In this document: piece by piece, positions 1 to 64,000 of the stretch
How positions within the stretch are numbered: position 1 is the first letter of the stretch
Layout of the letters: each line of letters begins with the position of its first letter
Origin: Raja brachyura
Lineage: Eukaryota
Direction: 5' to 3'
Length of the DNA stretch: 64,000 nucleotides
NCBI GenBank assembly: GCA_963514005.1
Contig: OY740804.1
Location: forward strand, 19,406,001-19,470,000
The notes under the pieces: generated by a model
Database searches by the model: none
Told to the model about the DNA's origin: nothing
Seen by the model: only the letters and a program-made list of their open reading frames with translations
Translations under genes and position numbers: made by a program

Positions 1-3000
1 TAACAAAAGGTTTGCTCAATTTTATCAAAATTTATATACATCTAAAACTAACATTGAAGACAATAAAATTATAAATGTTTTAGATAAGTGTAACTTGCCA
101 AAATTGGATATCTTAGAACAAGAGGAATTAGGAGCTCAGATTACAAATAAGAGAAACAATAAAAGAACTGAAAAATGGGAAGACACCAGGGCCTGATAGT
201 TTTAATAATGAATTCAATAAAAGATTTCAGGAGTTAATGGTACCGCGATTACTTAAATTATATAGCTATGCTTTTACTGAAAAGAAATTACCAGAAACTT
301 TAGCAGAATCTACAATAATGCTTATACCAAAAAAGATAAAGATCTAGAAGATCCCGGCTCGTATAGAGCTATATCACTCTTAAATACAGATCAAAACATT
401 TTAGCAAAGGTTTTAGCAAAAAGATTGAGCAAATATATTAATAAATTGATAAACCAGGACCAAACAAGGTTTATACCCAAAAGACAATCATTTAACAATT
501 TGAGACGACTTTTTAATATAATGTATTCACATAAAGGGGAAAAGGAAGACATCAGTTATATCTTTGGACGCAGAGAAAGCATTTGACCATGTAGAGTGGC
601 AGTATTTATACATAGTACTCCAAAAATTTAATATGGGAGATAATTTTATTAGATGGGTAAAATTATTGTATGATAATCCAACAGTAAGAATATTAACTAA
701 TAATATGTTGTCTCCAAAATTCCAATTATCACGAAGCAATAGGCAGGGATGTGTATTATCACATAAAGGATAAGAACACATCCGAATATTCAGGAATACA
801 ATACTAAGGACGCTAATAATAAAATTTCATTATACGCGGATGATATGCTTTTATATATTAGAAATTCAGAAACGAGTATCCCAAATTTATTAAATGTAAT
901 AGAGGAATTTGGCTCCTTTTCTGGATATAGAATAAATTGGAATAAAAGTGAAATTGTGTCATTACAGCCCCAGAAAGCAAATCATCTATTAAAATTTCCT
1001 TTTAAAATTGCAACAGAAAAATTTAAGTATTTAGGTATTCAAGTTATCAGAAGGTATAAATCATTATTTAACACTAATTTTAGTCCTTTGTTAAATAAAT
1101 TGAACGCTTTGATTAAATTTTGGAAAATGCTACCATTATCATTAATTGGCAGAATAAATACTATAAAAATGATAGTGCTACCACAAATAATATATTTATT
1201 TCAATCCATACCAATATATATATACCAAAATATATATATTTTTAAACTAGACTCTAATATTACTAATTTTATATGGGACTACAAAGCACATATAATTAAA
1301 ATAAATCATTTGTGTAAACCTAAAGATGTAGGGGGACTTGCACTGCCTAATTTTTAATGTCATTATTGGGCAGTGCATATTAAGAATATTATTTATTGGT
1401 TGGATTGTCCTTCTTAACAGATGGAATGGATAAGAATGGAGAAAGAGGATTGCTTTCCTTACGATTTAGGAGTGATCCTCTTCTCCCTGATAAAATTGAA
1501 TAATATATTATATACGAAGAATCCAATCATACACAATATAATTCGAATTTGGAAACAAATAAAATTAACTTTAAAATTAAGAAACTTATCATCATTAACA
1601 CCAATAGCCAATAGTAAAACATATAGACAATGGCAAAGATTGGGAATTAAAAAGTTGGGTGACATGTATGAAATGGGAAATGTATTATCATTTCAACAAT
1701 TAAAATCAAAATGCAATCTGAATAATAACCAATACTGTAAATATTTACAGATATGTGACTTTATAAAAAAATATATACCAAGATTTAAGAATATAACGAT
1801 AGATCCACTGGAAGAAGCAATGAATATTAAGGCGGACTCACAAAAATTAATATCATATCTATATAACAGTATTCTTAATAGAGAATTGCCATCAACAGAG
1901 GCAATTAGAGAAGACTGGGCAAAAGATTTAATGATAAAAATTTCTAAAGAAACATGGGAGAGATATTTGATATATATACATAAATGTTCGATTAACACTA
2001 GACATAATTTAATTCAATTTAAAATATTACACAGATTATATTATTCAAAAGTTAGGTTGAATAAATTTTATTCAAATATTTCTCCCATCTGTGATAAATG
2101 CCTTTCTCAAAATGCCAACTTCAAACATTCTTTCATTTCTTGCACAAAACTTCAAAGATTTTGGTGTGATATATTTGATATTTTCACTAGTTTATTTAAG
2201 ATAAAAATGGAACCTAGCATGGAAATGATTATATTTGGACTATTAGGAGATGGAAACAAATTAAATATATCCCAAATCTCATTTATTAATTATGGTTTAA
2301 TAATAGCGAAAAAACTCATACTCAAATTCTGGAAAAAGGCTACTATACCAACACTCAAAATGTGGATTGGTAATATGTTGGAAACGGCCCATTTGGAAGA
2401 AATGAGACTCCTCCTAATAGAAAAAAAATACCAATTCTTAATGAGTTGGTCTCCATTTATTGATCTTGTGGATTCATGGGGTGTAATAACATCTTGGTTC
2501 TTGGTTACTTGGTCCTCCAAAATATTGCAACTGGAATTTAAACTGGAGGTGGTGAAGTGAGGGGTTTAGCCAGAGAGAGTTATTGGGAAGAAAGTGCCAC
2601 TTTAAATTTAGTTGCATCTGGCTGGGCAACCGTGGCTTGGTGGAGATTATTCCATGCTTTAATAGTGCGTGGAAAGAACAAATTGCTGTACACATCTGTC
2701 ATTGAGGCTGGGACCACAAATTGGATCGAATGCCCTCGTCTGCTCCTAATTGGTTTGGGGTTGGTGTAGGTCGTGTGATCTATGTCTAGCTGACCATTTA
2801 ACATTTTGTAAAAACAGGTCAAACGGTGAGCTTCACGTCTGTCTTAGAGAGGGTTCGACCCCAGAAAATTCAGAAGTTTGGTGACACTCGCTTCTCACTC
2901 GTAGGTGTTAGTAACAAATCGAGCGGCCTGTCTTTGGACACGTTCGATGGATGAAATGTTTTTATCTGTGTATGGGTCCCAAGCTGCAACTGCGTAGTCC

Positions 3001-3466
3001 AGATGAGGTCTAACGAGGGTGAAATACAGCTTCTCCTTGACAGAAGCTGGACAATGATGGAAGTTGCGCCTCAGGAAGTTTAGGACACCTGTTGCTTTCA
3101 CTGTTACATGATGAGTCTGACCATTCCAACGTAGATCATTCTGTAATTTGATGCCAATTTTACATACAATTTTACATCGTAAAATAAAAAATTCTGTGTT
3201 TGAGTGAAAAATGATTAAGAACAAAAAAATATATATATATCGACTTGTGGCGTGTGAGAATCTCCTTTCTGCTTCACTTTCTCACTTATCTCTTTCTTTA
3301 CACTACACTCACTAGACTATTCTTTACTCTTCGATACTTCTTTCTTTCTCATTTCTTTCTAAAAAAAAAAGGGAAGTTGTACAAAGAATGTTTTAACAAT
3401 TCTTGGACCTGTAAAAAGGTACCATTAAAATGTAATGCACTTCTAATAAATAATTTTTTTTTAAAA
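1..3466 (+). mobile_element. L1 LINE, ORF2 RT to C-terminus plus 3' UTR, frameshifted
   Basis: GKTPGPD, DAEKAFD, YADD, KYLG, GGLALPN and CDKC..H..C motifs; A/T tail at about 3445-3466 abutting CR1. Confidence 0.95.
2494..3173 (-). mobile_element. 5'-truncated CR1/L2-group LINE inserted in the last codon of L1 ORF2
   Basis: LYFTLVRPHLDYAVAAWDP...IERVQRQAARF and FFPRTIKAWN; (AACCAAG)n-like tail; ACATC on both sides (2489-2493, 3174-3178). Confidence 0.85.
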
Positions 3467-5545
3467 TACCGTGTGCTTTAAGTTTGTATACTAAACTCTT
3501 ATGTGGGACCTTGTCGAAAGCCTTCTGAAAGTCCAGATATAACACAGCCACCAGTTTGCCCTTATCCACTCTACTAGTTACATCCTCGAAAAATTCTATA
3601 AGATTTGTCAGACATGATTTACGTTTCGTAAACCCATGCTGACTTTGTCCAATGATTTCACCACTTTCCAAATGTGCTGCTATCCCATCTTTAATAACTG
3701 CCTCGAGCAGTTTCCCCACTACAGATGTTAGACTAACTGGTCTATAATTCCCCGCTTTCTCTCTCCCTCCTTTTTTTAAAAAGTGGGGTTACATTAGCTA
3801 CCCTCCAATCCTCAGGAACTACTCCAGAATCTAAAGAGGTTTGAAAAATTATCACTAATGCATCCACTATTTCTGTGGCTACTTCCATGAGTACTCTGGG
3901 ATGCAGCCTATCTGGCCCTGGGGATTTATTGGCCTTTAATCCATTCAATTACCCAACACCACTTCCCGGCTAACCTGGATTTCACTCAGTTCCTCCATCT
4001 TATTTGACCCCCGGTCCCCTGCTATTTCCGGCAGATTATTTATGTCTTCCTTAATGAAGACAGAAACAAAGTAGTTATTCAATTGGTCTGCCATGTCCTT
4101 GTTCCCCATGATTAATTCACCTCTTTCTGACTGCAAGGGACCTACATTTGTTTTAACTAATCTTTTTCTCTTCACATATCTATAAAAATTTTGCAGTCAG
4201 TTTTTATGTTCCCTGCCAGTTTTCTTTCATAATCTATTTTCCCTTTCCTAATTAAGCCCTTTGTCCTCCTCTGCTGGACTCTGAATTTCTCCCAGTCCTC
4301 TGCTAGGTTGCTTTTTCTGGCTAATTTGTATGCTTCATCTTTTGTTTTTATACTATTCCTGATTTGCCTTGTTATCCATGGATGCACTACCTTCCCTGAT
4401 TTATTCTTTTGATAAACTGGGATGAACAATTGTTGTAGTTCATCCATGCAGTCTTTAAATGCCTTCCATTGCACATCCACTGTCAACCCTTTAAGAATCA
4501 ATTGCCAGTCTATCTTGGTCAATTCGCATCTCATACCTTCAAAGTTACCTTTGTTCAAGTTCAGAACCCTTGTTTGTGACTTAATTTTGTCACTCTCCAT
4601 CCTAATGAAGAACTCAACCATATTATGGTCACTCTTGCCTAAGGGGCCACACACAACAAGACTGCTAACTAACCCTTCCTCATTACTCAATACCCAGCCT
4701 AGAATAGCCTGCTCTCTCGTTGGTTCCTCTACATGTTGGTTTAGAAAACTATCCCGCATACATTCCAAGAAATCCTCTTCCTCAGCACCCCTGCCAATTT
4801 GATTCACCCAATCTATATGTAGATTGAAGTCACCCATTATAACTGTTTTACCTTTGTTGCACACATTTAATTTCCTGTTTGATGCCATCCCCACCTCCAC
4901 TACTACTGTTAGGTGGCCTGTACACAACTCCCTCTAGCGTTTTCTGCCCCTTAGTGTTTCGCAGCTCTACCCACATCAACTCCAATTCCTCCAAGCTAAT
5001 GTCCTTCCTTTCTATTGCGTTAATCTCCTCTAACCAGCAACGCTACCCCACCTCCTTTACCTTTCAGTCTATCCCTCCTGAATATTGAATATCCCTGGTT
5101 GTTCAGCTCCCAGCCTTGGTCACTCTGGAGCCATGTCTCCGTGATCCCAACTATATCATAGTCATTAATTGCTATCTGCACCTTCAACTCATCCACCTTA
5201 TTACGAATGCTCCTCGCATTGAGACACAAAGCCTTCAGGCTTGTTTTTCCAACACTCTTACTCCTTATACAATTATGTTGAAAAGTGGCCCTTTTTGATT
5301 TTTGCCCTGGATTTATCTGCCTGCCACTTTTACTTTTCACCTTGCAATCAATTGCTTCTACCATCATTTTATATCCTTTATCTCTGCTGACACATTTAAG
5401 AAACCCACCACCTCTTATTCTCTGTTTATTATTTTTTTCTTCTTCCCCCCTACATGTTGGGTCTGATTGCTTCCCTTCTCTGCCTCCCGCCTCAGACACT
5501 GTCTACTAGCTTTCTCTATTTGAGTCCCTCCCCCCAACCTTTCTA
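3467..5545 (-). mobile_element. CR1-type LINE ORF2 (APE endonuclease to start of RT)
   Basis: [47 protein letters not shown]. Confidence 0.95.
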
Positions 5546-8500
5546 GAACAGAATAGACAACTTGATTTAGAAAACGCGAAAGATCCAACTATAGATAAAC
5601 ACAACAAGATAGCAATATTGAAGTTTAAACTAAACTAAATGTTATCTGCAAGAGTTATCAGATTATTTCAAATTACAAAACAGGAAAATTTCGAATTTGG
5701 CGACAAGTCACACAAACTTTGTGCACGTCAGCTGAGAAAAGTTGAAAATGACCAGACTATTCTAAAAATCAAATCAGATAAAGGTGAATTGTTAATGCTT
5801 CCCAAAGACATTAACAAAAGATTTGCCCAATTTTATCAACATTTATGCACCTCCAAGGCATCAACAGAAAGCAGAAAAATTACAAACTTTCTGGACAACT
5901 GTAATCTTCCAACACTTAACCCGCTGTAACAAGAGGAATTAGGAGCACAGATTTCAATCAAAGAAATAGAAGAGACAATCAACTTGCTGAAGAACGGTAA
6001 AACACTTGGACCAGACGGGTTCAGTAACAAATTTTATAAAAGATTTCACGAGGTAATTTCACCACGCTTACACAAGCTTTATACATGTGCATTTAAAGAA
6101 CAGACATTACCACAAACACTAGTTTAATCAACTATCACACGTATACCAAAAAAAATAAAGATTAAGTTGACCCCGGTTCATACAGAGCTGTGGTTCATTT
6201 AGCCCCGCTAAATACAGATCAGAAAATATTAGCAAAAACTTTGGCAAGAAGATTAAGTAAATACGTTAATAAAGTAATACATTCGGATCAAACGGGGTTC
6301 ATACGCAAGAGACATTCTTTTAATAATTTGAGATGCCTTTTTAACATAATATACTCACACAGAATTCAAGAAGAAAACTTATCAATTATTTCATTAGCTG
6401 CAGAAAAAGCATTTGACCAAGTAGTATGGAAATACCTTTACAAAGTACTGCAAAAATTTCAGATGGGAGAGAATTTTATTTAATGGATAAATTACTATAT
6501 GATAGGCTGATGCCAGAATACTGACCAACCACATACTTTCTCCGAAATTTCAACTATCCAGGGGCAATAGACAGGGGTGTGGATTATCACTTCTGTTATT
6601 TGCCCTTGCGATTGAACCCTTAGCGGAAAGTATAAGAGTACATCCGAACATTCACGGCTATAATACTAAACACTGCAATAACAAAATATCATTATATGCA
6701 GATGATGTATTATTATATATCACCAATTCTCAAGTTAGTATTCAGAATTAATGAGGGAATTAATGAGGGACATGAAATGAGATATTACGGATTCCAGCTG
6801 CATGGTTTTGTTTAACCCCTTGGAACCTGCTTGTATTAAAGAGTGGGATATAATGTAATACTTTTGGGTGCATATATATGGTAATGTTCAGAATATATTA
6901 ATGTTAGATAAATTGGAAAGGCATATACATAGAACTGAACATAAGTTGTGTTTTATTTTTGGTTTTATTTTTCCCCTCTTTTTCTGAATTTTTTCTGTTT
7001 TCAATTGCTCTGGTGTATGAAACGGTTCACAGCCTTTTATGAGACTCTGTTAAGGGGATGGAGCTCAATGTATAACAACATCAATGGAAGTCCATAAATC
7101 TTTCTCCACCTTAGGTGGCTTCGCGTTTTTAAGGTATCTTCTCTTAGATACCTTAATATCACTTTTTTTTTTAATTCACTATCAAGATTCTTATTTTTAT
7201 TTTATTTTTTTAACATTAACATTACATCACATTTGTTCTTTTTTTTCTTATTAAGGTATTACATAACCTTAAGAGATGTAATATAAATTGAAAAGTTCGA
7301 GACGTCCACCCAGCACCCAGAGTTCTGAGGTATTTGGTTGCACCATCTGAGTCAAAAACACTAAACTGATATATAATGCAAGACAATAGACAAATAAAGA
7401 ATGGAGGAATCACATTCTGCAGTTGTAATATAAGGGATGCCAATTAACCAATTAAGAGGGGTAAAATTTTTGCCCAATTAAAATCATTAAATTCTGACAT
7501 CATGTATTTGCCGGAATCACACATGGAACAACAAACACAGATGAGGTTGAAGGCAAGCTGGATAGGTCAAACATACTATTCTTCATTTACTTCTAAAGCT
7601 AGAGGTATGGCTATTATTATTCGGAAAGGTATACCATTTAAATTAAAGAATACTATTTTGGATAAAGAGGGAAGGTGTATTATAGTTTCGGGAGAAATTT
7701 ATTCAACTCCACTGACTATGATAAATATTTACGCTCCGAATTTTGATAACCCCCAATTTTTAAAGAAAATTATAGATATGATATCAGAGTTTAATTACCA
7801 AAATGCAATAATACGGGGAGACTTTAATTGCGTTTTAGATCCATATTTCGACAAATCAGTAAAACAAAGGAGGGGTAACTTAAAATCTAAGACTAGTGAA
7901 CTTCTAAATACATATATAAAAACTACTAATATAATAGATTATGGAGAACTGCTAATCCAACTGGAAGGGAATATTCGTTTTACTCATCGGTACATAAAAC
8001 TTATTCACGAATTGATTATTTTTTAGTGGATTCAAAATTAATTCCATACACAACTAATCCTTCATATCACACCAGTATTATTTCCGATCATTCTCCGTTG
8101 ACTTTTCTATTTGAGGGAATGCCGGGTAAAAAATCTTTTTGGAGGTTTAACACACAAATTCTAAATAACCCACAAGGTTATAAATATTTAAAACAACAAA
8201 TGAAAATGTTTTTTGAGACAAATGAAACACCAGGTATTTCACCATATTTACTATGGGAAATTTTCAAGGTATTTATCAGGGGAGTTATAATCTCATATCA
8301 AATTTTTTAAAATAAAAAGAATAAGGCAGAACAACATATGCTAGAACAAGAAATTAGACAATTAGAGTTAGATAATTCCAAAGATCCAACTACAGATAAA
8401 CATAATAAGATAATACTACTGAAATTTAAACTTAATCGAATGTTATCGGCAAGAGTAATAAGATTATTCCAAATCACAAAACAGGAACATTTTGAATTTG

Positions 8501-11500
8501 GTGACAAGCCACATAAACTCTTACCTCGCCAATTGTAAAACAAGAAAATGAAAATACTATCACTAAAATTAAATCAGAGAAAGGTGAATTACTAACATTA
8601 CCTAAGGATATTAACAATAGATTTGCTCAATTTTATCAAAATTTGTATACATCTAAAACTAAAATAGAAGATAGTAAAATTATAATTTTTTTAGATAATT
8701 GTAATCTTCCAATTCTTGACCTTTCGGAACAAGAGGAATTAGGAGCTCAGATTACACTTGAAGAAATAAGTGAAACAATAAAATTGTTGAAAAATGGTAA
8801 GACGCCTGGACCAGATGGTTTTAGTAATGAATTTTATAAAAGATTTCACGAGATAACGGCTCCACGCTTACTTAATTTACATACTCATGCATTTAAAGAA
8901 AATAAATTACCAGAAACATTAGCTGAATGAACTATTACGCTTATACCAAAAAAAATAAAGATTTAGATGAACCGGGCTCATATAGAGCTATATCACTTTT
9001 AAATACAGATCAGAACATTTTAGCAAAGATCTTAGCAAGAATTTTGAGTAAATATATTAGAAAATTGATAATTCCTGATCAAACAGGGTTTATACCCAAA
9101 AGACATTCATTTAATAATTTAAGACGCCTGTTTAATATAATGTATTCACATAAAACGGAGGAAGAACAAAGGATCAATTGGTTCTCTGGACGCAGAGAAA
9201 GCATTTGATCAGGTGGCAGTATTTATATAAAGTATTGCAAAAATTTAATATGGGAGATAATTTTATTGAATGGGTAAAATTACTATATGATAAACCGACG
9301 GCAAGAATATTAACCAATAATATGTGATCTCCAAAATTTCATTTATCGAGGGGCAATAGGCAGGGATGTGCTTTATCACCTCTGCTATTCGCCCTTATGA
9401 TAGAGCCCCTGGCTGAAAGTATAAGAAGTCATCCGAATATTCAGCAATATAATACTAGGGACTCAAATAATAAAAGTTGATTATATGCAGACGATATACT
9501 TTTATATATTACAAACTCACAAACGAGTATACCAAACTTATTAAATTTAATAGAGGAATTCGGTTCTTTTCTGGGTACAGAATAAATTGGAATAAAAATG
9601 AAATCATAACGTTAAAACCTCAAGAATCTACACACCTATTAAAATTCCCATTTAAAATTGCAACAGAAAAATTTAAGTATTTGGGTATTCAAATTACTAG
9701 AAAATACAAAGCATTATTTAATGCTAATTTTATGCCTTTATTAAATAAACTCAACGTGTCGATTAACTTCTGGAAAACACTTCCGTTATCATTAATAGGC
9801 AGAATAAATGCTATAAAAATGATCTTTTTACCACAAATATTATACATATTTCAATCTATACCATTATATATACCAAAAAACATCTTAAAAAAATTAGACT
9901 CTAATATTACCAATTTTATCTGGGAATATAGATCACATTGAATGCAAAGAAAACATTGTGCAAACCAAAAGACATTGGGGGACTTTCACTTCCGAACTTT
10001 TTGTATTATTATTGGGTAGTGCATATTAAGAATATAATTTACTGGTTGGACAGTTCTACCCAAGAGACAGAATGGATAAGAATGGAGAAAGAGGACTGTT
10101 CTCCTTGTAACATAGGAGCGATGCTCTTCTCCCCGATAAAACAGAACAACATAATATATAAGTATAACCCAATTATGCATGATACAATAAGAATTTGGAA
10201 ACAAATAAAATTATCCTTAAAATTAAGAAACCTATCATTGTTAATGCCAATAGTGAATAATCCTTCATTTAAACCATCTCTTATTGATAAAACATATAAT
10301 AAATGGGAAAGAACGGGAATTAAAAGGATCGGTGATATGTATGAAATGGGAAATCTGTTATCATTCCAACAATTACAATTAAAATTTGAACTGAAAAATA
10401 ACCAATATTTTAAATATCTTCAGATCTATGACTTCATGAAGAAATACATACAAAGATATTAAAACATAACTTCAGAGCCATTGGAAGAAGCAATGAACAT
10501 TAAGGCTGACACAGAAATTAATATCATATTTATATAATAGTATTTTAAATGTAGATTTACCATCGACAGAGACACTTAGAGAAGAGTGGGAACGAGAATT
10601 AATGATAAAAATTAAGAAGGAAACATGGAAAAAGTATTTGATATATATATACAAATGTTCGATTAATGTAAGACATAATTTAATTCAATTAAAAATTTTA
10701 TATAGATTATATTACTGAAAAACTAGACTGAATAAATTCTATCAAAAATACTTCCCCCATTTGTGATAAATGTCTATCCCAAAACGCAACTATAACACAC
10801 TCTTTTGTCTTCTGCATAAAACTTTAAAAATTCTGAAGTGGTATTTTTGAAATATTTGCAAAATTATTTAAGATGAAAATGGAACCTAATACTGAAATGA
10901 TTATATTTGGGGTAATGGAATAAACGAAACTCATCTCAAAATTTATTTTTAAATTATGGGTTAATAACGGCAAAAAAACTTATACTTAACTTTTGGAAAA
11001 ATACAACCATACCAATGCTTAAAACATGGATTTCAAACATGTTGGACACTGCACATCTTCGAGGAAATGCGATTCCTCCTAATAGATAAATCAGACCAAT
11101 TTTTAACGAGTTGGTCTCCATTTGTAGATTTATGGAAGCATACGGTACAACAAAACCGTAGAAGCTGACTGTTTCACGAATGGGTGAGGGATGGTCAAGA
11201 ATATAGATAACATCCTCCTTAATCTCTTACTTTCTACTCTTCTTTTCTTTTTTTTTCTCTTTTTCATTCTCATCTTTTTCATTCTCTATCTTTTATTATC
11301 TACTCTCTCTTTTTCTTTTTCATTATTTTAAAAAATTGAAAAATAAGAAGCTGTACATAAAATGTAATATGACAATATATATTCGGCACCTTGGTGCCAT
11401 ATTCCTGTACTTACTTCTACTAAAATTAAAACTAAATTTAAAAAGAAAAAAGGAAAAAAAAAAGTTAGTATTCCAAATATATTCAATCTTATAGAGGAAT

Positions 11501-12635
11501 TCGGTTCCTTCTCAGGATATAGAATAAACTGGAACAAAATTGAAATTATGGCAATAAAACTTCAAGAGCTGACACACCGTTTATAATTCCCTTTCAGAAT
11601 TGCTACAGAAAATTTTAAATATCTGGGTGTCCAAGTAACCAGAAAATATACTTCTTTATTCAATGCAAACTTCCCGCCTTTAGTTACTAAATTAAACGCT
11701 CTTATTCAATTCTGGAAAACACTTCCGATGTCTCTAATAGGCAGAATAAATGCCATAAAAATGATTTTCCTCCCACAAGTTCTCTATTTATTTCAATCAA
11801 TACCGATATACTGACTTAAAAAATTATTTAAAAGTCTTTATTCCCGGATTACAAACTTTATCTGGGATTATAAATCACATAGAATTCATAAACGACATCA
11901 ATGTAAACCCAAAGAAATGGGCGGATTGGCGTTCCCCAATTTCTTATACTACTGTTAGGCAACAAATATTAAAAATGTAATTTACTGGCTGGCTAACGCA
12001 TGCCAACAGGTAGACTGGTTAATAATGGAGAGAGAGGATTGTTCGCCTTTTAATATAGGCGTAATTATTTTCCCCCCAATAAAGTTGAAGAACACAATAT
12101 ATGAGAAAAATCTGATTATTCACATCACTTTACGAATCTGGACACAAGTAAAATCAACTTTTAAACTAAGAAATTTATCTCTTCTTTCTCCAACAGCAAA
12201 TAACCCATCATTTAAGCCATCTATTATAGATAAAACGTTTATTTATTGGGAAAGACTAGGAATTAAAAAGCTTGGAGATCTGTACGAGATGGGAAATCTC
12301 CTGTCATTTCAGAAATTAAAGTCGAAATACAGATTGAACCGGAATTAAACTGATTTACAGACTGGATGATGGGTGGGGAGAGAAATAAAGCAGGTATATC
12401 AACACTTTTTTTTCCCGTTTTTGTCTTTTATTTCTTTAAGTTTTTACTTACTCACTCTGACTACACTCATTTGGTAGCTTAGGGGTTCTATTATTATACA
12501 TTCACTTTCCCGTTCACTTTCTTTCTTTCTTGCTCTTCTCTTTTTCTATTTCATCTTTGCTAAAATTAAAATGCAAGCTGTACAATAAATGTATTATGTC
12601 ATATGCCGTGGTTTATACTTTTGCACACTGCTTCT
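5546..12635 (+). mobile_element. L1 LINE (host copy), 5'-truncated, split by a nested L1, with an internal deletion near 12345
   Basis: ORF2 motifs at 5546-6743 resume at 11462 just after YADD; 12-bp TSD around the insert. Confidence 0.9.
6744..11461 (+). mobile_element. Nested L1 with inter-ORF region, full-length but disrupted ORF2 (about 7376-11162), 3' UTR and poly(A)
   Basis: EN motifs (NIYAPN, GDFN, SDHSP), RT and zinc-knuckle motifs; TSD AAGTTAGTATTC at 6732-6743 and 11462-11473. Confidence 0.95.
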
Positions 12636-12854
12636 AACAGTGCCCAAGAACAGGATCGAACACAGATCTCTGGCGTGTGAGGCAGCAAGTCCACCAGCTG
12701 TGCCACTATATTTGTTTTCCAACACACAAAATGCTATACGTTGATAACTTTGGTTACTAAAAATTTTAAATATCAATGTTCAGTTTTAAATCTCCAAGTG
12801 ACGCTATGTCCCCCTTTACAGCTACTGTATGTTTTAATTAAGTTCAAGACTATG

Positions 12855-13015
12855 GGGCAGCACATTGGCCATAAAGTTGCTGCCTAAAAGTGCCAGAGAC
12901 CCGGAATTGATCCTGAATATGGGTGCTGTCTTTATAGAGTTTGCTCCTTTTCCCTTTGATCACATGGGTTTTCTCCAGGTGCTCTTGTTTCCTTCCACAT
13001 TCCAAAGGTGTGCAG
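12855..13015 (+). mobile_element. tRNA-derived V-SINE (HE1-like); a second head on minus strand at about 12636-12706
   Basis: tRNA-like head followed by V-domain-like GAGTTTGC...GGGTTTTCTCCAGGTGCTC..GTTTCCTTCCACATTCCAAAG. Confidence 0.7.
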
Positions 13016-13219
13016 GAACCTATTTCAGATCGAACACGAAACTTAATATTTTCCTTTTGTCCAGCAATTCTGTCTGACCTGTTGAGTTGATCTTTTTGTG
13101 TCTATCTTCAGTTCAAACCAGCATCTGCAGTTCCTTCCGACACACACGATACTATATGCTAGAACTTTATTAATCCTAGGACGGAAATTGTATGTGCGTG
13201 TGTGTGTGGCTATATATAT

Positions 13220-13222
<3 letters not shown>

Positions 13223-13271
<49 letters not shown>
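13223..13271. repeat. (CA)n microsatellite
   Basis: Directly visible, about 24 units. Confidence 0.98.
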
Positions 13272-13275
<4 letters not shown>

Positions 13276-13514
13276 AAGAGTTATAAATTCATGTATAAAT
13301 ATACACCGTTTTGTCTTCTCGTTTATAATATTGTTTACAGAGTACTATGTTTACATATTATGTTGTGCTGCTGCAAGTAAGGATTGTTCTAACTGGGACC
13401 TGACAGAATAAAACACTCTTGCCTCTTGACTTACTCTGCTAATGTGTGGGATAAAACTAGTGTACGGGTGATCGGTGGTCAGCGTGGATTCAATGGGCCT
13501 ATCCAGAGTTGCTG

Positions 13515-13905
13515 GCTGCTCCATGGAGTTCCCCCACACAATTAAAGCATGGAATAGTCTTCATCCTACCATAGTTACACAACAAGAAGCAACTAAATTT
13601 AAGGTACCACTTTTTTCCCCAAGAACCCTTTTTTGCTTAAGTCCAAGTCAAGAGTCAAGAGAATTTTATTGTCATGTGACCCAGATAGGACAATGAAATT
13701 CTTGCTTGCTGCAGCACAACAGAATATGTACACATAATACAGAACAGGAGATAAAAGTTGATTGTGTTTATATACTATAGACCATATATATACAATAAAT
13801 AAACAGATAAAATGCAATAGGCTGTTATTGTTCAGCCCTCCACCACCTCCAGTTTAAATTCCATTTGTATTACTTATGGAGGACCAGGAAACCACAAGCA
13901 AGAGT
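13515..13905 (+). mobile_element. 3' end of the same LINE family as 2494-3173, interrupted by another LINE tail with (CAAGAGT)n
   Basis: FPHTIKAWNSLHPTIVTQ and ccaccacctccagtttaaattcca match the 2.5-kb copy. Confidence 0.7.
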
Positions 13906-15029
13906 TACTCGAGGGAGTTACTCCAGATCCAGGGTCAGGGAGTGATTCTGCGTTGGTTTTCAGCGGTCGCGGCGAGGCGGCGACCGGACAGCAAAGGCGG
14001 CCAGATCTCCCACAATTCAAAGCGAGGGAGAAAGTGCCAAGTGCCGACCAGTTGCCGTGGCTGCGCGCATGCGCAGGGTGGCCAAAGATGTGCTGGCCGT
14101 GGTTGTGCGCATGTGCAGGGGGATAAGGTGCTGGCCATAGCAGTGCGCATGTGCAAGGCGACCTGAGAAGCGAGCGGAGAGAGGAGACCTGGCGGCCTGG
14201 ACACGGATACGGATGGCAGGCGGAGACGGAGATTGACAGACAGAGAGAGAGAGAGATAGAGAGGGGGGCCCAACCCAGAGTTGAACGGCAGGTGTCCTTC
14301 CTTGGCCGGAGGCGCCATAGATTCCGAGGCCCTAGGCTTCAGCATATGAAGCCTAGTGGTAAATCCAGCTCTGCGAGGCCCCTCGAGATCTCGAGGCCCG
14401 AAGCTTAAGCTTGTCAAGCCTATATGTAAATCCGGCCTTGGCCTAAGGAGTGCGTGGGATTATGGATTAGAGGCACTAGGCCACATCTAACCCATGCTTT
14501 GGAAGGATTTAATACATAACTGAACATTATTCTGTTCTCAAACCTTTCATCTCCATTTTTTTAAGCAACCACTGAGGCTTAATTAAAGTGTTACCTCTGC
14601 CCAGAATGCACCAGCTTTGTGGAGTCTGTTCAGATGGTCCCTTTGCTAATCCACTGCCTGGCCATGTTTAGGAGCAGAGTGATGAGAAGGTCCTTGTCCC
14701 CTTCTGCACTGACTGTCTATAGTTCAGGAGCAAGGGACTAAGTAGAGCCAAATCTTGATGACAGACCCTTTAAACATTATAAACGGGCTGCAACCTCTCA
14801 CACGCTGTGTGTACATGGAACATGTACTTGTCCCGGCTGCAGAAAAGCAGGCAGGCTAAGGGTGCATGGGAGAATTAAAATCCTGATGAATGGGACTGCT
14901 CTCTGCCACACTCTCCACCCTTGGTCCCATTCAGGCAGGGCTCCTCACCCGCATCCACCATGCAGAATGATCATCACAGTTTAAGTTTTGTTTTTAGTTT
15001 AGAGATACAACATGGAAACATACCTTCAC

Positions 15030-15296
15030 CGAACATCGATCACCCGTTCTCACTAGTTCTATGTCATCCCACTGTTCACATTGACTCCCTCCACACTAGG
15101 GGAATTTACAGAGATGAATTAACCTGCAAACCCACACAACTTTGGGATGTGGGAGGAATGCGGAGCACCTGGAAGAAACCCACGTGCAGACAGGGAGAAC
15201 ATGCAAACTCCACAAAGAGAACACCTAAGAGGATCAAACCCAGGTCTCTGACATTGTGAGGCAGCAGTTTTACCAACTACACCATGGTGCCGCCCC
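15030..15296 (-). mobile_element. V-SINE
   Basis: Reverse complement shows tRNA-like head and GTGGAGTTTGCATGTTCTCCC...GGGTTTCTTCCAGGTGCTCC V-domain. Confidence 0.75.
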
Positions 15297-16619
15297 AGTG
15301 TTTGTAATTGGCAAACAATGATGAAGGACTGGAGTGGGTGCTGGAACGGGTCATACAGGGAACAAAACCCTGTGGTGTGGAGCAGCATAGAAGGCATTTT
15401 TGAGAGACAGGACCACATTGTGTCAGACCCAAAGAGGGTTTCAGAGCTGGAATCCAATGAGCAATCCCAGCCAAATAAGCTGTGTTCAGTTGGGAACATG
15501 TCACGCACCACCCTCCACTACATGCAGTGATGTGGATCCGAAAAACATCAGCAACAAAACTTGTTCAGCTCAATCCTCCTTCACTTCATCTTTTCCCTGC
15601 CCAGTGACTGGAGATGACCATGTCCCAGTATCTGGGAAGATTCCAGTAAAAGACAGGCAATTTCTACCAATTCCCAGGTAAAAAAGACCCATATGGGAGT
15701 TATTTATAGGTTCCCAAAATAACCAGGATTTAGAGAATAAGTTACATCAGGCAATAAAAGTGGCTTGTAAAAAAGGCAATGCTACGGTGGTCATAGGAGA
15801 TTTCAATATGTAGATTGACTGGGGAAATCAGGTTGGTACTGGACCCCAAGAAATGAAATTTGCAGAGTGCCTCTAAGATGGATTTTTAACAGCTTGTGGA
15901 GCCTACCAGGGAAAAGGCAAATTTGGATTTAGTGTTATGTAATGAACCGGGTGTGATAAAGGGAACTCAAGGTAAAGGAACCAATTGGAGGTAGCAACCA
16001 CAACATGATCTGCAATTTGAGAGGGAGAAGATGAAATTGGATGTGTCAGTATTGCAGCTGGGCAAAGGGGACTATGGAGGCGTGAGGGAGGAGCTGGCCA
16101 AAGTTGACGGGAAAGGGACCCAAGGAGGGATGACGGTGGAACAGCAATGGCAGGATTTTCTGCAAATAATCCGGAAGATGCTGGCTTTTTTCATTCCAAA
16201 CAGGAAGTAAGATTCTAGGGGGAGAAAGAGGCGACTGTGGCAGACAAGGGAAGTCAAGGACAGTATAAAACCAAAAGAGAAGGCGTATAACATTGCAAAG
16301 ATTAGTGGGAAGCCAGAGGATTGGGAAGCTTCTAAAAAGCAACAGCGGGTAACTAAAATGTCAATACGGGGAGAAAAGATGAAATACGAAGGTAAGCTAG
16401 CCAATAATATAAAAGAGTTTCTTCAGTTACATAAAGAGCTAGGAAGAAGCTAGAGAATGGACGTTGGAGAATGATGCAGGAGAAGTGATAATGGGGAATA
16501 AAGAAATGGCAGAGTTGAATAACTATTTTGCATTAGTCTTCACAGGGGAAGACACCAGCAACGTTCCTGAAATTCAAGAGATTCAGGGGCAGTGGAGTGG
16601 CTATTACCAGGGAGAAGGT

Positions 16620-16750
16620 CTGTTTTCCAGGCCCCCCTCACCCTCATCTTCACCATGGATGTCCAGTCACTCTACACCTCCATCCCCCAACAGGAGGGTC
16701 TTAAAGCCCTCCGTTTCTTCTTCGACCGCAGAACAACCAATCCCTGTCTA
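16620..16750 (+). mobile_element. Penelope-like RT fragment
   Basis: LIFTMDVQSLYTSIPQQEGLKALRFF. Confidence 0.75.
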
Positions 16751-17187
16751 GGTGGCTTTAGAGATTGTGGAGGCACTGATAGTGATTTTTCAGAAATCTT
16801 AGGAGAGGTCCCAGATGATTGAAAATTTGCAAATATTACCTCACTGCACAAAAAGGAAGCAAGGCAGAATAATGGGAACTACCGGCCGGTTAGTCTGACT
16901 TCGGTGGTTGGTAAGATTTTAGAGAACATTATAAAGGATGAGGTTAGAAGTTCACGATAAAATAAGCTGATGTCAGCATGACTTTGTGAAGGGGAAGTCT
17001 TGCTAGACCAATTTGTTGGAATTCTTTGAAGAAGTAAATAGCAGGACGGACAAAGGTGTCAGTAGAAGGTGTTTACTTGGATTTTCAGAAAGCCTTTGAT
17101 AAGGTGCCACACGTTAGGCTGCTTAGGAAGATGAGATGCCCCGGTATCAAAAGGCAGATACTAGCAAGTATAGCAGGTTGGCTGAAT

Positions 17188-17806
17188 AGAAACATAGAAA
17201 CATAGAAAATAGGTGCAGGAGTAGGCCATTCGGCCCTTCGAGCCTGCACCACCATTCAACATGATCATGGCTGATCGTCCAACTCAATATCCCGTACTTG
17301 CCTTCTCTCCATACCTCCTGATCCCCTTAGCCTCAAGGGCCACATCTAACTCCCTCTTAAATATAGCCAATTAACTGGCCTCAACTACCTTCTGTGGCAG
17401 AGAATTCCAGAGATTCACCACTCTCTGTGTGAAAAATGTTTTTCTCATCTCGGTCCTAAAAGAAGTCCCCCTTATCCTTAAACTGTGACCCCTTGTTCTG
17501 GACTTCCCCAACATCGGGAACAATCTTCCTGCACCTAGCCTGTCCAACCCCTTAAGAATTTTGTAAGTTTCTATAAGATCCCCCCTCAATCTTCTAAATT
17601 CTAGCGAGTACAAGTCGAGTCTATCCAGTCTTTCTTCATATGAAAGGCCTGACATCCCAGGAATCAGTCTGGTGAACCTTCTCTGTACTCCCTCTACGGC
17701 AAGAATGTCTTTCCTCAGATTAGGACACCAAAACTGCACGCAATACTCCAGGTGTGGTCTCAGCAAGAACCTGTACAACTGCAGTGGAACCTCCCTGCTA
17801 TACTCA
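17188..17806 (-). mobile_element. Young CR1 3' end
   Basis: RPHLEYCVQFW...RTRGHSL...RVVNLWNSLP; (TTTCTATG)n tail. Confidence 0.92.
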
Positions 17807-18784
17807 AATCATGAAGGGCAGAAGACAAAGAGTGTCAATAAAGGGGGCTTTTTCTGGTTGGCTGCCAATGATTAGTCGAGTTCTGCAAGGGTCGGGACTG
17901 GGGCCGCTACTATTCATGCTGTATATTAATTATTTGGACAAGGGGATTTAAGGTTTTGTAGTAAAGTTTGTCAATTATATGAAAATAGGTGGAGGCACAG
18001 GTAGTGTAGAGAAAGCAGGGACTCTGCAGAAGGACTTAGACAGGTTGGGAGAGTGGGCAGAGAAATGGCAGATGGAATATAGTGTAGCAGAGTGGAGTCA
18101 TGCATTTTGGTCATATGAATAAAGGTGTAGACTATTTTCTCAATGTGGTGAGAATCCAGAAATGGGAGGTGCAAAGGGACTTGGGAGTGCTGGTGCAGGA
18201 TTCCCAAAAAAGTTAATCTGCAAGTCGAATCGGTAGTAAAGAAAACAAACTCAATGCTAGCATTTAGTTCAAGAGGGCTTGTGTACAAAAATAGTAAGAT
18301 TAAACAAGAACTTAACAGTTTGAAGTTTGATCTTTATTTTATGAGGAGTTACGATGAGGGATTTCGTGAAGACCCCGCCAGGCACACATGCGCGACATTC
18401 TTCAAAGCAGCGGTGTGGAATCACAGATAACAACATTGACTGAAGATAGTAAGATTTAAGAGAACTAACATACCAGTTGAAATTATGATAGGGGGTTGGG
18501 AGTGGAGGGCACGAAATCCCTCATCGTAACTCCTCATAAAATAAAGATCAAACTTCAAACTGGTAAGTTCTTGTTTAATCTTACTATTTTACTTCGGAGT
18601 CACGTGTCATGCTCACACACTGCCGTAATTTTGATGGAGGAGGTTTGTTAACGTATTTTAGACTTGAACAAGCTGAAAAATAATAACATTTGTTAATACA
18701 ACAATAACCCCCTGAACTCGGGGACAAACGTTTATTGAACCGCACTTAAAACTGAATCCGCCAACGTTGCGGGAGCGGTTATAA

Positions 18785-19560
18785 GTCAGTTATAAAACCG
18801 CTGAAATGTAGATTCACTGGCCCAGCTCGCTATTGCGAGGCCATAATCCATGAACACCGCCATGGTCCTTGCCACTGATGTGGATGCAGCCCTGGTAGAA
18901 TGACATTTAAAATGTTAGTGTCTTACCTGCTGCACCGAATACCACCTTGAGTCATCTGGAGATAGTCTGCACGATCACCCTGTGATGTGGGTTTCCATGG
19001 CTGAAGCAGACCCATCTCCATATACCTGATGCCCATTTTCAGACCTGTAGTCCCAGGTCTGTGTAGTTTAAGCAACTCTTCTATAAAGAAGTTACTTTAT
19101 TATGGTCCGGTCATTCTATCCAGGTTTAATTCCTGTAGAGTCTTGACCCGTTGTGTTGTGTTCAGTGCCATTACCGTAACCACTTTGAAGGTGAGTAAGT
19201 CCAGTGGTAAATCCTTCATAGGCGACCAGCTCCTGAGTAGGGTCAACACTACCTCCAATCTCAGGTAATGTAATATCATGTTCGGGGAGGGATGGATAGA
19301 CCATACCCCTCATAGTTTGGATACCAGCTGGCGAGATCCCACTCCAATCTTGAGATAGGATGACAGTGCACTCCTGGCACTGTATACAGCACTGTAACTG
19401 AGGGACTCATCATAATGAAGATCCGTGAGGATTCTATCACCTTGGAGATCGTAGCAGATATGTAGATGGTCTAGGTCCGACTACAGAAAACCTCCCATAT
19501 CCTTATGTAGGCGAGGTACTGCTTTCTAGTGGACTCTCTCTGCACGACGCTGTTTGACGT
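18785..19560 (-). pseudogene. DIRS tyrosine recombinase remnant
   Basis: Hand translation gives FKCHSTRAASTS (HxxR, 18902-18891) and ASWASESTFQRFY (catalytic Tyr, about 18792). Confidence 0.85.
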
Positions 19561-19624
19561 CCATGGTCCTTTATGTTGCAGAGCCTAATTGTGTTTCCTG
19601 CAGCACCTGTCTGATGAAGCAGAA

Positions 19625-19770
19625 TGGGGAGCATAGAAAATGCATTTCCCCCCCAATGTAGTGAGAACGCGTCCATCGCCACTGCCCCAGGATCTGGTTC
19701 TCAAGAGACATATGTTGGTATCCAATGGCTCAACCTGGACGCAAGGAGGTCGATATCTGGTGTTCCTTAT
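19625..19770 (-). pseudogene. DIRS methyltransferase-like domain remnant
   Basis: Hand translation gives GTPDIDLLASRLSHWIPTYVS*EPDPGAVAMDAFSLHW, matching the DLFAS...DAF...W signature. Confidence 0.75.
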
Positions 19771-20556
19771 TGGGCTATAATTTTAGCAGATATTTGGAGG
19801 TTCAAATCCACTTGATGTTGTTATTAAATACTTGTGACCTGGTGTCCGCCACTATATTGAGCTTAACCAGAATGTACATAGCTGAACCCAAATATTTCTT
19901 TCAATCCACCAGAGCCAAATTAATGTTTCCAATTCATCACAAGATATTGACTTGACATCACGCATAAGGTTTAATATGCCACCTCAGTGGTATCATATTG
20001 AAGACGAACATACGTACGCTGCAGATTAGTGCATTAAGGCCGCAGCCCTTGACATGCTCCCAGCACCTTGTGATTGAAGAGACGTAGACTCATGCAAATC
20101 CCATCTACCGCCCCAACTGGAATGGTGTCGGTAGATCCCCAGCCCTTGGCGCTTGCGTCGGTTTGTAACGCGACTAATGGATTTGATGTAATGATGGGAT
20201 TTAACAATCACAACCATTGCTAATCCACCATTGTAGCTCAATTTATGCTTCAATTGGCAGCTGCATAGGCTCGTAAATGTCCAGCATTTGCTTTTAATGC
20301 CAAGATTTTTGCTTTTTCCCAAGCATTGATAGCGTAACGGCCCAATTATGTGGCTGGAATGTAGCTCCAAATTTACCAATTACCTTAGCAGCATGTCTAA
20401 AGTCGGTTCCCTGGCGCAAGCAAGGCTGTTACATGCGTCTATTATGTCTATTGCTCTGTTCCCTGGGATAGTGACAAACAGAGCCCCAGAATGTATGTAA
20501 CCTCCCTCCTACATGTGAGGTTATGCATGCAGTACTTCCAAGAGAACCAGACCCTA

Positions 20557-21623
20557 TTACCTCCATAGATACCGGCGGGCCTGACGTTCTGGTTCGGATA
20601 TGTTCTTGATGGTCTTCCGTCTGTCCCCCCCCCCCCCCCCCCCCCCCCCGAGGTTTGGAGGGAGGATAAGGCTGTCTTCGGTAAATCTGCACCCTTTGTG
20701 GTGTGCTGGAAGTACGAACCAACCCAGTGAATTTAGGGTGAAGGTCGGGCCGGATGGAGCTCTGACTAAAACAGTTTTTGGAAGTGTGCTACACAGGAGA
20801 GCTAGAGCATCCTGCTGCTCTGCGGATACACCTGCCCCATCGAGGGTCCTGGTGAGCGCCGTGATGCCCGACATCAACAGCTTCAGAATTTTCTGCATCT
20901 TAACCTCTTGTGCCCTCGCATTGGAACTGATGTTCCCTCAGATAGCTGAGTTGACCGTCGGGACGTTCAGGGTAACACAATTTCCAGGATCCTTGTACTT
21001 CTCCATGGTTTCTGAAAGCACCTGGTCTTGGAGCTGGTGTGTCTCCAGGAAATTGATACTTACTGCCAGTGTAGGTTGCAGCGGTTCCCCTGAAGATACA
21101 GGCTTCGGAAATTTCCACACTACCTCCAGCATTTCTTCTTCTGGATCTAGAGCAGTGGGCTCTTCTGCTGCCGCTTCTTCGTCAAATCAGCCATCTGTTG
21201 ACTCCTAGCACTGCCGACAGACGAAGGTGAGATTGAAGGTGGCGGCAAGATCCGGCTCCCAGACCGCTGAGACTCCCGCTCTTGCCGATCTAGGTCCCGC
21301 AGATATAGTTGCTCCACCATTAGCTCCATCCTAGCCATGCGACCGCTGCCGCTACACGCGGACAACAGGCCGACTTCCCCAGGCTCTCCTGAGACGCTGG
21401 AGCTTCTACCAGTAGGTCGCACCTCCACAAAGTGCGCTGGTAGGTCGTCGTCAGCAGCCGCTCCTGCGGGGCTGTACGACTCTTGCACTGACATACTGCT
21501 AGTCCGCCGTCGTTCGGACCTAAGCGGCACCTCTGCCTGGTGGGAAGACAGAGGGAAGGAATCGGTACCGGTCCCCATTACCGGCTCCGCTGTCCATGCA
21601 GGCTTGCCGTCACCCTTAACCAC
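20557..21623 (-). pseudogene. DIRS gag-like ORF1 remnant
   Basis: EKYKDPGNCVTLNVPTVNSAI...QKILKLLMSGITAL; 5' position within the element. Confidence 0.65.
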
Positions 21624-23499
21624 ACGGGTCCGTGACGGCGCATAGCCGGCTTTACCTGTCGCAACAGGGGTGCCTGGCCGAAAACTGCTGCCACTGGTCT
21701 GCGCTCCGGCAACCTGTTCCGGTGGAATGCCGGTACCTCCTGCTCCTGCAGGGCTCCCTGACTTCCAGCAGATCCATCACCGGCCCGCAATCTAGCAGGT
21801 TACCACCGGCGGTATGTCGATGCCTCCCGCTGCAGCGGGGCATGACCTGTGCGCAGCTCTCCCCCTGCTCTGGTGACCTGCATAGTAGGGGAGACAGAAC
21901 GAGCCGCCAAGCGGGTCACACGTTTACGCACCTTTGCTCCACTGTCGCTATGCTTAGGTGACAGTGGTAGGGAGTCAGGGTCTTGCCTACCCTGCTCCCG
22001 CAAGGTGATCCACCACTTTGCGGCCCCATGGTCAGCTGTGGTAGAGAGACGGTTCCTAGCTGTGCACCGATCTCCGCGTTCCTATCCCGGTCTGCAAAGC
22101 GGGTACTGCTGGTGTTATGAGCAGCTCCTGGAATCGTGGCCGCTGACTCCCATCTGAAGTCGCATGGCCCTTGTAGGCATGCTTCGCTGCCTTCATTCTG
22201 GTCTCCATCCATCTGTAAGCAAACTCTAGTACAGAAGCTTAGCTATTCAAGGTTAGTATCTTACCTGAGGGTCTAAGACGTATGGTGACAAGCCTCTCAT
22301 GATTTAATAACTTTATGTGCTGGCAGTCGCAACTTCTTGAAGACAACACATTCCCTGGAGTAGCATGGCACTTTAATGCAGACAGGCCACAGTATCTCTG
22401 CAGCTGCGGTGTAGAGTCAGGCTGCCGCTCTGCCTTTGCTTGCAAGCCCCCTCCTTCCTGAATGCCAGCAGCCCGCAGTGTCCCCTGTGGGCTGCGGTGT
22501 AGAGTACGGCTGCTGCTCTGCCGCCGTTTGCTGCGCACGGCGAGCCTGCGGGCTGCGGTGTAGAGTCAGGCTGCCTCTGCCGTCCTCCACCGGCGAGAGT
22601 GTGAGCCCGGACCTTCCTGGTCAACAGGCTGCCCGACTCCAGATTGTTGGTGCCGCCGCTGACTGCCGCGGCAGTCAGATACGAGGCGGCCTCGAGACCC
22701 TGCGGCAGGGTCACCTGGAAGAATAAGACTGCCAGTTAGTTTTTTCCTTACCTGCAGGTCCCTGCAGTAGAGGAGCAACGCTCCTCCCTGCCTGTCGCTC
22801 GCATGCGGTCGACGATATGGCGCGCATGCGTGCCTGGCGGGGACTTCACGAAATCACTCACGTGGCTCCGAAGTAAAACAGTGATGTAATGTTGAGGCTC
22901 CATCAGGCACTGGTCAGACCGCCTTTGGAATATTGTGAGCAATTTTGGGCACATTATCTGAGGAAGAATGTGCTGGCTTTGGAGACGGTCCAAAGGAGGT
23001 TTACAAGAATGATCACAGGAATAAGTAGGTTAACCTACGAGGGGCGTTTGTCGGCACTGAGCCTGTACTCGCTGGAGTTTAGAAGAGGAGTTAAGGGGGG
23101 GACCTCATTGAAACATACAGAATAGTGAAATAGTGAAAGATAGAGTGGATGTGGAGAGGATGTTTCCACAAGTGAAAGAGCCCAGGACTAGAGGTCATAG
23201 CCTCAGAATTAAAGGATGTTATTTTATGAAGGAGATGAGGAGAAATGTCATTAGTCTGAAGGTGGTGAATCTGTGGAATTCTTCGCCACAGAAGGCTGTG
23301 GAGGCCATGAGTGGATATTTTTAAGACATAGATAGATTCTTGATTAGTACAGGTGTCAGAGGGAATGGGGAGAAGGCAGGAGAATGGGGTTAGGAGGGAG
23401 AGATATATCAGCCATGAATGAATGGCGGAGTAGGCTTGATGGGCCGAATGGCCTAATTCTACCCCTGTTCCTTATGACCTTATGAGCTGTCACTTGCCA

Positions 23500-23960
23500 C
23501 TGGGAACTGCGTGTTGTCCTAAAGGCAGCGCACTTGGAGGAAGAAATTCATCACCAGTGCATGACATCTGGGAGGATGCTCAGTGTACAGAGTCCCCAAG
23601 GCAGAGAGTCGCCACCTGGGTATGGACGCACACCTGCGACTGACGGCCCTCCTCAATCAGGAGATTCAGAACAGCAGCAGAGTCACATTGCTTTTCTTGC
23701 CCTGGAACAAAATCTCCATTGCTGAATCTTGGTGACAAAGACAGTGAGTGGAACCAAAGTGACCAACTGGTACCACAGCATGGTGATCACATGTAGGTTT
23801 ATGATCAGCGATCGGCCCCTTTTGGAAAACACTTGGAACAGGCCTGAACAATGTGGGTGATTTCTACCTCCAGCGCTTGCCAGATAGTGAAAGTGCCAGT
23901 TTCCTGCATCCACACCGTAATCCCCAAAATATCTAAAATTCTGTCAAACTCTGTATTGAC
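23500..23960 (-). mobile_element. Tx1-clade LINE ORF2 fragment
   Basis: SKRGRSLIINLHVITMLWYQLVTL resembles the Tx1 LSxRGRxLVIN..LWY motif. Confidence 0.6.
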
Positions 23961-24134
23961 TAAAATAAAGACACAAAGTGCTGCAGTCAAGAGTCAAGTG
24001 AGTTTATTGTCATGTGTCCCAGATAGGACAATTCTTGCATTATTGCAGCACAACAGGATATTGTAGTCATAAATACAGATCAGATCAGTGTGTCCAAATA
24101 CCATAGAATATATATATATATATATATATAGAAG

Positions 24135-24642
24135 CAGAGAAACATAGAAAAGAGGTGCAGGAGGAGGCCATTTGGCCCTTCGAATCAGCACCGCCATTCA
24201 TTGTGATCATGGCCGATCGTCCCCAATCAATAACCCTGGCCTGCCTTCTCCCCATATCCTTGATTCCACTAGCCCTATAGCTCTATCTAACTCTCTCTGT
24301 GGCAGGGAATTCCACAAATTCACAACTCTCTGGGTGAAAACATTTGTTCTCACCTCAGTCTTAAATGGCCTCCCCTTTATTCTAAGACTGTGGCTCCTGG
24401 TTCTGGACTCGCCCAACATTGGGAACATTTTTCCTACATCTAGCTTGTCCAGTCCTTTTATAATTGTATATGTTTTTCATCCCCCTCATCCTTCTAAACT
24501 CCAGTGAACACAAGCCTAATCTTTTCAATCATTCCTCATATGACAGTCCCGCCATCCCAGGGATCAATCTCGTGAACCTACGCTGCACTGCCTCAATCAC
24601 AAGGATGTCCTTCCTCAAATTAGGAGACCAAAACTGTACACA
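24135..24642 (-). mobile_element. CR1 3' end; adjacent Penelope RT fragment (about 24645-24815, minus)
   Basis: FPMLGESRTRSHSLRIKG...RVVNLWNSLPQ. Confidence 0.85.
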
Positions 24643-24936
24643 ATTAAGGAATTGGGAGTAGATGTTAGAGTCTTTACATGAAGCAGGATGGGAAGAAGTG
24701 TAGTCTCGATAGCTATTGGAGTCAGTAGGTTAGTAGTAGATGTCGGTCAACAGTCTGTCTCCTGTGATGGCGAGGGCGATATTCAGAATCGGTCGGGAGA
24801 TGTCGGGGATGGTCCAAACAAACCGGTTCCCTTGCTACAGCTGCTCCAGCACTTTGTGACCTTTTCTGAACTAACCAGTGCCTGCAGTTCTTTGTTTCTA
24901 CATTTTCAATGGAAAAACTTAAAAAACAGCACTCAC

Positions 24937-25035
24937 TGATGATGTGGGTGGCAACAGTGACTAAGATGCCAATCAGAAGCAGGACGGCAGCAATCGTGGC
25001 CCTCAGCCAACATCCACAGAGACAGCTTCTCAACC
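24937..25035 (-). pseudogene. Orphan paralogous TM exon of the SLAM-like gene (GLRSCLCGCWLRATIAAVLLLIGILVTVATHII)
   Basis: 99 nt with AG and GTGAGT sites, alignable to exon 4; flanking intron 25036-25185 aligns to 41793-41945. Confidence 0.85.
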
Positions 25036-25169
25036 CTGGTGAAAGAGAGGGGATTACTCATCAGGGAGACTGCACTGGGCCTTGTTCACAAACTCAGCAA
25101 GAACTTGGGGCCCGCACTGTAGACTGACATCAAATAACTGTGACAGTGCTGTCCATTCACACACCCCAG

Positions 25170-26326
25170 AGCATGGACTGAACACTGCTGCAGAGTGCCT
25201 TGTCAAGATCAACGGCTCTTTGTTGGCCCCCATTCACTTTGGGAGGGGGTTAGTCAGGGATGTTCCATTTCCGGCCAGCAATATTCTATCTGTGTGGAGC
25301 CATTCCTGTGCCTCCTCTGGAGGCGGTTGGCAGAACTGGTTTTGCAGGGGCCGGGGGTGGAGGTGGTTCTCTCAGCCTACGCTGATGACGTTCTTCTAAA
25401 GTTCACCGACCATGTTGACCTGCGGAGGATGCGTGAGTGCCAGCAGTTTTTCTCAGCTGCGTCCTCCGCCAGGATCAATTGGGGAAGTGTTCTGGTCTCA
25501 TGGTGGGTCGGTGGCAGGTGGACTCCCTGCCGGAGGAGGTGGCAGGTTTTGCGTGGATGCCCAGTGTACCGTTCAGTGACGCGAAGAGGCGCGCGTTGTG
25601 CAGGTCGCTCCTGCACACTCTGCACATCCTCGCCCTCGTCTTCCGTCCAGACACACCCTGGCGGTCCGTGTTACCACCTGTCGGCGGGAGCGGTCCACAG
25701 TGGAGGTCTCTCTACAAGGGAGTCCTCCCCCTTTACATCGGGGACCTGGGGTGGAGAGTGTTGCACAAAGCCGTGGCCTGCAACAGGTACTTGAGCCGGT
25801 TCACAGACTCGTCCGCCGCCTGTCACTTCTGCGGCGAGGAGGAGTCTGTGTACCATTTGTACACGCAGTGTGAGAGGTTGCAGCCCCTGTTCGAGTATCT
25901 GATGGGGTTGCTCCTCAAGTTTTGGCTCCATTTTAGTCCAACACTATTTATTTTTGGGCACCCGGTACAGAGGGGGGAGGGTCGGGAGGGAGGAGGGGGT
26001 CTCCCTGTCGGTCTGCTCCTGGGCCTGGCCAAGATGGCCATTCGCGGGTCCAGGCAGCGGGCAGTCGACGGCCGCACAGCAGTCTGCCCCTTTTCCGGGG
26101 TTATGTACGTGCTCGCGTGTCCCTGGAGAGGGAACACGCGGTGTCCACAGGGACTGTGGAGGCCTTCTGTGAACGCTGGTCACCGCAGGAGGTGGAATGC
26201 ATTATTGATAGAAATGTTAATATTTTTATTTGATAATTTTCTTTGTAAGATGCCAATATAGGCATTCTTTGATTGTGTTACTACTTGTATTTGTTTGTTT
26301 TGATTAAAGCATTTTGTAAAAAAAAA
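25170..26326 (+). mobile_element. Tx1-clade LINE, 5'-truncated and internally deleted, copy 1, with poly(A)
   Basis: GVSQGCSISG, SAYADDV, ARINW, then DLGWRVLH..CHFCGEEESVYH..C zinc knuckle. Confidence 0.9.
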
Positions 26327-39515: not shown

Positions 39516-40701
39516 AGAAGTCATGGGTTTAAGGGCATGAATGGGAGATTTAGAAGTAATTGGAAGAGGATATTTCACCCGAAAGCAATAGAAATCTGCA
39601 ATGCATTGCCTGAGGGGGTGTTAGAGGCAGAGACTTTCACAACAATTATTTACATGAACACTTGAATCACCAAGTATGGAAGGCAAAGAGTGAACTGCTT
39701 GAAAATAAGTCAGAGTCAGGTTCTTGATGACAGGTTCCGACATGATGATCCGAAGAGCCCGTTTCTGAGCCAAATTACTCTTTGACCCTTTCAAACATCT
39801 CTCTTGATTCTGCCTCTCATTGAGGATCTCTAATTGCCTTATTACATTTCTTTAAGAATACATTCTTGTATATTTCACATTGCTGATGAAAGGTTAAGTG
39901 TAGCTCTTTAAATAACAAGGACCCGTTTGCTACCTTCCAATCGGTGGTAATCATTCTGGATGTTGGAAGGTAAAACCCACTATTTCCATGCCCACCTTCT
40001 CCAAATATTTGAGGTGCAGGTCGTCGGGCCCTGGAGTTTTATATTTTTCCGTTCCTATTAGATTCTCCGATAACAAGTTTCTATTCACGTTCATTTATTT
40101 CAACTCCCTCGTACGCCCCAGGCCTGCGATTCTGCACCATTTCTGGAGGCTTTTCTGTGGCTAAAGGCATCACAAAATATTTATTTTCTTTCCCTGCTAT
40201 TTACTTATTCCCAGACATAGTTTCTCCTGTCTCAGTCTGTGAGGGTCCTACATCAACAGTAGCCAATCTTTTCCTCCTGGTATATCTATAGGACTTCTCG
40301 TAACCAGTCTGAAGAAGGGTCTCAATCCAAAATGCCATCCATTCCTTCTCTCCAGAGACACTGCCTGTCCCGCTGAGTTACTCCAGCTATTTATGTCTAT
40401 CTATAGGACTTCACGCAGTTTGTTATTTCTTCCTCGATACTCTTTTATGCTATTTCCCCTTTCTTCATCAATGACGTAATCCTTTGCTGAATTCTGAAAT
40501 GTTTCCAAACTTCCTCATATTTTGGCCTTTCATTTGATCTGAAATGTATAACTGCCTGAAGCACCTACTATGTTCTGGGATGCGTATCATTACAACCACC
40601 TGCTAAGTCTATATAAGTGAGTCATTACTGACTTCAGCCATCCATCTTAGTAATTTCCCAGTCTACCAGTGTATCTCACGGTACGTGCTTTCATGGTTTG
40701 T

Positions 40702-40707
40702 TTTATT
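40702..40707 (-). terminator. Candidate polyadenylation signal of the SLAM-like gene
   Basis: AATAAA on minus strand about 205 nt downstream of the predicted stop. Confidence 0.4.
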
Positions 40708-40911
40708 CACATGTATTCAAAGTTACAGAGGGTTGCAGTCGGTCTGACAGAGAAACTGGGAAGCCCATCACAGCACAATCAGCGCTACGTTTCACCTGCT
40801 GGGATCTTGCTGTGTACCATCCTCTACGAAATGTTCACAACTGCCTTTCAGTCCAGGAATGGTCCCTTTGTTTTTCAGGAGCATTGGTTAGGTACAGGAT
40901 CTTTCCTGGTC

Positions 40912-41157
40912 CTAATCCCCTATCGGCATCTCCCTCCCTATCTTCCACCCTTTTTGACCTTCCTGTTCACTTTCCCCCCCATGTTGTGTGATGGGGAAAG
41001 GCAAGGTGGGAGCAAGGAGAGGTGGGATGGGGAGGAAGATGGACGTTGGAGAGGAAGAGAGGGAGAGTGGGAGGTAGGATGGGGAGAAGAAAAGACATAA
41101 GACGTGGTCATTCAGCTTTGTGAAGTCTGCCTCCAGTTCCGGGGACAGGGTGGGAGC
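40912..41157 (-). CDS. CD2/SLAM-family Ig receptor, putative terminal exon 6 (APTLSPELEADFTKL...PIGD*)
   Basis: 91-nt intron with CTGAC branch point and ctttctcccctctgtttccccacAG acceptor; phase 0 matches ORF 40912..41208; AATAAA on minus strand at 40707-40702. The true C-terminus is less certain. Confidence 0.6.
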   Translation of the reverse strand, partial: APTLSPELEADFTKLNDHVLCLFFSPSYLPLSLSSSPTSIFLPIPPLLAPTLPFPITQHGGESEQEGQKGWKIGREMPIGD

Positions 41158-41248
41158 CTGTGGGGAAACAGAGGGGAGAAAGGTCAGTGCACCCTGCGAG
41201 GTATCCAAAGCATAAATTCATCAGTCATTGTGGTCAAGACCCACTCAC

Positions 41249-41283
41249 TGCTGATGGCAACTCAGTGCTGGTACTCGGCTTAT
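41249..41283 (-). CDS. CD2/SLAM-family Ig receptor, exon 5 (cytoplasmic mini-exon NKPSTSTELPSA)
   Basis: tttcttacAG acceptor, 35 nt, GTGAGT donor, phase 1/0, open in the frame continuing from exon 4. Confidence 0.7.
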
Positions 41284-41693
41284 CTGTAAGAAATCGCTGT
41301 CACTCCTCCTCTCTTCAAATCTCTGTAATGTCTAACGGACTTTAGATCCCCCTCTCCTGGGTTCTAGAACCTCATCTCCTGTGTCCTCCACTTTTCTACA
41401 GTCCCAGTCACTGCGACCCTCTCTCCCCTTGGTCACCTTGTCCCTCACTCCCCGCGGTTGCTATATCCTGTCAACACCCCATTATCCCAGTCTCTACCCC
41501 TCTATCAGTCTATTACCCAGTCCGTTGCTGGTCTCTATAGACCCCTGATAGTGTGAGATGAGAAGTGAGGGAATGCAGAGTACAGAGACTCGGGACAGGG
41601 TTATAAATACCACTTACGCCAATCTCCCCCTCACTATTAATGATACCCCAGAAAAGCAGACTTTTACTGGAAACACGTAAAACCAGGACTCAC

Positions 41694-41792
41694 TGATGAT
41701 GTGGACGGCAGCCATGACTGAGAGAAGACATAGGAGCAGGACGGCAGCAATTATGGCCCTCGGCCGACATCCACAGAGATAGCTTCTCTCCC
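41694..41792 (-). CDS. CD2/SLAM-family Ig receptor, exon 4 (transmembrane; GERSYLCGCRPRAIIAAVLLLCLLSVMAAVHII)
   Basis: Pyrimidine tract plus cactAG acceptor, 99 nt, GTGAGT donor, phase 1/1; 21-aa hydrophobic stretch; exon boundaries conserved in the paralogous copy at 24937-25035. Confidence 0.88.
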
Positions 41793-42022
41793 CTAGTGAA
41801 AGAGAGAGAATGACGTTGTAAAATTGGCCCTGGGGATTGTCCAGCAAACTCAGTGACAACTCGGGCTCCTCACTCCATGACAGACTGACATCAAATACCT
41901 GTGACAACACTGTCTGATCACACAATCCAAGGGCATGGGTTAGACATAGCGTGAACCCCAACTGCACTGTCCCCTTAAATATTCCCTGTCCTCTCCTAAC
42001 CCAATTTCACATTGACACTCAC

Positions 42023-42304
42023 CAAACATTGTCTGCTTACAGACGTCCTTCAGCCGAATCTCTGCCGTGCCTTCACTGACCGGGTTCGTGGCCTCACACT
42101 TGTACACAACGTCTCCGACCTCTGCTGTGTGATGAACCTCTACCGTCTCTCCGTGTCCCCTGAGGCGATGGGTGCTGTCGTTTCCCACAGCTTCTCCTCC
42201 CCTCCACCACCTGAAGCTGGTGGGGTCGCTGGAGATCACAGAGCAGGTCAGGGTGCAGATCCTGGTGATGTTCTGAACCACGATGTGTGTTCCTGACACG
42301 GGCT
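42023..42304 (-). CDS. CD2/SLAM-family Ig receptor, exon 3 (IgC2 domain)
   Basis: caatctcAG acceptor, 282 nt open, GTGAGT donor, phase 1/1. EPVS...CTLTC...W...YKCEATNPVS...DVC gives four Cys and the CxxxNPVS motif of SLAM C2 domains; N-glycosylation sequons NIT and NDS. Confidence 0.92.
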
Positions 42305-42899
42305 CTGAGATTGGAACGGAGAGATGAAAGATGAGTAAAGGAGATCTTGTGAACCCAAGGATCCCTAATTCCTATCACCATCAGCCTTGGGTGAAGAATT
42401 TGGGAATTCTCCCCATTTTCAGGTTTTCCTTTCACTTCCGCGAGTGGTCTCAGTGTCCTTTATTCACCCGAGTGTGCTGCAGCTTGGACCTTCCTTGGTT
42501 CTGGCCCAAAGACAACAGCCCTGGGATTGTGATCAGCACTAACCAAGACAGGGATTGTGTGCAGTGTCCTCGAATGAATTGACACAATGCAGATCCTGGG
42601 TCACACCCAGCTCTGCCCATAGAGACATTAATTATCTCACAGAATGGATGTGCAATCAGGAAATTAATTCAGGGATCTAGAGCAACAACTTCACTTTCAC
42701 TGAAAGACATAGATGAACAACGTAGCTGACAGCAAACAAATCACGAGGATCCGGAGATAACAAACTGAGGCACTTAACTGCTCACCAAAATAGGCTCAGA
42801 CCTTGATGAGATAACCCTTTTCTTTTTCCTTTTCACAGTGTGTGAATATTTCATGATTCCACGAGTACATTATTACATTTACCACAATTCAGAAGATTT

Positions 42900-44600
42900 T
42901 TAATCAGCAAACTTCAAATGATAATCCAATTATAATTATCTTGGAAGTACTTGAGCCCCTTTGGCACACTTCATTCTCAGAATGTTTTCCAAGTGCGCTC
43001 TGATAAAGGTGATCCCTCTCCGAGGGCACATGGGCACGGATAAAACCCAGTAGAGGGGCGACCAGTCGCTTGGACAGTGCTCTCAACTCCACTCCCCCTG
43101 GACCCATGAAATGCCACTTTGGACAGGCCAAGAAATGGATTACCTGACTAATCCACCTCCCTCTGCACTGTGTACCCAGAGAATGGTGCTGAAGTGCAAC
43201 CAAAACTTGAGGAGCAGATCCTTCAAATATTTTATCAGGGTCTGCAACCTCTCATCTCCATAAACATGTAGAACACCATCTTCTCCAGACTTTGAAAGTG
43301 GAGGGAGGCTGGCGAATCCATGAACTGGCTTAAAGGTCTGGTACACGACAAAGCTCTGTGTAATTCTCCAGCCCAGGTCGCCACTCCTCCACTTGTGACC
43401 CCATTCTCTCTATTGGATGGCAGGACACACCACCATAGCATATCCAAATGGCACTTGAGGGCAAGGAAATAGAGCATGCAGGAGCAACCTGTACAGGGAA
43501 CAGTATTTCTGAGAAACATTTCATATTGTGTGGGTCTGACTCCTGAGAAAAGATCCAGGAGTTGGATACAATGTGCTAATAAACATTAGACAATAGACAA
43601 TCGGTGGAGGAGTAGGCCATTCGGCCCTTCCAGCCAGCACCGCCATTCAATGTGATCATGGCTGATCATCCCCAATCAGTACCCCGTTCCTGCCTTCTCC
43701 CCATATCCCCTGACTCCGCTATTTTTAAGAGCCCTATCTCGCTCTGTCTTGAAAGCATCCAGAGAACCTGCCTCCACCGCCCTCTGAGGCAGAGAATTCC
43801 ACAGACTAATCTGGCGAAGCAGGGATCAGCGCAGTCAGCATTGCTCCACTCCTGTTAGGTCCCTGGATGTTCTTTGTGACAGAATGTCTACAGACTTTAG
43901 CTACGAGTTCCAAGTGCTTACTCTGTCACTGTCCTGTCTGTCTCTTCCTCTGGCCACCCTCACAGCTGAAGTGCTTTCTCTTGCTGTGCAAGAATGCTCT
44001 GGCTGAAGGCAACCATTTTCCAAACTCTTAATAAGTTAGAAGAACCAAGCAAGTCCCGCAGAGTGACTTGGCTGCTGCTCATCACTGGGATCTACACTCC
44101 TCCTGAAGACAGTGTTCCTGGCCGAACATATATGTTACCAGCACCCACCATCTGGGAGGATGTTCAATGTGAAGGTACTTCTGCAAGTGCAAAGACCTAG
44201 AGTCACCACGTGGGTACAGTCACACACCATTGACTGACCGAACTTCTAAAGAGGAGACTCAGAGCCCCGCAGCAGAGAAACAGTCTTTCCTGTTGCCCCA
44301 GAAGAAATCCACCAACATCCTCTGGTTCTTGGCAGCAAAGGTAAAAGTCAGGGCTAAAATGACCAATCGGTAGCACAACATGAAGGTAACCAACTGGTGT
44401 ATGTCTGGGTAAGTAAACAATTAGAGTAGCCTGGATCTGCACCCTAGCCAGGCAATGACTTTCATCTCCAAGCCCGGCTAGTTCACTGGCCAGATTTTTT
44501 CATTGGGGCTCAGATAGATTTGGGAAAAGGGGTGCATGGTGCTCAAACAATAGGTTGTATCTCCTCCAGCATATCACTGATCTACCAAGAGTCTGATCCC
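42900..44600 (-). mobile_element. Old Tx1-clade remnant in intron 2, interrupted by a CR1 3' end (about 43585-43805)
   Basis: YLKDLLLKFWLHFS matches the 25-27 kb Tx1 copies. Confidence 0.65.
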
Positions 44601-45195
44601 TGGATTAGACCATCCTGAGTTAGATTCAGACTACATTGGAAGCAACAGGCACATTTCTGTTCATTGGATCACACAGCACAGAAACAGGCCCCTCAACCCA
44701 CTATGTCCATTCTTGTCATGGGTAGCTATCTATACTAATCCCAATGATCTGGACTTAGTTAACATCTAAGCCTTGACGATCCCATCTAAATTTCTTACCC
44801 CTATCTTCTCCACAGGCAAAGTTTCCCACTACCTACCAGATATGTCTCATAATTTTGGAAGTTTTGCACTCATCCTCCACTATTCCAAGGATAATTCAGC
44901 ATATCCAGTCTCTCACTGTTGCATTTTACCAAGAGCTCCCCTCTCCCCCATTGTCAATGCAGAACGCTCTGCCCTCAGGAGAGGCCTGATCTTATCCCCC
45001 CACATCCACATCTCAGTCTGAGGAAGGGTCCCGACCCGAAATGTTGCTCAACCTTTTTTTTCCAGAGATGCTGCCTGACCCGCTGAGTTACTCCAGCACT
45101 CTTCAGCGGGAAGGTACGGGATCTGCCCCATCCACTAATTAACGCTGTTTCGGGAGCCAGAGAAACTCGGACCCCTCCACAACAGTCTCACTCAC

Positions 45196-45516
45196 CGTAC
45201 ACCTCCAGTCGGATTCCTGACAGAATTTCAGTTCCTGAACGTGTAATAACTGTCACCTCATAATCACCAGCATCCTCTCTCCAGAGATCACGGATTTCCA
45301 GACTTAAACTCTTGGGATGAAAAGTCATCCGTCGCACGTACTCCTCAGTTCCGAAGAATGCAATATTCCCCTTTGAGAATCCCATTATTTTGCTTCTGAG
45401 AGATGTTTTCCTCCACTCAATCTTGCCAATGTCCAGTCCACCTGCAATCTCAGGAGATAAGGAGATCGAGTGCCCCAGTGCTCCATTCACAGTGGGAGGG
45501 AGATCCTCAGTCCCAG
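45196..45516 (-). CDS. CD2/SLAM-family Ig receptor, exon 2 (IgV domain without cysteines)
   Basis: cttccttAG acceptor, 321 nt open, GTGAGT donor, phase 1/1. VNGALGHSISL...IEW...SLEIRDLWREDAGDYEV...LEVY is a V-set fold lacking the canonical disulfide, typical of CD2/SLAM N-terminal domains. Confidence 0.92.
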
Positions 45517-46499
45517 CTAAGGAAGCAAGAGAGGCAGTCAGCAGAAGAGCTCTATGACTAGAGGAGGAGGAGCTAGGAGAGTCAATGAGCACAGGAGCAG
45601 GTCATGTGGCCCATCGCCTGGCTCCTGGCTCCCGGCTCTGTGAGAGACCGGCCCACAGTTCTTACATCACACAGTGAGCCAAAGGGAGGAACAGAGTGAA
45701 GATTCTCCACACCCAGGCCTGAGGAAGGGAGTTACAGCCTACAGCCAGATATCCATCGATGGGTAGGGGGCCATAGATGGGCCTCCGTTCGGAAAAGGGT
45801 AGTTGCATTGGGGAAGTTGAACATTACGAGAAAATGGGGTAAGTGGAAAGAGATGGGCATTATGAAGCTTTCCACTAATAATATCTCATGAACTTTCTTT
45901 ACTCCCCCCACTCCGCCACTTCACCGATTTCTATTTTAAATATCCTCTATATTTACCATACCCCTGAAGCCCTCACCTGCTTTCAATTCTCTGTAGCTGT
46001 CATTTACTCTTTGACTTTCTTTATCCAGCCTTTGATATTTTTGACATCCAGAGTTCATTGCCTTTCACCCAATGGGAACGTTAGACCTGAACTCTCATTA
46101 TTTCACTTCTGAATGATTCCCACTTGTAACACCACACAAGTTGCTCCCAGTGTAGTTTTGCCAGATCCAATCTCATGATATTGAAATCACATTCCCCAAT
46201 CTGTATTCCTTCCCATAACCATCAAAAAAACGTACAGTCTTTTGGTGACTGTTAAAGCTCCCCTGGACTCACTTTAAAAGCTACCCACATCTTTGCCTTT
46301 CACACCAATAAGATCTCAACAATGCTGGAGAAGATGAAATCCCATCTGACAAGGAGGCCCATGGCAACTGGGATCAAGCAAATCCCTGAGATATATTAGA
46401 GTGCGCTGAAGCGGGAAATCAGGGGGCAAAAAAAGGACATGAGCAAGCTCTCGGCAGACAATCATGGAAATTCATATATAATCAAACTATACCCGAGGA

Positions 46500-47680
46500 C
46501 GGCAAAGAGAAAAATATTAGTGGGCCGAATATAGTTCTTAGCTTTATAGCATTACAGTTTCAGAGAAAATGTCCAATGTCCACAATAAGACAGGCTGGAG
46601 GCATGGGATTGCACCCTAGTTTATGGGAGAATTATTCCAATGTTTGATAACAGAGGGGAAGAAGCATTACAAAGGAAAGAAAAAAATAAAATTTACTCTA
46701 AATTGTAATCCTTACTTATTTTACATTTTAATCATTTTACATTATAATCCTTAATTATTTTACATTTTAAGGCTTTTTTGAAACTCAACAGAGAGCTACA
46801 AAATTTCCATAATAAGAGCCCGTTCCATAATTTGACTCCCAAAACTGAGACACATCTATATTTTACATTGGTTCTCACTGTATATGTTTCAAAAATACAC
46901 AACCCTCTTAAATTATAATGTCCGTCTCTTAATTTAATTAGTTTTTAATACTAACAGGAAGGCTTTTATTCCTAACTTGGAAAAGTATTTCTAATGTGTT
47001 TACATGAGCAATATCCAAAAATGTTAAGGTACGAATGATGGATTCGTAGTTTCATGGTATGAAGCTTTATGTATTATTCTAAAAGCTCTTTTCCGGAGTT
47101 TAATTATAGGGTCTATCTTTGTTTGATATACATTTCCCCAAATACAATATGATATATATGGCATTATAAGCGAGCAATATAATATATACAAACACTTCTT
47201 ATTCAACAGATCCTTTGTTTTGTAAAGAATAGCAATGGATTTAGATAATTCCCATTTGATGTATTCTATATGTGGCTTCCAACAAAGTTTATGATCTATA
47301 ATTACTCCCAGGAATTTTGTTTGATGTACTCTTTCAATTTAAACTCCATTTAAATTCAATTTTATTTCACAATTAACCCTGTCACCACCAAACACCATAG
47401 ATTTTGTTTGATTTTCATTAAGGGATCATTTATAAATATCAAACCATTTTTTTAGCACTATCAATTCTCTTTCTGCTGTTTTCAATAGTTCTTTTATATC
47501 ATTCCCCAGAACAAAATACATTTGTATCATCCGCAAATGTAACAAACTTCAACGTATTGGATACTTTACAAATATTATTTAAATAAAGTATAAATAGGTC
47601 CCAGTACTGAACCTTGTGGAACACCACAGGTTACTCTTCTAAGCTGTGATTCAGTATTATTAATTTTTAATGAGTACAAT
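46500..47680 (-). mobile_element. L2/Crack-like LINE RT fragment in intron 1
   Basis: GVPQGSVLG (about 47625), FADDT (about 47530), LYILYCSLIMPYISYC. Confidence 0.75.
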
Positions 47681-48417
47681 AACAAGTACAATAACAATAT
47701 TGAAAAGACATTTGGACATGTATGTGGATAGGAAATGTTTAGTGAGGTAATGGAAAGTCACGGGCAAATGGGTGACACATCATGGTCAGCATAGACGAGT
47801 TTGACTGAAAGGGCCTGTTTTCATGCTGTATGATTATGACATCAGTAGACCCAGCATTAATTCCTGTGTGTACACAGCTAGTCACAAACCTCCAATCTGA
47901 AAAGTAGCTCTTTGCTCCCACCAGCTAACTCCTTTTTACATAACAACTAGAAATCCATTTGGTTAGCTGACCTTGACTTCCATGTGATCTAAACCTCTGG
48001 ACTTACCTACTATACAGGACCATGTGAAAGGCCTTGTTAAAGTCCATTCAGACAACGGCCACCACCCTGTCCTCATTTTGGTGACCTCTTAAAAAAAATT
48101 GAGAGATGTGATTACCCACACACACAGCCAGGGTGACCCTATTCAGTCCTGCTGACTATTGGGATGCCAATTATAAATCTATGTGCAAGGTCCCCGAAAG
48201 GTCTACGAAGAAGAAAAACCCACATGGATTCATTCAAAGAGCCTTCTATGGTATGCTCCCTCAGTGGACCCCTGAACTAATATTGCAATCTGCTCCTCTT
48301 TTAAATCCTCCTTCCCCATCACGCTTGAAGAGTTTAGTTCCAGTTCTGGAAAATAGAAATAAATCCACTCAGAGAGGGGGAAATGAAATAAAATGACTCG
48401 CTCAGAATGAAACTCAC

Positions 48418-48472
48418 GGATTGAGCCGGGGAGAGACAGCCAGAAGCAGATGAGCAGGCACCAAACATCCAT
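48418..48472 (-). CDS. CD2/SLAM-family Ig receptor, exon 1 (signal peptide MDVWCLLICFWLSLPGSI)
   Basis: ATG at 48472; 55 nt hydrophobic leader followed by GTGAGT donor (48417-48412); phase 1, compatible with exon 2. Confidence 0.85.
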
Positions 48473-48654
48473 CTTTTTCTCAGCAACCAGTGTGAAGTAG
48501 ACACCTGATCTGTCCCGATAGACACCTTCTCTCTTCAGTAAAGTTGTCAAACTCCTGGACTCACACAAGGATGGAATTGGTGCAGTGGAGCAATGGGAGA
48601 GAGGACAGAGGGCGACTTCTCTCAGTCTCAACGCCCTTCCTATCCCGCTGCTTC

Positions 48655-48735
48655 TGTGCAAGTGAAACAATTGAGAGAGATGGACAGGAAGTCAGTGTGG
48701 GAGGAGGCAAGTTCACAATAGAAGCCACAAAGCAG
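48655..48735. promoter_or_regulatory. Candidate proximal promoter of the SLAM-like gene (ETS and IRF/PRDM1-like motifs)
   Basis: ACAGGAAGT (48684-48692) and AAGTGAAA (48660-48667) in non-repeat sequence about 200 nt upstream of the ATG; motif matches only. Confidence 0.4.
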
Positions 48736-48899
48736 TGGTAGACACAACATAGTTCAAGGGTGGGCAGAGTCTCTCAATTCGAGTACTGTTTCTTCTTGTT
48801 CTGGTGGCTCTCCTCATCTCACCTGGCACATCCCAAATGCTGATCCATATCACAGCCACCTAGTGAACTAAGGCTGGTTTATCTCAGCCCCCCCCCCCC

Positions 48900-49770
48900 T
48901 CAGCCTTGACACCCACCATGATAACATGCTTTGAGAGGCTGGTTATGGAACACATTAAGTCCAGTCTACCAAGCAGCCATGACTCACTACAGTTCGCCCA
49001 TTGCCACAAGAGGTCTATGGCTAATGCCATCTCTCTGTCCCTACACTAATCCCAGGAACAACTGGGTAAGAGAGACACCCAATTCAGACTTCTATTCAGA
49101 TACTACAGCTCTGCTTTTAATATCATTCTCCCATCCGAGCTCATCACCAAACTTGCGGAACTTGGAGTCAGCACTAATCACTGCAAATGCATCCTGGAAT
49201 TCCTGACCAACAGCCCCCAATTAGTGAGGTTATGGGACAAATCATCCTCTATGATAATCCTGCATTATTAGCCCCCTTCTTTAATCCTTATGTATCCATG
49301 ACTGTGCAACAAAGTACAAATTCAATTCAATTTACAAACTAGAAGACGACACCACCATAGTGGGCCTTGTATCAAATAATGATGTGACGGGATACAGGAA
49401 TGAAATTGAGAATCCCATGACCTGTGGTCAAGATAACAACTTTTCTCCCAATGTTACTAAGGCAAAGGAGAAAGTGATTGACTTCAGGAAATGAAGCGGT
49501 GCACACACCCAGGTATACATTGATTGTGCTGAAGTAGAGATGGTTGAAATTTTCAAGTCCCGAGGAGTAAATATCACCTGCAACTTGTCCTGGACTAGCC
49601 ATATCAAAACAATGGCCAAGAAAACATACTAACACCTCTACTTCCTTTGAAGGCTTCGGAACCGCTCACCAACTGCCACTGAAGTGCCGTAGAAAGCATT
49701 TTATCAGGATGCATCACAGAACGGTTTGGAAACAGCTTCATCCAAGACGGCAAGAAATTGCAGAGAACCC
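48900..49770 (+). mobile_element. Decayed Rex1/Babar LINE
   Basis: Collinear with the better-preserved Rex1 at 60.1-61.5 kb. Confidence 0.7.
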
Positions 49771-49967
49771 TCCAGTTTTCCGGCACCTCACCCATGACTA
49801 ACAATGATGCATAAATCTCATCCAGGGCTCCTGCAATTTCTTCTCTAGCTTACTATTGTTCTTGGATATATCGGATCAGGCCCTGAAGATTTATTTACTT
49901 TCATACATTTTAACATGTCAAGTACCTTCTGTAATGTCCAAGACATCCGCTTTAACTTTTCTGAGTT

Positions 49968-52900
49968 AGAAACATAGAAAACATAGGAAATAGGTGCAGG
50001 AGAAGGTCATTCGGCCCTTCGAGCCTGCACCGCCATTCAATATGATCATGGCTGATCATTCAACTCAATATCCTGTACCTGCCTTCTCTCCATACCCCCT
50101 GATCCCTTTAGCCACAAGGGCCACATCTAACTCCCTCTTAAATATAGCCAATGAACTGGCCTCAACTACCCTCTGTGGTAGAGAATTCCAGAGACTCACC
50201 ACTCTCTGTGTGAAAAATGTTTTTCTCATCTCGGTCCTAAAAGACTTCCCCCTTATCCTTAAACTGTGACCCCTTGTTCTGGACTTCCCCAACATCGGGA
50301 ACAATCTTCCTGCATCTAGCCTGTCCAACCCCTTAAGAATTTTGTAGGTTTCTATAAGATCCCCCCTCAATCTTCTAAATTCTAGCGAGTACAAGCCGAG
50401 TCTATCCAGTCTTTCCTCGTATGAAAGTCCTGACATCTGAGGAATCAGTCTGGTGAAACTTCTCTGTACCCCCTCTATGGCAAGAATGTCTTTCCTCAGA
50501 TTTTGAGATCAAAACTGTACGCAATACTCCAGGTATGGACTCACCAAAACCCTGTACAACTGCAGTAGAACCTCCCTGCTCCTATACTCAAATCTTTTTG
50601 CTATGAATGCTAACATACCAGTTGCTTTCTTCAAAGCCTGCTGCACCTGCATGCCTACTTTCAATGACTGGTGTACCATGACACCCAGGTCTCATTGCAT
50701 CTCCCCTTTTCCTAATTGGCCACCATTCAGATAATAGTCTACCCTCCTGTTTTGCCACCAAAGTGGATAACCTCACATTTATCCACATTATACTTCATCT
50801 GCCATACATTTGCCTACTCACCCAGCCTATCCAAGTCACCTGGCAGCCTCCTAGATTCCTCCTCACACCTAACACTGCCCCCCAGCTTCGTGTCATCCGC
50901 AAACTTGGAGATGTTGCATTCAATTCCCTCGTCCAAATTATTAATATATATTGTAAATAGCTGGGGTCCCAGCACTGAGGCTTGCGGTACCCCACTAGTC
51001 ACTGCCTGCCATTCTGAAAAGGACCCATTTACTCCTACCCTTTGCTTCCTGTCTGCCAGCCAGTTCTCTATCCACGTCAATACTGAACCTCCAATACCAT
51101 GTGCTTTAAGTTTGTATACTAATCTCTTATGTGGGACCTTGTCGAAAGCCTTCTGAAAGTCCAGATATAACACATCCACTGGTTCTCCCTTATCCACTCT
51201 ACTAGTTACATCCTCGAAAAATTCTATAAGATTCGTCAGACATGATTTTTTTTTTTTTTTATACTTTGTTTTATTAGAAGTAATCTATTTACAATAATGT
51301 AAACAGCTTTACAAACCTCAACTTAATTACACATTTTTTAAATAACCCATTGACAGTTATCATCTTCTATTTTTTTGGAAATAAAGAAAAGAATAGAATA
51401 GTTTTAAATCAATAAGAAAGTGATTAAATAATAATTTGATTATATAGAAAAGAAGAAGAAAATAGAGCAAGGAAAAAAGATTATAGATTAACAAAAAATG
51501 AGAAAATATTATATATATATATATATATCAATGAAAATCAACAAAATATATTGTATCTAAAACTATTACAAATAGTAATATCAATGAAGACATGCCTATT
51601 AATCCTAGTATAAGAATAAATTATTCTCATCAAATCCCGCTGGGTACCCGTCAGGCTGTGACGTCAAGAACAGCTACTTCTCTAGATACTGTATATATGG
51701 AGACCATATTTGTTCGAAGATATTATATTTGTCCAATAGGACAAATCTGATTCTTTCTAATTGTAACGTCTCCAACATCTCTGCTGCCCACATTTTAATT
51801 GTGGGGGATAATGTTCCCTTCCAAAATTTCAATATGATTTTTTTCCCTATTATCAAACAGTAATCAAAGAAATTTCTTTGATTTCCTGTAAGTACCGAAT
51901 TTGAATCCAAAATCCCAAGTATTATTAACTTTGGGTCTGGATCCAATCTAATTTTTAGAACCTCAGAAATAACCTTAAAAATTTCTGTCCAGTAGTAACT
52001 CAGTTTGGGACATGTAGCAAAACTATGTATTAAATTTGCTTCTAAGTTCTTACATTTATCACAAATTGAAGAGAGATTGTGAAAGATACTATTTAATTTA
52101 GTTTTTGAATAGTGTAATCTGTATAATACTTTGAATTGTATCAATGTATGTCTGGCATTTAACGAACACCGATGTATTTGCTGTAAACTTTCTTCCCAAT
52201 TTTCTTTTGTTATGGATAAACCAATTTCCTTTTCCCATGCTTGCCGATATGTTTCCGTTGTTGGATTCTCCTTATCCAAAATTATGTTATATATATGGGC
52301 TATTAATTTTTCTGTATTTGGGTGTAAATTAAACAAATCATCTAATAATCCTGGTACTTTATTTTTATAATCTAGTGTGTTTGATTTTATATAATCTCTA
52401 ATTTGTAAGTACCTAAACAAGTGTTGCGGAGACAATCCATAGATATCTTGTAACTCTCGGAATAAAATAAATTTTCCTTTTCTATAAAGGTGCTCTATCC
52501 TTTTAATTCCTAAATCATCCCAATGTCTAAACCCTCCATCCAATATAGAGGGCTTAAATAATGGGTTATTCATTATTGGTAGTCTAAGTGAAAGATTATC
52601 TAGCTGTAAAGTCTTAACTATTTGTTTCCAAATACATCTATTATTATAAATTATAGGGTTATCCCTATAAATTTTTTTTGTACTTCCTTTGGGGCAAAGA
52701 GAACCGATCCTACATTATAGGGTGAACAATCTTCCTTTTCCATCTTTAACCACATTGGTTCATAATCCATATTTACCCACCAAAAATTCATATTCTTAAT
52801 CTGGACTGCCCAAAAATAATATAAAAAATTTGGAAGTGCTAATCCTCCATTTATCTTAGATTTACATAAATGTTTTTTACTTATTCTATGATTTTTATAA

Positions 52901-55900
52901 TCCCAAATAAAACTATAAATAATATTATCTATTTTTTTAAAAAAGGTCTTTGGGAGAAAAAAAGGAATAGCCTGGAACAAATATAATAATTGTGGTAAAA
53001 ACACCATCTTTATAGCGTTTATTCTACCAATCATGGATATAGGAAGTGTTTTCCAGTACAAAATATTTTTTTAAAGTTTATCTAATAATAGAGGGTAATT
53101 AGATTTAATTAGTGAATTATAAGATTTGGTTACATTAATTCCTAAATATTTAAATTTGTCTTTAACTATTTTTAACGAATATTGTTGTAATATATTTAAG
53201 TTAATTTCTGTTATAGGCATAATTTCACTTTTATTCCAGTTAATTCTAAATCCTGCAAAATGTGCCAAAGATAGTTATAACATTGAGTAACTTAGGTAAA
53301 CTAATTTCCAGTTTTGTAATATAAATCAAAACATCATCTGCATATAAAGATATTTTGTTAGTTGTTGTGTCAGTATTATAGCCATAGATTTCAGGTTCTG
53401 ATCTGATTCTTTCCGCCAAAGGCTCTATCATCAAAGCAAATAATAAAGGCGATAACGAACAACCCTGTCTACAACCCCTAGAGAGCTTAAATTTAGCTGA
53501 TAATATTTGATTAGTTAAGATTCTTGCCGTTGGATTCAAATATAAAATTCTTATCCATTTACAAAATCTATCCCCCAATTGAAACTTTTCCATTATATTA
53601 AATAAATATAACCATTCCACCTGATCGAATGCCTTTTCTGCATCTAGCGAGACAACTGCTAATTCCCTGTCCCGTACTCTTTTTGAATATATAATATTAA
53701 ACAAGCGTCTGAGATTATGAGATGAGTAGCGTTTTGGGATAAAACCTGTTTGATCTTGATGTATTAATTTAGAAATCACCAAACTTAATCTCCGAGATAA
53801 AACTTTCGTTAGTATTTTTTGGTCTGTATTTAGAAGTGCGATCGCTCTATATGATCCTGGATCTTCCAAATCCTTATCTGCCTTAGGAATAAGTGTAATT
53901 GTAGATTCGTTTAAAGATTCTGGTAGTTTACCTTGTTCATATGCATATCTATATACTGTATATAATCTTGGGGAAATCAGATCTAGAAATTTTTTATAAA
54001 ATTCTGCACTTAGGCCATCGGGGCCCGCTGCTTTTCCATTCTTTAACGAACTAATTGATTCTTCAATATCTTTTACTGTTATTTCGGCGTTTAACAAATG
54101 TCTACCTTCCTGATCTAAACTGTTAATTTGACACTTTTGTAGAAATGTTTCCATATCCACTGTTTGTCCTGTTAATTTAGATGAATAAAGATTTTGATAA
54201 TATTGTAGAAATCTGTCATTAATATCTTTTGGTATCGTCAATATATTTCCATCCACCGATCTAATTCTATGTATCAATTTTTCATCCTCTAATTTTCTAA
54301 GTTGTCTTGCTAATAGTTTTTGTGGTTTGTCTCCAAACTCGAAATGCACTTGTTTGGTTTGTTGAAATAGTTTAATGATTTGGTTAGAATATATTTTATT
54401 TAGTCTATATTTTGCTATTGCAATTTTGTTACTTAGCTCTTTAGAAGGGCGTTTTATATTTTCACTATCTAGTTGTTTTATCTCGTGTTCTAACTTTTGT
54501 TCCATCTTTCTATTTTCTTTATTAAGATAAGCCTGTGCAGATATTATTGCACCACGCATAAATGCTTTAAATGTGTCCCAGAGTAACGATGGTGAAGTTT
54601 CCGGTTTGTCATTAGTTTCAAAAAATAATTTAATCTGTTCCGTCACATGTTTACAACAGTCCTTATCCTTTAATATCTGGGGATTAAATCTCCAAGTAGT
54701 CGTTTTATTAAGTATATCTTTTAGTTTTATCTTAAATGTAAGAGGCGCGTGATCTGAAATAATAATATTGTGATATTTTGCGTCATACGTAAAAGGTAGT
54801 AATTTTGAATCTATTAAAAAATAATCTATCCTAGAATAAGTTCCGTGTACGGGCGAAAAAAACGAGTATTCTCGTCCGGATGGATTATCTAATCTCCAAA
54901 TATCCTTAACATTCGATGTATTAATAAAATAATTTATAAGTTTACTTGAATTAGAGGTAACTTTCCTTTTTGTAGAAGACCTGTCTAGGTAGCTATCTAA
55001 GGTGCAATTAAAGTCACCCCCAATAACTAAATTATATTGTGTGGAAATAGGAATATTATTAAATATTTTCTTAAAAAATAGTGGGTTATCAAAATTAGGG
55101 GCATATATATTCACCAAAATTACTTTCTGTGAATATAATTCCCCTGTAATTATTACATATCTACCCTCTTTGTCCTCTATTATAGAATTTTGTTTAAAAG
55201 GTATACCTTTACTGATAATTATTGCAACTCCTCTAGATTTGTGTGTAAATGAAGAGTGATATACCTTGGAAATCCATTTCGCTGTTAATCTATATTGAGC
55301 ATCTCTTTTGAGATGAGTCTCTTGGAGGAAGATCACGTCTGATTTCAATCTATTCAACTGTGCTAGTACCTTTCCCCTTTTAATTGGTTCATTAATTCCC
55401 TTAACATTCCAACTACAGAAGGTAATTCCACCCCCCCCCCCCGGTCTTCACATTCATATCTTGCATTTTACTATTAGGGTGGGTTTTTTTGGAGTAGCCT
55501 TCTCGACCCCTCCAGCCCAGCGGTATACCCAAACGCCAATCCGATGAGAATTTCTATCTTCAGTAATCCATATACATATCTTCTTAGAGCGATTATACAA
55601 TATCGTTCATAACTACATTCATATAATATATAACGCAGAATCAAATATTTAATATATAAGAAAAAGTACAAAGTGTAATTAAAAAAAGAGAAAGGGGTGT
55701 TAACAGGGTGCCCAGAAAAAAAAGAAACTACACTGGTATAGTGTGTAGTGTGCATTAGTGAAAGCCACACTAACGTGGCTATTAATCTACTGACTTCCGT
55801 TTTTTTAAGAAAAGAGATGTTAAATGTTCCAGCTCCTGTCTATAATACTATGTATATTGGGGTGGGGTACTAACTTTAAGTACTTAGTAAATATTTCTAT

Positions 55901-57306
55901 TATTCATATTACTAATTACCAGTTATTAATTTCTAGTATAATTAATATTATAGTAGGTAATATAGTAGGAAATTATAGTAGGAAAAATTCTATCAGATTT
56001 GTCAGACATGATTTACCTTTCGTAAATCCATGCTGACATTGTCCAATGATTTCACCACTTTCCAAATGTGCTGCTATCCCATCTTTAATCACTGACTCTA
56101 GCAGGTTCCCCACTACCGGTGTTAGACTAACTGGTCTGTAATTCCACGTTTTCTCTCTCCCTCCTTTTTTAAAAAGTAGGGTTACATTAGCTACCCTCCA
56201 ATCCTCAGGAACTACTCCAGAATCAAAAGAGTTTTGAAAAATTATCACTAATGCATCCACTATTTCTGTGGCTACTTCCTTGAGTACTCTGGGATGCAGC
56301 CTATCTGGCCCTGGGGATTTATCGGCCTTTAATCCATTCAATTTACCCAACACCACTTCCCGGCTAACCTGGATTTCACTCAGTTCCTCCATCTTATTTG
56401 ACCCCCCGTCCCCTGCTATTTCCGGCAGATTATTTATGTCTTCCTTAATGAAGACAGAACCAAAGTAGTTATTCAATTGGCCTGCATGTCCTTGTTCCCC
56501 ATGATCAATTCACCTGTTTCTGACTGCAAGAGACCTACATTTGTTTTAACTAATCTTTTTCTCTTCACATATCTATAAAAACTTTTGCAGTCAGTTTTTA
56601 TGTTCCCTGCCAGTTTTCTTTCATAATCTATTATCCCTTTCCTAATTAAGCCCTTTGTCCTCTTCTGCTAGACTCTGAATTTCTCCCAGTCCTCTGCTAG
56701 GTTGCTTTTTCTGGCTAATTTGTATGCTTCATCTTTTGTTTTGATACTATCCCTGATTTCCCTTGTTATCCACGGATGTACTACCTTCGATGATTTATTC
56801 TTTTGCAAACTGGGATGAACAATTGTTATAGTTCATCCATGCAGTCTTTAAATGCCTTCCATTGCACATCCACTGTTAACCCTTTAAGAATCAATTGCCA
56901 GTCTATTTTGGGCAATTCACGTCTCATACCTTAAAAGTTACCTTTCTTTAAGTTCAGAACCCTTGTTTCTGAATTAATGATGTCACTCTCCATCCTAATG
57001 AAGAACTCAACCATATTATGGTCACTCTTGCCCAAGGGGCCACACACAATAAGACTGCTAACTAACCCTTCCTCATTACTCAATACCCAGTCTAGAATAG
57101 CCTGCTCTCTCGTTGGCTCCTCTACATGTTGGTTTAGAAAACTGTCCCACATACATTCCAAGAAATCCTCTTCCTCAGCACGCCTGCCAATTTGATTCAC
57201 CCAATCTATTTGTAGATTGAAGTCACCCATTATAACTGTTTCACATTTGTTGCACGCATTTGTAATTTCCTGTTTGATGCCATCCCCAACTCCACTACTA
57301 CTGTTA
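49968..57306 (-). mobile_element. CR1 LINE ORF2 (EN to 3' tail), split by L1
   Basis: 57306-55982 and 51248-49968 rejoin at [11 protein letters not shown]; same subfamily as 3467-5545. Confidence 0.95.
51249..55981 (-). mobile_element. L1 with near-intact ORF2 (about 55466-51674; 703-aa open EN+RT; about 4 breaks)
   Basis: FLQETH, NIYAPN, GGDFN, SRIDY, SDH, YADD, CDKC..H..C; poly(T) at 51246-51260; 33-bp TSD. Confidence 0.97.
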
Positions 57307-59059
57307 ATTCGGCTTCATGTCTTTCTCTATTTGTAAGAACGAGAGGATAAATATTAATTGAGGACCTCATCCATCTCTTGTGCCTCGAAACTTAAATGTC
57401 CAGTTTGCTTCCGGTATTCTCTCCTTTGTTCCTCTTTTTCACAGTGCACATTTGGACCATTTTCTCGATCTTTATAATAAAAAGGAACTGCCGATGCTGG
57501 CTTATACCAAAATACTGGAGTAACTCAGTGGGTCGGGTCTTACTCCAACAGCTTGTGTTTCTATTTATTGTTATCCAGAGTTCTCTACGCCTGCGAGCCT
57601 CACCCCACCTCCTACACATCAAGCTCCCCCCCCCCCCCCCCCCCAATACTCTGTCCTAAGCTTTTTATTCGGGCCATGGCCATGGGCACAAGGTCGCCAA
57701 GATCCTGCTGTGGGGTGGGAATCAGATGGGGGATTCATGTACACAGAGACATAAGTGAATGTTGATGGTGTCATGCAAAGAATATTTGGTCCAGGCCTCA
57801 CGTTAGCGTCAGGGGTCAGTTACCAAATGTATTTTCCCCGCAGATGGCCATAAAATGCGGGAGTAACTCAGCGGGATGGAAGGAATGGGTGATATTTCGG
57901 GTTGAGACCCTTCTCAAACATCACCCATTCCTTCTATCCAGAGACGGTACCTGTCCCACTGAATTACCCCAGCATTTTGATTAAATCTTTGGTGTAAACC
58001 AGCAAATCTACAGTTCCTTCCTCCACGTCTCTTCCAGCCCGACTATTGACCCAGGACATCATTCAACGAGTTCGCGCGCATCCTGGCCTGGGCTCATTTG
58101 AATTGGTCGGTGCTGAGAGTGACGGGAGTTGGTTGCGGAATATTGGAACAGCCGCTCCCGGGAAATGCTTCCATGGATCCCGCAGTCTTGGGCTCCGTTT
58201 GGCCGCTGCGCTGATTGGGGACCATGGAAAGTGCGGCGCCCTGGCGTCGCTGCGAGAGCCATTGGCGGCCGTGGTGATGTGGGATGGGACTGGTCGATTG
58301 GCCGAGGTCCCGCGGAGCCACGGTGAGGTGGAGACCCAGTGGCGCCCGGAGGGGAAACAGGAGGAGGAAATCAATGATCATAGAGTCTATGATCTTTGGA
58401 GGAAATGGCGTCTGTTGATGAGCTGTGGGGCCTGGACCTCACCGCGGGCCACGGAGATCACCGTTCGCTCAGTCTCTGCCCAAGATCATCTGCCTTGTTC
58501 TGCTCCCAACCAGGTAGTTACTGACAATATGCGCAAGTAATATCTGCAGGTACAATCGCAAAGTTTAAGAAGCAGTTAGACAGATATATGGATAGTATAG
58601 GTTTGGAGGGATATGGGCCGAACGCAGGCAGGTGGGACTAGAGTAGATGGGGCATGTTGGTCGGCGTGGGCAAGTTGGGCTGAAGGGCCTGTTCCCACGA
58701 ATGTATTACCCTCATAAAAGGAGCGGGTATGGCCACTCGGCCCCACTCACGACTGATTTTGGTGCTCGGTGCTATTTTCTTGCAATCTTCCCATCCGGAG
58801 AACCATCTTTCTCCATTTTAATTAAACTGGCTGGCTGAACCTCTACCGCTTCGGGGGAAGAGAATACAATTAATCGTGATGGGGAATTTCTTCTCTTCCG
58901 CTGAAGTTATGAATGACTGACCCCTCACACTGTACCTCCAGGTCTAGATTCCTCAACTAGGAGAAGCATCTTGAGAGAAAATACAGTCCCAATCTATTAT
59001 GGAGTTAGTTCAGGAAATGGGACTGTTAAAAGATCAGATGTGTTCCGAATTTGTGAATT

Positions 59060-62000
59060 ATTATTCCTCTAAAAGGGTGACCAAAACTGTACACAGTACT
59101 CTAAATGCAGCCTCACCAATGTCTGTACAACTGTAACATCCCAATATCCTAACTGATGAAGGCCAATGTACCAAAAGCCCGCTATCTACCTGTGAGACCA
59201 GTTGCAAGTAACTATATTCCTGCACTCCTTGAAACCTCTGCTCTACAACAATCCCCAGGGCCTTGCCATTCACTGTGAAGGTCATGCCCTGGTTTGCATT
59301 TCCAAAATGCATCACTTTACACTTATCTGCATTAAATTACATTAACAATTCTTCAGTCCACTTGCCCAACTGATCAAAGTTCCTGTTGTTATTTTTGATA
59401 ACCATCTTCACAATGTACAATACCACCCACTTTAGTGTCATCTGCAAACCTATTAATCACACCCTTGAACATTCTCATCCGTTGATATAAAGCTATAAAC
59501 CGCAATGGGCCCAGCACTGATCCTTGAGCCTGTGCCTCACTAGCCACAGGCCTCCAGTTGAAAAACAGTCTTCCACATCACCCTCTGCATCCTTCCATCA
59601 ATCAAAATCTCTTTCCAGCCAGCTGTCTCTCCCTGGATCCCATGTGATCTAATCTTCCAGAACAGCCTACCACGTTGATTTTTTATCAAAGGCCTTGCGG
59701 ATGTCCACGTAGATAACGTCTATGACTTTAAGCTTGATAAGCTTTTTGGTTAGTTCTTCAAAAAACGTAATCAGATTAATAAGCCATGATCTCCCACATA
59801 CAAAACAGCACTGACTATCCCTCATCAGCTGCTGTCTACCTAAATGCATATATATCTTACCCCTTAGAATCCTCTCCAGTAACATGCCCACCACATATAT
59901 TATGCTCACTACTCTATAGTTCCCAGGCTTTTAAGATGCAAGCCTTCTTAAATAGAGGCACAATATTAGCCACCCTCATGTTTTCCAGCACCTCACTCAT
60001 GTCTAATGATGATTCGTATATCTCAGCCGAGGCTCCTGCAGTGTCCTTAACTTCCCAGTGTCCTCAGATATCTGATCAGGCTGGGGAGATTTATTATAAT
60101 AATAATAATAATAATAATAATATATTTTATTGTCATTGCACATAAGTGCAATGAGATTTGGGTATGCAGCTCCCATCCAATGTCATAACTTAAATAACTA
60201 ATAAAATTTAGATTTAGATACCCCGAGAAAATGGTTTGTAAAAAGAACTTTAAAACAGTCAGAACAGATTAAAGTGCAGATGTGTCTGCGCGACGTGACC
60301 ATCCGAGGGAGACAGTCCATGGGGGTGGGGGGCATTCAGCAGGGCCGGTTCAGAGCCGCTATAGCTCTGGGAATGAAGCTGTTCCTGATTCTGGAGGTGC
60401 GGGCGTAGAAGGCCTTGTAACGTCTGCCGGAGGAAGTAGTTCGAACAGTCCATTACAAGGGTGAGAGGAGTCTTTATGGATGCTGACGGCCTTCCTGAGG
60501 CACCGTGTGTGGTAGATGCCCTCCAAGGCTGGTAACAGTGTCCCAATAATCTTCTGCACTCTGTGGACAATGCGCTGAAGAGCTATCCTCTCCGCCTCCG
60601 TGCAGCTGAGATACCACACAGAGATGCCATACGTTAGTATGCTCTCTGTGGTGCAGCGGTAAAAGGTTGTCAGCATCTGTTGGGGCAGACCAGTCCTTTT
60701 CAATGTTCTCAAGAAGAACAGTCGTTGCTGTGCCTTTTTGACCAGCGCAGCGGTGTTGGTGAACTATGTGAGGTCCTCTGAGATGTGAATGCCCAGAAAC
60801 TTAAAGCTGGACACTCTCTCCACACTGTCCCCGTAGATGGACATTGGGGCATTTTCCCCATTCTGTGACTTCCTGAAGTCGATAATCAGCTCCTTGGTCT
60901 TGGAGGTGTTTAGCGACAAGTTGTTCCGTGAGCACCAGTCCGCCAGGTTCTGCACCTCCGCTCTGTATTTTGTTTCATCACCGTTGGTGATCAGCCCGAT
61001 CACCGTTGTGTCATCTGCAAACTTGACAATGGTGTTGGTGTCGAATGCAGGAACACAGTCGTGAGTGAAGAGGGAGTAGAGCACGGGGCTCAGTACACAG
61101 CACTGTGGTGTGCCGGTGCTCAGGGTAATAGTGGAGGAGACATGCGGGCCCAGTCTCACTGCCTGCTGTTGCTCCGTCAGAAAATTCAGGATCCAGTCGC
61201 ATTTGGGGAGCTGAGGCCTAGCTGGTGGAGTTTGGTGGTGAGCTTCGTGGGATGACCGTGTTGAAGGCGGAGCTATAGTCTATGAAGAGCATCCTCACGT
61301 AGGTGCCCTGTCTTTCCAGGTGAGTCAGGACAGTGTGAAGAGAGATGGCATCCTCTGTGGAACTATGTGCCCTGTATGCAAATTGATGAGAGTCAAGTGA
61401 GGCAGGGATGCTGGATTTGATGTGGGAGAGGACCAGCCTTTCAAAGCACTTAATTGGTATTGGAGTTAGGGCAACTGGGCGGTAGTCATTCAGGTTGGTG
61501 ACTTTAGACTTTTTCGGCACCGGCACCATATGGTGAAGGTTATCCACCTTCATGAGCATTAGGATATCCATCACTACTCGACCGTAATAAGGACTGTCCT
61601 CAATATATCTTCATTTCATGAAGTTCCCCAGCCTTCATGTCCTCTCCATGGTAAAAACTGTGGGAAAATACTCAGAGGACTTTGCGCATCTCCTGTGTTT
61701 CCACACAGACATTTCAGCATTGGTTTCTGAGGTGCCTTATTTTTTCTCTAGTTACCCATTTACTTAAACAATCATTGGATTCACCTTAATATTGTCTGCC
61801 AGAGCTATCTCTTGCCCGATTTTCTATTTAAGTATGATCCCGAAACTGCTCTGGAGATACAGTTGCTCCCATCTACCTGTATGGGACCATGCCTCTTTTC
61901 TCCTGACCAGAGCTTCAATTTCTTTCGTCACACTTGGCTTGCCCTTCACTCTAACAGCAACATGCATGCCCTGAACTTTTGTCATCCCAAGCATCCCTCT

Positions 62001-62830
62001 TTCTGGATGTTCCTTTGCCCACAAACAACCTGATCCAATCAACTTGAGCAAGTTCCCATCTAACACTAAAGTTGGGGCTTGTCCCAATTCAGAATTTCAA
62101 CGTGGGCTTTCCCTGTCTTTATTCATAACTATATGAAAACTAATGGAGCTGTGGCTATTGGTCCCAAAAGGCTCTACCACTGACACTTCAGTTACTTGCC
62201 CTTCACAATTTCCCACAGGTAGATCAAGCTTTGCCCTCACCCCTGTAGGGTCCTTTACATGTTGCTTAAGAAAACTTTCCTGAACACATTTGACAAACTC
62301 TACCCTATCTAAATTCTCGGCACTATGACAGTACTAGTCCATATTTGGAAAGTTAAAATCTCCCATTATGCCAACCCTATTAGTTTTACAGCTGCTTGTA
62401 ATGTCCTGGAATATTTGTTCTTCTGATTCCCGTTGCCTATTTTCGGGTCTGTAGTACACTGCTAACAAGATGGTCATCCTTTCACCCCCCCCTCAATTTG
62501 ATCCATATAGCTTCACTGGACAAACCATCAGTTATGTCACATTGGGCTCTTTAATCAATACTCCCTTTCCTCGTGGTCACCCAGTTACTTTCTTCCTGTA
62601 CCTTGGCAGTGATCACATCACTATAACTCTTGTTAATAATGCTCACAATCACTTGATGATCTTGAGGTTGTTTAGCCTCAGTTCTAGCTCCCTAGCGTGG
62701 TCTGGAAGGAGCAGCACCTGGACACATTTCCCACAGGAATAGTCATCAGAGATACCAGCAGTTTCCCTGACATCTAACTTTTTGCAGGAATAACATTTCA
62801 CCATTCTGCCTGCCATCTCTACTCCACTAA
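59060..62830 (-). mobile_element. Old CR1 with ORF1 remnant, split by Rex1
   Basis: ORF1-like CxxC..CxxC (VKCYSC...CGKC) at 62649-62864; decayed EN and RT (DIRKAFD, FADD). Confidence 0.75.
60094..61530 (-). mobile_element. Rex1/Babar LINE 3' part with (ATT)n tail
   Basis: PVPKK...[46 protein letters not shown]; (AAT)n at 60096-60121. Confidence 0.92.
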
Positions 62831-63574
62831 AACTTAGAGGGGAAAAAACACAACACTCACACAAAGAAACAGAAACTACCTTTACCTTCTATCAACCTCA
62901 GCAAAGCCTCCTGGGCCAAAGCCCTTCACTTACCCTGAACACAGCACCTCAACCACGGCCGGCCTTAGGAGGTGCGGGGCCCAATTGGGATTTTTTTCCC
63001 CCTTGAAATATAAATTAAAACATTTAAATGAGTCGCGTGTCGTACGTAACATGACAATTCGGGGGAGAGTTCCTTTCATAGCGTGTGCAGTCTAGCCAGG
63101 GGTAAAGTTGCGAGGAGGGAAGGAGCGTTGAGAAAGAGAGGGTCGGGGTTCATGCCAGTAACTCACTAACTCACCGCTGCTGTGGCTACCAGCGGCCTCC
63201 ATCACCGGACAGCGGAACCGACTGCCATCTCAGCGCCTTCTGCCGGCCCGCTCACCTCTGGCAGTGCTCTCCGTCTGAACAGTGAGGGGACCAGCTCAAG
63301 AGCAAAGATCATAGAGCGGAGTGGGTCAGCGGGTGATGGATAACATCACAGAGGGCGGTGGAGCTTACTCCTGTGTCAGCGCGATCAAGGGATCAAAGAG
63401 ATCAACGAAGTCTATCTTTCTTGGCTAACAACCTAACCTTCAGCCTCCAAGATGCAGGTACATTTTTTAGCAATGTTACAAAATCTTGAGATTTAAAAAA
63501 TCGTCTGCAATTTATCCCATCAGATAAAGCATAAAAAGAAGTTTAATTTGACACCTAATTCACTTTCATATCGC

Positions 63575-64000
63575 ATTCATTCAATGTGATCATGGTTGAT
63601 CATCCCCAATCACTACCCTGTTCCTGCCTTCTCCCCATATCCCCTGACTCCGCTATTTTTAAGAGCCCTATCTAGCTCTCTCTTGAAAGCTTCCAGAGAA
63701 CCTGCCTCCACCGCCCTCTGAGGCAGAGCATTCCACAGACTCACCACTCTCTGTGAGAAAAAGTGTTTCCTTGTCTCAGTTGTAAATGGCTTACTCCTTA
63801 TTCTTAACCTGTGGCCCCTGGTTCTGGACTCCTCCAACATCGGGAACATGTTTCCTGCCTCTAGCGTGTCCAAGCCCTTAACAATCTTATATGTTTCAAT
63901 GAGATTCCCTCTCATCCTTCTAAACTCCAGAGTGTACAAGCCCAGCTGCTCCATTCTCTCAGCATATGACAGTCCCGCCATCCCGGGAATTAACCTTGTA
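63575..64000 (-). mobile_element. CR1 3' end
   Basis: LEFRRMRGNLIETYK...RTRGH...RVVSLWNALP. Confidence 0.92.

What the first reader, a model, noticed from the sequence alone, without database searches (positions are those of the whole stretch)
40912..48472. Intact six-exon CD2/SLAM-family receptor hidden among retroelements, with no tyrosine signalling motif
Seen: six minus-strand exons (55, 321, 282, 99, 35 and 246 nt) with canonical splice sites and matching phases splice into one open frame of about 345 aa, which the ORF track shows only as fragments. Known: a Cys-less V plus 4-Cys C2 with CxxxNPVS defines the CD2/SLAM family, and most signalling SLAMs carry ITSM (TxYxxV/I). Seen: the predicted tail has no ITSM or ITIM. 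Inference: a lineage-specific cartilaginous-fish immune receptor that must signal another way or act as a ligand/decoy.
Basis: partly seen in the sequence, partly recalled or inferred. Interest (0 to 1): 0.75.

Follow-up and report, generated by a model that had tools for sequence, protein, structure and literature searches.

The report
Short-tailed skate SLAM receptor, charged anchor

Summary
The gene is real and is CD2/SLAM family, but the six-exon, 345-aa model is wrong at its end. Homologues splice the membrane exon straight to the 41157 acceptor in another frame, giving five exons, 268 aa and a tyrosine-free 16-residue tail.

Lacking an ITSM is ordinary: SLAMF2, 8 and 9 lack it. What stands out is the membrane segment: Cys at -3, Arg/Lys at 0, His at +19. 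It occurs in 17 homologues from 12 shark and ray species and never with an ITSM-like tail (0 of 18, against 30 of 63 others). Ectodomains of this type and of ITSM-bearing paralogues are intermingled in the tree (one clade rejected), which is the paired-receptor pattern. Two turtle-type Ly9-like proteins share the layout.

Best reading (0.5): the adaptor-coupled member of a paired family, working like Xenopus NxxR-type SLAMs but not matching NxxR. Main rival (0.3): ligand or decoy. No RNA or binding data exist here.

The parts
48418..48472 (-). Exon 1, signal peptide (55 nt, ATG at 48472)
   Evidence: GT donor, phase 1. P0011, P0020 and P0021 start at the same Met.
45196..45516 (-). Exon 2, V-type Ig domain without Cys (321 nt)
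   Evidence: Pfam V-set 2.7e-7. Best PDB hits are CD2, SLAMF6 and CD84. 91% to Amblyraja P0002, 85% to Rhinoraja P0008.
42023..42304 (-). Exon 3, C2-type Ig domain with four Cys and two N-glycosylation sequons (282 nt)
41694..41792 (-). Exon 4, Cys-containing stalk and membrane helix (99 nt); Cys228 at 41767-41769, Arg231 at 41758-41760, His250 at 41701-41703
   Evidence: One helix over residues 224-254 in the model of the sawfish relative P0021.
41108..41157 (-). Exon 5, coding part of the true last exon, entered in phase 1; tail ends RLHKAE then TGA
   Evidence: matches 11 of 79 homologues
40702..40707 (-). Nearest AATAAA, about 400 nt after the stop; likely poly(A) signal
   Evidence: its role is inferred
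41249..41283 (-).
   Evidence: No homologue has it; weak pyrimidine tract
40912..41107 (-).
36521..36756 (+). Inverted, truncated paralogous C2 exon (relic)
   Evidence: 57% aa to exon 3, 81% nt over 297 nt; similarity ends before the fourth Cys
24937..25035 (-). Orphan paralogous membrane exon of the same type, open, with AG/GT sites; no V, C2 or last exon of its own found in the window
   Evidence: 86% to Rhinoraja P0010
43547..47978 (.). High-copy repeats in introns 1 and 2 (bins 43547-43823, 44932-45208, 46317-47978)
   Evidence: Contig pile-up; self-matches in the window

Best explanation
A 268-aa type I CD2/SLAM-family receptor (leader, Cys-less V, four-Cys C2, Cys stalk, membrane helix, 16-residue tail). 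It is the tail-less member of a paired family in sharks and rays.

Shown: the gene structure by homology; no tyrosine in the tail; a membrane segment with Cys at -3, Arg/Lys at 0 and His at +19 conserved across elasmobranchs; paralogues with one or two TxYxxV/I/L motifs; ectodomains of the two types intermingled in the tree.

Inferred: (1) the V domain binds a SLAM-type or microbial ligand; (2) the basic residue at the outer end of the helix pairs with the aspartate of an ITAM-bearing dimer of the CD3-zeta/FcR-gamma family; (3) that adaptor delivers an activating signal, balancing paralogues that signal through their own switch motifs; (4) skipping the membrane exon gives an in-frame soluble form.
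For: - Class defined by last exon alone: 18 proteins, 15 with the membrane exon. All 15 have Cys at -3 and Arg/Lys at 0, and 14 have His at +19.
- In sharks the Lys has hydrophobic residues on both sides.
- 0 of 18 motif-bearing proteins have a TxYxxV/I/L tail, against 30 of 63 other membrane-bearing relatives (Fisher p 7e-5, rows not independent).
- Few basic residues follow the helix: mean 1.6 in 10 residues, against 3.6 in ITSM types.
- Short-tail ectodomains are not one clade: 12 against 20 rows, lnL 346 lower, p-AU 4e-49, 7 changes (quick tree, run after I had seen the tree).
- Within-species pairs of short and ITSM types share 81-95% ectodomain identity: P0017/P0035 95, P0010/P0029 89, P0022/P0046 86, P0020/P0039 82, P0021/P0048 81.
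- Three homologues skip the membrane exon in frame (P0034, P0042, P0082).
- Precedent: Arg near the outer end of the helix plus a short tail marks FcR-gamma-coupled paired receptors, shown by co-transfection for Xenopus XFL (PMC2413239, section 6 and passages). Such helices occur in Xenopus CD2/SLAM genes (PMC4536121 and PMC6557307, passages).
Against: - The NxxR signature is not met: Cys replaces Asn, and the upstream DYT consensus and the acidic residue at the inner end are absent (features from PMC6557307). In Xenopus TM1 genes helix and tail share one exon; here they do not.
- A 2014 survey found no FcR-gamma homologue in the shark genomes screened (PMC4016189, passages). I did not test which adaptors skates have.
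- This gene's own ectodomain has no close ITSM partner in the sample (best 68%).
- It alone among 18 has Pro just before the Arg, which may put the Arg at the membrane surface, where basic residues are common. Several ITSM paralogues also have Lys/Arg next to the helix.
- Conserved positions do not fall on one helix face beyond chance (p 0.25-0.83).
- No expression or binding data.
Confidence: 0.5

Rival explanations
1. A non-signalling ligand, adhesion molecule or decoy, like CD58 or CD48. It engages ITSM-bearing paralogues on other cells, the soluble isoform acts as a buffer, and the Arg/Lys and His only set the helix in the membrane.
For: Tail of 16 residues with no motif. CD48/CD2 and CD58 structures are among the top fold matches. 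Soluble isoforms exist in three homologues. NxxR is not met. The same option is left open for SLAMF9 (PMC7078004, passage).
Against: A passive anchor would hardly keep Cys-3, Arg/Lys0, Leu+8, Leu+11 and His+19 from sixgill sharks to skates while the ectodomain turns over. The last exon is also conserved across rays.
Confidence: 0.3
2. The conserved stalk cysteines and membrane residues make a disulfide-linked homodimer, or a covalent pair with another receptor chain, that modulates that partner without an ITAM adaptor.
For: Two to three Cys lie in the stalk of the ray proteins, and the one at -3 is invariant in 15 of 15.
Against: The window's protein and several sharks have Tyr at the first stalk Cys. 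A homodimer alone does not explain the basic residue. This reading is compatible with the best explanation, not exclusive of it.
Confidence: 0.1
3. A decaying duplicate in a birth-and-death cluster, no longer functional in this species.
For: Paralogue debris lies nearby. The window's protein has a unique Pro230. About 15% aa divergence from the closest orthologue may not be much below neutral (not tested, no orthologous DNA).
Against: Open frame, canonical splice sites, Ig core residues kept, and a poly(A)-type signal downstream. The related organism's contig over the V exon has 4 differences and no gap. Three near-identical genes exist in Rhinoraja.
Confidence: 0.06
4. The first reader's six-exon form, with a 94-aa Ser/Pro-rich tail, is the main product.
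For: The splice sites are canonical and the frame is open.
Against: 0 of 79 homologues match that tail, the acceptor is weak, and all three listed variants in the long frame are non-silent.
Confidence: 0.04

Closest known systems
RefSeq 'SLAM family member 5-like' of Rhinoraja longicauda (XP_078276540.1, XP_078276542.1) and ray relatives P0020-P0024
   Same: 85% identical over all 268 residues to the Rhinoraja pair, 59-62% to the others; same exons, membrane motif and tail.
   Different: The names are automatic and no function is attached. The window has Tyr at the first stalk Cys and Pro before the Arg.
Xenopus CD2/SLAM and FcR-like (XFL TM1) receptors with NxxR helices; mammalian LILRA2, GPVI, OSCAR, NKp46, Fc-alpha-R
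   Same: Basic residue at the outer end of the helix, very short tail, paired with tyrosine-motif paralogues (PMC2413239, PMC4536121, PMC6557307; passages).
   Different: Cys instead of Asn at -3, no DYT, His instead of an acidic residue at the inner end, tail on its own exon. Coupling is shown for XFL and untested here.
Mammalian SLAMF8 and SLAMF9
   Same: V + C2 + helix with a short tail and no ITSM; how SLAMF9 signals is open, ligand or adaptor (PMC6963180, PMC7078004; passages).
   Different: Their tails are Lys/Arg-rich; this one has three basic residues and none directly after the helix. Orthology was not tested. That SLAMF9 has a Cys and a Lys at the outer end of its helix is my recall and comes from no call.
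CD58 and CD48
   Same: Same ectodomain fold (TM by target 0.81-0.83); act as ligands.
   Different: CD48 is GPI-anchored and CD58 has no such conserved charged helix (both recalled, not tested).
Turtle Ly9-like P0185 (Trachemys, XP_034612318.1) and unnamed P0158
   Same: Cys-3, Lys/Arg0, Leu+8, Leu+11, His+19 and a short tail.
   Different: Four Ig domains, 24-26% ectodomain identity. Shared ancestry versus convergence is open.

Membership tests
CD2/SLAM family | N-terminal V domain without the B-F disulfide | tested here: met
   No Cys in exon 2; V-set; top PDB hits CD2, SLAMF6, CD84. The feature itself is established knowledge, recalled.
CD2/SLAM family | C2 domain with four Cys | tested here: met
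   Cys 142, 146, 195, 214. The last is matched by Cys in 13 of 13 non-CEACAM rows and not reached in 11 of 11 CEACAM rows. The disulfides themselves were not examined.
CD2/SLAM family | Two-domain fold closest to CD2-family structures | tested here: met
   Model of relative P0021 (62% identical, not the window's protein): ranks 1-8 are SLAMF6, CD48/CD2, CD2 and CD58; CEACAMs start at rank 11. The sequence-profile search ranks CD48, SLAMF6, CD2 and CEACAM about equally.
CD2/SLAM family | Clustered with paralogues in a region syntenic to the tetrapod CD2 or SLAM loci | tested here: inconclusive
   Paralogue relics lie in the window, and relatives share one contig per species. There are no neighbour genes in the window and no genome is held.
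ITSM-signalling SLAM receptors (SLAMF1, 3-7) | TxYxxV/I in the tail | tested here: not met
   No Tyr in the 16-residue tail; paralogues do have it.
NxxR-helix, FcR-gamma-coupled receptors | Arg near the outer end of the helix with a very short tail | tested here: met
   Arg231 and a 16-residue tail; depth in the bilayer is not known.
NxxR-helix, FcR-gamma-coupled receptors | Asn at -3, upstream DYT, acidic residue at the inner end | tested here: not met
   Cys at -3 in 18 of 18, His/Gln at +19, no acidic residue; features from PMC6557307.
NxxR-helix, FcR-gamma-coupled receptors | Physical association with FcR-gamma or CD3-zeta | not testable with these tools
Paired receptor family | Similar ectodomains attached to two opposite membrane/tail modules | tested here: met
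   Family level: pairs at 81-95%, one clade rejected.
Paired receptor family | This gene has its own near-identical ITSM partner | tested here: inconclusive
   Best in sample 68%; this species' other genes could not be read.
CEACAM | Groups with CEACAM N+A domains; two-Cys C2 | tested here: not met
   Nine amphibian CEACAMs form their own clade (SH-aLRT 99, branch 1.47) apart from the window, and the fourth Cys is absent (unrooted quick tree).
HEPACAM | Orthology to HEPACAM/HEPACAM2 | not tested
   Some relatives carry automatic HEPACAM-like names; no true HEPACAM sequence was at hand.

The most novel reading that the evidence does not exclude
The Cys-x-x-Arg/Lys ... His helix is an ancient, undescribed adaptor-coupling module of the CD2/SLAM family, separate from NxxR. 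It has been kept since the common ancestor of jawed vertebrates (sharks, rays, turtles, perhaps mammalian SLAMF9) while ectodomains are swapped between it and ITSM tails. Elasmobranchs would then have a large activating/regulatory SLAM system that couples to CD3-zeta or an unrecognised adaptor, possibly older than FcR-gamma, and SLAMF9's unexplained signalling would have a testable residue.
Probability: 0.2. Interest if true: 0.72.

Novelty: new variant of a known kind. Interest (0 to 1): 0.42.

Why it matters
The gene alone is a routine member of a known family and is already auto-annotated in other skates. The corrected model matters because it shows that shark and ray SLAM clusters contain two modules: ITSM tails, and a conserved charged helix with almost no tail. 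That is the layout of paired activating and regulatory receptors, described for this family in Xenopus. If the helix couples to an ITAM adaptor, paired SLAM signalling goes back to the base of jawed vertebrates, in a group where a 2014 survey found no FcR-gamma, FcRL or LRC genes. It also names one residue to mutate, here and possibly in SLAMF9, whose signalling route is open.

Tried and rejected
- RNA evidence: no RNA holder listed among 6 runs. This is no evidence either way.
- No whole genome is held, so synteny and this species' paralogues and adaptors were not examined.
- Homodimer prediction for the stalk and helix of P0021, two copies: no answer, score 0.02, alignment not used.
- Conservation on one helix face: not significant (p 0.25, 0.32, 0.83).
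- A 28-nt candidate micro-exon at 41517-41544 resembled a degenerate motif in Pristis P0003/P0013. The match is four residues at E 0.3-0.5 and no short-tail homologue has it, so I rejected it.
- Further downstream ITSM exons: of 79 relatives, 24 have ITSM-like tails, and none gave a tail hit in the window at E<0.05. The strong acceptors from 41693 to 30000 gave no such frame.
- The orphan membrane exon at 24937-25035 as an alternative end of this gene is not excluded, but it lies 16 kb past the AATAAA and has no last exon. It is better explained as a relic of the P0010/P0024-type gene.
- The 1.84-billion-protein search was crowded by giant multi-Ig proteins; only the best 150 of 7361 hits were seen.
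- The careful tree did not finish, so quick trees were used.
- The ESM Atlas look-up of the turtle protein gave generic Ig and SLAM clusters only.
- Earlier findings of this scan: none.
- Guselnikov 2011 (PMID 21667045), Sameshima 2012 (PMC3862340) and Guselnikov 2010 (PMC2813978) are not held; only their reference entries were seen.
Full report
OBSERVATION. They have AG acceptors, GT donors and matching phases, and they join into an open 345-aa frame without ITSM or ITIM. Exon 2 is a V-set domain with no Cys; exon 3 is an Ig domain with Cys at 142, 146, 195 and 214. The rest of the window is mostly retroelement: many of the 35 frames scanned hit RT, endonuclease or zf-RVT families, and repeats pile up in introns 1 and 2. 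The V exon is 91% identical to an Amblyraja protein and 85% to a Rhinoraja protein, so the source is a skate (inference). No genome is held and no RNA run was listed.

THE END OF THE MODEL IS WRONG. Rhinoraja P0008 and P0012 match the window over the leader, V, C2 and membrane exons. Splicing 41694 directly to 41157 gives five coding exons, 268 aa, a stop ending at 41108 and a 16-residue tail with no tyrosine. This protein is 85% identical end to end to P0008/P0012 and 59-62% to sawfish, stingray and manta proteins of 268-272 aa. In contigs of a related organism, the three listed differences in the long frame all change residues and the one in the short frame is silent; only 40 of 246 rows were shown, so this is minor support. 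An AATAAA lies about 400 nt after the stop. The five-exon model rests on homologous gene models, not on reads from this species.

FAMILY. The V exon's best PDB hits are CD2 (7e-6), SLAMF6 and CD84; CEACAM8 scores 0.55. A model of the sawfish relative P0021 (pLDDT 80.5) matches SLAMF6, CD48/CD2, CD2 and CD58 at ranks 1-8, with CEACAMs from rank 11. The profile search of PDB separates the two families less well, and the C2 exon alone hits CEA first, which shares the CxxxNPVS motif. The fourth C2 Cys is matched in 13 of 13 non-CEACAM rows and in none of 11 CEACAM rows, and the nine CEACAMs in the tree form their own long clade. The gene is therefore CD2/SLAM family. No one-to-one orthology with a mammalian SLAMF could be tested, and HEPACAM was not tested.

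THE MEMBRANE MODULE. Three protein searches and a cluster look-up gave 99 elasmobranch relatives. Defined by the last exon alone, 18 belong to the short-tail class. Of these, 15 have the membrane exon, all 15 have Cys at -3 and Arg or Lys at 0, and 14 have His at +19; three skip the exon in frame and would be soluble. By the motif, 17 homologues from 12 species plus the window carry it, from sixgill, white, basking and cat sharks to skates, sawfish, stingrays and mantas. None of the 18 has a TxYxxV/I/L tail, while 30 of the other 63 membrane-bearing proteins do. Nineteen proteins without a predicted helix were left out, and relatives are not independent. In ectodomain trees the two types are intermingled by lineage, and holding the 12 short-tail rows together against 20 ITSM rows is rejected (p-AU 4e-49; I had seen the tree first). 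Within-species pairs reach 81-95% ectodomain identity. A conserved membrane module under exchanged or homogenised ectodomains is the pattern of paired receptors. The window's own ectodomain, however, groups only with short-tail Rhinoraja genes, and its best ITSM relative in the sample is 68% identical.

BEYOND ELASMOBRANCHS. Both have Cys-3, Lys/Arg0, Leu+8, Leu+11, His+19 and a short tail. No shuffle in 5000 reached their scores. But the strict pattern was written after seeing them, their scores (5.0, -0.5) are only a little above the next (-2.5), and they are far below the training set (51-65). This is a lead, not proof of ancestry.

MECHANISM. Shown: structure, absence of motifs, conservation and pairing. 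Inferred: adaptor coupling. In mammals and Xenopus, an Arg near the outer end of the helix with a short tail marks receptors that pair with the aspartate of FcR-gamma. This was shown by co-transfection for Xenopus XFL (PMC2413239, section 6 and passages), and such helices are reported in Xenopus CD2/SLAM genes (PMC4536121 and PMC6557307, passages). The skate helix works like these at best; it is not a member. Cys replaces Asn, DYT and the inner acidic residue are missing, and the tail has its own exon. Further results against: no FcR-gamma was found in sharks in a 2014 survey (PMC4016189, passages), so CD3-zeta or another chain would be needed (its presence in skates is recalled, not checked); the window's protein has a unique Pro before the Arg; basic residues flank the helix in some ITSM paralogues too; and conservation is not significantly one-sided on the helix. 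I give adaptor coupling 0.5, ligand/decoy 0.3, covalent dimer without adaptor 0.1, decaying copy 0.06 and the six-exon form 0.04.

SURROUNDINGS. The window holds relics of the cluster: an inverted C2 exon cut before its fourth Cys (36521-36756, +) and an open membrane exon of the same type (24937-25035, -) with only retroelements between them. Rhinoraja model P0010 includes the antisense of the inverted piece ahead of an intact gene whose membrane exon is 86% identical to the orphan. The second gene therefore seems to have lost its other exons in this species or in this assembly.

WHAT IS IN PRINT. ITSM-less SLAMs are textbook (PMC6963180, passages), and SLAMF9 signalling is stated to be unresolved (PMC7078004, passages). 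A nurse shark Slamf6 transcript is mentioned once in PMC10529500 (one passage). PMC11882424 (passages) concerns chicken chB6 and added nothing on fish. PMC8707797 gave a reference entry only. Ten searches of the held library (listings only) showed no paper on this helix type or on paired SLAMs in elasmobranchs; (SLAM family, cartilaginous fish, ITSM) returned 0. The library lacks most subscription journals. The three most relevant papers (Guselnikov 2010 and 2011, Sameshima 2012) could not be read, and no supplements or figures were seen, so prior description of this helix in amphibians or fish is not excluded.

VERDICT. A real, intact CD2/SLAM gene with a corrected five-exon structure. The missing ITSM is ordinary. 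The conserved charged helix and the paired-family pattern make it a new variant of a known kind with a clear test. Interest 0.42.

Noticed in passing
window 24937-25035 (-) and 36521-36756 (+): Orphan open membrane exon and inverted truncated C2 exon, relics of a second cluster gene; the inverted piece also seems present in Rhinoraja, whose model P0010 takes in its antisense.
   Followed up: partly
P0013, P0053, P0054, P0057, P0068, P0074 (rays), P0099 (catshark): A second group with an Arg inside the outer part of the helix and tails without an intact TxYxxV/I/L; possibly another adaptor-coupled type derived from ITSM genes.
   Followed up: no
P0185, P0158: Turtle-type Ly9-like proteins with the same Cys, Lys/Arg, Leu, Leu, His helix layout and a short tail.
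   Followed up: partly
P0187 (Prochilodus), P0233 (sturgeon): Bony-fish SLAM-like proteins with an Arg at the outer end of the helix; P0187 also has a His 18 residues later, P0233 has a TxYxxV tail.
   Followed up: no
P0001, P0016, P0027, P0028, P0030-P0033, P0036-P0038 (mantas, stingrays): Family members built of several tandem V domains, mostly without a C2 domain, with tails lacking tyrosine motifs.
   Followed up: no
P0034, P0042, P0082, P0136: Annotated isoforms that skip the membrane exon (soluble) or the C2 exon; the phase-1 exon layout of the window gene allows the same skips.
   Followed up: partly
window 53246-55447 (-): A 733-codon open frame with endonuclease and RT domains, the longest LINE remnant in the window; related copies at 31830-34219 and elsewhere.
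   Followed up: no
window 25170-27419: Tandem duplication of about 1.1 kb (93% alike) of a GC-rich retroelement piece with RT and zf-RVT hits, directly upstream of the orphan membrane exon.
   Followed up: no
window 48473-48631 (-): Open frame upstream of the ATG. Rhinoraja models P0008/P0012 start 53 codons earlier, at a position that is not ATG here, so their N-terminal extension is probably a prediction artefact.
   Followed up: partly
window 41885-42438 and 45209-45762: Summed contig depth over the C2 and V exons is about twice that of flanking unique intron in all four runs, as expected if paralogous contigs at 85% or more were laid; not a copy number.
   Followed up: no

Follow-up and report, generated by a model that had tools for sequence, protein, structure and literature searches.

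The window, which is the whole stretch of 64,000 nucleotides of Raja brachyura DNA that was analysed, contains an intact CD2/SLAM gene of five exons on the minus strand (hereafter gene 1; 268 amino acids). The exon encoding its transmembrane (TM) segment displays a basic residue set in a strictly spaced module, which recurs in other batoids and in sharks. With modest confidence, we lean towards a reading of this pattern in which gene 1 would signal through an ITAM adaptor of the FcR-gamma/CD3-zeta kind, as the activating partner of neighbouring ITSM-tailed SLAMs.

The exons of gene 1 join into a single frame of 807 nt, with canonical splice sites and no internal stop:

48418–48472, minus strand: coding part of exon 1 (55 nt), with the ATG, the signal peptide and a GT donor; it matches the signal region of Rhinoraja longicauda P0008.
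45196–45516, minus strand: exon 2, a Cys-free IgV domain of the CD2/SLAM type (Pfam V-set, 2.7e-7).
42023–42304, minus strand: exon 3, an IgC2 domain with four cysteines (Pfam I-set/ig matches and Cys count).
41694–41792, minus strand: exon 4 (99 nt, phase 1-1, AG/GT ends), a short Cys-bearing stalk and the TM module.
41108–41157, minus strand: exon 5, adding 15 residues and a stop, without Tyr; the C-terminus is R-L-H-K-A-E.

The hallmark of CD2/SLAM proteins is an N-terminal IgV domain lacking the canonical disulfide, followed by an IgC2 domain with conserved cysteines. Gene 1 has no cysteine in its IgV domain and four in its IgC2 domain. The top 10 PDB sequence matches of its IgV exon are CD2, SLAMF6 and SLAMF5, and the AlphaFold2 model of a sawfish relative (P0013) retrieves NTB-A, CD48, CD2 and CD58 at Foldseek ranks 1–8. 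By its Cys pattern, its Pfam matches and its closest sequences and folds, gene 1 is a member of the CD2/SLAM family, as the sequence-only reading of this DNA had proposed. The product is identical at 227 of 268 residues (85%) to the R. longicauda RefSeq protein P0008 and, likewise, to P0059, and its IgV domain shares 91% identity with a protein of Amblyraja radiata. That reading had also listed tails devoid of Tyr motifs among the traits of receptors coupled to FcR-gamma/CD3-zeta; in gene 1, no Tyr follows the TM segment, and the tail type encoded by exon 5 is found again in P0008, P0059, P0013, P0014, P0017 and P0018. Read-through from the TM exon into the following intron was considered as another source for the tail and rejected: the sequence permits it, but the relatives match the separate tail exon.

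The TM exon of gene 1 reads ERSYLCGCRPRAIIAAVLLLCLLSVMAAVHII. Pfam returned no match for it, and only a sub-threshold match for the similar exon at 24937–25035. Both exons are 99 nt long, lie on the minus strand between AG and GT ends, and carry the Arg followed by a hydrophobic run that had first drawn attention to them. With positions counted from the basic residue, the residues of gene 1 that matter most below are:

41767–41769, minus strand: Cys228, position -3, where NxxR receptors have Asn; Cys in 17/17 aligned relatives.
41758–41760, minus strand: Arg231, the basic residue itself, conserved as Arg in batoids and as Lys in sharks.
41701–41703, minus strand: His250, position +19; among aligned relatives His in 16/17 and Gln in 1/17.

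To place these residues among relatives, we gathered 76 named elasmobranch proteins from 15 species through three protein searches and two cluster look-ups; the accessions that were looked up are RefSeq XP_ predictions. Fourteen of the 76 had no predicted TM segment and were dropped, leaving 62 TM-bearing proteins. The module was defined as C-x-x-[R/K]-x18-[H/Q]-[I/V]-I-S without gaps; this pattern was written after the sequences had been seen, and proteins were assigned to the module by its C-terminal half, without regard to the basic residue. So defined, it is present in 20 of the 62 proteins, from 11 species. In all 20 the Arg or Lys stands exactly 19 residues before the His or Gln, and no gap occurs between Cys-3 and Ser+22. 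The sequence-only reading had staked its proposal on conservation of the Arg in sharks and rays: a basic residue is indeed kept throughout, as Arg in 11/11 batoid module proteins (six species) and as Lys in 9/9 shark ones (five species). The module is absent from the proteins retrieved for Heptranchias, Narcine, Rhincodon and Hypanus. Beyond the named set, 24 high-identity proteins were examined among the 150 matches listed, and one of these 24 has the module, with Arg.

Five positions are invariant in the 17 aligned module proteins, namely Cys-3, Leu+8, Leu+11, Ile+21 and Ser+22; the 8/8 aligned shark sequences share, in addition, a Thr at +9. The stalk contains two or three cysteines, among which Cys-3 is the invariant one. 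Gene 1 itself departs from its batoid relatives at two positions that they conserve: the Pro at -1 is particular to it (Leu in 9/9 aligned batoid relatives), and Tyr replaces the batoid Cys at -7 (within 41758–41790), as also in 3/8 sharks. A second Arg is found at -2 (codon 41764–41766), as in 6/9 batoids. Between sharks and batoids, identity reaches 0.39 in the module, compared with 0.24 in the stalk, 0.26 in the signal peptide, 0.46 in IgV and 0.59 in IgC2; within batoids, conservation is 0.82 for the module, 0.78 for IgC2 and 0.59 for IgV. On a matched measure the module scores 0.38 against 0.21 for ITSM-type TMs, a control that mixes paralogues and is thereby biased low.

The similar exon at 24937–25035 had been taken for that of a paralogue. 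As an intact gene this paralogue does not exist in the window, where only the TM exon and the 3' end of an IgV exon were found:

24937–25035, minus strand: isolated ("orphan") TM exon, from a second gene that is broken, keeping Cys-3, the Arg (codon 25001–25003) and His+19.
31415–31438, minus strand: 3' remnant (approx. 24 nt) of the IgV exon of the second gene, GT donor included; unrelated DNA beside retroelement-like open reading frames (ORFs) takes the place of the remainder.
36520–36756, plus strand: relic of an IgC2 exon, inverted and 3'-truncated, with an antisense match to the start of P0010.

Neither a second signal exon, nor a second tail exon, nor a minus-strand IgC2 exon was detected in the window (tblastn with the 76 named relatives; blastn with the gene 1 exons). 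The two TM exons are 79% identical at the DNA level, their codon differences being 12 non-synonymous and 2 synonymous, and 27–28 of 31 residues of the orphan are the same in P0010, P0011 and P0015, proteins of the second gene in other skates, where it is intact. It has, however, Gly in place of Leu+11, invariant in the 17/17 aligned relatives, and Leu in place of Ser+13 (Ser in 15/17). The orphan exon is most likely a pseudogene remnant, and may alternatively reflect an assembly fault. Because it is the lone exon of a broken gene, this copy adds little as evidence for conservation.

The relic at 36520–36756 was dismissed as the IgC2 exon of the paralogue, on its opposite strand, its truncation and its antisense match to the start of P0010; judged from sequence, it is probably not an exon of the second gene's own. 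The N-terminus of the R. longicauda RefSeq model P0010 also matches the antisense of 36432–36524 and 36102–36188. These matches suggest an older relic common to R. longicauda, where it probably lies upstream of the second gene as well; and since the antisense of the relic (36102–36756) forms the N-terminus of P0010, the 5' end of that model is probably mis-predicted.

Retroelement-like DNA fills much of the window (1–11100, 25170–27419, 29791–34219 and 49967–57306), recognized by eye from fragments of reverse transcriptase- and endonuclease-like ORFs. A retroelement-like tandem pair of 1.1 kb, 93% identical, adjoins the orphan exon. No other host genes were recognized in the window.

How the basic residue sits in the membrane is central to its meaning. 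A position-dependent hydrophobicity scan with 21-residue windows was applied to 23 sequences, and the best window includes the basic residue in 22 of them, at TM position 3 in 16 and at position 4 in 6; it falls outside in the remaining one. The earlier claim that the TM segment begins with the Arg is a prediction, and an ambiguous one for gene 1, whose windows with the Arg inside (-1.65 kcal/mol) and outside (-1.53 kcal/mol) tie. This tie arises because Pro replaces the batoid Leu before the Arg, and Pro-1 would favour a helix start at the Arg in gene 1. In AlphaFold2 models, the helix spans residues 226–253 in P0013 (Arg231, start at -5) and 229–258 in P0029 (Lys233, start at -4), with low confidence at its start (approx. 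51 in P0013, below 50 in P0029). As a separate observation, Ser-Pro is invariant at -5/-4 in the shark module proteins (8/8: P0029, P0207, P0034, P0038 and P0063–P0066); in sequence it resembles a helix N-cap, which would put the Lys one turn into the helix. From these models, the basic residue is likely to lie at the outer end of a membrane helix.

Another explanation, which we hold to be possible, if doubtful, makes gene 1 an adhesion SLAM or a ligand without signalling of its own, comparable with CD58 or SLAMF8/9: the basic residue would only flank the membrane, and the conserved Cys, Ser and His would be there for homodimers joined by disulfides or for a different partner in the membrane. 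Between the basic residue and the His or Gln, the run without any charged, amide, His or Pro residue is 18 long in all 20 module proteins; the median of 23 ITSM-type TMs is 23, although 5 of these are also at or below 18, and this shortness speaks for adaptor coupling. With His and Ser taken as membrane residues, the charge-free run that follows the basic residue extends over 22–29 residues, inside the ordinary range of the ITSM-type TMs (20–45), so that the residue could simply flank the membrane. A snorkelling flank residue would tolerate the interchange of Arg and Lys, and the two or three stalk cysteines with an invariant Cys-3 would suit a linked homodimer. By contrast, neither the exact, gap-free spacing of Cys-3, basic residue and His+19 in 11 species nor the strict split into an Arg-using and a Lys-using lineage is expected from a flank residue, and the predicted TM windows mostly include it. 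The conservation moment points toward the Arg face, within 26–44 degrees; tested in four variants, the concentration of shark–batoid conservation on that face never reached significance, 6317 to 12743 of 20000 shuffles attaining the observed moment, and this counts against adaptor coupling.

The preferred reading, that of adaptor coupling, was proposed because the module fits an FcalphaRI-like geometry and because a Tyr-free tail needs a signal from outside. In this mechanism, the IgV domain would bind a ligand, and stalk cysteines would form disulfide-linked dimers. With a helix predicted to start near -5/-4 and its basic residue at TM position 3–4, the Arg would engage the paired aspartates of a dimeric ITAM adaptor of the FcR-gamma/CD3-zeta type, assembly presumably taking place in the endoplasmic reticulum (ER); phosphorylation of the ITAMs would then recruit Syk/ZAP-70. 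The Arg of FcalphaRI is placed at TM position 3 by PMC1440944. According to the same source, exchanging it for Lys greatly reduced the assembly of human FcalphaRI with Fc-gamma, a loss that counts against coupling since 9/9 shark proteins have Lys. A 2026 review (PMC13107469) raises a possible role for polar residues one turn above the Arg of FcalphaRI and records that the assembly has no structure so far; in the module, that position is the invariant Cys. A two-copy complex prediction for the TM region of P0013 (218–260) scored 0.07, which is no answer, and was weighed neither for nor against dimers.

The catfish receptor IpLITR 2.6b is, like gene 1, an Ig-superfamily protein with a basic TM residue (Lys) and a short tail, and Lys-bearing LITR is described as binding FcR-gamma, FcR-gamma-L and CD3-zeta-L rather than DAP12; it belongs, however, to another family, and its Lys is dispensable for adaptor binding (PMC4810170). 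As for the adaptors themselves, cd247 is reported to be expressed in bamboo-shark T cells (PMC11372145), and no record confirming FcR-gamma in elasmobranchs was found in the literature and records searched. The Lys of sharks is also the starting point of an alternative that we regard as highly improbable, in which the partner would be an adaptor of the DAP10/DAP12 type, or one specific to fish, instead of FcR-gamma or zeta. All shark proteins have the Lys that type I partners of DAP12 use (PMC1440944), and the shark Thr at +9 would point the same way. DAP12, however, is described as needing a Lys near TM position 9 (PMC1440944), whereas the module residue is predicted at 3–4 without any central basic residue, and batoids use Arg.

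The closest published parallel lies in amphibians, where NxxR TMs, which promote FcR-gamma association, occur in the Xenopus FCRL and CD2/SLAM families (PMC4536121, PMC6557307); for the Xenopus XFL proteins the association has been demonstrated (PMC2413239). The sequence-only reading had mentioned reports of charged-TM SLAMs in amphibians, and rightly so. Since Xenopus NxxR CD2/SLAMs are already published, the idea of a charged TM is not new for this family. The Xenopus genes (Guselnikov 2011, via PMC4536121, PMC6557307) and the elasmobranch ones belong to the same family and to expanded clusters, in which a subset carries a basic residue at the N-terminal end of the TM. Compared with the published descriptions, the elasmobranch module differs by Cys instead of Asn at -3, by its shark Lys form, and by His/Gln instead of an acidic C-end. 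The NxxR TM signature comprises, besides NxxR itself, an N-terminal DYT consensus (PMC6557307) and the acidic C-end (PMC6557307, PMC2413239), and neither of the latter two is present in the module column profile from -8 to +23; Cys at -3 is shared by the 17/17 aligned relatives and both exons of the window. As in FcR-gamma-coupled receptors with an NxxR TM, the basic residue is predicted at 3–4 (save for the tie in gene 1) with a fixed residue one turn above, the tail is short and Tyr-free, and partners with similar ectodomains have tyrosine motifs; the ectodomain family is different, and NxxR, DYT and acidic C-end are all lacking. The exon structure differs too, as TM and tail share one exon in Xenopus XFL (PMC2413239) and are separate in gene 1. 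By sequence, the module may work like NxxR receptors but is not a member of the NxxR TM family. The FcR-gamma-adaptor-like context claimed for the Arg is supported by the Tyr-free tail and by the position predicted for the basic residue in 22 of 23 sequences; Cys-3 and His/Gln depart from it, and the shark Lys speaks against it.

Mammalian relatives without Tyr motifs (SLAMF8, SLAMF9, CD58 and CD48) share the IgV–IgC2 fold and the lack of ITSM with gene 1. They differ by the Lys/Arg-rich cytoplasmic tail of SLAMF9 and the GPI anchor of others, no TM basic residue being described in the accounts at hand; for SLAMF9, no TM Arg was found in the literature searched. Adaptors have been proposed for the Tyr-free SLAMF9 (PMC7078004, PMC6963180), and its signalling route is called unclear (PMC7078004), which lends the adhesion explanation some support. 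The sequence-only reading had also called coupling to an ITAM adaptor a mode not used by mammalian SLAMs. Mammalian 2B4 depends functionally on FcepsilonRI-gamma/CD3-zeta, although SAP, and not a TM charge, is named as the link (PMC12506779). In elasmobranchs, slamf genes are placed in the white-shark MHC by PMC10751288, with no mention of a TM feature. No published description of the module in elasmobranchs was found in the literature searched, which left out most subscription journals.

Tails distinguish module proteins from other family members. The ITSM-like motif (TxYxxV/I) is present in 0/20 module tails versus 23/42 other TM-bearing elasmobranch SLAMs; the motif being also missing in 19 of these 42, its absence is compatible with an adhesion protein as well. 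A lone Tyr occurs in the tail of 4 shark module proteins. Across all 62 proteins, ITSM accompanies a TM basic residue in 2/28 and its absence in 21/34 (Fisher p 1.2e-5, inflated by related rows); without the module proteins, the counts are 2/9 versus 21/33 (p 0.055).

Tail length bears on another explanation, to which we give very little credence: the stalk and TM region would be a GPI-attachment signal as in CD48, with small stalk residues, a basic spacer and a hydrophobic run. CD48 and one form of CD58 are described as GPI-anchored (PMC12506779). Ser, Cys and Gly occur 4–8 positions before the basic residue, and three shark models (P0029, P0207 and P0065) end at most nine residues past the predicted TM. 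Against this, a conserved, hydrophilic tail of approx. 16 residues is present in gene 1, where it has its own exon, and in 11/11 batoid module proteins, and the tail reaches 33–46 residues in 6 shark proteins. GPI attachment is generally prevented by a tail this long, and the signals for it tend to show little conservation.

Two further features of these tails can be mentioned. All 11 batoid tails end in R-[L/P]-H-K-[A/T]-E, in which Lys takes position -3 counted from the C-terminus, an ending absent from shark tails; by analogy with FcepsilonRI-alpha, for which an ER-retrieval signal masked on assembly is reported (PMC2120483), it might be a non-canonical signal of that type. Besides, P0032 (Mobula birostris) and P0037 (Hypanus sabinus) are RefSeq isoforms that have the same tail and no TM exon, and would be secreted; in gene 1, the frame is kept if the 99-nt, phase 1-1 TM exon is skipped.

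The distribution of the module was then compared with a tree of the IgC2 domain (61 rows, 91 columns; 17 named proteins, in which the domain did not parse, were left out). Module proteins do not form a single group on this tree: the label must change 10 times, at least 7 of these changes being forced by well-supported branches, and 6 of 500 shuffles give so low a count. Those of Mustelus and of the two Scyliorhinus species sit together with ITSM-type proteins of their own species. We infer that a conserved TM on species-homogenized ectodomains looks like paired receptors, although chimeric gene models in a tandem cluster, or alternative splicing or TM exons, could mimic this pattern.

A second kind of TM Arg was noticed in six other proteins: P0042, P0046 and P0056 (Mobula, Hemitrygon), P0047 and P0055 (Mobula) and P0072 (Scyliorhinus canicula). 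In 5/6 the Arg follows approx. four hydrophobic residues and precedes 18–24 uncharged ones; P0055 has two Arg. Tyr after the TM is found in 0/6. Judged by this layout, these Arg look more clearly membrane-embedded than the Arg of the window. Since P0047 and P0055 have Arg where close relatives have Gly or Val, recent gains are suggested.

A broader reading would join these elements, and we offer it tentatively, as a possibility that we rather doubt. The Cys-x-x-Arg/Lys...His module would be an elasmobranch adaptor module of activating SLAMs, older than the shark–batoid split and independent of that of frogs, on ectodomains continually homogenized with their ITSM partners. The Cys would link dimers, or even the adaptor covalently, and the Arg/Lys split would track a change of adaptor. 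With the second kind of TM Arg (6 proteins), activating SLAMs would have arisen more than once here.

Xenopus already provides the published concept, which limits the surprise, and the elasmobranch module would be a new form of it; if adaptor coupling is true, charged-TM SLAMs are not a frog oddity. One and the same module position is Arg in rays and Lys in sharks, and would then also provide a natural way to test the rule by which Arg marks the partners of FcR-gamma and Lys those of DAP12. Again if true, the pairing of activating with ITSM-type SLAM receptors would be as old as the cartilaginous fish, which of all living lineages with adaptive immunity are the oldest.
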